This document shows positions 1 through 35,616 of a stretch of 35,616 nt of DNA, in pieces (the first letter of the stretch is position 1; the number at the start of each line of letters is the position of its first letter). The stretch is from a virus (taxonomy: Duplodnaviria; Caudoviricetes): positions 1 through 35,616 of IMG/VR virus record IMGVR_UViG_3300014031_000004; one strand, written 5' to 3'. A program made the position numbers and the translations under genes. The notes beneath the pieces are model-generated. The model was not told the origin of the DNA, ran no database searches, and saw nothing but the letters and a program-made list of their open reading frames with translations.

Positions 1-66
1 CGAGTTAAAAAAAAGAGGACATCAGCCTGGAAGTAAATGGGCAAAGGAAGCTAACATGACACTCTA

Positions 67-534
67 ATGGGATCATTTATGCCAAAACGTCCTGACTGGG
101 CTGACGAAATCAAGAAGAAATATCTTGAAGCCGAGAAGGGAATAGATGAAAAGTTATTAAAGAGAATGATCTCGGCAGTTGGTATTGTGTTTCGTACGGC
201 TACAGCCAAACGACCTAAGATCTCCCTAGCTCAACATAAAGCCATGGGAAGAAAAACTAAGATCAGTGGGAAGTCGGCGTATCGAGTGTCAGATCCTGAA
301 GCCGCTCTAGGTGTCCCGGTAGCCACTGGAGACCTCCAGGCCTCTATCAAAAAAGACATTACCAAGAAAGGAGAGAAGTTCACAGGGAGAATCTATATCG
401 ATGGACCTGGTGAAAGGTATGCAAATGCCATTGAATATGGTACGTCAAGAATGAAAGCTCGACCATTTATGCGACCTGCTCTTCATCTTAATACCGATAA
501 AATTAAGAGAATCTTCCGTGGTGAGAACGGCTAA
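67..534 (+). CDS. HK97 gp10-like neck/tail completion protein
   Basis: PVATGDLQASI, YANAIEYGTSRMKARPFMRPA signature; position before tail genes. Confidence 0.85.
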   Translation: MGSFMPKRPDWADEIKKKYLEAEKGIDEKLLKRMISAVGIVFRTATAKRPKISLAQHKAMGRKTKISGKSAYRVSDPEAALGVPVATGDLQASIKKDITKKGEKFTGRIYIDGPGERYANAIEYGTSRMKARPFMRPALHLNTDKIKRIFRGENG

Positions 535-574
535 AAAGAATAAGAATGCGTTATCAGATGTAAAATATATATAG

Positions 575-982
575 ATGTTAGAGATTCTGCAAAACCTCAT
601 AGCAGTACTGACAGGAGATGCAACTCTGACGGCTATTGTACCTGCTACAAGCATCATGACAGGTCCAGTTGACATCGTCACAGAGACTCAGTCAGGACTC
701 CTGATGCCGCAGATAAACATTCATGTCATCAGTGAAGTATCTAGGTCTGTCCCTCTGAATACTCGAGACACTCTAATACAGATGGACATATGGAGCAGGA
801 ATGACCTGATGGAAGTGCTGACAATCTATGAAAGGGTCATCACCCTGCTGAACTACACATCACCTACTCAGGGTTCTGCAAAGATATTCTGGGAAAGGCT
901 TGGGGGTGCGGTTGACCAATATGAATCAGACAGGGGAATATGGCATCGAGCTATCACATTCAACATCTGGTCGCAGAAGTAA
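575..982 (+). CDS. Tail terminator/completion protein (DUF3168-like)
   Basis: 135 aa, 'L..D.TL..IV' N-terminus, IQMDIWS strand; between neck and tube genes. Confidence 0.7.
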   Translation: MLEILQNLIAVLTGDATLTAIVPATSIMTGPVDIVTETQSGLLMPQINIHVISEVSRSVPLNTRDTLIQMDIWSRNDLMEVLTIYERVITLLNYTSPTQGSAKIFWERLGGAVDQYESDRGIWHRAITFNIWSQK

Positions 983-1005
983 CTATCAAGAAATAATATA
1001 AACAA

Positions 1006-1476
1006 ATGACAGCATTCACAGCAGCAGGCACTAACGTGCCACAAAGAGTAACGTTCAACTCTGGAACACTAGACTTCGGAAGCAACCGGCTAGTAGACCT
1101 AGACAACGTGTCACTATCAATGGAATGGAGCACTTCTCCGCTATACGTCTTGAACTCAATCAAGCCTGCGGACCTTGTTCGACATTCACAGAAAGTGACA
1201 ATGACAGGAAAGATCAAGTCCTTTGCACCTGAAGCTCTGATGTATGCCATGGGCTCATCAACGACAGGCACACCTTCTGAGATCGACACACTAGACGGCC
1301 AGCCTACATTCACAACTCCGGTAGCAACCTTCTACGACCGAAACGGAAAGGAATACCAGTACCAGTTCTCTGGAGCAATCTTCAAGAGCTACAAGATGAA
1401 TGCTAAGATGGAAGACTATGCTGAATGGGACTTTGAGCTAGAAGCTAAGGACGTGGTTCTACTTTACACTGTATAG
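1006..1476 (+). CDS. Major tail tube protein
   Basis: Beta-rich 156 aa protein immediately upstream of chaperone and tape measure genes. Confidence 0.7.
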   Translation: MTAFTAAGTNVPQRVTFNSGTLDFGSNRLVDLDNVSLSMEWSTSPLYVLNSIKPADLVRHSQKVTMTGKIKSFAPEALMYAMGSSTTGTPSEIDTLDGQPTFTTPVATFYDRNGKEYQYQFSGAIFKSYKMNAKMEDYAEWDFELEAKDVVLLYTV

Positions 1477-1479
1477 CAC

Positions 1480-1881
1480 ATGACTGACATAACCACATTA
1501 GTAAACCCTCTGTTTGACTTCACTCTAGGTGACATCAAGTATGAAGTCAGGAAAGCTTCTCTCGAGAAGACTATCCAGTACTACAACAAGGTCAAGGAGC
1601 TGAAGGACGATCCTGCAGCAGACCTGAAGCTTGTTGCATACTGCATATGGCTCATTCTCAAGGAAGCAGATGCTTCTCTGACAGAGGAGAAGATCCAGCA
1701 GCTGGTACCCGGTGACGTAGACATCATCGGAGTAATATCACAGCTGGGTTTTATCAACCCGAAGAAGATGGAGATGGCAAAACGTCTACAGGAGGCAGTA
1801 GTGGACCAGTTGACTTTGCCGAGCTCTTTGCCATCATCACCGAGCGAACTGGATGGGAACCCAGTACTATCAGCAAGCTAA
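1480..1881 (+). CDS. Tail assembly chaperone (gpG-like)
   Basis: Position between tube and TMP; contains in-frame G GGT TTT slippery site. Confidence 0.8.
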   Translation: MTDITTLVNPLFDFTLGDIKYEVRKASLEKTIQYYNKVKELKDDPAADLKLVAYCIWLILKEADASLTEEKIQQLVPGDVDIIGVISQLGFINPKKMEMAKRLQEAVVDQLTLPSSLPSSPSELDGNPVLSAS

Positions 1882-2024
1882 CTGTCGGACAGATAAATGC
1901 TTATGTGAAGTACTGGGTAAGAAGCTCTAAGAAAGAAGCTTCAACCCACCGGGGAGAGGAGGTCGGTGATATTGACATGTTCAATCTTGCTTCGGGTATA
2001 GACGCGGTCAGGAAATCTAAATAA
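1480..2024 (+). CDS. Tail assembly chaperone, -1 frameshift product (gpGT-like)
   Basis: -1 frame from 1746 is open to TAA 2022-2024: ...YQPEEDGDGK...FAELFAIITERTGWEPSTISKLTVGQINAY...RKSK*, ending 4 nt before the TMP ATG. Confidence 0.8.
1746..1752 (+). other. -1 programmed ribosomal frameshift slippery heptamer GGGTTTT
   Basis: X XXY YYZ pattern in correct phase (ctG GGT TTT). Confidence 0.8.
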
Positions 2025-2028
2025 ACAA

Positions 2029-3468
2029 ATGGTACTTGATACACTCGAAATTCTAATTGAAGCAGACCGGTCTGGCTTAGAGAGCCAGCTGAAGCGTGCT
2101 GGAAACTCAATCCAGCAGTTTGTCAGCTCAATGAACAAGCAAGAGGTGTCATGGACTACAATTCTCTCAAAGAGCATCACTCCTGCCCTCATAGGAAGCA
2201 TTGCATCTACTTTTGCAATTGCTGTCAGCCAGGCACTCCAGTTTCAGGATGCAATGAAGACTGCAAGCTTGACTTCATCTTCTTCATTCGGAGACAATAC
2301 CGCAGCAATGTCCAACTCAGTGTATGACATGTCAGCTAAGACTGGACAGTCTGCCAATGACATTGCAGGAGCACTCGGCACAGTTTCCCAGTACTACAAA
2401 GATGCTGCTACAGCCCAAGACATCTTGAATGTCGTGACTGAAGAAGCAACTATAAGAAACCAGAATGTAGTTGATGTGGCAAAAGAGCTTGTCCCGCTGT
2501 TCTATGAATGGGGAGTCAAGACTGCACCAGATGCTTCAAAGGCTACTGCAGTCCTCAATGATGCAGTCAAGAACGGTACTGTCAGCTTCGGAGACCTTGT
2601 GACTGGTCTTACTGCAGCAGGTCCTGCACTTAAGAAATACATTGACCTGGGAACTGCCGCAGCTCAGACTGAGCTTGTCTCAATATCTCCCGGAATGGAT
2701 TCAAAGGCTGCATTAGAAGGGCTTGCCACAATCACAAACGGAATCACTGACAAGCTTGCTACTGTGAATCTACTGATAGGAGACATGGGAACTGCTGTGA
2801 AGACTTCTGGAGTCTCTGGAGCATTTGATCTCATTGCAACTAAGATTCAGGCAGCCGGAGGCGTAGCTAATACTCTATACGGAAACATCGGGCTATCTAC
2901 TGAATCTATACAGAAATTCAAGAATGCATCTCTTCCTGCTCTTGCTGACATAACTACTGCTGCAGCTCTTCTTGTGAAGAATGCAAAGTCTCTTGATGAC
3001 CAGTTCAATGGAAGCATCATAACTTCTGACAAGCTGAAGATGTCATGGAACAGCTTTGTTGCTTCTCTTGAAAAGAACGTTGCACCTGGTCTCATCATGC
3101 AGATGTCTGAAGCAATAGACGGAGCTACTACAGCTCTCAATGGGCTCGGAAGAGTGTTTGATGACCTCTTCAATGGCAAGATAATGGAAGATGTCAAGCA
3201 ATTTGCAACCGGAGACTTCTGGAACATCCTTGCTGAAAACTTGGCCAACGTGGGAACCTTCGGAATATACGGGGGTGTGAAAGACTACCTCGGTCTTCAG
3301 AATGCACAGGGAGGAGGACTCACATCTCACCCTGACCAGGCTGCTACATCGAATTCAGTGAACCACATGATTGTAAACGTGCATGATTCAAGTGGTGACC
3401 CAACCATCGCAGGAAATAAAACGGCAGCAGCAATTAATCAACAAGCCTACTCATGCTCAGTAAGATAA
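2029..3468 (+). CDS. Tape measure protein (479 aa)
   Basis: LEILIEAD N-terminus, Ala/Gly/Ser-rich helical composition, follows chaperone pair. Confidence 0.85.
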   Translation: MVLDTLEILIEADRSGLESQLKRAGNSIQQFVSSMNKQEVSWTTILSKSITPALIGSIASTFAIAVSQALQFQDAMKTASLTSSSSFGDNTAAMSNSVYDMSAKTGQSANDIAGALGTVSQYYKDAATAQDILNVVTEEATIRNQNVVDVAKELVPLFYEWGVKTAPDASKATAVLNDAVKNGTVSFGDLVTGLTAAGPALKKYIDLGTAAAQTELVSISPGMDSKAALEGLATITNGITDKLATVNLLIGDMGTAVKTSGVSGAFDLIATKIQAAGGVANTLYGNIGLSTESIQKFKNASLPALADITTAAALLVKNAKSLDDQFNGSIITSDKLKMSWNSFVASLEKNVAPGLIMQMSEAIDGATTALNGLGRVFDDLFNGKIMEDVKQFATGDFWNILAENLANVGTFGIYGGVKDYLGLQNAQGGGLTSHPDQAATSNSVNHMIVNVHDSSGDPTIAGNKTAAAINQQAYSCSVR

Positions 3469-3472
3469 AAAT

Positions 3473-3919
3473 ATGACAATGCCAGTATACAACTATGTAA
3501 TCATCGACGGGCACTACTATGTGGTCCAGAATGGTACTTACCTGCGAAAGTGGCAGAGACAGTTCACAGCTACTCTTGCTGCTAACATCGTTGAGCTCAA
3601 CTTCATTGACAGGGGACCGGGAATCAAGACCTACAATCTCACTCTTCTTCTTTCAAGCTGGGACCCTTCTTCTACAATGTACAAATTGATCTTCCCAAAT
3701 GACTCAGCTATTGCCGACATCAATCTTCAGAGACAGAATCTTGAAGCGAGCTACGGAAAGATTGCTACTCAGATACAATTAGTTGACCCATTCGGTGAAT
3801 CACCACCAGGAGGATTGGCATACTTTACAAGCCTCATTGAGAACATCCCACCGTACTCTTCCATCCAGAAGCCTTACATCTCAATGGATGTAGAACTAAT
3901 AGGCTCATCAGCAATATAA
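3473..3919 (+). CDS. Putative distal tail protein
   Basis: Beta-rich ~150 aa directly after TMP; synteny only. Confidence 0.45.
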   Translation: MTMPVYNYVIIDGHYYVVQNGTYLRKWQRQFTATLAANIVELNFIDRGPGIKTYNLTLLLSSWDPSSTMYKLIFPNDSAIADINLQRQNLEASYGKIATQIQLVDPFGESPPGGLAYFTSLIENIPPYSSIQKPYISMDVELIGSSAI

Positions 3920-3923
3920 TACT

Positions 3924-4463
3924 ATGGCAACAGCACCACTAATCACATTTCAGAACTACATAACACCGTTTGCAGTATCTTCACTGCTCACGTATTCACA
4001 GACAAGCCCAGGAGGGACTGGACTTCCTGTGCTGCAGGGCACAGACTCAGATCCGCTATACTTCAGAGTGTACAACAACTATGCTCTCACTGCAAGCATT
4101 GCAAATGCAATCAACGTGTTCATCACTACGTATGACGGAATAGGCTCAGGCTCTCATACTGCTGCAAAAGCAGTTGTAAGCCAGACTTGGATTCACATGC
4201 TAGAGAACGGATACGGAGAGAACTCTGTCACACCGGGAGTCTACACTGTGTATGCTGGAAGTGACACTGCAATCGGAGGTTCTTACCAGTACATCTTAGA
4301 CAAGGGCTCAAACGGCACAGCAGGAACTTCACAGATCAGAGCTGGGACAGACAACAACGGATGCGGATTTGCTGAGCTCAAGAGCTATGCAAGGGTCCCA
4401 TCTAATGCTTCTAACGGAACAACTACATTTGCTGTGAGTGTGGGTTATGAATGGACAAGCTAA
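3924..4463 (+). CDS. Putative virion structural protein
   Basis: Thr/Ser/Gly-rich beta protein within tail module. Confidence 0.45.
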   Translation: MATAPLITFQNYITPFAVSSLLTYSQTSPGGTGLPVLQGTDSDPLYFRVYNNYALTASIANAINVFITTYDGIGSGSHTAAKAVVSQTWIHMLENGYGENSVTPGVYTVYAGSDTAIGGSYQYILDKGSNGTAGTSQIRAGTDNNGCGFAELKSYARVPSNASNGTTTFAVSVGYEWTS

Positions 4464-4472
4464 CAAAATACA

Positions 4473-4886
4473 ATGATTGCAGACAACATAGAGAAAATAC
4501 AGAGAGATTCTAGCTTCCATGAAGACACATACTTTGAAGTTGTCTTTTCTGATGACTCAACTGTAGATGAGAGGACTGTGAACTGGTCCGCTATTTCCGA
4601 GGAAAATACAGTAACCTACATGGGAGCCTTAAAGCTCGTGATGGTCTGCAAATTCCCGGTAAAGACTATACGCATAGTCCACGACAGCTTGACGACTGAC
4701 GTCACAGTCCCAGAAGGCTGCGGGGTATATCAAGCCTTCAAGAGCGAGTCACTATTCAACTCCAAGGGTGAGAAGATACTTGACAGGATAAACGGAAGGA
4801 TCGTTGGACTTGTGAAAGACGGAGAGGTCATAGAAGAACGATTCCTAGACGGTCGGGGTAATCAGGTAATAGGCTTTAAAAAATAA
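4473..4886 (+). CDS. Hypothetical protein (tail module)
   Basis: Intact ORF tightly packed in operon; no recognised motif. Confidence 0.5.
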   Translation: MIADNIEKIQRDSSFHEDTYFEVVFSDDSTVDERTVNWSAISEENTVTYMGALKLVMVCKFPVKTIRIVHDSLTTDVTVPEGCGVYQAFKSESLFNSKGEKILDRINGRIVGLVKDGEVIEERFLDGRGNQVIGFKK

Positions 4887-4889
4887 AAC

Positions 4890-6236
4890 ATGACAACATT
4901 TCATCAGTACGTAAATAACGCCCTCGGTACAGTTCAAAACAACCCTCTTGCTTCAGGAGGCACGAACCTTGTCGTCAACTCTGGGCTCGACACCATCCTT
5001 TCTGCGCTGACATTCCCTTTCTGGATTACGATGTGGGGTGTTAACGGCAACCCTAATACAGCGAGTGATATGGAAATCGTTGCGGTCACAGCGAGGCCGT
5101 CGCCAAATAACTACACCATCACGCGCGCGCAACAGAGCACTTCTGCTCACTCACACGCTCAAAACGATAACTGCGCGCTTCTTTTTACTGCAGGAAACTG
5201 GCAAGAAGTTCTACCCCAAGGTGCTGTTGCCCGAGGCTCTGTTTTCTATATCGGATCTGACCTACTTCCCCATCTTCTTGCTGCTGGTACGTCTGGCAAC
5301 TTTCTTCAGACCTTGGGAGCAAGTGCCGATCCTGAATGGGCGGCCGCAGTCACAGCTCAGTTCGGCGATGGATCAGACGGAGTTGTAACTATATCATCTC
5401 CTACGACTCTTACAAGAGATATGTACTATTCATCTCTTACAGTAAACAGTACATTGACGACTGATGGATATAAGGTTTTTGTTTCTGGAACCATTAATGG
5501 ATCTGGTACTATTGACTTCGGTGCTGCGACAGCAGGTTCAGCTGGAGGGTCAAATACAGGTAGTGGCGGAGGCGGTGGAGGAGGTGGTGCTTCGACAGGT
5601 TCAGGTCAATTCAAGACTGCAACAGGTGCAAACGGTGGAGGTGGATCTAATGGAACTCCTGCTACTAATGGATCAAATGGTTCTGCATCTACTTCTTCTC
5701 TCGGAGTTGCTGGAGTTGGTGGTGGCGCAGGAGCAGGAACAGTACACGGAAATGGAGGTTCTGGAGGTGCTTCATCAATTCTTACTAAAGTAGGAATCTA
5801 TGCAAATATCACTCTATTAGGTCTAGACTTCAACTCAGCAGGCACATTTATTCCATATCAGGCAGCAGGTGGCGCTGGTGGAGGTGGAGGTGGAGCAGCT
5901 AACTCTTCAGGTTTCTCAAACGGTGGCGGAGGCGGTGGAGGAGCATCGGGAGGTACGGTCTTCATTTGTGCAAGTACATGGGCGGGAACATTTACTATCA
6001 AGGCAGTAGGAGGCGCAGGAGGCGCAGGAGGTATCTCAAACGGTGGCGCCGGAGGTGGAGGAGGTGGAGGTGGAGCAGGAGGATGCTCATTCGTAATATA
6101 TGGCACAAAGACATGGACAGGTTCATACAACCTTGCAGGCGGTGCATTGGGTACTGGAACAAACGGAGGGGTCAATGGTACTGTCGGCTCAACTGGAACA
6201 TCGTATGAGATATCGATAGTTTCATTGACACGATAA
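4890..6236 (+). CDS. Glycine-rich tail fibre/virion protein
   Basis: N-terminal EIV.VT....YTITRAQQST module, FGDGSDG motif, long poly-Gly tracts. Confidence 0.7.
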   Translation: MTTFHQYVNNALGTVQNNPLASGGTNLVVNSGLDTILSALTFPFWITMWGVNGNPNTASDMEIVAVTARPSPNNYTITRAQQSTSAHSHAQNDNCALLFTAGNWQEVLPQGAVARGSVFYIGSDLLPHLLAAGTSGNFLQTLGASADPEWAAAVTAQFGDGSDGVVTISSPTTLTRDMYYSSLTVNSTLTTDGYKVFVSGTINGSGTIDFGAATAGSAGGSNTGSGGGGGGGGASTGSGQFKTATGANGGGGSNGTPATNGSNGSASTSSLGVAGVGGGAGAGTVHGNGGSGGASSILTKVGIYANITLLGLDFNSAGTFIPYQAAGGAGGGGGGAANSSGFSNGGGGGGGASGGTVFICASTWAGTFTIKAVGGAGGAGGISNGGAGGGGGGGGAGGCSFVIYGTKTWTGSYNLAGGALGTGTNGGVNGTVGSTGTSYEISIVSLTR

Positions 6237-6242
6237 TAAAAC

Positions 6243-9200
6243 ATGTTCAATAACTTTGTATTCAATTCAGGAGAGTTCAATGATTCTGCTTATACTACCT
6301 ACGGATCAGCAGACATTGCTGCGTCTATCGTAGTGAATACAAACCCGTCTCTTGCTACATTCAAAGAGATTCTTGCAACACTTTCAGTTGCTGCTCAGGT
6401 AAATTCAGATGACAATGCATCTATAACAGTATCTAGCTACAAGTGGCTTACTCCTGCACTAACAACTGCACAGGCAGGACCTGCATTTAGGCCATACTTC
6501 ACTTGCAAGATAGTCGATGACACTATCACTCCCAATGCAATTGTGACAGTTCCAAACAGTTCACCATACAATGGAGACGGTTCAAGTACTCCAGATGGTT
6601 ATTTGGTTGCAGCAGGAAATGCTCACGACGGAACTGGAAATCTAGGATTCTGGAAACTTGCCGATGCAACAACTGGATGGGGAACTTTTGTAACTCTCGA
6701 ACTGTCTGCAAACTGGATGCCTTCACTTGGCACTTCTGTTGCGGTTTCAGATTGGGTAAATGGCTCATACGTGATTGATGTATACTACTGGACAAACGTA
6801 GCAAGTGTACTTGTCCCAAAGCGTCAGAGATCCCTTGATGGTGGTGTGACATGGACAGGAACTCTACTGAACACTACTGGAATTGCTTTCAATACTACCA
6901 ATAATGTATATCTTTCTGGATCTAGTCCAGTACTTCTGGGAAATGGGACAGTGTCTTCAATGATGTTCTACATAAAGAAGACTACTACATTGAATAGTCC
7001 TGCAGCAAGTTTCTATAGGATATGCTATCAATATGACGGAGGATCTGGAACATTTGGGCCTGAAACTCTATGGGCTGAGAACACTGACTCACAGGACTGG
7101 GTGCTCCATAGTCTTGATTCATACTACTTGAATGGTTCATATCATGTAGTATTTTCTGGCTATCATGCTGGATATGACTCAGTTCCAAATACAAACTATA
7201 GCATCTACTCTACTTTCATAAGTACCTACCTGTCTGACAACACTAAAGACGTGTGGGGAGGAGTGTCGGATGTGTTCGTCACTAATTCTACTTCAACTCT
7301 CAACTACAATACTTTCACATTACCCCGTATAAGCTATGACGGGACTACTTTCTACATACTATTCAGAGCAGTAGTGGTTGAGCAGGTGTCTACTGCAACA
7401 ACTGGACAAGCTCTCAATGTGACGACTAGCACATACTTCTACCTGATGACGTCAAGAGACCTCATCAACTACTCATATCCTTCACCTCTCATCTTCTCAG
7501 ACGGTACAGTATTTGTCGATGACCCGCTTGTCACAGGAACTAACGGCTATACATTTGTCAAGCAGGGAACTTACTACTACACTATAGGAAACGGAAGACT
7601 ATGGCAGTACCTCATTAACAATGTGACTGCAGACATCACTAACAGTGTAATCAGCTACAGCATAGAAGAGCAGGCAGGCTCATCATTCCAGATTGACATC
7701 ACACTCGGAAACATGAACAACCAGTGGGTCGGTCCTGCTCCCACGAAGTCAGGTGCTGCAGCAATATCTAAAGACAAGAAGATCTACCTTGAGCAGGGGT
7801 ATTATCTTGCAGACGGCACAACTCAGACAGTCCCTAGGAACATCTTCTACATCAATGACATCAAGCAGAATGTGACTGCAGGAGACAACTCCGTAGGGAT
7901 AGTGGGAACTGACCTCTATAAGAGACTCAAGACTCTTACTACAAAGTTTGCATACAACTTCAAGGGTCTCTCTTCATATTCTGACATCTTCAACGGCTCA
8001 ACAATGGGTAACTGGAACACCTCAAACGGAAGCTGGTCTCAGGCTAACGGAAAGATGATATGCACTAATCCGGGAACTACTCCTGGTCTGATATTCCTTA
8101 CTAGCGTAGTCAACAGTGCAGCTTCATCTGTCATCTCTTGCACAATGAAGAACCCAAGCACTACAGCAGGTGATCCTTCTGGAGCATCGGTAGGCATATA
8201 TCCGATCTATGTCGACTCTAACAACTGGGTGAAGTACGAGAGGTATCTCAACGGTGCAACACCGTATGACAAGGTGAGCATAATGGTCAATGGGACTCCG
8301 TCAACTCTGATAGATTCTTTCACACCGAACGGGGCTTCAGACTACAGCAAGTACTTCGACATCCAGATAAGGAAGTATGACTATTCATACTTAGACATCT
8401 TGATCGGAGCACAGGGACAGAACAATACTCTCGCATCTTTCAACACTTCGTCATCTCCAGCTCCATACTCATTAGATCCAGTCGACTTCGGAGGGTTCTT
8501 CACTACAGCACACGGAGTATACAACGGTGGTCCTGCTCTCACAGTCACTTCATTTGCTGGAGAATTCCAATACTTCAAGTATCTCCAGCTGGGAACTAGC
8601 CAGTCGATCCAAGACTCTATGAAGAAGCTCGGAACACTGTCAGGTGTGAATCTATACAATGTGGAATATGTATTCACTGACAATACATTCCCTGCTTCAA
8701 ACTACCTTGGTACTTTCACTTCAAGCCAGGGAATAATGTCAATAGCACCGTCTAATACTGTCGTCAACAATTCTTTCAATCTAGCAAACGGGGAGATTGC
8801 ATTCAAGGGAAAGATTGTTCCTACTGCAATAGGAACTGATGCATCATTCAACATCAAGTTCAGAATGGACGGTCCGTCACCCTCTACTACAAGATTCTAC
8901 AGGCTTGAAGTAAAGCATGTGGGAGGACAGTACTTTTCTATTGCTTCACTCTATCTAGACTCACCTACGGAGTATCTACTGACATCATCCTCTCTACAGT
9001 ATTCTTACAGCGGATTCAACTACAACACAATAAGGTTCGACACTCTGATAGAACACACATACAGGCTAGTACTTGTTGACCAGTTCTTCTATCTGTTCAT
9101 TGACGAATACCAGGTACTGACATGGCAGGACAATGCATCTGACTCAAATGCAATCTCATTCTCTCAGGGCTACTGGGGTTTCAGCACTGATGCTAACACT

Positions 9201-9803
9201 ACTCTAAAAGTCAGAGACATCACATCAAGGCTGATGTGGAACCAGATTGAGAACATTGCAGTCAATCCAGGGGATGACATTGAGAATTCTATAAGGACAG
9301 TTGCAGGAACTACCAGAGGATGGCTGTATTCTGACTTGATGGGAAGAATGAATTCTATCATCCTCAACTCAACAGACTCACCTGACTATACTTACCAGAA
9401 CTTGATGTATTCTCAGAACTATGACAACTCTGACAAAGAGTATGTGAATCAGGTGACTGTATACGGCCTCAATGCTGTCACTGCAATCTACCAAGACAGG
9501 GTTTCTATAGGACTTACTGGAAAGGTGAGAGACCTCACTATCACAGACTACAAGATCACGACATACCAGGATGCTCTCTATCGAGCTCAGTTCGAGCTTG
9601 TGAATGCTAACAAGTTCAATACTCAGAACAATCCGCTTGCTCCGATAAATGTGGGAGCAGAAATATTTGATGTGATAACCATTGTCAACACCGGAGCAAA
9701 CTCTACAAACGTGAATGGAAACTACAGAGTATACAATCAAGCGACTAGCAATGACGGAAGCAAGGGACGATACAGCATACAATTAGAAACAGGAACATTA
9801 TAA
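6243..9803 (+). CDS. Large tail tip/hub protein with probable carbohydrate-binding domains
   Basis: 1186 aa; Asp-box RSLDGGVTW, lectin-like beta segments (FYLFIDEYQVL..GYWGF), C-terminal NQVTVYG hub-like region. Confidence 0.7.
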   Translation: MFNNFVFNSGEFNDSAYTTYGSADIAASIVVNTNPSLATFKEILATLSVAAQVNSDDNASITVSSYKWLTPALTTAQAGPAFRPYFTCKIVDDTITPNAIVTVPNSSPYNGDGSSTPDGYLVAAGNAHDGTGNLGFWKLADATTGWGTFVTLELSANWMPSLGTSVAVSDWVNGSYVIDVYYWTNVASVLVPKRQRSLDGGVTWTGTLLNTTGIAFNTTNNVYLSGSSPVLLGNGTVSSMMFYIKKTTTLNSPAASFYRICYQYDGGSGTFGPETLWAENTDSQDWVLHSLDSYYLNGSYHVVFSGYHAGYDSVPNTNYSIYSTFISTYLSDNTKDVWGGVSDVFVTNSTSTLNYNTFTLPRISYDGTTFYILFRAVVVEQVSTATTGQALNVTTSTYFYLMTSRDLINYSYPSPLIFSDGTVFVDDPLVTGTNGYTFVKQGTYYYTIGNGRLWQYLINNVTADITNSVISYSIEEQAGSSFQIDITLGNMNNQWVGPAPTKSGAAAISKDKKIYLEQGYYLADGTTQTVPRNIFYINDIKQNVTAGDNSVGIVGTDLYKRLKTLTTKFAYNFKGLSSYSDIFNGSTMGNWNTSNGSWSQANGKMICTNPGTTPGLIFLTSVVNSAASSVISCTMKNPSTTAGDPSGASVGIYPIYVDSNNWVKYERYLNGATPYDKVSIMVNGTPSTLIDSFTPNGASDYSKYFDIQIRKYDYSYLDILIGAQGQNNTLASFNTSSSPAPYSLDPVDFGGFFTTAHGVYNGGPALTVTSFAGEFQYFKYLQLGTSQSIQDSMKKLGTLSGVNLYNVEYVFTDNTFPASNYLGTFTSSQGIMSIAPSNTVVNNSFNLANGEIAFKGKIVPTAIGTDASFNIKFRMDGPSPSTTRFYRLEVKHVGGQYFSIASLYLDSPTEYLLTSSSLQYSYSGFNYNTIRFDTLIEHTYRLVLVDQFFYLFIDEYQVLTWQDNASDSNAISFSQGYWGFSTDANTTLKVRDITSRLMWNQIENIAVNPGDDIENSIRTVAGTTRGWLYSDLMGRMNSIILNSTDSPDYTYQNLMYSQNYDNSDKEYVNQVTVYGLNAVTAIYQDRVSIGLTGKVRDLTITDYKITTYQDALYRAQFELVNANKFNTQNNPLAPINVGAEIFDVITIVNTGANSTNVNGNYRVYNQATSNDGSKGRYSIQLETGTL

Positions 9804-9818
9804 GAATAAGAAACTACA

Positions 9819-10211
9819 TTGCAAGTACCATACAACCAGACTTTCAAAGACCAGAATGCTAGACTCATTCCAGCAGGAAAGAAGAAAGCTATCATCTCAG
9901 CTGTAAATGTCAATCAGAGGCAGGTTGACATCTATTTCATCAACAACCCTACGACTGTCATAAAGGGAGTTCCGGTTTCTTCTAACGTCAACCTGACTTC
10001 TGCATCAGTGGGTCTCGTCTGCAAAGTTGATGTGTTTGATGAGACAAACCAGAAGGACATGATAGTTGCATACTTATACGGGGCAGCTACAGGATACACT
10101 GGTTCTTTCACTGTAATCACGGGAATCTCTATTGACTTCACAGGAAAGACTTTCTCAACTACATCAAAAGTCCTCACAATTGTGAACGGTGTAGTTGTCA
10201 CAGCAGTGTAA
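9819..10211 (+). CDS. Putative tail spike protein
   Basis: OB-like N-terminus (IISAVN..VDI..IKGVP) and C-terminal LTIVNGVVV beta motif. Confidence 0.5.
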   Translation: MQVPYNQTFKDQNARLIPAGKKKAIISAVNVNQRQVDIYFINNPTTVIKGVPVSSNVNLTSASVGLVCKVDVFDETNQKDMIVAYLYGAATGYTGSFTVITGISIDFTGKTFSTTSKVLTIVNGVVVTAV

Positions 10212-10216
10212 AGAAT

Positions 10217-10241
10217 AAAAGGTACCTTTTCTCAATATAAT
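10217..10241 (+). promoter_or_regulatory. Possible lysis promoter with palindrome
   Basis: Perfect palindrome AAAAGGTACCTTTT (10217-10230) followed by TATAAT (10236-10241); no good -35. Confidence 0.35.
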
Positions 10242-10272
10242 ATATACATATTTACCGCTAATAATCACATCT

Positions 10273-10617
10273 ATGCCTCAAGAGTTGGAGAAGTTCAAGG
10301 AAGACATACTAGGGATACTTAAAGACCACGTGCAAGACTACACCGAGGGTCGAGATCTCTATATTGACCTGATAAGAAGGACTACAGAAGACACTGTCAG
10401 GTATACTGTAAACGGTAAGATTGACAAGCTTACAAATGAAGTCAAGGAACTCTCACTAAGAGCAGATCCAGTACTTACAGCTTTTGAAAGGAGTACAGTC
10501 GTATCGAAGTTCTTTGTCTGGTCAGCAAAAGCAATCGGTGTTGTCGGTGCTGTCATAATTGCATGCTTAGGAGCTTGGGAGACTATTATCAACATCGCCA
10601 CTAACTTTAGAAAATAA
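10273..10617 (+). CDS. Putative holin-like membrane protein
   Basis: Coiled-coil then C-terminal hydrophobic helix (AIGVVGAVIIACLGAW); directly before endolysin. Confidence 0.5.
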   Translation: MPQELEKFKEDILGILKDHVQDYTEGRDLYIDLIRRTTEDTVRYTVNGKIDKLTNEVKELSLRADPVLTAFERSTVVSKFFVWSAKAIGVVGAVIIACLGAWETIINIATNFRK

Positions 10618-10618
10618 C

Positions 10619-11698
10619 ATGAACGATCTACCCATTTTAGGACACGGAGCAACATTAAGCAAGGTCAGCGTCCAGGACATTCTAGCTCACCAGGTTGTGG
10701 CAATGTCTGCACTCCCTCCATCTGAGGTTGTCATTTCATACAACCACCCAAACTACAACCAGAAGAAGATTGGAAAATGCACAGCTGAAGATCTCTGTGA
10801 CATGGCAGAACAGATCTTTGGGATTCCATTCTCTGTAGCATTCACATACTGGGGAGGAAAATCATATGATGGTAACCTATTGGAAGGTTCTAGCAACGTC
10901 TCTATGATGAGCTATGGACACAATGTAGGATTCCTCCCATTGGCTTTAGACCCTGACGGCAACAACTCTGAGGGAGAATACTCTGACTTTCTTGCTAGAC
11001 GACATTCATATACTGCAGAGCAGATAGCTGCAGCCGGACACTATAAGATCCTTTATTCTCGTGTCCAAGATCTTTCACCTATTGGTATTGCAACAGCTCT
11101 TGCTGCAAGCAAGTATGGTCTCATCACAATGATGGAAGTAGGAGACAACTTCTATGCTGATGCTAACCACAACATCACATGGGACAAGTCAAGACTCCAG
11201 ATGCTCAATGCACCTATCCCAGTGACAGGTGGCCATTCAATTAAGATCCTAGAATCTCATGGGCTTGATGAAAATCAAATCCGACATTTAAGAAACTCAT
11301 GGGGAGGAATAGGTAACCCTACAACAGCTGCTGGTGATATATGGTGCGAAGATGGGAACATTGACTACGTATATAAAACTCAGCAACCATACGTTCGAGA
11401 AGCTTTTATCATATCAAAATTAGATGGTGTCACCTTTAAGCATAAGTTCGTACTTCCTATAAAACAGGGAGACAGTTCACCTGAAGTTACTGCATTGCAA
11501 AGAGTACTTGTCCAAGCTGGTTTTCTTGTGATGCCAAAAGGTGTTGCATATGGCTACTACGGATCAGTCACTGCTGCAGCTGTCCTCAAATTCCAGAAAC
11601 AATACATGGTAGCAACTACTGCTGTCCTAGATTCATTGAAAGGTTCTACAGTCGGTCCTGCAACTCGAATTGCTTTGAATACTTCTCAAGGTCTATAA
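10619..11698 (+). CDS. Putative endolysin: papain-like (C1) cysteine peptidase + peptidoglycan-binding domain
   Basis: Q-x5-C (QKKIGKC), GGHS, LRNSWG triad; C-terminal GDSSPEVTALQRVL...GYYGSVTAAAVLKFQ PG_binding_1 repeat. Confidence 0.8.
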   Translation: MNDLPILGHGATLSKVSVQDILAHQVVAMSALPPSEVVISYNHPNYNQKKIGKCTAEDLCDMAEQIFGIPFSVAFTYWGGKSYDGNLLEGSSNVSMMSYGHNVGFLPLALDPDGNNSEGEYSDFLARRHSYTAEQIAAAGHYKILYSRVQDLSPIGIATALAASKYGLITMMEVGDNFYADANHNITWDKSRLQMLNAPIPVTGGHSIKILESHGLDENQIRHLRNSWGGIGNPTTAAGDIWCEDGNIDYVYKTQQPYVREAFIISKLDGVTFKHKFVLPIKQGDSSPEVTALQRVLVQAGFLVMPKGVAYGYYGSVTAAAVLKFQKQYMVATTAVLDSLKGSTVGPATRIALNTSQGL

Positions 11699-11699
11699 T

Positions 11700-11731
11700 A
11701 AAAAAACACCCCCACTTGCTAGGCGGGGATG
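11700..11731 (-). terminator. Rho-independent terminator
   Basis: Minus strand CATCCCCGC-CTAGCAA-GTGGGGGTG followed by T7. Confidence 0.7.
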
Positions 11732-11755
11732 CTATCCGTATTCCAACGGCAGCCT

Positions 11756-11971
11756 TTACGGCTGAGATGTCACCTCCTTTCCCCGGCAGAAGCCGAAGGG
11801 AAAGTCAAGCTGGTGAGTAAGTGTCCCTTGCACAGTGAATGGCAGTGGACGCTCTTGAATCTTCTCGAACTGTGACGTGCAGTGGGAGTCACAGAACACT
11901 TTTCCGAAGTGACGGTCACGCGGTTCATGAGGCTCAATCGTCGAGCCGCAATGGTGGCAGTTTACTGTCAT
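11756..11971 (-). CDS. Small Zn-finger protein (CxxC...FCxxxC, TRASH/MYM-like)
   Basis: CHHC...FCDSHC; GAGGA SD upstream; terminator downstream. Confidence 0.65.
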   Translation of the reverse strand: MTVNCHHCGSTIEPHEPRDRHFGKVFCDSHCTSQFEKIQERPLPFTVQGTLTHQLDFPFGFCRGKEVTSQP

Positions 11972-11986
11972 TGAATGTTCCTCAGG

Positions 11987-12127
11987 TTAGGGTTGTCTGG
12001 TGATGGAAGAAAGCTGTCTCTCAATCCACCGAAGGTGCCTTCTGTACGAAAGATCGCTGATGATACCGAGGAGGTACCACTCGTCTTGACTGAACAGTAG
12101 GCCGTCTCTGAATAGTTCAGTGCTCAT
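11987..12127 (-). CDS. 46-aa hypothetical protein (not in ORF track)
   Basis: MSTELFRDGLLFSQDEWYLLGIISDLSYRRHLRWIERQLSSITRQP*, GGAG SD upstream, between promoter and Zn-finger gene. Confidence 0.55.
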   Translation of the reverse strand: MSTELFRDGLLFSQDEWYLLGIISDLSYRRHLRWIERQLSSITRQP

Positions 12128-12158
12128 TTGTGTTGTCAATCTCCAAAGTTACATGAAT

Positions 12159-12168
12159 ATTATACTGC
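12159..12168 (-). promoter_or_regulatory. Leftward -10 element GCAGTATAAT
   Basis: Same 10-mer as in the promoter at 25261-25270; weak -35. Confidence 0.45.
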
Positions 12169-12197
12169 GGCCAGAAGGGAATTATTCTCCGAAGATT

Positions 12198-12206
12198 TGG
12201 TATAAT
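12198..12206 (+). promoter_or_regulatory. Extended -10 promoter TGgTATAAT
   Basis: TGnTATAAT consensus upstream of transglycosylase-like gene and tRNA. Confidence 0.6.
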
Positions 12207-12328
12207 TAAATAGACGACATACCATTGTCAACAACCCAGTCACAGCAAATCAGTCCCCGTTCCTAGTCGGTTCGAAACGGCACCCAGCCAAGGGACTGAG
12301 AGAAATTCAGACAGATCTTATCCAATTC

Positions 12329-12766
12329 ATGAAAATAACAATTGCCCTACTTGCATGCGTATTACTACTATTACAGTTCAGCCTTATAAATAAGACAGTC
12401 AAGAGCATGAACCCTCCGTATCATGCTCCAAGCTTTACTCCCCTCAAGAAGATAAAGTATCAAGTCCTCGGGACTACTATAGAAAGAGAAAAGATAGTCC
12501 TAGAGGAGATGCCAGAGATGTACTCTGCATTCCAGTGTGAGTCTAAGTACCAGCACTACCGGCAAGACGGCTCAGTCAAGAGAAGCCACCGGAACAGTGA
12601 CGGCACATATGACTACGGATGGACCCAGATAAACACCGTCCATGAGCCAGAAGCTGAAGCCATGGGATTCAAGCTATGGACCATGACACCTGAGCAGGCA
12701 TGGAAGCTCACAAAGAAGATAATGAAGTATTCAGGACCAAGTGCCTGGACATGCTACCAAGGGTAG
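12329..12766 (+). CDS. Lysozyme-fold lytic transglycosylase-like protein with N-terminal signal/anchor
   Basis: Hydrophobic N-terminus; CES (catalytic Glu), DYGWTQIN, terminal AWTC motifs. Confidence 0.7.
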   Translation: MKITIALLACVLLLLQFSLINKTVKSMNPPYHAPSFTPLKKIKYQVLGTTIEREKIVLEEMPEMYSAFQCESKYQHYRQDGSVKRSHRNSDGTYDYGWTQINTVHEPEAEAMGFKLWTMTPEQAWKLTKKIMKYSGPSAWTCYQG

Positions 12767-12770
12767 CTAT

Positions 12771-12842
12771 TGGGGAGTCGTCTAATCGGTAGGACTGCAG
12801 GTTCTGGACCTGCCTATCTTGGTTCGAGTCCAAGCTCCCCAG
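12771..12842 (+). tRNA. trnQ: tRNA-Gln (anticodon CTG)
   Basis: Acceptor TGGGGAG/CTCCCCA, anticodon arm GCAGG-TTCTGGA-CCTGC, T arm CTTGG-TTCGAGT-CCAAG, G73; CCA not encoded. Confidence 0.95.
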
Positions 12843-12850
12843 CAATAGAG

Positions 12851-13516
12851 TTAGTAAAACTTAAGAAGTGCTCCGAGTTTCTTCTTAATGTCAGTGTATA
12901 CTTCTTCGTCAATGACAACCATTTTGACTTCTGGAAAGTAGATTCTCATTCTTTTGAGTTTAGTAAGACTCTTCGGATCCATCCAACCCTTGACCTCGTG
13001 GTATTCAATAGATCCTGACGATAGAACGACTCTAAAGTCGGGTCGGTATGTTCTTGTGCCTGATCGAATCTTCTCAAACAGAAACGATTCTGGCTCGTAT
13101 TCCCAAGAAATGACCTGTTTTTGTTTTATTAGGAAGTTAAGATATATAGCATAATTCACTTCCCATCTAGAACGAAAGAAATATTCCTTCCCTTCTATCG
13201 TATAGTAGCCTCGATGTACATGACCGAATTTACCAGGGACTTGGATTGATGCTGGTATCTTCCCTTCTAAGGCTTTTGAGATTTTTGAACGAGTTTCACG
13301 AGTAGGGCTGTGACCATCTACGAATCCGAATTTTTCACCCCTTTCAATTCTTCTTGAGTAATTCATCTTTAGTTTCTTTCTTGTCTCATCTGAATGTACA
13401 TGACCTCTCAGCCCCTTGCTTATTGACTCATTATTCTCCTTTGAATGGGTATATACTCCGGTTCTCCCAGCACGACCGCCCTGACCTTTTTTATGTAGAT
13501 AGATTCCACGTCCCAT
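12851..13516 (-). CDS. NUMOD3-repeat PD-(D/E)XK endonuclease (homing-endonuclease-like)
   Basis: HSKENNESIS / HSDETRKKL / ETRSKISKAL repeats; FRSRWE, WEYEP, YRPDF, HEVKG nuclease motifs. Confidence 0.75.
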   Translation of the reverse strand: MGRGIYLHKKGQGGRAGRTGVYTHSKENNESISKGLRGHVHSDETRKKLKMNYSRRIERGEKFGFVDGHSPTRETRSKISKALEGKIPASIQVPGKFGHVHRGYYTIEGKEYFFRSRWEVNYAIYLNFLIKQKQVISWEYEPESFLFEKIRSGTRTYRPDFRVVLSSGSIEYHEVKGWMDPKSLTKLKRMRIYFPEVKMVVIDEEVYTDIKKKLGALLKFY

Positions 13517-13820
13517 ATTTTTTGTTTAATTTAGCTTTCATCATACTATAGTTTATAGACTTTGAGTACCTCTGTATATCTGAATCATTTGCACGATTAA
13601 GCATTATCCAGTCTACTTTTTCTTTAACTCTGACTATGTTAGTATGACAGTGATTACAGAGAGGAAGTATGCACCAGTCTTCATTGACCTGTCTTCCTGC
13701 GAAAATAAGATTATGATGCCAATCTATCTTACCTCCGCAGGAAGGAGTATCGAGGCAGCAAGACTTATAGAACAGATCCTCCGACATCTTCAGTCTTAGT
13801 TTTGGTGGTATTGGTCTCAT
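13491..13820 (-). CDS. HNH-like Zn-binding nuclease (DUF968/Ref-like)
   Basis: CC..C, DWHH, ILPLCNHCH. Confidence 0.6.
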   Translation of the reverse strand: MRPIPPKLRLKMSEDLFYKSCCLDTPSCGGKIDWHHNLIFAGRQVNEDWCILPLCNHCHTNIVRVKEKVDWIMLNRANDSDIQRYSKSINYSMMKAKLNKKYGTWNLST

Positions 13821-16242
13821 TTTCTATTGCTAATTGTTTTTTAGATTTTCGAGGATTTGTCATTCGCGGTTCCTTAATCTCTTTCTTAACTGGTCGATCT
13901 TCAGGAAAAAAGTCAATGTCCGGATAAGCAACCTTAGTGATTCTTTCTAGTATCTTTCTAGTTTTATTTTCCCAGTAGTAATTTCTGTCATATTCACCTG
14001 TGAAGTGCTCGGCAAGTATCCCGTCAATCGTCTTGTCTTTCCCCGTCACAATGTACTCTATCTCGACATTCTTCATTGATTCACCGTTGTTAGCTTTCAC
14101 CAGAGCAGCAAGCTTCACGTGAAGAGGCTGAGTCTTGGCATAGCTTTCTGGCTCTTTCCCTACTTTCTGTATGATAGTGAGCTCCTCCCGGGTGAACTCT
14201 TTGTCATAGAATTCCTTCTTGATGTCTTGCATCACCTTCTTCATGTCTTCCACGTCTGGGGCATCATACAGTACCTTGTTGATGAGGAACTTCTGCTTCT
14301 CAGCTGCAAACCCGAAGGTGTTCTTCTTGATGAAGTCCATTCCCCTGGCATATATCTCATTAGTCTTCTTTCCCTCCATGTTGATTACATGACCCACATA
14401 GGTCTTCTTGGCTATGAGGACGAAAGACTCATACTGCTTGTCAAAGTTGAGCTGGATGAAGCATTCATCTATGTTGAACTTCTCCTTCAGTTCCTTTCTC
14501 AGTGCGCTGTGGAAACCCTCAAGAGTACCGTCTACATCTAGAAAGCCCTTTCCAGTGGCTACAAAGACTGAGTCAGTGTCCCCGTATATCACTTTGTACC
14601 CGATGCTTTCATAGTATCCCTTAGCAAACATGATGCACCACTGCCCAAATAGCGTGATGCTCTCGGCTACATCTACAGAGAAGTACCTTCCGTACTTGAG
14701 TCCCATGATTCCGTATGTCGAGTTAGCAAGCTCTTTCACAATGATCTCATCGGACACAACCATCTCCCAGTTTGTTCCTTTGTTCAATCCCTCTTCAATC
14801 ATCTTCAGCTTCAGCTTCTTATATTCCTCTCTTTTCTTCAATAGTCCAGATACTGCTAGATTCACAACGGAAGGTTCTTTTACAAAATATGTAGGCTTAA
14901 TACCACCAACCTTTCTTTCGATTGACAGAGTACCTGGATTTATGATGCAGTTGTCATCAGCTACGTATCTGAGAGAGTCATATCCGATGTTTGAGGTTCT
15001 CATCATAGATGGATAAAGTGACTTAAAGTCGAACGTATAGACTCGGTCATATTTACCAACAACAGGTTCCAGTACAATGGCTCCCATGTACTGTGCATCA
15101 TCGTCATTTACTTCCTCTTCTTTCTTCAGGGCTCCGGTGTCATCTGGATTCTCATTCCCCCTGGTATTGTCCATTACCCTCTCCTTGATTGCATTGACAG
15201 CAGTCCTTGCAAACTTGTTCACTTGGTGAGCAGTCTTGAGGATGAATGAGTCAATGATAGAATACAGGCCGAACTGGCTGACAGGAACTCCGCACCACTG
15301 AGACTGCCTAATCATCATGTCAGATACTCCAAGCTTCTGATCTAGCTCAAACAGCAGCCTCACGTCTTCCTCGTTGTATACTTTCAGCTTCTTCGGGTTG
15401 TCCCTCCATAGCTCAATGATCTTCTCATCATGCTTCACCTTTCCCTTGCCGAGGAAGTGCTGTGAGATGTTCTCAAGTGAGAATGACTTTATGTGAGAGT
15501 CAAACCTGAAGATGTGCCTGAACCTCTTGAGCAAGTCAAAGTGTCCCATCTTCTTCCAGCAGTAAGCCTTGTCAAAGTGAAGGTCATACTTCTGCATCCT
15601 CTTCTTGAGGTAAGGCACATCAAATCCAGATGAGTTCCATCCCAGCAAGATGTTGTAGTCCTTTATCACCTTCAAGAAGTCTAGCATGAGGTTAGTCTCT
15701 GCTTCATCTGTATGCTCTTTGAGCCGCTTGAAGAACATCTTTCCTGTGTCATCCATAGCAGCAAAGCTGAGTATCCGGTCTCTGCCGATCTCAATCCTCT
15801 GCTCAGTGTCATCAGTCTCAATGTCAAAGTACAGCTTCCTATACTTGTCTGATATGATGACCTCTTTGTCTATGAACCATCTCTTGTCAGGCATGAGGTC
15901 TCCCTCAAACGTCTCAATCCCATTCTTTTCTAGTGTCATTACAAGCCTTCCCCTTGTGACCGAGAAGATCTCTTCTTTTCTTCCAGTAGGTCTCGGATGT
16001 ATCTTGACATAGCCAGGATACTTAGGGTCGTCAAGAAATGCAACTGTCCCAGAATGAGATTCAGACACGATTACCATTGCTCTCTCTTCGTCTTCTTTCT
16101 TTATCGTGAAATACCAGTCAACAGACATCTTGCCCTCACTGCGAACCCCGTTCTCGTCATCATATATTACTCCGATGTCGTTTCCTTTCTTGTAGTTCCA
16201 TGTATGGACCACCTTGACTCTAGGGGTTGCAGTTTGTGTCAT
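13765..16242 (-). CDS. polB: Family B DNA polymerase with 3'-5' exonuclease
   Basis: ExoI FDIETD, ExoII GWNSSGFD, ExoIII YNEED, motif A DFKSLYPS, B KELANSTYG, C YGDTDS. Confidence 0.97.
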   Translation of the reverse strand: MTQTATPRVKVVHTWNYKKGNDIGVIYDDENGVRSEGKMSVDWYFTIKKEDEERAMVIVSESHSGTVAFLDDPKYPGYVKIHPRPTGRKEEIFSVTRGRLVMTLEKNGIETFEGDLMPDKRWFIDKEVIISDKYRKLYFDIETDDTEQRIEIGRDRILSFAAMDDTGKMFFKRLKEHTDEAETNLMLDFLKVIKDYNILLGWNSSGFDVPYLKKRMQKYDLHFDKAYCWKKMGHFDLLKRFRHIFRFDSHIKSFSLENISQHFLGKGKVKHDEKIIELWRDNPKKLKVYNEEDVRLLFELDQKLGVSDMMIRQSQWCGVPVSQFGLYSIIDSFILKTAHQVNKFARTAVNAIKERVMDNTRGNENPDDTGALKKEEEVNDDDAQYMGAIVLEPVVGKYDRVYTFDFKSLYPSMMRTSNIGYDSLRYVADDNCIINPGTLSIERKVGGIKPTYFVKEPSVVNLAVSGLLKKREEYKKLKLKMIEEGLNKGTNWEMVVSDEIIVKELANSTYGIMGLKYGRYFSVDVAESITLFGQWCIMFAKGYYESIGYKVIYGDTDSVFVATGKGFLDVDGTLEGFHSALRKELKEKFNIDECFIQLNFDKQYESFVLIAKKTYVGHVINMEGKKTNEIYARGMDFIKKNTFGFAAEKQKFLINKVLYDAPDVEDMKKVMQDIKKEFYDKEFTREELTIIQKVGKEPESYAKTQPLHVKLAALVKANNGESMKNVEIEYIVTGKDKTIDGILAEHFTGEYDRNYYWENKTRKILERITKVAYPDIDFFPEDRPVKKEIKEPRMTNPRKSKKQLAIENETNTTKTKTEDVGGSVL

Positions 16243-16269
16243 GTTGATTTGTTATTTCTAATGCTTATA

Positions 16270-16812
16270 TTATACCTCGTAGTGGCAGTTGCCGTAAATG
16301 ACCACTAGCTTGGTGACTGAGATACCTGTCTTGTCACCGAACTTCTTCATCATTGAGCCGAAGAATATCATGTCAGGAATGAACTTCTCTACATCCGCAG
16401 ACCTCTGGTACACATACATGTCAAACTCATTCCTGTGAGTCATGACGAACTGCATGTGAGTGAAGCATGGAAGATCTCGATAGAAGTTTGTCCCATTCAT
16501 GACCATCAGCTGCCTGCTGTTTATGCCTTCCTTAGCAGTCTTGGCAGCCTGAGTGAATGTCTTGTACATCCTCTTCCAGTCAGCCTTGAACTTGTCTTCA
16601 GGTTTCTGCTTCTTGATGTAGTCAACTAGCTCAGGATCTTTGAATACCATGAAGTGACCGGGAAGTGCCTTGACATCTCTTCCTGTCCGGTCCTCTTGGT
16701 CAAACCCACTATTGCAGATGTCTACAGTCAGGAGTTCTTTAGCTATTGTAAGCGGCGAGGAACTGTGTGAAGTGCTCGTTGATCGCTTCGGCTCTTTCTT
16801 TGATTTCTTCAT
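16270..16812 (-). CDS. Minimal ThyA-fold protein, putative dCMP-modifying enzyme
   Basis: DRTG, SRQ, LPC, YQRSAD, GNCHY motifs; Asp near the specificity position. Confidence 0.8.
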   Translation of the reverse strand: MKKSKKEPKRSTSTSHSSSPLTIAKELLTVDICNSGFDQEDRTGRDVKALPGHFMVFKDPELVDYIKKQKPEDKFKADWKRMYKTFTQAAKTAKEGINSRQLMVMNGTNFYRDLPCFTHMQFVMTHRNEFDMYVYQRSADVEKFIPDMIFFGSMMKKFGDKTGISVTKLVVIYGNCHYEV

Positions 16813-17794
16813 TTGAGTAGTGGTTAGCTTTTACATCTGCATCATGCTTGTCATAGAGAGTCTTGATAGCATTGAACTGGTCTTCAGTCACCTGAGTAGT
16901 TCCCCAGTAGAACAGGTCCTTGATGGGAGTGTTCGTGAAGTTCATCTGCTCCTTCTTCATCGGATAGAGGAAGTCTCGGTGATGGTAGTCAAACTCATCA
17001 TCCTTCGGAATGTACAGGTTGGTGGACAAGAGGTTAGTCCTGTCTGCGCTTGCCTTCTTCTGGAAGTCGAATGAACCCTTCATCTTAGCAAAGATAGATT
17101 CCATCTCAGGGAATACAGCACACACTGCCTCCTGCATCTTCCTAGCAATCTCATTTATCTCCCATGTCTGGCTACCGTCATCAATCCTCTTCTTGTAGAA
17201 GAACAGTAGAGTTGACAAGTCGATCTTCATGAAGATGAAAGTCTCTAGGTTGTGAGGAGTGATAGTCCTTGCAGCCTGGATTGAGACCTTGAATGAGTCA
17301 TTCATCTGTGCATAGCTCATCTTAGTAGCTAGAGTAGCATCAATGAATCCCTGGAGAAGCATAGGGTCTTGTGCAATGCATTCCTCAACTAGAGCGTCAT
17401 TGTGAGAGAGGAACCTGTCACCTGTGCACTGCTGGCTGAATGTGACACCTATTCTCTGCCTTACTATCTGGTGAGTGTCAATTCGAGTGATTCCAGAGAT
17501 GCGGAAGATGAAGTTGATAGTCTCAAGTCCCAGTCCAAGTGCCTTTCCACCGAACATCTGGTCAAGAGCATGCTCCATCTCCTCATGTGAGGCTCGTGAT
17601 GATTCCATGCCGTCTTCGCTCCATGTAGCCTTGACGAAGTCATACGTTCCCTTCATCATCTCTTCTTTGTCATCATGCTTGATGAGGTCTACCTTGATAG
17701 AATTCCTGTAGTCCTTGAACCTTGTGAGGGGCTTCTGTCCGAATAGTATTCTGAACTGGTGGTGCTTTGGTATCAATTCTGGTATATGCGGCAT
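16739..17794 (-). CDS. thyX: Divergent ThyX-like flavin-dependent thymidylate synthase homologue
   Basis: LE..NFIFRISGITR..THQIVRQR....SQQC, AR...P, KKR, Q.WEI motifs. Confidence 0.75.
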   Translation of the reverse strand: MPHIPELIPKHHQFRILFGQKPLTRFKDYRNSIKVDLIKHDDKEEMMKGTYDFVKATWSEDGMESSRASHEEMEHALDQMFGGKALGLGLETINFIFRISGITRIDTHQIVRQRIGVTFSQQCTGDRFLSHNDALVEECIAQDPMLLQGFIDATLATKMSYAQMNDSFKVSIQAARTITPHNLETFIFMKIDLSTLLFFYKKRIDDGSQTWEINEIARKMQEAVCAVFPEMESIFAKMKGSFDFQKKASADRTNLLSTNLYIPKDDEFDYHHRDFLYPMKKEQMNFTNTPIKDLFYWGTTQVTEDQFNAIKTLYDKHDADVKANHYSNEEIKERAEAINEHFTQFLAAYNS

Positions 17795-17804
17795 TTGCGT
17801 GTTG

Positions 17805-18587
17805 TTAAATTGACAATACTAACAGTCGTGCCTCGACATAGTCGGCCTGATTTTTAAACAAAAAAGGCAATGATACGACTTTATCATAATACACTTTAGG
17901 GAAGAGTTTTTTAAGTCTATCAGTAATTCCTCCTACTACCGCGGGTGAATTGAATTGAAGTAGGTCCAGATTACGCATCTCATTACAATCAATGAAGTCT
18001 ACTGGTATATCTACTATCGGGCTCTTTCCTGCATTTTTATAATGAATCTCAATTGCAAGAAATCGTAATCCTTTCTTTTTTGCATACCCGAAGTCGAATT
18101 CATATTCACTACCTTCACAATCAATCTTCATCATCGTCGGTTGGTATTTATCAATGATGCTCTTAAAACTAATCGTCTCAATGTTTTTAACCTCATAGTA
18201 CCTATCCAATGTATTCTCATGTTTGTATGTACGGCCATACAATGAATTCATACCATGTTTTCCTCTCTTTGACACACGGAACTGTCTAGGTTCTCCATCC
18301 CCGGTTATTGCAATGTTATGGTCTTCAATCTTGCAATTATAATTTTGCTCTTTTAGCAAGCTAAATGCATATTCACCTGGCTCATACATTACAATACACT
18401 TAGGTTTTTTTGATGATATCATACTACTGACAATTCCAATGTTTGCACCGATGTCGATAATGACATCATCTTCAGTAATGTTTTCTATAAAGGGTTCATA
18501 TTCTTTTTCCATTTCCCGTATCTCCTTCATTGACATTACATTTAGGTCAGTCAAGACCTTTCCATACCGGGTTTTTACTTCTTTCAT
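17805..18587 (-). CDS. FkbM-family SAM methyltransferase
   Basis: IIDIGANIG, YEP, MKIDCEGSEY, IEIH motifs. Confidence 0.9.
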   Translation of the reverse strand: MKEVKTRYGKVLTDLNVMSMKEIREMEKEYEPFIENITEDDVIIDIGANIGIVSSMISSKKPKCIVMYEPGEYAFSLLKEQNYNCKIEDHNIAITGDGEPRQFRVSKRGKHGMNSLYGRTYKHENTLDRYYEVKNIETISFKSIIDKYQPTMMKIDCEGSEYEFDFGYAKKKGLRFLAIEIHYKNAGKSPIVDIPVDFIDCNEMRNLDLLQFNSPAVVGGITDRLKKLFPKVYYDKVVSLPFLFKNQADYVEARLLVLSI

Positions 18588-18593
18588 GATGTT

Positions 18594-18791
18594 TTACTTA
18601 ATTATGAACTTTCCCTTCTTGTCTCGCTTCACTCCAGCCTGCTTCAAGTGATATGACACACCGTTTGCAGTCAGTCCGTAAGCATCTCCGATCTGCCTTA
18701 GAGTAGGTGTGTATCCTAGCTTCTTCTGCATCTTGCCGATGTCTGCTACTACGTCCTTGTTAAGCTGTGTGATTGACTTCTTTGTTGACAT
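18594..18791 (-). CDS. Small LexA-DBD-like HTH protein
   Basis: GYTPTLRQIGDAYGLTANGVSYHLK matches LexA N-terminal HTH; no peptidase domain. Confidence 0.75.
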   Translation of the reverse strand: MSTKKSITQLNKDVVADIGKMQKKLGYTPTLRQIGDAYGLTANGVSYHLKQAGVKRDKKGKFIIK

Positions 18792-19197
18792 GTTGGTTTA
18801 TTATTGATGATTTATATAATTCCGGCTCATATGACCCACAGACTACCAGCTTTATTTCCAAACTGGGAAACATCACTGGAAGGTCTTTCTCTAACTGGCT
18901 CTTCATTCTCATCTGGTCATAACCTATGAGAATTGCATCAGGCTTGTATATACGTATCTTTGACCATGGACCCAGTCTAGCATCCCCTCGATACACATGC
19001 CTGACATGATGCCTGACACCTGCAACTCTCTGCTTCATAGTCCTTATCGGAGCATGGCCCTTTAGCATCATGACGATAGAGTCTTGAGCTATGCAAGCCA
19101 TTACCCGACCTCCTTTAGCTAGCTCATGTGCCTTGCTAAACAGGTATCTGTGACCCTCGTGAATTCCATCGAATGTCCCGAAGATCATGACTCTCAT
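18760..19197 (-). CDS. HIGH-family nucleotidyltransferase (RibL-like FAD synthase / cytidylyltransferase)
   Basis: MRVMIFGTFDGIHEGH, AQD..V..LKG, KPD...GYDQ, KSS; start reassigned to ATGA overlap at 19197. Confidence 0.8.
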   Translation of the reverse strand: MRVMIFGTFDGIHEGHRYLFSKAHELAKGGRVMACIAQDSIVMMLKGHAPIRTMKQRVAGVRHHVRHVYRGDARLGPWSKIRIYKPDAILIGYDQMRMKSQLEKDLPVMFPSLEIKLVVCGSYEPELYKSSIINQHVNKEVNHTA

Positions 19198-20132
19198 AGC
19201 TTTGCATTGATTGCCTGATGAATCACATGTTCTGTAGTGACCCCATAAAGCCATTGTGCAAATCGACCGCTGAAGACAATATTCTCATTGGGTGGGCTAT
19301 TGTCCTCATTCTCGAATATCCTTCCCTGCTTTACTGTGAAGATGTCTTGCACAGTCAGATCAGGATACAGTTCTTCAAACTTCTCTCTAGTCATCTCACC
19401 TGTTATCTCAATTGCCCAGACATCTCCCATGTGAGAGATTCTAGAGAATGGGACAGAGTCATCATAATAGCACATCTCATATCTTCCGTCAAAGCAAGGC
19501 GGCTTGTTCTTGACAATGACATTAGTGATAGGAAGGCACCTGAACTCACCCTTCTCTTGGCCGTATGCTTTCCAGAAGAAAGGAGCAGCCATAGTTGAGA
19601 TTATCTTAGAATACGGCTCATGGTGAGTCAGGTCAGACTTGAAGTCTGTCTTATACTGGAGCTCAGCTGAGTCAATCTTAGTCACAAACCCACTGATCGG
19701 ATTGTCATTCTTCTCATTGAGCCTCTTGACAACTTCCTCAAGGTCTACATCTAGGCAGTTCATGTAGTTAGTACCTCCAGTGGATGACATGCTAAGCTCC
19801 TTAGTCTTGGGGACAAAGTCTGTGTCAACTGGCTTGTCCCATGCTGTCATCTTCTTCTGAATCATCATGAGGTTCATGTCAGTTGTCAGGTTGTCATTGA
19901 GCCATCCCTTGTAGTAGTAACCTATGTAACTCTTCTTAGTCTTGATCGGCAGACCCAGATCGACCAGGAGCTTCCTAGTCTCAAAAGTGTCATGGAACCA
20001 CACAAGGTAAGTCTTTGCATAATTACCTCCAGCAATGTCAGGAGAGATGATCTGGAATTCTGGATGATAGTACTTCCATATCAGTCCGCTGATTCCTGAA
20101 CCGATTATATAATTTCCTTTATTTTCTTGCAT
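19194..20132 (-). CDS. FAD-dependent oxidoreductase (UGM/amine-oxidase-like Rossmann fold)
   Basis: IIGSGISGL dinucleotide-binding motif, IISTM, C-terminal GRFAQW. Confidence 0.75.
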   Translation of the reverse strand: MQENKGNYIIGSGISGLIWKYYHPEFQIISPDIAGGNYAKTYLVWFHDTFETRKLLVDLGLPIKTKKSYIGYYYKGWLNDNLTTDMNLMMIQKKMTAWDKPVDTDFVPKTKELSMSSTGGTNYMNCLDVDLEEVVKRLNEKNDNPISGFVTKIDSAELQYKTDFKSDLTHHEPYSKIISTMAAPFFWKAYGQEKGEFRCLPITNVIVKNKPPCFDGRYEMCYYDDSVPFSRISHMGDVWAIEITGEMTREKFEELYPDLTVQDIFTVKQGRIFENEDNSPPNENIVFSGRFAQWLYGVTTEHVIHQAINAKL

Positions 20133-20605
20133 ATCTGCTCAGGTTTTAGGTTTTTAACATCTATCACTGTCCAATTCAGTGCCCTAGCCATAGAGACATA
20201 AGTCTCTGTGACCTTCTTGTGAAACTTAGAATCGACCAGCTTGTCCTCAGCTCTAGGCTTGTTCCTGTATAGGATTACGACCTTCGGCTGGAGAGCTTTC
20301 TCTACCTTTGTCAAGTACTTCAAGTCATAATGCCTGTCAAACACCCAGCTATACACCATGCTGCTAGGGAAACCCCTGTCACAGATGAAGCTAGTGTCTC
20401 TGAACTGTGCAAGAGTCTTGTTGAATATCTCTGAAGCCTCCTCTGGATTCCCTTTGAAGTACTTCGGCATGTCTTTCATCTTGATGACAGGGAGCTTCAA
20501 GTCTCTAGCCAATAGCTTTATGACTGTAGTCTTTCCTACTCTGTCCGGTCCGTCTATGATGAGATGGAGGGGTCTAGTTGATTGCATTTTTAAGATGTTG
20601 CTCAT
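20105..20605 (-). CDS. dNMP (thymidylate-type) kinase
   Basis: IIDGPDRVGKTT P-loop and ICDR motif. Confidence 0.85.
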   Translation of the reverse strand: MSNILKMQSTRPLHLIIDGPDRVGKTTVIKLLARDLKLPVIKMKDMPKYFKGNPEEASEIFNKTLAQFRDTSFICDRGFPSSMVYSWVFDRHYDLKYLTKVEKALQPKVVILYRNKPRAEDKLVDSKFHKKVTETYVSMARALNWTVIDVKNLKPEQICKKIKEII

Positions 20606-21383
20606 ATTCTTCTATGGTGACTTCTCCATCTACAAGTCTTTTAAGTGAATCGACCTTTGTGATGTGGATAGAAGGGAACCGCATGAAGAATTCTTGAGAA
20701 ACCTCATCACCTACTGCAATGATCTTCATGTTGAGATAGTCTTCACCCATCAGCACTTCTAGTTCTTTCTCAAGGAATTCCCACCAGAAGGTCACAAGAT
20801 TCTCATCAACTTCTGTACCCGGTATTGCTTCTTTGACAATAGCAGTCATGTAAGTGTCTTTCATGATTCCAAGATTCTTCAGTACACCTACAAGACCCTT
20901 GACCAACTCTGACCTTTCGTCACCGCCGTATATCTGATGATGTATTATGAAGATGTACTTGGGTGACAGGCTTCCTACTCCAGTCATCTTAGTCTCTCCC
21001 GGGATCTTCAGTATCTCACTGTTGATGACATTCATCTTCTTCATCTTGACCTTTTCTACATTGTGCTTCTGAGTAGCCTCAATAGTATCTACAAGTTCCT
21101 CGATGGAGAACTTCCAGATGTTTATGAAGTTGACAAGGAACAGAATCACATCTGCAAGCTCTTCTTTCACCCTAGTCAAGTCTGCTGTCTTCTGTGACTT
21201 GCTGTACGGATTAGCTACTGAAGGGAATTCCTTTCTCAGTTCTACGATCTCCTCTATCATCTTGAAGAGGTACTTCTCTGACATCTCATTCCTCTCGCTC
21301 TCGAGGATAGTGTCTACAGGATACTTTACCAGCCTCTGGAACTCTTTCTGCTTCTTTGCAATGCTCTTGAATCTCTCGATCAT
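20574..21383 (-). CDS. All-alpha NTP pyrophosphatase (dimeric dUTPase/MazG-like) fused to degenerate UDG-like domain
   Basis: EEIVEL...EELADV motif; C-half follows family-4 UDG pattern (G.G...K.IFI, TYMT.IVK, FL..EL..L, KIIAVG). Confidence 0.7.
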   Translation of the reverse strand: MIERFKSIAKKQKEFQRLVKYPVDTILESERNEMSEKYLFKMIEEIVELRKEFPSVANPYSKSQKTADLTRVKEELADVILFLVNFINIWKFSIEELVDTIEATQKHNVEKVKMKKMNVINSEILKIPGETKMTGVGSLSPKYIFIIHHQIYGGDERSELVKGLVGVLKNLGIMKDTYMTAIVKEAIPGTEVDENLVTFWWEFLEKELEVLMGEDYLNMKIIAVGDEVSQEFFMRFPSIHITKVDSLKRLVDGEVTIEEYEQHLKNAIN

Positions 21384-21622
21384 TAGATTTTGAAGTTACC
21401 CTGGTCTATTAGTTTTAATACTTCTATGAGGCTGTCTCCCCTTACCATGTATCTCTTTCCTGACGGGTTGTCTTTGATGATCGGCTTGAACAGTTCTCTT
21501 CCCTTGTCTGAGCATATCCACCGTATGACGATTGATATAGTAGACACCGGAAGCATCTTGCTATGAGCTATCCAAGTAGCTGAATAGAACTTATCGGGAA
21601 GTATTTCTGGTCTCGAGTTCAT
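21383..21622 (-). CDS. Hypothetical protein, possibly winged-HTH
   Basis: 79 aa, YS..WI...IRWI...GKRYMV pattern. Confidence 0.45.
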   Translation of the reverse strand: MNSRPEILPDKFYSATWIAHSKMLPVSTISIVIRWICSDKGRELFKPIIKDNPSGKRYMVRGDSLIEVLKLIDQGNFKI

Positions 21623-22016
21623 GCTTTAGCTTCATTAGTCTGCTTATAACTTTTGCGTAGCCGTCGATCTTCAGCTCCGTCGTTGACTTCTTTATGAGAC
21701 CCTCACCGACAAGCTGAGCCTTTATGAATTCACGGAACTCATCTTTCTCCTGGCCTCTTATCACAGCGATGTCCTGAATGAGGGCATTCATCCGTCTCCT
21801 GAATCTCTCTGTTGTCTCCTCCATTGTCTCATCTCTGAACTCATTGAGCTCTTTGCTGTCAGATGTGGGGATGAGCATGATGAGGTACTCTTGGCCAGTC
21901 TTGTTCCGGATGACCTGAGAGTACTCATCCATGTCTTGCTCATAGATGTTGAAGGTCAGCAGACCCTCACCGCTCCTAGAGTTGTACCTGTCTAATTGTC
22001 CGGAAAGCAGTATCAT
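21591..22016 (-). CDS. Hypothetical protein
   Basis: Intact ORF in operon. Confidence 0.6.
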   Translation of the reverse strand: MILLSGQLDRYNSRSGEGLLTFNIYEQDMDEYSQVIRNKTGQEYLIMLIPTSDSKELNEFRDETMEETTERFRRRMNALIQDIAVIRGQEKDEFREFIKAQLVGEGLIKKSTTELKIDGYAKVISRLMKLKHELETRNTSR

Positions 22017-22018
22017 GG

Positions 22019-22477
22019 CTAGAACTTGATGTCACCAGGCATTACTCGGTCTTCGTCTGGATCAGTAGCTTTCCATCCTGTTGAGGCCGGAGCAGGAGCG
22101 GCAGCAGGTGCGCCTTCCCATCCAGAGTTAGCAGGAGCCTGTGCAGCTGGAGCAGAAGCAGGAGCTCCAGTCATCTTGCTCTCAATGTTCGGATCGATAG
22201 CAAGGATGAGCCTGTAAAGATATTCCTCTGTGATTCCATTGAGAGTCGGAGTGACGCTTGTCTGTCCCTGACCGTTTGTCCATGACCTGTTCTCAACGTA
22301 CCCTGTGATGTGGTCACCTGCCTTCATGTAGTCCTTTGTAGCCTTCTGGTGTCCATATCCGAGCTCGAGGATAGCATCACCTGTCTCTGCTGTCTTTACA
22401 GAGATCTTAGTCCAGGTTGTGCCGTCCTTCTTTGGTAGTGTGTCCCTCTTTACTGCTGTAACTGTGTATTTTGCCAT
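22019..22477 (-). CDS. ssb: Single-stranded DNA-binding protein
   Basis: OB-like N-terminus (GDHITGYVENRSW), Pro/Ala linker, acidic tail ending DIKF. Confidence 0.65.
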   Translation of the reverse strand: MAKYTVTAVKRDTLPKKDGTTWTKISVKTAETGDAILELGYGHQKATKDYMKAGDHITGYVENRSWTNGQGQTSVTPTLNGITEEYLYRLILAIDPNIESKMTGAPASAPAAQAPANSGWEGAPAAAPAPASTGWKATDPDEDRVMPGDIKF

Positions 22478-22485
22478 GGTTATTG

Positions 22486-23343
22486 TTATTGTTTTAGTGT
22501 CAGGTATTCATCAAACTTCGTGCAGTCACACCACCGGTCATGACCGATTGAAGGCTTGTCGAATTCCCTGTTCCTTATCTTTGCTAATATTGCTTTGACT
22601 TCCTCGAAGAAAGAGCAGATGTCCATCTTGTCATACTCATATGATAAGACTTGTATCCTCCCACCCCCTCTCTTCCTGCCCTTAAGCATCACCACATACG
22701 TCAAGCGTTTGGGTAGCTTGCCGTGCTTGCAGTAATACATGAGGTTGTAGGACCGAGACTGGGGAAGAGCACGTGTCTCAATCTCATCATAAGGAGCTTT
22801 AGAGGTCTTGAACTCAACGATTGAAGTGTCTTCGCTTATTGCATCAAGCCTTCCTGACATTGGGACTTCTAGCTTCTCACCTGTCTCTGGATGGAATACT
22901 GGTATCTTTAGAATCACCTCGAACTTGACTGGGTCAATACCGTGAACAGCTCTCAGTTCTTCTTTCTCGTCCCAGTACTCTTTGATTATCTCAAGACCGT
23001 CTTCATACATCTCTTTGTAGACTTCTGCTGCGGCTTGGGCAGGGTCAGGATACTTCTCAGGCTTCTGCTGGAATTCCCAGATGCTCACATGCTCTGGCTT
23101 GAACCTGTCAATGAACTGCTTCTTGACTATAGCTAGTTCAGCATTCTTCCATCCGTCTTCTGCAGTATACTGCTCATAGATGTTGTCTATGGCTGCATGG
23201 ATTGCTGTACCGAACTCAAGGTGCCTCATTGACTGTGGCAGCTTCAGTCCCAGCCAGATCTTGTAGAAGAAAGACTTGGGACATTTCATGTATTCCATAA
23301 TCATGGAAGGGCTTATTCGGTTGATTCCGAGTTCTCTATTCAT
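22486..23343 (-). CDS. PD-(D/E)XK exonuclease (Cas4/RecB-like)
   Basis: ISPS...Y.KCP, GTAIH, GRLD, EFKTS, Q...Y, WCDC. Confidence 0.85.
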   Translation of the reverse strand: MNRELGINRISPSMIMEYMKCPKSFFYKIWLGLKLPQSMRHLEFGTAIHAAIDNIYEQYTAEDGWKNAELAIVKKQFIDRFKPEHVSIWEFQQKPEKYPDPAQAAAEVYKEMYEDGLEIIKEYWDEKEELRAVHGIDPVKFEVILKIPVFHPETGEKLEVPMSGRLDAISEDTSIVEFKTSKAPYDEIETRALPQSRSYNLMYYCKHGKLPKRLTYVVMLKGRKRGGGRIQVLSYEYDKMDICSFFEEVKAILAKIRNREFDKPSIGHDRWCDCTKFDEYLTLKQ

Positions 23344-23569
23344 GTCGTATTTCTAAGTTCTTAGCTTGGAGCAATTCGATTAGAGTCTCAAGGTCTGAAG
23401 TATGGAATGACAGCCAGTCAGACTGGTACCCGTTCATCAGATATGTGATTTCAACTCGATCAGATATAATCTCTTTATCGACTTTGTTTAGTTTTCTCTT
23501 TATTTCAAAAGAGTATACATCTTTCTTAGGCTCCTCTTTCTTAGTATTTTTCTTGAAGATATTTTTCAT
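23336..23569 (-). CDS. Hypothetical protein
   Basis: Intact ORF in operon. Confidence 0.55.
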   Translation of the reverse strand: MKNIFKKNTKKEEPKKDVYSFEIKRKLNKVDKEIISDRVEITYLMNGYQSDWLSFHTSDLETLIELLQAKNLEIRHE

Positions 23570-23570
23570 A

Positions 23571-24269
23571 TTAGAATTCAGGTAGACATTCCGTCTTCTT
23601 ATTGTGGAATGTTATTCGTAGTAAGTCGACCTGGGTCGGTTTGTACTTTGCAAGATTTGCTGCCATTGTTGATGCAAACTTTATGAGCTTCTTCTTTGCT
23701 TCAGGATCTTCCTTTGTTATTGCAAGAATCTCATTCAGCTCAGGTACAATTTCTTTCTTCTCTTCTGGTGACAAGTTGTCCATTGCTCTTTTTGTTTCGT
23801 TAGAATCTTCTAATTGGTCCTCGGACAAGAGGCCTGAGATCTCAAGAAGACAGAATACTGCCCTGTCATATGCTCTCTTCTGAGCCATGGCCCACGGAGT
23901 GTTCTTTCCCCTCGGCCCAAGGTTTCCCCTGAGCACTTCTCCAGATTCCGTTGCAGCTTCTCCCCTTCCGTTCTCAACTGTGCATTCAATCACAGTATGG
24001 TATCCGTTTATGTCAGTAGGTTCTCTCTTGCTTACATAAATGGGAGTCTTCTTGATTCCTGCTCGGTTTGCTATCTTCTTGACACCGTCATGAGTGATGA
24101 TGATCTTCACAGCTCTGCTGCTTTTCTGCTCCCACCAGTCACCGTCTTTGAGGACCTGAGACAACTTTACCGTCTTTCCGTCTTTGTCTGTGAACTTCTG
24201 GTCGAGGCCCTCAAACTGAGCAACCGCTTCTGGATTCTTCTCTTCTTTAGTTTTCTTCGGTTTCCTCAT
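23571..24269 (-). CDS. Putative single-strand annealing recombinase
   Basis: ITHDGV..IA, SGE, AMAQKRAYDRAV; clustered with exonuclease and SSB. Confidence 0.55.
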   Translation of the reverse strand: MRKPKKTKEEKNPEAVAQFEGLDQKFTDKDGKTVKLSQVLKDGDWWEQKSSRAVKIIITHDGVKKIANRAGIKKTPIYVSKREPTDINGYHTVIECTVENGRGEAATESGEVLRGNLGPRGKNTPWAMAQKRAYDRAVFCLLEISGLLSEDQLEDSNETKRAMDNLSPEEKKEIVPELNEILAITKEDPEAKKKLIKFASTMAANLAKYKPTQVDLLRITFHNKKTECLPEF

Positions 24270-24681
24270 GGTCTTTTGTATGCTTTAAAGTAATGTAATA
24301 GACCTCACCGATCATCTTTCCGTCAGTGTATTTGCCGACCGGCCTCTTCTTGAAAGTCTTAGACCTGTCAAGATTCATGTATTCTATGATATTTTCTTTG
24401 GGTATCGTAGCAACGTAAGTTGAACCGTAGTGAGCAACTTTCCTTATCTTGTTGTCATACTTCATGAGTTCTTTGTCTGCAATGACTTGCCAAGCAAGAG
24501 CCTTCTTGTCTCCATCAATGTAGAACTTGAGAAACCTTCCAGCAATTCCTGATGAGATTATGTATCCCTTTGAGAAAGTCAGCTGTCCAGTCTTCGGATT
24601 GAAAGTAGCGAACTGGCTTTCTTCCTTTTTCTTCTTGACAGCTTTCTTTATCTGATACAGCGGTACAAAGTTGAATTTCAT
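24247..24681 (-). CDS. Hypothetical protein
   Basis: Intact basic ORF; GSTYVATIPKE resembles an AbrB-like motif. Confidence 0.5.
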   Translation of the reverse strand: MKFNFVPLYQIKKAVKKKKEESQFATFNPKTGQLTFSKGYIISSGIAGRFLKFYIDGDKKALAWQVIADKELMKYDNKIRKVAHYGSTYVATIPKENIIEYMNLDRSKTFKKRPVGKYTDGKMIGEVYYITLKHTKDHEETEEN

Positions 24682-24682
24682 G

Positions 24683-24913
24683 CTATGAGATTATGATATT
24701 GAGGCTTTCTGCTACTCGATTGACATCTCCAGCATTCATGATCTGATGGTTCACCGAGTAAGTTCTTATCATCTCATTGTAGAGAGCTTCTAAGAACTCA
24801 ACTTTCTTCTTCGGTGACCTGAGAAACTTTATTACCTTTTCAGTATAATCCCTAGCACTGTCAGTGACTCCGTAGTCAGCTTCTATATCCTTGAAAGTTT
24901 TGTTGATTGACAT
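24683..24913 (-). CDS. Hypothetical protein
   Basis: Intact ORF, A/C-rich upstream leader. Confidence 0.55.
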   Translation of the reverse strand: MSINKTFKDIEADYGVTDSARDYTEKVIKFLRSPKKKVEFLEALYNEMIRTYSVNHQIMNAGDVNRVAESLNIIIS

Positions 24914-24940
24914 TTGGTTGTTTGTTAGTTGTTACAGACG

Positions 24941-25156
24941 TTATCTGTCTCCTTCAGTTGCTCCGGTGAAGTCCGGTTCATCCTCAATGGACGGTGCTTC
25001 TTCTACAGTGACTGTGTAGTCCCATAGTTCTTCCTCTAGGAAGTTCTGCTTAGCGATGTCAACTGCCTCGTCCTCATCAGATGCCTCAACGTAGAATTCC
25101 TTTACAGGTCCCACGATGAATACAACTTTGAAGGTCGGCTTTTTCTCTTCGTTCAT
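24941..25156 (-). CDS. Small acidic protein (VEA.DEDEA motif)
   Basis: First gene after leftward promoter; motif common in small phage early proteins. Confidence 0.6.
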   Translation of the reverse strand: MNEEKKPTFKVVFIVGPVKEFYVEASDEDEAVDIAKQNFLEEELWDYTVTVEEAPSIEDEPDFTGATEGDR

Positions 25157-25260
25157 GCAAGTTTGTTATGTTGTTAATGAGATGGCTTGTTTACGATGCC
25201 ATTGAACGCTTCAGTCAGCTTCAAGCTGCGGATCCTGATGATAAAGCATCATCTAGGTAC

Positions 25261-25289
25261 ATTATACTGCACGTTGCACTTCTTGTAAA
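25261..25289 (-). promoter_or_regulatory. Sigma70-type leftward promoter
   Basis: TTTACA-17 nt-TATAAT on minus strand at head of the leftward operon. Confidence 0.8.
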
Positions 25290-25297
25290 CTGGTACC

Positions 25298-25331
25298 TGT
25301 TAATAACTTTTTGTTGAAATAGTTATTAACA
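25298..25331. repeat. 11-bp inverted repeat, putative operator
   Basis: TGTTAATAACT-12 nt-AGTTATTAACA between divergent promoters. Confidence 0.7.
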
Positions 25332-25341
25332 TTTAGCAGTA

Positions 25342-25369
25342 TGTACAAGTACTTTGATGGTGATATAAT
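25342..25369 (+). promoter_or_regulatory. Rightward extended -10 promoter
   Basis: TGaTATAAT at 25361-25369; TGTACA 16 nt upstream of the hexamer. Confidence 0.65.
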
Positions 25370-25387
25370 ATGTACAGGTCGATCAAG

Positions 25388-25645
25388 ATGAATAGAATGA
25401 CATACATAAATAAGACGGTTTACAAGGTCAGATGCAAGAACTATGACTTATGCGGAGAAATAGTTGACAGAGAAAACATCAGCAAAGACTATGTAGCTAA
25501 ATGCTACCCATGCAAAGTTGATGAGAGTAATTTACGAGCCAAACTAATAAAATTAAAGAAAAATGAACGACGTATCATACAAGATAGACTCAGAGACAGC
25601 AACACTCGACCAGCTAATGGCAAGAGCAGCGGACTACGGAAATGA
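25388..25645 (+). CDS. Small Cys-rich protein
   Basis: C-x5-C...CxxC; start moved to second Met because ATG 25370 abuts the -10 box. Confidence 0.5.
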   Translation: MNRMTYINKTVYKVRCKNYDLCGEIVDRENISKDYVAKCYPCKVDESNLRAKLIKLKKNERRIIQDRLRDSNTRPANGKSSGLRK

Positions 25646-26015
25646 CTCGGTAGATGTAAACAGCGCAATCCAGACTATCCGGTCACAGGGACATCTCGTG
25701 ACTGTGAACAATGGCCCTGAGCAGCTAGAAATACCATTCCCGACAGAGACAGATCCTCATGCTCCAATTGAGACAGAGGAACTTACAAAGGGTGACGGTT
25801 CAGAACCTGCTCCGCTTCCGACTACTGATCCAGTAAAGGAAGACGATGCAAGCCTTGACACTTCTCTAGAAACATCAACTGAGACTGAAGTTGTCCCTGA
25901 AGGTGAGTCTCCAGCTGAAACTGATACCGTCGTAGAAGGTCTCCCAGAAGAGATCACTCCGGCTGAGACTACAAGCGAAGTTGTATCTAATGAAGAAGCA
26001 GCAAAGCAAGAGTAG
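25563..26015 (+). CDS. Very acidic, low-complexity hypothetical protein
   Basis: Glu/Thr/Pro-rich C-terminal two thirds. Confidence 0.6.
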   Translation: MNDVSYKIDSETATLDQLMARAADYGNDSVDVNSAIQTIRSQGHLVTVNNGPEQLEIPFPTETDPHAPIETEELTKGDGSEPAPLPTTDPVKEDDASLDTSLETSTETEVVPEGESPAETDTVVEGLPEEITPAETTSEVVSNEEAAKQE

Positions 26016-26187
26016 TACTGAGGTATGGGAGAGACTAAAGGACATCAACTGCCCAAGGTGCAATAGGAACCTCAAGATGAGATCTGATCACTATGAATGT
26101 CAGAATGTCAAGTGTCCTTTCTCTATATCGATCAAAGAGTACAACTTGAGAGTCAAGAAGCTTTATGAGACTAATACTTCATTATGA
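25990..26187 (+). CDS. Zn-ribbon protein
   Basis: CPRC...CQNVKC; first ATG at 25990. Confidence 0.55.
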   Translation: MKKQQSKSSTEVWERLKDINCPRCNRNLKMRSDHYECQNVKCPFSISIKEYNLRVKKLYETNTSL

Positions 26188-26447
26188 GTGATGAAAGCAC
26201 AAGAGGGACAATAAAGGACGGTGAATACCATCCAGCTGCAAACTATGCAATGCTCTACATAAAGAGTCTTGGAATGGAAAAGATCATGATATACCAAGAG
26301 TCTTTTGCTAGCACTGCAATAGAGGGAAACCGTCTTGCTGAGATATGCAATGAGACACTCCACCGGATACTTTCAAAGCAGACAGTAAGTGACCGGTACA
26401 TCATGGGACTTGCCTGGACTATAAAGCAGATGGAAGAAACTAACTAA
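26184..26447 (+). CDS. Hypothetical protein
   Basis: ATGA overlap with upstream gene. Confidence 0.6.
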   Translation: MSDESTRGTIKDGEYHPAANYAMLYIKSLGMEKIMIYQESFASTAIEGNRLAEICNETLHRILSKQTVSDRYIMGLAWTIKQMEETN

Positions 26448-26452
26448 TAAAC

Positions 26453-26647
26453 ATGCACACAAACAAACCAAAGAAGGACACTATCGTCACTACAAATGTC
26501 CAGAAGAAAGAGTTCAAGTATGCCAAGGGTGCTGTCAACTTAGCATTCGTGCTAAGGACTGACGTAGACAGTGAGATGACAGTTTTCGTTGAGTTGATGA
26601 AAGCTGCAATCAAAGACTTAGAAACAGAGATTAAGAAGCTAAAGTGA
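26453..26647 (+). CDS. Hypothetical protein
   Basis: Intact ORF, GTGA overlap with RNA ligase. Confidence 0.6.
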   Translation: MHTNKPKKDTIVTTNVQKKEFKYAKGAVNLAFVLRTDVDSEMTVFVELMKAAIKDLETEIKKLK

Positions 26648-27915
26648 AGATAGACAAGCCAGCTAACTCAAACTACTGTGCAACTGTAGTTGAGCTGAAA
26701 GCTATCATCCCTCTAGAGAACTGTGAGAATGTAGTTGCAACTCCGATCTTCGGCTTTCAGGCTATAGTGAGCAAAGATGCTAAAGTAGGTGACCGCGGAA
26801 TTGTATTCACTGCTGAGACTCAACTGTCTGATGAGTTCTGCTTCTACAACAACCTATACAGACATGCAGACAAGAACAAAGACGAGGGTCAGAAGGGATA
26901 TATCGAGGACAACAGGAGAGTGAAGGCAATCAAGTTCAGGGGAAACGTGTCTAACTGTCTCTTCCTGTCTCTTGAGTCTCTTAGCTATATAAATGTAGAT
27001 CTTTCCCTCTTAGATGTGGGAGATGAGTTCGACACTCTTTCTGGAAAAGACATCTGCAAGAAATACGTAGTTGAATACAGCGGACGAAAGAGAGAATTCG
27101 TAGCAACTGAGAAGAAGTTCGTTCGAGTAGAAGACAAGCATCTTCCCCAGCACATGGACTCAAGCAACTACTTCAAGTGGTCTGACACCATTGATCCTTC
27201 TTCGACTGTGATAGTGTCTCAGAAGCTTCACGGAACCTCTGTGAGAATCGGACACACTATTGCAAAGAGAAAGATGAAGCTAGTTGAGAGGATTGCTCAG
27301 AAGCTTGGTGCTAGCATCCTCCCACACACGTATGACTACGTCTACGGAAGCAGGAAGGTCATCAAGGATGTGAACAACCCATACCAGAATCACTTCTATG
27401 AGACTGACATCTGGAGTGAGCAGGGAAAGAAGCTCCAGGGACTACTCCCTGAGAACTATCTAGTATACGGAGAACTCATTGGCCACACATCTGACGGAAA
27501 AGAGATCCAGAAGAACTACACTTATGCAATTCCGCAGAGGCAGACTGAGTTGTACATCTACCGGATTGCTATTGTCAACCATCAGGGAAATGTCACTGAC
27601 CTCTCATGGGACCAGGTCATGGAATTCTGCAAGAAGAACGGGCTGAAGCACGTGCCTGAATTATGGAGGGGAAAGAAGAAGGACCTCAAGATTGAGGACT
27701 ACATTGACAAGAGGTTCTTTGAGATGGGATACAGGAATACTCTCTACCTCGGAGTGAATGAAGACATTGTCGACGAGGGAGTCTGCATACGAGTTGATGA
27801 ACTCTCTCCTGTCATCATGAAAGCAAAGTCTCCGAGGTTCTTTGAGCATGAGACTAAGTTACTAGACAAGGGAGAAGTCGATCTAGAGTCTTCCCAATCT
27901 TCAGAAAATGTCTAA
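26644..27915 (+). CDS. RNA ligase (Rnl2/DRB0094-like, N-terminal OB domain)
   Basis: Motifs I KLHGTS, III YGELIG, IV EGVCIR, V KAKS. Confidence 0.85.
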   Translation: MKIDKPANSNYCATVVELKAIIPLENCENVVATPIFGFQAIVSKDAKVGDRGIVFTAETQLSDEFCFYNNLYRHADKNKDEGQKGYIEDNRRVKAIKFRGNVSNCLFLSLESLSYINVDLSLLDVGDEFDTLSGKDICKKYVVEYSGRKREFVATEKKFVRVEDKHLPQHMDSSNYFKWSDTIDPSSTVIVSQKLHGTSVRIGHTIAKRKMKLVERIAQKLGASILPHTYDYVYGSRKVIKDVNNPYQNHFYETDIWSEQGKKLQGLLPENYLVYGELIGHTSDGKEIQKNYTYAIPQRQTELYIYRIAIVNHQGNVTDLSWDQVMEFCKKNGLKHVPELWRGKKKDLKIEDYIDKRFFEMGYRNTLYLGVNEDIVDEGVCIRVDELSPVIMKAKSPRFFEHETKLLDKGEVDLESSQSSENV

Positions 27916-28765
27916 GATGATAATCATGCAGGGTCTTCCTGCATCTGGAAAGACTACTGAAGCTAGGAAGATCATGGAAGCTTCAGGCAACTATGTGAGG
28001 ATAAACAAAGATCTTCTAAGGTCAATGCTTCACTTCAGCAAGTTCACTTTCAAGAATGAAGATGTAACTAGGATTGCTGCCAAGTCACTTGCAAGGTCAT
28101 TCCTCATGACAGGACACTGCATCATCATTGATGATACTAATCTCAATGGAAAGACTTTTCAGACATGGAAGGACTTAGCAATGGAATGCAATGCACCGTT
28201 TGAGGTGAAGAGAGTTGACACGCCGTATGATGAATGCATCAGGAGAGATGCTCTCCGCCCTGACAGTGTGGGAAAGGATGTCATCATGAGAATGGCTATG
28301 CAGAACGACCTCATAGGAGACATCGGACCCGTGGTCCTGTGTGACTTAGATGGGACTCTATGCGACTGTGAGCACCGGAGACACTGGCTTGATGGTGCTA
28401 AGAAGGACTGGAAGGGATTCTTCTCAGAGATGAGCAAGGACCCCGTGAGAGAAGAGGTAAGAGAAATGCTCATGAGTTCTTACTACCTCGGATACAAGAT
28501 CATCTTCGTGTCAGCAAGGCCAGAGGACTACAGGAAAGAGACTGAAGAATGGCTGCTGAAGAACTGGGGTGACAACTACTTTGCTCTTATCATGAGGCCT
28601 TCTGGAGATTCTCGGCCTGACACTATAGTCAAGAAAGAGATGCATGAAAAGTACCTCAAGAAGCTTGACATCCAGTGTGTGTATGATGACAGGCCTTCTA
28701 TCGTCCAGATGTGGAAAGATCTTGGACTCAATGTGACTGATGTCGGAGACGGCAGAGAATTCTAA
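27908..28765 (+). CDS. pseT: Polynucleotide 5'-kinase/3'-phosphatase
   Basis: GLPASGKTT, INKDLLR, IIDDTN kinase; CDLDGTL, SAR, YDDR HAD phosphatase. Confidence 0.92.
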   Translation: MSKMIIMQGLPASGKTTEARKIMEASGNYVRINKDLLRSMLHFSKFTFKNEDVTRIAAKSLARSFLMTGHCIIIDDTNLNGKTFQTWKDLAMECNAPFEVKRVDTPYDECIRRDALRPDSVGKDVIMRMAMQNDLIGDIGPVVLCDLDGTLCDCEHRRHWLDGAKKDWKGFFSEMSKDPVREEVREMLMSSYYLGYKIIFVSARPEDYRKETEEWLLKNWGDNYFALIMRPSGDSRPDTIVKKEMHEKYLKKLDIQCVYDDRPSIVQMWKDLGLNVTDVGDGREF

Positions 28766-28911
28766 TGAAAGACACTAAGCAAGAAAAAAGAGAGAAGACA
28801 AGGAAGAACCGCAGCAAGATGGTCGTTGCTGGAAGGTCATTATTCACAATAGCAAGAATCAAGAATGAAGCCGCTGAAAAAGTCTACAAGGGAAGAAAGA
28901 GAAAAGCTTAA
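28765..28911 (+). CDS. 48-aa highly basic protein (not in ORF track)
   Basis: TAATG overlap with Pnkp stop; MKDTKQEKREKTRKNRSKMVVAGRSLFTIARIKNEAAEKVYKGRKRKA*. Confidence 0.55.
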   Translation: MKDTKQEKREKTRKNRSKMVVAGRSLFTIARIKNEAAEKVYKGRKRKA

Positions 28912-29251
28912 TGCTCACAAGAAGAAGTCAAGCTACTGCCAGAGAAACAATGGAGTGCATGAGTTCTTACTAGCTTTCCCTGATCATCTTGCAATGGTTG
29001 AGATGGACACTGGCTTGAAGTTCAAGACTCCTGAAGACTACTACAGGTACGATGACGAGAAGAGACAGGAGCAGCGAGAGGAGAATGAAAGAAACGGAAC
29101 GAGATATTGGGATGGTTCTGGGCTCCGGTATTACCACTGCAAGCACTGCGGAAAGAAAGAGCTTCAAAGTGACACCTGGACGACCAAAAGTCTTAAGCAA
29201 AATCTACGGTCTAAACAGAGACTGGACGGAGTTCAGGAAGACATTCACTAA
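28865..29251 (+). CDS. Hypothetical Zn-binding protein
   Basis: C-x6-H...CKHC. Confidence 0.55.
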   Translation: MKPLKKSTREEREKLNAHKKKSSYCQRNNGVHEFLLAFPDHLAMVEMDTGLKFKTPEDYYRYDDEKRQEQREENERNGTRYWDGSGLRYYHCKHCGKKELQSDTWTTKSLKQNLRSKQRLDGVQEDIH

Positions 29252-29636
29252 AGAGCAAGAGAAAGCAATCTGGCAGTACTTCATTGACCATTCTACTATC
29301 GAGAGGAATGCATACTGGAAGATAACATTCCACGTGAGGAATGTAGATGACTTCTGGAGGAGAGTATACTCAAGATTCACAGGACACTTTCACCGGTATG
29401 AGATTCTTGAGAAGACTCATCTGCAAGAGAACAAGTACTGGTTTGTTCACAAAGAAGAAGAATTCAGGAGACACCAGACTGCATTGGCAATTGATAAGGG
29501 TCGAGACTACTATAAGAAGCTTCAGCTATACCTTTACAGGAAGCTGAATAAGAAGATATTCAAGCATGAGATACAAAAAGCAAGTGTCGATAGACCTAGA
29601 GATTCAAAAGAAGCACTAAAAGCTAAATATAAATAA
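29052..29636 (+). CDS. Hypothetical basic protein (start uncertain, probably downstream)
   Basis: 3' part fills 29252-29636; 5' part overlaps previous ORF by 200 nt. Confidence 0.5.
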   Translation: MTRRDRSSERRMKETERDIGMVLGSGITTASTAERKSFKVTPGRPKVLSKIYGLNRDWTEFRKTFTKEQEKAIWQYFIDHSTIERNAYWKITFHVRNVDDFWRRVYSRFTGHFHRYEILEKTHLQENKYWFVHKEEEFRRHQTALAIDKGRDYYKKLQLYLYRKLNKKIFKHEIQKASVDRPRDSKEALKAKYK

Positions 29637-29637
29637 C

Positions 29638-29934
29638 ATGACAAAATTATATTACACACCACCTAGAATCGAGATATTCATTGAGGTGAAAGAAGCAGCG
29701 ATGCAGACCTGGAGGGAGATTGATTCAGATAACGACAAATATGGATATGCGACAGAAAAAATAAACCGTATCAAATACATTGCAAATGTTGCTGACAATC
29801 TAATGTTAATGGTCGCTATGTTTGATGATGAAAATCAACTTCTACTCTCACTTAAGTTGAGTGATGAGGCCAAAGCCGCGATTCGAGCAAGGATGGTTGA
29901 TGGTGGCATGCCAGAATATTTAATACACTTTTAA
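29638..29934 (+). CDS. Hypothetical protein (AT-rich)
   Basis: Intact ORF with atypical codon usage. Confidence 0.6.
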   Translation: MTKLYYTPPRIEIFIEVKEAAMQTWREIDSDNDKYGYATEKINRIKYIANVADNLMLMVAMFDDENQLLLSLKLSDEAKAAIRARMVDGGMPEYLIHF

Positions 29935-29940
29935 AAAGAA

Positions 29941-30138
29941 ATGATTGATATAGACACTCCAGAATCAGAGGAGAAAGCACTGAGAATGCTTGGTGAGAAT
30001 GAGAAGACAATTGACATCATCTTGAAGTACAAGACAAAGAACGGATGGCACATAGTAACGTCACCCTTCAATCCCATGCTAGTAAACTGGCCTGACTGCA
30101 CAGTCGTAGTAGATGGTTTACTTTTGCTAGACTATTAG
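29941..30138 (+). pseudogene. Truncated AEP primase-polymerase-like fragment
   Basis: IDID and TKNGWH motifs in only 65 aa; in-frame stop two codons upstream. Confidence 0.45.
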
Positions 30139-30145
30139 GTATAAT
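30117..30145 (+). promoter_or_regulatory. Sigma70-type promoter for replication initiator
   Basis: TTTACT-17 nt-TATAAT. Confidence 0.75.
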
Positions 30146-30155
30146 ATCTAAGCAG

Positions 30156-30365
30156 TTTGGAGGCAGTCTGGACTAGATTCTCTTTCCGTGAGTCTAGACC
30201 GGAGTGTCCCCAAAGGCACTTTAACAGACTCGTGTATCTATATTCTCACAGGAGGTTTATTGCAAGTTTTCTTTCTGTGAGGATTCAGGTACATGAGAAA
30301 TAACCTTTACGTCCTCCGTTCCACCTGCTCACTCGTAAAGGTAGTGGGTGGGACAGAGGGGTCCC
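30156..30365 (+). ncRNA. Structured cis-regulatory leader (three long hairpins)
   Basis: Stems 30156-30214, 30229-30297, 30313-30359, each with several G-U pairs that only work on the + strand. Confidence 0.7.
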
Positions 30366-30376
30366 TACATCAATGA
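30293..30376 (+). CDS. Putative 27-aa leader peptide coupled to initiator
   Basis: MRNNLYVLRSTCSLVKVVGGTEGSLHQ*; TGA overlaps initiator ATG (ATGA). Confidence 0.45.
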   Translation: MRNNLYVLRSTCSLVKVVGGTEGSLHQ

Positions 30377-31122
30377 CGAAGCTCATCAAGGAAAAAGTTC
30401 CTTTCACAATGGTCTGCAATCAGATACTACAAGACAAGTTCATCTCCCCAGAAGAAAAAGGGATGTATGCTTATCTCTATTCAAAGCCCGAAGGGTGGAA
30501 CTTCTCAGCTGACCGGATATGCCTAGAAAACAACATAACCAAGAAGCCAGTACTGCGGATACTTACCCGGCTTGAAGAACTTGGATATCTAGTCAGGTCA
30601 AAGCTATCCACAGGGAGAGTTGAGTACACTCTGAACCAGAAGCCAAAGGGTCAAAACGGCACTCTGGCCACCGAGGCCAAAGGGTCAAAACGGCACCATG
30701 CCGAATTGACCCCTATAAGTAATACTGTATCTACTACTAATAGTAGTATAAGTAATACTAATACAGAGACGAGCGAGTCGTCTGTTGTGATAAGTTCGAA
30801 TAAGAAGGAAAAGGCAGATGCAAACAAAGAGTTTGGCCCGGGAGAACTCCAGAACATACTTGACGGTTGGTGGAAGGAATGCAATGAGAAGGAGAACTGG
30901 ACCTTTGCCCACATCATCAACATTATTGAGGAAAAGAAAATCAAGATTGAAAATGAAGGTCAGTTGCAGAGAGTTATAGGTAGGAACATTGTCTCTGCCC
31001 GGGCATTGAATTCAGATTATTCATATAGCAGAGTTCTTGAAGCAATGGAGAAAGCAAAGAAGCTTACAGACAACTGGACCCTAGAGACAGTCTTGAAGGT
31101 CTTAACCTCTGGACACAAATGA
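30373..31122 (+). CDS. Phage replication initiator (N-terminal wHTH, replisome organiser-like)
   Basis: FTMV.N.IL.D..IS...KG.YAYL.SKP.GW.FS...L..LEELGYL.R; internal iterons. Confidence 0.85.
   Translation: MTKLIKEKVPFTMVCNQILQDKFISPEEKGMYAYLYSKPEGWNFSADRICLENNITKKPVLRILTRLEELGYLVRSKLSTGRVEYTLNQKPKGQNGTLATEAKGSKRHHAELTPISNTVSTTNSSISNTNTETSESSVVISSNKKEKADANKEFGPGELQNILDGWWKECNEKENWTFAHIINIIEEKKIKIENEGQLQRVIGRNIVSARALNSDYSYSRVLEAMEKAKKLTDNWTLETVLKVLTSGHK
30604..30759. repeat. Probable replication origin: iterons + AT-rich tract
   Basis: GCCAAAGGGTCAAAACGGCAC at 30642-30662 and 30676-30696, inverted 13/16 copy at 30699-30714, TATAAGTAATACT at 30714-30726 and 30747-30759, DnaA-box-like CTATCCACA at 30604-30612. 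Confidence 0.8.
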
Positions 31123-31217
31123 ATTTACTTCCATTGTTAGACTACTTAGAGATAGCAGCCTGCAAGTTCATCTTCGGAGTAATCAACTTAGTAAAAATAA
31201 CTCAACTACTATGGTAA
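31119..31217 (+). CDS. 32-aa hydrophobic peptide (not in ORF track)
   Basis: ATGA overlap with initiator stop; MNLLPLLDYLEIAACKFIFGVINLVKITQLLW*. Confidence 0.4.
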   Translation: MNLLPLLDYLEIAACKFIFGVINLVKITQLLW

Positions 31218-31624
31218 GACAGCTGAACGAGAACCTAGAGAAGCAGGATGTGAGCCTAAATGCTCAAGAGCTAGAATGCTTCCTCAATGAGATGAAGCCC
31301 TCTGGATTCAGTGCTATCGGCTGGAGCGAGGAGATGGGATTCTCGAATGGGAAGAGCACAATGTCATTCATACAAGAATCCTTTGATGCAGAGAAGAGAT
31401 GGAGGATAGACTGGAGTCAAGTAGAGATCTGGTGTGCTGAGATGAGAAAGAGGAACCACTACTGGGTGAATGACTCTATAGAGCAGTGGATGAAGATGAA
31501 CTGCACCACTCCGTATGACATAGCATCTAAGCTCTTGAAAGTCTATGACGGAGAGGTAGACAAGCTGAAGCAAGAGAGATACCGTTATGAACAGTCAATG
31601 CTGAACAATCCTGTACTTTCCTAG
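31211..31624 (+). CDS. Hypothetical protein
   Basis: Intact ORF downstream of initiator. Confidence 0.6.
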   Translation: MVRQLNENLEKQDVSLNAQELECFLNEMKPSGFSAIGWSEEMGFSNGKSTMSFIQESFDAEKRWRIDWSQVEIWCAEMRKRNHYWVNDSIEQWMKMNCTTPYDIASKLLKVYDGEVDKLKQERYRYEQSMLNNPVLS

Positions 31625-31887
31625 AGAAAAGGTTACTATTAACTTACTGACATCTCCCTACACTCAGTGAATGAGCCCAGGAGATGCTAGAGGCATCCTG
31701 ATGAGTTGCCTTCCACACTGGCCCATCATCAAGATAACAAATGTACATATACGTCTGTCTGGTTCTGTAAGAAAAGAAATGTCATAGATGAAGGTAACCT
31801 CAACTCTGGTCTAAACTCTCTCCTAACAATAGAATCTAATGATCTAGACGTGGTCAGTAACTTCGCTAGATTCGCTTAAACATCTAC

Positions 31888-32418
31888 ATGTCAGACAGGA
31901 AGCTCATAAACTCTATAAACGGAAAGAAAGGGGGAAGAATCCAAGGGACTAAAGCCTTCAAGACTCTAGTGAAAGAAGAGGTGAAGGAGAAGATGAACCA
32001 GAGGATATTCGGAATCATCCCTTCTCTCCTAAACGCTCAGGCTTCTATAGCTAGAGGGACTCAGTATCTCTACAGGATAGATACTACATATGAGAAGGGA
32101 CCGAGAGGGGGGACTGTGAAGACTAGGTCTAAGCCCAAGCTGGTCACTAATCCAGATGAGATAGCAATGTACATAGATGCCTATGACAGGAGTGAGCTAG
32201 AAGATGTGAACTCAGATACTACTTACTACTTCATCACAGCCAAAGAGCCAGACAATCAAGCTATTGACTCTCTTCTGGACAGGACTCTTGGAAGGCCGAA
32301 GAATGATGACGCAGGGACAGGTGGAAACACTTTCAATAACTTCGGTACTTTTATAAGCACTCCAGTAGAAAGAGAATTAGATGATGATTCTGCTAAGAGA
32401 CTAGGACTACTACAATGA
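31888..32418 (+). CDS. Putative terminase small subunit
   Basis: NGKKGGR..GTK N-terminus and AIDSLLDRTLGRP motif; upstream of TerL. Confidence 0.6.
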   Translation: MSDRKLINSINGKKGGRIQGTKAFKTLVKEEVKEKMNQRIFGIIPSLLNAQASIARGTQYLYRIDTTYEKGPRGGTVKTRSKPKLVTNPDEIAMYIDAYDRSELEDVNSDTTYYFITAKEPDNQAIDSLLDRTLGRPKNDDAGTGGNTFNNFGTFISTPVERELDDDSAKRLGLLQ

Positions 32419-32753
32419 CAGGACATGCTAAAGACTGCAGATGGACAAAGACCTCAGAAGCTGAATGTGAATTCAAAGAGACTCATCACTACTGTCCACA
32501 TGAAGAGCACTCATGCGACTGTTATACTAAGACAGAAACAGTCAGCATACCTGAGCCTGCTATTAGTTCAATTAAGCAGATAGTGACTGGACTGTCAGAT
32601 TTTTTAGAAAAGAAGGTAGTTGACTACATTGATGAAATGGTATCTTCAATGCAGGTTCAGGCTGACATCATGAGCCGTGCAAGAAAAGAAGGAATTGACA
32701 TAAGTAAAATGATGGACAGGATTAAGACTGCTTACAATACTAAGAATGAATGA
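32415..32753 (+). CDS. Hypothetical protein with Cys/His-rich N-terminus
   Basis: ATGA overlap; H..DC...C...HHYCPH..H.CDC. Confidence 0.55.
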   Translation: MTGHAKDCRWTKTSEAECEFKETHHYCPHEEHSCDCYTKTETVSIPEPAISSIKQIVTGLSDFLEKKVVDYIDEMVSSMQVQADIMSRARKEGIDISKMMDRIKTAYNTKNE

Positions 32754-33060
32754 CCTCATAGCACAATACGAGACAGCTTGCCACCACATCGCATCTTACT
32801 TTGTCAAGAAATACTTTGAGACTGACTATGATACAGACAAGAACGTCTGGTGGATAGCTAACGAGATAGGAGGGTGCCTCTGCATCAATGATCACTTCTT
32901 CAGCATAGAGAAGATGCTTGACTACATGAAGAACAAAGCGACTCCTGAGCAGATGTTTGAGCACTACGAGTATGTGATTCAAGAAGGGAACAGGAACCTC
33001 ACATACAAAGCATACAAGAAGCTACTAAAGCCAGATGCGATACCAGGTAACACCAGATAA
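32746..33060 (+). CDS. Hypothetical protein
   Basis: Intact ORF in operon. Confidence 0.6.
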   Translation: MNDLIAQYETACHHIASYFVKKYFETDYDTDKNVWWIANEIGGCLCINDHFFSIEKMLDYMKNKATPEQMFEHYEYVIQEGNRNLTYKAYKKLLKPDAIPGNTR

Positions 33061-34786
33061 AGTATTCGAGGGATGCAGGGAGGACTTTGCACTCTTCATG
33101 ACACAGATCATCGGGCTCAAGAATGAGGAGTTCCATAATGAGTTGGATGATGCTCTCTCGAATCCGATGCACAAGAAGATTGTGATCACCTTCCCCAGAG
33201 GCCACGGCAAGTCTACTCACATCTCTGCTGCTTACCCACTTTGGCGTATTGCAAAGGACCACAACCTGAGAATCCTCCTCATCTCTGCAACTGGAGCAGT
33301 GTCTAAGTCTTTCCTTTCGGAGACTATTGGACACATTGAGAAGAACGTAGACTACCAGAACTTCTCACGCTACGTGGACAAGACACACAAGGGTGTAGTA
33401 CCGAAGATGAAGAACTATGCAAAGCTTAAAGAGAACTGGTCCGGTGATTCTATTGTGATCGATAGAGAGAACTTGAACCTGAAGGACCCAACTATCAATG
33501 CCGTAGGACTCTTCGGTGCTATCCTCTCTAAACGTGCTGACCTGATCATCTGTGATGACATCGTTAACCAGGAGAACAGTGCAACAGAAGACCAGAGAAA
33601 GAAAGTGATTGATTGGATCTACACAACTATACTTCCTGTGTTAATCCCTGGAGGAGTTTTTATATATTTGGGGAACACGTGGCACCAAGACGACCTTGTT
33701 GCACGACTCCTTAAAGATCCACAATTTGATTATAAGAAGAAAAAGAAAGCAATCATCAGTGACTGTACCAATCCAGAGTTATGGGAAGATTGGGGACGGA
33801 TCCGGTTAGATGAAACATTAGAGTTAGCAGAACGACACATTCAGGCTGATGCATTCTATCAAGCGAACAAAGAAAAGATGGACGAAGGAGTTGAAGTGAT
33901 GTGGCCTTCACGTTACACATACAAAGACCTTTACTTGATGCGAATGGCAAACCCATATGCATTTGCACGAATGTACCAGTGCGACCCATCAGACAGGCCA
34001 GACCAGAAGTTCAAAGATGCTTGGCTTGAAAGAGCTGTGAAGAGGGGAGAGAAGCTACGCTTGCAATATGATGCTCGTCAAGACTTGGAGTGTGATGTCA
34101 CTACAGTGGGAATCGACTTGGCAATCAGTGAGAAGGAGACTGCTGATGACACCGTCCTCCTTACTCTTGACAGAGTGAAGTACTCTAAGATAGAGGGGAT
34201 AAAGCCCGGAGACTTAGTACTCAGGAATATAGTAAGAGGGAAGTTCTCACCCAATGAGGTGAAGGAGAAGATAACTGAGAGCTACAACAAAGTAAGCCCA
34301 TCAGGAATAAGAGTAGAGACAGTGGCTTACCAGGAGGCTATCCAGAAAGACCTTGCAGATACTGGAGTCATAGTTGCTGGCCACAAGACAGGAAGCAACA
34401 AGAAAGACCCATTCATAGGAATCAACAGCCTAGCCATCTTCTTTGAGCTTGGCAAGATCATCCTGCCGTATGACAACTCAGACCCCAAGACTATCAACCT
34501 AGTCAGTCAGCTGATGAATGAGATGAGAGCATTCCCTGACGGTCATACCGGAGACAGCCTCATGGCATTCTGGTTTGCATTCTGGGAGTATAGAGAGCTA
34601 TTGGGAGAAAGGCTTGTAGTCCCGTCTACGACTGGACATCCATTGAATGTGAATCCTCCTGACTGGTCAGATCCTGAGGTCATGGAGAAGGGGAATAAAG
34701 AGGCTGACTTGGCATTAGTCAGAGAGCAGGAGGCTGAGAGAGCTGCGTTTGCTGGAATGATGGGAAGTCATTTCAGGAGACGATAG
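33035..34786 (+). CDS. terL: Terminase large subunit
   Basis: Walker A PRGHGKST, Walker B IICDD, GNTWH, nuclease GIDLA and HTGDSLMA. Confidence 0.95.
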   Translation: MRYQVTPDKVFEGCREDFALFMTQIIGLKNEEFHNELDDALSNPMHKKIVITFPRGHGKSTHISAAYPLWRIAKDHNLRILLISATGAVSKSFLSETIGHIEKNVDYQNFSRYVDKTHKGVVPKMKNYAKLKENWSGDSIVIDRENLNLKDPTINAVGLFGAILSKRADLIICDDIVNQENSATEDQRKKVIDWIYTTILPVLIPGGVFIYLGNTWHQDDLVARLLKDPQFDYKKKKKAIISDCTNPELWEDWGRIRLDETLELAERHIQADAFYQANKEKMDEGVEVMWPSRYTYKDLYLMRMANPYAFARMYQCDPSDRPDQKFKDAWLERAVKRGEKLRLQYDARQDLECDVTTVGIDLAISEKETADDTVLLTLDRVKYSKIEGIKPGDLVLRNIVRGKFSPNEVKEKITESYNKVSPSGIRVETVAYQEAIQKDLADTGVIVAGHKTGSNKKDPFIGINSLAIFFELGKIILPYDNSDPKTINLVSQLMNEMRAFPDGHTGDSLMAFWFAFWEYRELLGERLVVPSTTGHPLNVNPPDWSDPEVMEKGNKEADLALVREQEAERAAFAGMMGSHFRRR

Positions 34787-34820
34787 GAAACGTTATGAAC
34801 AGTCCTCCTTTACAGGAGCT

Positions 34821-34861
34821 TTAACATATGTTAATATGTACATATACCAATTAGGTATACT
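34821..34861 (+). promoter_or_regulatory. Palindrome plus possible -10
   Basis: Perfect TTAACATATGTTAA (34821-34834); TATACT at 34856-34861. Confidence 0.35.
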
Positions 34862-34888
34862 TAATAACCAATAAGGCTCAACAATCAT

Positions 34889-35074
34889 ATGACAACATCA
34901 ATAGTAAAAGCAATAGAATTGAAACCCGAGATGGTAGTTATGGTTTACGATTCAAAAAATGTTATCGATCACATAATTACGTTCAAGGATATTTTAGAAG
35001 TATGTTTTGAATCAGGTGAGACTGTATCACTTGGTCATAACGATGATGTAGAGGTTCTTTCAGAGTCAAGATAA
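34889..35074 (+). CDS. Hypothetical protein (SH3/KOW-like, AT-rich)
   Basis: 61 aa, VKA.ELKP..V pattern. Confidence 0.5.
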   Translation: MTTSIVKAIELKPEMVVMVYDSKNVIDHIITFKDILEVCFESGETVSLGHNDDVEVLSESR

Positions 35075-35089
35075 AGAATAAGGACTAAT

Positions 35090-35512
35090 ATGCAGACCTT
35101 CCTACCGTATGAGTCATTCGAGAAGTCTGCCGAAGTTCTGGACAACAAGAGGTTGGGAAAGCAGAGAGTAGAATGCCTCCAGATACTTCAGGTTCTCAAG
35201 AAAGGAGATAAAGCTAAGGGGTGGAAGAATCATCCAGCAGTCAAGATGTGGAAGGGTCATGAGACTTGGCTTATTTCATATGGTGTCTCAATATGCGATG
35301 AATGGATTCAGAGGGGATTCAAAGATTCTTGCAGAGTCAAGATAGAGAATCTAGTCAATTACTCTAAAATCTCTTCTTATCCACCTTGGCTAGGAAATAG
35401 AAAGTTCCACACGTCTCACAAGTCTAACCTACTGAGGAAAGACATTACTCATTATTCAAAGTTCTTCAAATGCAAGGAAGATTACCCATATGTCTGGCCG
35501 ACTAACAACTAA
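35090..35512 (+). CDS. Pyrimidine-dimer DNA glycosylase-like protein (MSMEG_6728 family)
   Basis: MQTFLPY, LD.KRLGKQRVE..QI, GW.NHPA..MW.G, PPWLG, SH.SNLLRKD, YVWP. Confidence 0.85.
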   Translation: MQTFLPYESFEKSAEVLDNKRLGKQRVECLQILQVLKKGDKAKGWKNHPAVKMWKGHETWLISYGVSICDEWIQRGFKDSCRVKIENLVNYSKISSYPPWLGNRKFHTSHKSNLLRKDITHYSKFFKCKEDYPYVWPTNN

Positions 35513-35515
35513 TAA

Positions 35516-35616
35516 ATGAACAAGAAATTCTCATTGACGGCGACTACAAGATCATTATCAGGGATAACGCTTTTCCAGATAAAGGCTGAGATGAGCTTCG
35601 GCTCGGTTTCCAAGGG
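35516..35616 (+). CDS. Partial CDS, truncated by window end
   Basis: MNKKFSLT...TLFQIKA..SFG.V.KG, N-terminus typical of phage hexapeptide-repeat proteins. Confidence 0.5.
   Translation, partial: MNKKFSLTATTRSLSGITLFQIKAEMSFGSVSK

Follow-up and report, generated by a model that had tools for sequence, protein, structure and literature searches.

According to the available part of one account (PMC13697223), phages with modified thymine share a dUTPase, a deaminase, a uracil-DNA glycosylase (UDG) and a thymidylate synthase (TS) homolog. In the Pbunaviruses F8 and 14-1, the DNA contains modified thymidines, with masses of 362 and 390 Da, that were read as sugar-type; the modification is partial and TG-linked, and the accessible portion of that report assigns no genes to it (Yee et al., 10.1101/2025.03.31.646159). 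A partial, TG-linked modification suggests a post-replicative step. For the enzymes, the portions of PMC8316439 at hand describe a ThyX in which Arg174 activates dUMP while Arg90 and Tyr91 handle the methylene carbinolamine, and which accepts a free aldehyde on the flavin N5, formaldehyde being usable, with the adduct of UDP-galactopyranose mutase (UGM) named as a parallel. In ThyA folds, Asp at the Asn177 position is the dCMP determinant in the accessible text of PMC13326640.

Where the carbon chain of the sugar- and polyol-linked pyrimidines of SP-15, YerA41, Carin-5 and the therapeutic Pbunaviruses comes from is the question on which the module described here bears. We tentatively suggest that this module makes a sugar-bearing uracil nucleotide before replication, and that the product partly replaces thymine in phage DNA.

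A conserved operon

The window is the whole stretch that was analyzed, 35,616 nucleotides of viral DNA (IMGVR_UViG_3300014031_000004). A check of the sequence confirmed the nine-gene operon of the first-pass annotation: nine ORFs, all on the minus strand, lie at the coordinates and in the order it gave, with gaps of -32, -28, -61, -32, +6, +10, -74 and +27 bases, so adjacent ORFs overlap or sit at most 27 bases apart. All nine are genuine genes, and their coupling is tight. The annotation had also described the window as free of recognizable DNA glycosyltransferase, aGPT-Pplase and deazaguanine genes, and family profiles found none among 52 scanned window ORFs; the record is probably incomplete by several kb, because portal and major capsid genes were not found in its 35.6 kb and complete relatives span 42.8 and 45.9 kb.

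We compared 60 related loci, 38 with downstream room and 36 with upstream room. The core consists of six genes: the pyrophosphatase with its UDG domain, the kinase, the flavoprotein, the ThyX paralog, the miniature ThyA (mini-ThyA) and the polymerase. Where there is downstream room, the ThyX paralog is present in 37/38 loci and the mini-ThyA in 30/38; the remaining 8 have the module without an adjacent mini-ThyA, one of them (L016) carrying it elsewhere. The pyrophosphatase occurs in 32 of the 36 loci with upstream room and the kinase in 29/38. Gene-neighborhood searching thus finds the core in many other contigs, with a gene order that is not chance because it recurs, and the core gene set is common to dozens of unrelated viruses. 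This recurrence supports the earlier idea of a conserved, pre-replicative pyrimidine module beside a polymerase, and the pyrophosphatase, nucleotide-modifying synthase homolog, kinase and own polymerase of T4/SPO1-type base replacement are all present together. The polymerase does adjoin the module, but it is not the strictly dedicated PolB that had been proposed: PolB is found in 18/38 loci and other families elsewhere, the same core having PolB in some relatives and Pol III alpha or PolA in others. A core shared by unrelated viruses with three polymerase families counts in favor of a sugar-bearing uracil.

In the window, the core begins with an all-alpha dNTP pyrophosphatase (dimeric dUTPase/MazG type) joined to a degenerate family-4-like UDG domain (20574..21383). 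The pyrophosphatase is the N-terminal ~120 aa (Pfam MazG 2e-4, dUTPase_2 1e-3; phrog_173 3e-9). Of the pyrophosphatase/UDG-like fusion first reported, the C-terminal domain is real (54 bits with a profile built from relatives), but both catalytic motifs of an active uracil-DNA glycosylase of this family, G-Q-N-P and H-P-S, are lost here and kept in 21/21 other UDG domains. The dNMP kinase (20105..20605) is thymidylate-kinase-like (PF02223 3e-8, phrog_761 7e-16). At the other end, the family B DNA polymerase (13765..16242; PF00136 4e-49) has intact exonuclease and polymerase motifs at 140, 207, 289, 405, 503 and 553.

Three genes lie outside the core. The RibL-like nucleotidyltransferase (18760..19197; PF01467, PF06574), whose start is more likely 19197, overlapping the flavoprotein stop as ATGA, has the HxGH fold and the size of RibL and is by its sequence likely an FAD synthase; its nearest Atlas clusters are RibL-type or cytidylyltransferase-like proteins, mostly from Patescibacteria, and it is probably a host-derived insert. 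The accessory LexA-type HTH protein (18594..18791; PF01726 2e-5) has a sequence match in 2/60 loci. The FkbM-family methyltransferase (17805..18587; TIGR01444 2e-12) has a GC of 0.355 and a GC3 of 0.345, against a GC3 of 0.52-0.61 in the core, and is a recent insert, possibly an optional tailoring enzyme; unrelated methyltransferases come after the flavoprotein in L066, L068 and L071. The RibL-like and FkbM genes had been taken as parts of the system; both are local inserts found in 0/60 related loci, and we rejected them as core members.

Two altered thymidylate synthase folds

The ThyX paralog (16739..17794) is a core gene with the Thy1 fold, above the Pfam cut-off (PF02511, 8e-20) and below that of NCBIfam thyX (50.9 bits vs 87.9 for TIGR02170). 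Residue numbers are those of T. maritima ThyX (TM0449), assigned by motif alignment. The dUMP-binding Arg78, Arg80, Arg147 and Arg174 are retained (R112, R114, R176 and R203 of the paralog itself, invariant in 73/73), and the rest of the active site is rewired: His53->Thr, His79->Gln, Ser88->Cys, Arg90->Gly and Tyr91->Asp, so that RQR...QQCTGD and LET stand where canonical ThyX has RHRxxxxxxxS with Ser88, Arg90, Tyr91 and His53. In a tree the paralogs form their own clade (support 100/99), in which Arg174 is kept in 22/22 members and Arg90 in 0/22, compared with 8/8 controls. The retention of Arg174 with loss of Arg90 and Tyr91 counts for a sugar-bearing uracil; His53, which we take to have a folate role, counts against it, being kept in 3/22 clade members and absent in 2/8 controls. 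The paralog is not a housekeeping copy, since a second Thy1 gene is present in L013 and in 5/5 genome bins.

The mini-ThyA (16270..16812; core; PF00303 2e-7) has 180 aa. Structure analysis found the TS fold with catalytic Cys146, Arg166, Ser167 and His207, and Cys146, Arg166, Asp at the Asn177 position (D147 in the window) and His207 are invariant in 29/29 mini-ThyA. About 47 residues are deleted relative to ThyA in the folate-binding segment (~55-100 of E. coli ThyA), the C-terminal lid is missing as well, and the chain stops after His207/Tyr209. The mini-ThyA is thus predicted to be a cytosine-type enzyme with no folate pocket. It shares the Asp at the Asn177 position with 5-hydroxy-dCMP synthases of the RB69 gp48 type and lacks their Asp169->Asn signature (the window has RSAD), which occurs only in L001, L073 and GR1; an RB69-type hydroxylase signature was thus rejected for the window. 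The proposal of two TS folds with changed active sites holds, and neither is likely to be a plain dTMP synthase.

It is conceivable, if distinctly improbable, that the operon is only a supply line from dCMP by way of dUMP and dTMP to dTTP, with surveillance for uracil, of use in a Patescibacteria host poor in nucleotides, the DNA staying unmodified. The thymidylate-kinase-like kinase, the dUTPase-like pyrophosphatase, the absence of any other ThyA from the complete relatives and the use of formaldehyde by ThyX (available text of PMC8316439) would fit, as would a polymerase-free copy of the module among chromosomal genes of some Patescibacteria genome bins. The residues for methylene transfer are replaced in the ThyX paralog, however, its carriers keep a second Thy1 gene, dTMP synthesis has no use for a UGM-like enzyme or for sugar enzymes, and the operon was found in only 1 of 401 genomes of a phylum sample (with 5 weak matches besides).

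A cytosine product, the one favored by the first-pass annotation, is possible though, in our view, unlikely. The mini-ThyA would activate dCMP and attach a carbonyl compound to its C5 in a folate-free reaction, the ThyX paralog would reduce or finish the adduct, the pyrophosphatase would be a T4 gp56-like dCTPase/dUTPase, and the glycosylase would remove deamination products. The invariant Asp, a dCMP determinant in the accessible part of PMC13326640, argues for this, the ThyX paralog has two changes, Ser88->Cys and Tyr91->Asp, that could be suited to cytosine, and an HhH glycosylase is fused to the mini-ThyA in L010 and L064. The module of L064 also contains a canonical dCMP deaminase, so its mini-ThyA would need another job. 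The window CpG ratio of 0.50 points the same way, though it spans 0.32-0.95 across carriers, and we discarded dinucleotide and palindrome bias as a guide to the modified base, CpG being low but too variable to be informative. Against cytosine stand the dUMP-activating Arg174 of the ThyX paralog, the 8/38 loci with no mini-ThyA nearby, and the related cultured phages with measured DNA, which modify T.

The deaminase bears on a sugar-bearing uracil in both directions. Its presence in the L064 module and the finding of a canonical deaminase in 0/5 near-complete records with mini-ThyA count for it; the co-occurrence of both genes in L064 counts against it, as does the lack of significance for their mutual exclusivity (1/11 vs 4/12, p 0.32).

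A mutase-like flavoprotein

The flavoprotein (19194..20132; core) had no match in Pfam and PHROG searches, and so none to a GLF/UGM family model. It had been called an FAD oxidoreductase; structure prediction (pLDDT 93.8) upheld the FAD-enzyme fold and changed the assignment to UGM-like. The top structural match is T. cruzi UGM (4DSG; Z 23.4, rmsd 2.9, 294 aligned), and a profile matches A. fumigatus UGM (3UTE) at E 1.8e-4. Tyr222, kept in 142/149 family members, and Arg231, kept in 144/149, fall on the A. fumigatus motifs WLYF and FYRA, which hold the substrate-site Tyr and Arg of UGM. The UGM-type FAD fold is present with both residues. The predicted model is thus best matched by UGM, pointing to sugar chemistry. 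This likeness, the fusion of one family member to a DXD glycosyltransferase, the epimerase in 10/38 loci and the UDP-glucose dehydrogenase in G407 count for a sugar-bearing uracil. Counting against it, amine oxidases rank level with UGM in Foldseek, PPO scores only 2.3 Z below UGM in structure comparison, and the UGM C-terminal Tyr is kept in 11/149 members.

When the flavoprotein and two relatives were compared by tblastn with 50,697 cultured phage records, the flavoprotein domain was unmatched; Streptomyces phage Zuko was rejected as a carrier, its match covering the pyrophosphatase only. It took PHROG 4828 and a broad profile to bring out the cultured homologs. F8 gp65 (27.6 bits) and 14-1 gp66 (28.4 bits) belong distantly to the family, the highest score among 500 shuffles being 6.4, and lie near a His53-less ThyX; together with the sugar-type thymidines of these phages, they count for a sugar-bearing uracil. 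The distance of the link counts against it: in a profile-profile comparison the alignment was confined to 28 N-terminal columns (probability 61%), the Pbunavirus ThyX falls outside the window clade and keeps Arg90, DL60 has no mini-ThyA, and the partial, TG-linked modification of these phages points to a step after replication. SP-15 was rejected as a direct carrier, having no match to the flavoprotein, ThyX clade or mini-ThyA, and its gp130 is not a member.

The ThyX/mini-ThyA pair is also carried by a phage in culture, Geobacillus phage GR1 (OK896991). Both TS folds are present there, the flavoprotein is not, and an alpha-glucosyltransferase lies nearby, which again counts against a sugar-bearing uracil; a nitroreductase is another neighbor. 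These neighbors, and the Asp169->Asn of its mini-ThyA, would suit a scheme that we judge quite unlikely, in which the TS folds make a 5-hydroxy- or 5-hydroxymethyl-pyrimidine with reduced flavin from the ThyX paralog, while the flavoprotein, as a true mutase, provides the furanose donor that an unrecognized DNA glycosyltransferase uses, as in RL38JI. That phage combines flavin-dependent 5-hydroxy-dCMP synthases with a UGM (available text of PMC13326640), and GT2 genes are present in L053, L058 and L071. The window mini-ThyA, in contrast, keeps Asp169 and misses the pocket segment, and no glycosyltransferase family was found among the scanned ORFs of the window or of two complete relatives (71 of 86 ORFs, the remaining 15 belonging to the module or to replication). 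The result for the complete relatives also counts for a sugar-bearing uracil.

A proposed route to a sugar-bearing uracil

The direct results are which genes make up the set, how far it is conserved, how the proteins fold and how the active sites have changed; from these we infer the following steps. While dUMP is high, dUTP and uracil would be excluded by the pyrophosphatase, aided in relatives by the UDG domain. The mini-ThyA would bind dCMP, its Cys attacking C6, and with no folate pocket would deaminate it to dUMP; this is the weakest step. Cofactor-free deamination of, or aldehyde addition by, a cysteine-activated cytosine has precedent, for which our literature search found no source. 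A nucleotide sugar would be rearranged or opened on the flavoprotein by way of a UGM-like flavin-N5 adduct, and the ThyX paralog would use the sugar carbonyl in place of methylene or formaldehyde, giving a carbon-linked sugar or polyol at C5 of dUMP. Through the kinase and polymerase the product would then enter phage DNA, where it would stand in for some of the thymine, and the optional epimerase, UDP-glucose dehydrogenase, radical SAM and methyltransferase (here FkbM) may vary the sugar. The purpose is likely escape from host nucleases.

That the route is flavin-only, the ThyX paralog joining the pyrimidine C5 to a sugar supplied by the mini-UGM, with a folate-less ThyA acting on dCMP and no glycosyltransferase, is doubtful. 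Were it so, it would explain the Pbunavirus masses of 362 Da (dU + 134, a C-linked pentitol) and 390 Da (dU + 162, a C-linked hexose), assignments from our own mass arithmetic, and the polymerase-free Patescibacteria copies would mean that some bacteria make the nucleotide too. Both thymidylate synthase folds would gain new chemistry from the module, and a polymerase tolerant of bulky C5 groups would be a further addition. Leaving out the polymerase, the gene set is well delimited and small (about 5 kb), and E. coli can serve as its expression host; GR1 offers a cultured carrier of both TS folds.

Comparison with known systems

We found no description of this gene set in the literature searched, most subscription journals lying outside its reach. 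The flavoprotein shares with UGM (T. cruzi 4DSG, A. fumigatus 3UTE) the fold, GxGxxG, the conserved substrate-site Tyr and Arg and GRF-x-x-W, but is about 160 residues shorter than the T. cruzi enzyme and 12% identical to it. The ThyX paralog has the fold and dUMP-binding arginines of canonical ThyX (TM0449) and differs in its rewired RHRxxxxxxxS/SxRY motif and a 110-residue C-terminal extension.

Among whole systems, cytosine replacement in T-even phages (gp42 hydroxymethylase) and in RB69, DLP3 and RL38JI (flavin 5-hydroxy-dCMP synthases) shares a ThyA fold with Cys146 and Asp177, a pyrophosphatase, a kinase and an own PolB, and RL38JI also has a UGM, as far as the available text goes (PMC13326640). 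The window module differs from this type in its 180-aa mini-ThyA without the folate segment, in keeping Asp169, in having the ThyX paralog as an obligatory partner, and in that no DNA glycosyltransferase was found. SP-15, Carin-5 and YerA41 resemble it in a C5 polyol-type linker on uracil and a context of dUTPase, UDG and deaminase (accessible portions of PMC5977210, PMC12686479 and PMC13697223); in SP-15 the linker is made as a triphosphate, and there is a second, orphan ThyX-like gene (gp130). These phages have large glycosyltransferase clusters, unlike the window, and SP-15 is without flavoprotein, ThyX-clade and mini-ThyA matches in the material available. The Pbunaviruses differ in a ThyX of another clade that keeps Arg90, in DL60 lacking the mini-ThyA, in an annotated stretch with no kinase or UDG gene in the records at hand, and in their partial, TG-linked modification. 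F8 and 14-1 nevertheless resemble the window in having a distant flavoprotein homolog near a His53-less ThyX and a polymerase, and in them, by the accessible account, a sugar-type pyrimidine has been measured.

Conservation of the gene set

The nine ORFs at 13765..21383 are as the first-pass annotation described them, all on the minus strand and overlapping or nearly so, within a single viral contig of 35,616 bases in which a family scan recognised tailed-phage genes for tail, lysis, replication and terminase functions. The record is probably incomplete, because neither a portal nor a major capsid gene was recognised among its 52 ORFs; its two nearest relatives with complete sequences measure 42.8 and 45.9 kb. 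The polymerase motifs are intact, and the similarity of the nucleotidyltransferase to Patescibacteria proteins is only a hint of a Patescibacteria host. Downstream of the polymerase is a NUMOD3 and PD-(D/E)XK-type nuclease, a resolvase or homing endonuclease (12851-13516), and a tRNA-Gln(CTG) gene (12771-12843) lies where the two transcription directions meet. The window also has an RNA ligase and polynucleotide kinase-phosphatase pair, likely a tRNA repair counter-defence (26644-28765), and, after the terminase, a pyrimidine dimer DNA glycosylase (PF03013, E 1e-26; 35090-35512).

Counting the query in each, there are 82 close matches to the flavoprotein (19194..20132) and 147 to the ThyX-like protein (16739..17794). 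From viral, metagenome, and genome collections we kept 60 loci, one per contig, omitting nine repeat fetches and four loci found other than through the flavoprotein; a few near-identical phages are still included. Core counts use the 38 loci in which the contig runs on for 3 kb or more past the flavoprotein and are in-sample, the profiles having been built from the same loci: ThyX-like gene 37/38, mini-ThyA 30/38, pyrophosphatase and kinase 29/38 each, UDG domain 27/38, PolB 18/38, and NAD sugar epimerase 10/38. The proposed set recurs, and in close relatives the order is pyrophosphatase, kinase, flavoprotein, optional epimerase, ThyX paralog, mini-ThyA, PolB. Two genes initially placed in it, FkbM and the RibL-like gene, drop out, as the same in-sample profiles found neither in any of the 60 loci. 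The GC3 of FkbM (0.35, versus 0.52-0.61 for the core genes) points to a recent insert, and its slot is filled by unrelated methyltransferases in three other loci (L066, L068, L071). Distant relatives have Pol III alpha or PolA as the polymerase, often have the pyrophosphatase fused to the flavoprotein, and carry extra genes for radical SAM enzymes, methyltransferases, HD or HAD nucleotidases, dCMP deaminase or GT2.

A polymerase-free operon, with a flavoprotein-pyrophosphatase fusion, ThyX paralog, kinase, mini-ThyA, UDG, and sometimes GT2 and NUDIX, sits amid chromosomal genes in genome bins, four with a Patescibacteria label and two with a Gammaproteobacteria label. It is rare, the one strong match among 401 Patescibacteria genomes being the seed genome itself. 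Polymerase-free modules with an intact UDG and a NUDIX gene were seen in Patescibacteria bins L052-L056, L058 and L061; the one in L053 (7971-13054) adjoins GT4, phosphotransferase and GT2 genes, and that in L061 is downstream of a type ISP restriction-modification gene.

The flavoprotein and the two thymidylate synthase homologs

The flavoprotein belongs to a large family without a name, comprising 1,043 clusters at an E cut-off of 0.001 and 253 at one of 1e-30. Its structure is predicted confidently (pLDDT 93.8), and the top Foldseek matches are amine oxidases and UDP-galactopyranose mutases (UGM) intermixed. A full structural search with this model placed T. cruzi UGM first (Z 23.4, rmsd 2.9, 294 residues), followed by protoporphyrinogen oxidase (Z 21.1), and the best PDB sequence for a 37-sequence profile was A. 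fumigatus UGM (E 1.8e-4). In the profile alignment Tyr222 and Arg231, present in 142 and 144 of 149 family members, align with the WLYF and FYRA motifs of that enzyme; the C-terminal Tyr of UGM is kept in 11/149. Fusions among 50 members scanned were to a DXD glycosyltransferase (one), a deoxyribonucleotidase (one) and a dUTPase_2 domain (four).

The ThyX paralogs form a separate clade of 22 rows (support 100/99). The window protein retains Arg78, Arg80, Arg147 and Arg174 and has the motif RQR...QQCTGD in place of RHR...ELSGRY; Arg90 is found in 0/22 clade rows versus 8/8 controls, and His53 in 3/22 versus 6/8. According to PMC8316439, Arg174 activates dUMP and the flavin carbinolamine is put to use through Ser88, Arg90 and Tyr91; ThyX can also accept free formaldehyde on flavin N5, a chemistry that the authors compare with the flavin-galactose adduct of UGM. 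Given these roles, the nucleotide side of the paralog looks intact and its carbon-donor side rewired, since Arg174 is kept and the Ser88/Arg90/Tyr91 motif is changed. Ordinary dTMP supply by these enzymes is unlikely in our judgment. An ordinary ThyX is also present in phage L013, and all five genome bins that carry the operon have a further Thy1 gene.

The mini-ThyA (16270..16812) has the TS fold without ~47 residues and the C-terminal tail of ThyA, which form the folate site. From work on DNA methyltransferases, a cofactor-free, cysteine-activated cytosine could be deaminated or add an aldehyde; our literature search found no source for either reaction. Canonical deaminases, a weak test of the deaminase idea, occur in 1/11 records with mini-ThyA versus 4/12 without (p 0.32), and in 0/5 near-complete carriers; one locus, L064, contains both. 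The gene is fused to an HhH-GPD (MBD4-like) DNA glycosylase in L010 (12299-13192) and L064 (3896-4762). Cys146, Arg166, His207 and an Asp at the Asn177 position are invariant (29/29), and such an Asp is a mark of dCMP enzymes (PMC13326640). The 5-hydroxy-dCMP synthase signature published there does not fit the window protein because Asp169 is kept. A cytosine derivative, as first proposed, is a less likely product than the sugar-bearing uracil derivative considered below.

Proposed timing of sugar attachment and the possible product

The family scan recognised no glycosyltransferase in the window, as the first-pass annotation had noted, nor in 71 of 86 ORFs from two complete relatives (G407 and G419), where the other ORFs belong to the module or to replication. 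A UDP-glucose dehydrogenase is encoded by G407. This occurrence of sugar-nucleotide enzymes without a recognised transferase is the main reason to think that the sugar would be joined at the nucleotide stage, although a transferase that the scan did not recognise may be present. A simple handle decorated by such a hidden transferase is an unlikely reading. Tentatively, we read the product as a sugar-bearing uracil derivative, and, taking the three modified-base readings together, a non-canonical pyrimidine is probably made; gene content, folds and residue changes are established, and each chemical step is inferred. The module is a real, widespread variant of pre-replicative pyrimidine replacement, apparently not previously described.

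Comparison with cultured phages

Geobacillus phage GR1 (OK896991, 23909-36703) has a ThyX paralog (E 6e-36) with mini-ThyA directly after it (E 2e-14), the latter bearing the Asp169->Asn hydroxylase signature, as well as a kinase, HD nucleotidase, deoxyribosyltransferase-like gene, nitroreductase and alpha-glucosyltransferase; no flavoprotein homolog was found in it. From these genes its DNA is probably modified, a subject that the available part of the GR1 paper (PMC10237291) does not address. In three phages unrelated to one another (GR1, L006 8355-10243, and SP-15 gp127-130 at L089 28730-31911), a deoxyribosyltransferase-like gene lies close to a divergent ThyX, and its product could release pentose phosphate as carbon donor. 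Streptomyces phage Zuko gp73-78 (L059 9091-15620), encoding a kinase, pyrophosphatase, unknown 353-aa protein, cytosine-type thymidylate synthase homolog, dCMP deaminase and PolA, is a candidate for another base-replacement cluster, unrelated to the window core.

Pbunaviruses and relatives (362 records) have a distant flavoprotein homolog that scores 27-28 bits, where the highest of 500 shuffles reached 6.4, with an hhalign alignment spanning 28 columns only. It sits near a His53-less ThyX of a different clade, and in Cronobacter phage Ss1 it adjoins ThyX. In the DNA of phages F8 and 14-1, thymidine derivatives with masses of 362 and 390 Da account for roughly one quarter of T and occur in TG; they are interpreted as sugar-type (10.1101/2025.03.31.646159). 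The window locus unites, within one operon, a ThyX/mini-ThyA pair and a ThyX/mini-UGM pair.

The common kit of T-modified phages is described, in the parts seen, as dUTPase, deaminase, UDG and a TS homolog (PMC13697223, PMC12686479), and the flavin lyase of PMC8989533, as excerpted, is a different enzyme. SP-15, whose dihydroxypentyl-uracil is ribose-labelled and which has an orphan second ThyX (PMC5977210, in part), resembles the window module by analogy only.

Follow-up and report, generated by a model that had tools for sequence, protein, structure and literature searches.

Results

Genomic context of the initiator gene

The virus record IMGVR_UViG_3300014031_000004, from an uncultured phage, comprises 35,616 nt and was analysed in full; we refer to this whole stretch as the window. 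Its genes include those for tail proteins, an endolysin, PolB, nucleotide metabolism, RNA ligase/PNK and a terminase. No portal or capsid gene was recognised among them and the contig is therefore considered partial, so that the lack of an integrase in the window, noted in the initial annotation and confirmed here, says little. Among five relatives with the compact leader described below (three of them estimated to be complete), no tyrosine integrase, serine recombinase, ParA or HTH_3 repressor was found, and there is no indication of a prophage or of a phage-plasmid.

Initiators of the lambda O layout carry an N-terminal helix-turn-helix (HTH) domain, and iteron repeats and an AT-rich tract lie within their gene. 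The gene at 30373-31122 (+) encodes a 249-aa HTH protein that matches PHROG 428 (replication initiation protein; E 6.5e-10) and, below the cut-off, Pfam HTH_36 (E 6e-4). Structure comparison found no close solved structure and returned weak MarR-type HTH matches, the best with an E-value of 0.014. Inside the gene is a likely replication origin (30642-30772, +), in which a 21-nt sequence occurs twice without change (30642 and 30676) and once more in part and inverted (30700-30712), followed by an AT-rich tract at 30723-30772; exact internal repeats of at least 12 nt are present in 58 of 75 relatives, mostly 260-430 nt into the gene. These sequence features suggest that the product is likely a lambda-O-like initiator rather than a plasmid Rep protein. 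Within the 250 nt that precede the initiator, 31 of the 79 leaders (L004, L108 and L124 are examples) contain words resembling the motif that we take to be the DnaA box, against a background of 0.04 per 250 nt, and none is present in this genome's leader. Judged from these words, host DnaA may regulate the promoter in relatives.

Gene starts in the window are A-rich and poor in Shine-Dalgarno (SD) sequences: nine of 50 genes pass the anti-SD threshold compared with 32% of random sites, and SD-like words precede only five of the 79 initiators of this genome and its relatives. Scarcity of SD sequences is a characteristic of Patescibacteria. It is not stated in the accessible portions of PMC7162821 or PMC10746230. 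Related initiators were found in three Patescibacteria-labelled genomes, one Methanolobus record and one Paracoccaceae record, and initiator matches occur in two of 401 Patescibacteria genomes. On the basis of three of the five genome matches, the SD-poor genes and the sigma70-type boxes, Patescibacteria are the likely hosts.

Three other stretches of the window are of separate interest. A 630-nt GC-rich non-coding stretch 3′ of the endolysin gene (11699-12328) has a folding energy of about -182 to -189 kcal/mol whichever strand is taken, with z near -2.7 in 200-nt windows; it has no Rfam match and is possibly a non-coding RNA. Genes for ThyA-like, ThyX, FkbM methyltransferase, cytidylyltransferase, kinase and MazG-like proteins at 16270-23343 (-) make base or sugar modification possible, and an RNA ligase-PNK gene pair lies at 26644-28765 (+).

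A structured leader upstream of the initiator gene

A sigma70-like promoter, TTTACT-17-TATAAT, lies at 30117-30145 (+) and places the predicted transcription start near 30151-30153. It had been described as strong. The match to 10 of 12 consensus positions stands, but strength does not follow, as two promoter-type matches were observed where 2.8 were expected in shuffled sequence and the count is thus not above chance. The TATAAT is one of four GnTATAAT sites on the plus strand, three of which lie in non-coding or gene-start stretches. The -35 element is overlapped at 30119 by TAnnTTTG, presumably a Bacteroidota-type promoter motif, which is present in 10 of 79 leaders as against 22 with a -10-like word.

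Three stems are predicted on the plus strand downstream of the promoter. Stem 1 (30152-30219; -33.4 kcal/mol, z -4.3) is a long irregular hairpin at the predicted 5′ end, stem 2 (30230-30296; -30.6 kcal/mol, z -7.1) covers the start codon of an upstream open reading frame (uORF) with its 3′ foot, and stem 3 (30312-30360; about -28 kcal/mol) is proximal to the initiator start. Positions 30100-30400 have a predicted fold of -111 kcal/mol (z -5.85, matched by none of 100 shuffles), and 30101-30300 (+) is the most stable of 710 windows of 200 nt. The reverse strand reaches a z of only -1.79, so that the structure is limited to the plus strand, and stem 3 fails to form under DNA folding parameters. 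The earlier description of some 220 nt folded into three long G-U-containing stems is therefore borne out as a prediction. As there is no U-tract 3′ of stem 3, this leader lacks a terminator.

The three hairpins had been described together as one leader, but they do not form a conserved unit: no locus fetched for the comparison below has an equivalent of stem 1 or stem 2 (blastn-short, best E 3.7), and no partner for the stem-1 or stem-2 loop pairs above chance. Nine bases of the stem-2 loop (30260-30268) are complementary to 25156-25164, at the start of the first leftward gene (24941-25156, -), probably by chance. A single-protein scan gave no close relative of the initiator, and hence no near-identical leader was available for comparison; among sequencing runs, no RNA run contained this stretch, and contigs from three DNA runs of one study, which may include the source of the record itself, contained no variants within the leader.

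The 27-codon uORF (30293-30376, +) begins in the 3′ arm of stem 2, 10 nt before the segment that we call X, crosses stem 3 and has a stop codon that overlaps the initiator start (ATGA, 30373), and all of its previously given coordinates were verified. The overlap itself is nearly automatic because the second codon of the initiator begins with A, as it does in 31 of the 50 genes of the window and in 46 of the 79 initiators. In the predicted fold the uORF AUG has an unpaired probability of 0.00, being buried in stem 2, and costs 26 kcal/mol to open.

Segment X, ACCTTTACG (30303-30311, +), is unpaired when stem 3 is formed and is flush with the first pair of that stem. It is the exact reverse complement of X′, CGTAAAGGT (30334-30342), and the 9-base complementarity reported initially was confirmed at every position. 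The stem-3 loop (30332-30342, +) begins with a YUNR U-turn, CUCG (30332-30335), that runs into X′. In the stable fold X and X′ are unpaired with probabilities of 0.84 and 0.69 respectively. Two 9-base inverted pairs of this kind exist in the window and are weak evidence by themselves, so that the significance of the X:X′ match derives from relatives. X′ has no other 9-base target in the window, which contains one copy of the X:X′ element. Four viral contigs with the same 9-base pair were considered as relatives of the element and rejected as plain hairpins; exact-pattern scans returned just such hairpins and one unrelated locus.

An alternative hairpin, GGGAC/GTCCC around GAGGGG (30350-30365, +), had been proposed to compete with stem 3 and to sequester an SD-like run. 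The sequence is present and the hairpin forms only if X:X′ pairing is forced, but it is not a feature of the family, and the sequestration part of the proposal is not upheld, given how poor in SD sequences the phage and its relatives are. GAGGGG itself probably does not function as an SD.

Conservation and covariation of the X:X′ element

A protein search with the initiator against 1.84 billion representatives gave 487 matches at E≤1e-10, and 187 loci were fetched (alignments A2 and A3). Retention of those with at least 140 bits and removal of 28 near-duplicates and five loci with short flanks left 79, including this genome. A structured leader, defined as a domain of -15 kcal/mol or better that ends at most 60 nt from the start codon, is present in 63 of the 79. 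In 26 of these 63, this genome among them, the 5′ flank matches the loop over at least seven Watson-Crick pairs, whereas such matches occur in 2.7% of cross-locus pairs and, for the downstream flank (within 49 nt), in one leader of 63. The plus strand folds better than its reverse in 24 of the 26 leaders.

Two forms of the leader can be distinguished. This genome has the compact form, which consists of X, a stem of 15-22 bp, a short linker, X′, an A-rich spacer of 6-20 nt and the start codon, and which has no terminator. In the extended form the stems are long and frequently branched, with gaps of up to 12 nt between X and the stem. A run of at least five T residues is found at the 3′ foot of the stem in 10 of the 26 leaders with an X:X′ match. 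Stem sequences are not conserved among relatives. On a poorly resolved initiator tree both forms take eight changes, a number as low in 21 and 43 of 500 shuffles.

Sixteen compact members were picked by hand. X and X′ pair over 7-9 bp. In 15 of the 16, no gap separates X from the stem; the stem extends into X by at most one pair, and X′ is flush with the 3′ arm. A YUNR sequence marks the linker/X′ border in 15 of 16 members compared with the 25% expected given the U. In alignment A6 (MAFFT, 15 members) all eight X:X′ pairs have changed on both sides and 88.7% of cells pair, a score reached by none of 500 shuffles; slid registers give 33-49%. As the 16 and 15 members were selected for pairing, run lengths and pair counts are partly circular. 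Covariation in homologous leaders, which had been named beforehand as a check, was thus observed for the 9-base pairing, whose letters differ from phage to phage.

A loose motif detector with 684 off-target matches in 650 kb was replaced by a strict one, tuned after members were known, that was run over 2.67 Mb of redundant sequence on both strands. It gave 17 distinct matches, of which 11 lie 4-17 nt before an initiator, three before another ATG, and three are chance-like. A model of the X:X′ helix only recovered three sites beyond its training set. Two of them, on the reverse strand of L115 and in L336, have the full architecture, long stem included, though the stem is outside the model; the weakest, L338, does not. 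Compact elements with a code of their own also precede small genes of unknown function (49-68 aa) at L003:4402-4475, L105:3100-3176, L115:1321-1396 (-) and L336:1501-1580. The codes differ between the close phages L003 and L004, whose initiators have N-termini that are 88% identical, and within one phage (L003/L003b, L115/L115b). Comparative sequence evidence of this kind indicates that the leader element is a real, selected and uncatalogued RNA element.

A putatively coupled uORF in a subgroup of leaders

Early in the analysis the uORF was dismissed because its ATGA overlap is automatic and no uORF with such an overlap exists among 13 compact relatives. Its spacing overturned this dismissal for a subgroup. 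Coupled ORFs of 12-60 codons are present in nine of 32 leaders (4.3 expected), and in seven of the 32 (this genome, L093, L104, L001, L115, L109 and L081) an ATG lies 9-10 nt before X with a frame open across the hairpin. These seven uORFs have 25-35 codons and stop at -18 to +4 relative to the initiator start. Under the null model, 0.2-0.35 such leaders are expected on average for the 9-10 nt interval, which was set after looking at the data (0 of 400 shuffles), and 0.9-2.0 for a wider interval of 6-20 nt (P≤0.0025). Five of the six relatives fall, with weak support, in a clade with this genome and are therefore not independent; the place of this genome beside the uORF group has support of only 97/77. 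Positional conservation of the uORF is thus supported for seven leaders, and the other 25, most compact ones included, lack it.

In five of the six relatives a strict -10 box precedes the uORF ATG at a distance of 6-7 nt, compared with 20 of 374 upstream ATGs (5%), and these five uORFs are likely leaderless, judging from their position at the putative transcription start. In this genome the promoter is 150 nt further upstream and no -10 box precedes the uORF ATG. The stem-2 loop contains TTGCAA (30260-30265) 33 nt before that ATG, and in relatives a TTGC-type -35 word precedes the uORF ATG by 33-35 nt; here TTGCAA has no recognisable -10 partner and is possibly a decayed promoter.

Discussion

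A possible two-state gate in cis

The initial annotation proposed a two-state RNA switch that sets initiator dose. A selected, covarying element before a likely initiator is now established by comparison, and the switching is what we infer. Our preferred reading, which we hold tentatively, is that stem 3 and X would form a two-state translational gate in cis that a uORF can re-open and that limits the probable initiator. In prefix folding, X:X′ pairing has a probability of at least 0.98 for transcripts that end at 30340-30348, and the full hairpin takes over from 30350-30352 on. On a growing transcript X would thus pair with X′ first and be displaced as the hairpin zips up. The two states are mutually exclusive in cis because X, with a linker of 0 nt, has no means of bridging the 64-84 angstrom of helix between it and the loop; at most, a partial pseudoknot could combine X:X′ with the top 6-9 pairs of the hairpin. 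There is precedent for both elements of the scheme, since a pseudoknot is required for repZ translation (PMC9977716, accessible portion) and a kissing loop competes with a terminator during transcription (PMC11611296, accessible portion).

The finished hairpin of this genome is 7.7 kcal/mol more stable than the X:X′ state (median 12.5 kcal/mol among members) and its 3′ end lies about 12 bases before the AUG. It would sit inside the ribosome footprint and represent the low-translation state, host ribosomes presumably relying not on an SD but on accessible A-rich sequence at which to land. According to the prediction, the nested X:X′ state survives for no more than about 10 further bases of transcription, and initiator would be made in this short interval. 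In all 16 members less energy is needed to open positions -20 to +13 in the X:X′ state than in the full-hairpin state (medians of 5.0 and 12.8 kcal/mol), as is trivially expected once a long stem is removed, and with the pseudoknot itself beyond ViennaRNA scoring. For this genome the values are 12.0 kcal/mol in the X:X′ state and 13.7 kcal/mol with the full hairpin, a difference of only 1.7, because the freed arm refolds with GTCCC into the alternative hairpin. An alternative route could operate in the uORF subgroup, where a ribosome on the uORF would melt the hairpin and re-initiate. Since X occupies positions +11 to +19 of the uORF, its pairing would gate this route as well; stem 2 may here be an additional barrier, to be opened or cleaved before the uORF start becomes available. 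Folding models of this kind suggest that such a switch would likely limit the output of the starter protein.

Alternative explanations

The same pairing might act between molecules. The U-turn loop of a finished leader would then bind X on another transcript of the same phage, with a helix of 8-9 bp stacked flush on the first hairpin at its tip and on the second at its foot, and blockage of the uORF start or of nascent X:X′ would give code-specific negative feedback set by RNA concentration. We regard this self-sensing in trans as somewhat unlikely, though it would account for the geometry of the compact members, in which X and X′ abut the stem and the stem hardly enters X: two molecules are required for both junctions to stack coaxially in full. 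Exposure of both X and X′ in the stable fold, the location of X within the uORF ribosome footprint and the promotion of first RNA-RNA contacts by YUNR loops (PMC10798244, accessible portion) are consistent with it, as is precedent for a sense RNA acting on its own mRNA in IsrK and P4 CI (accessible portion of PMC4825925). The different codes of close phages and of genes within one phage point the same way, but neutral drift of a cis helix would also change codes. Flushness is not universal, given the gaps of the extended form. The helix has 7-9 bp only with no further complementarity for extension, there is no downstream second target of the P4 kind, and the compact form has no terminator to release a small RNA. 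It is conceivable, if doubtful, that a repressor-free phage counts its own transcripts in this manner, its leaders docking head-to-tail on same-code kin and shutting off the initiator. Such a loop could perhaps, at a similarly low level of confidence, set copy number or exclude superinfecting kin without an antisense gene or protein.

We consider it rather improbable that the leader is a protein-binding or processing element, to which the initiator or a host factor binds or which RNase III cuts, X:X′ protecting or marking the 5′ end. RNase III cuts long irregular duplexes in phage early RNAs, and stems 1 and 2 are duplexes of that kind; X is frequently close behind the -10 box, and a cut in stem 2 would release the buried uORF start. 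Stem sequences vary, however, the element precedes unrelated genes, and the U-turn register and uORF spacing would be left unexplained. Control of the classical plasmid type, in which an antisense RNA from the opposite strand acts on the loop together with an SD hairpin and uORF coupling in a plasmid or carrier state, is improbable. A YUNR loop with a cis partner follows IncI logic, a uORF recurs in the subgroup, and an integrase was seen neither in the window nor in the five relatives. Against this, promoter-like sites on the minus strand occur in just three of 14 leaders, are weak and are absent here, so that the antisense RNA first envisaged finds no consistent promoter; the G-U-rich stems fold poorly on the reverse strand; and SD-like words are rare before the initiators. 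With ParA also missing from the five relatives, a lambda-O-like initiator, a partial contig and elements before small non-replication genes, the suggested plasmid-like or carrier state was given up. That the complementarity arose by chance, or reflects a structure formed by single-stranded DNA at the origin, is very improbable: 9-base inverted pairs do arise by chance and the element is near the likely origin, but covariation and enrichment, G-U pairs, strand asymmetry and the failure of stem 3 under DNA parameters have already largely refuted this reading.

Relation to known systems

The leader resembles IncI repZ, R1 tap, P4 CI/IsrK and guanidine-IV RNAs in differing respects and departs from each in a defining feature. 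The repY-repZ pseudoknot of IncI plasmids and tap-repA of plasmid R1 were the analogies drawn originally, and they hold for the YUNR loop, the cis partner and the presence of a uORF in a subgroup, but not for the position of the partner, a counter-transcript (none was found) or SD use. As in repY-repZ of the IncI-alpha plasmid ColIb-P9 (PMC9977716, accessible portion), the leader of a replication initiator has a loop that pairs with a short cis partner, probably to act at the translation level, and sequence analysis suggests a coupled leader ORF in seven of 32 leaders. Unlike in IncI, the partner is upstream and flush with the stem rather than downstream by the ribosome binding site (a position matched here in one of 63 leaders), no antisense RNA comparable to Inc is evident, and the element also precedes other genes. 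An IncI plasmid replicon has an SD-led rep, whereas the genome considered here is that of an SD-poor tailed phage with terminase, PolB and a lambda-O-like initiator.

R1 CopA/CopT-tap-repA shares the YUNR recognition loop (PMC10798244, in the portion accessible). Its leader ORF is coupled to the initiator, as the uORF here may be, and pairing beside the leader-ORF start would block that ORF in both; R1 differs in its counter-transcript, there being no Rfam CopA match here and the complement of the loop being on the same strand. P4 CI RNA (seqA/seqB/seqC) and Gifsy-1 IsrK likewise have a regulator and an upstream target on one transcript, and according to the accessible text of PMC4825925 P4 controls replication genes and IsrK acts through a coupled uORF, both of which are further likenesses. 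P1 C4 RNA is Rfam RF01695 (PMC2864571, accessible portion). Unlike P4 CI and P1 C4, this leader has no downstream target (one of 63), no terminator, a single site of 7-9 nt and no Rfam match. The immunity RNAs are processed into small RNAs that bring about premature termination, and in this leader stem 3 is not followed by a U-tract. The guanidine-IV riboswitch (PMC11611296, accessible portion) offers co-transcriptional loop pairing that competes with a full long hairpin, but there two kissing loops are involved whereas X is single-stranded; moreover, our leader has no terminator, no conserved ligand pocket was seen, the genes are unrelated and Rfam gives no match.

A covarying element of 70 bases that is absent from Rfam is a candidate answer to how initiator is dosed in phages without SD, repressor or integrase. 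If the cis reading alone is true, replication control by plasmid pseudoknots and leader ORFs would extend to a wide group of likely Patescibacteria phages; if the trans reading is true, the element would be an RNA feedback device of minimal size with orthogonal codes, and would offer phages a new way to exclude superinfection.

An Rfam scan of the window detected one tRNA only, with three chance-level matches around the leader, and in the leaders of 20 relatives no family reached its gathering score or a credible E-value. We found no publication on this element among papers available without subscription. Six candidate RNAs upstream of HTH_36 genes are described in the accessible part of Fremin et al. 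(2023; PMC10690425), and the leader element may overlap with these candidates, which were compared by table rows rather than alignments. About 370 nt upstream of an initiator of the same family, a relative carries a LOOT RNA (RF03000, 77.7 bits) at L126:1487-1609 (-).
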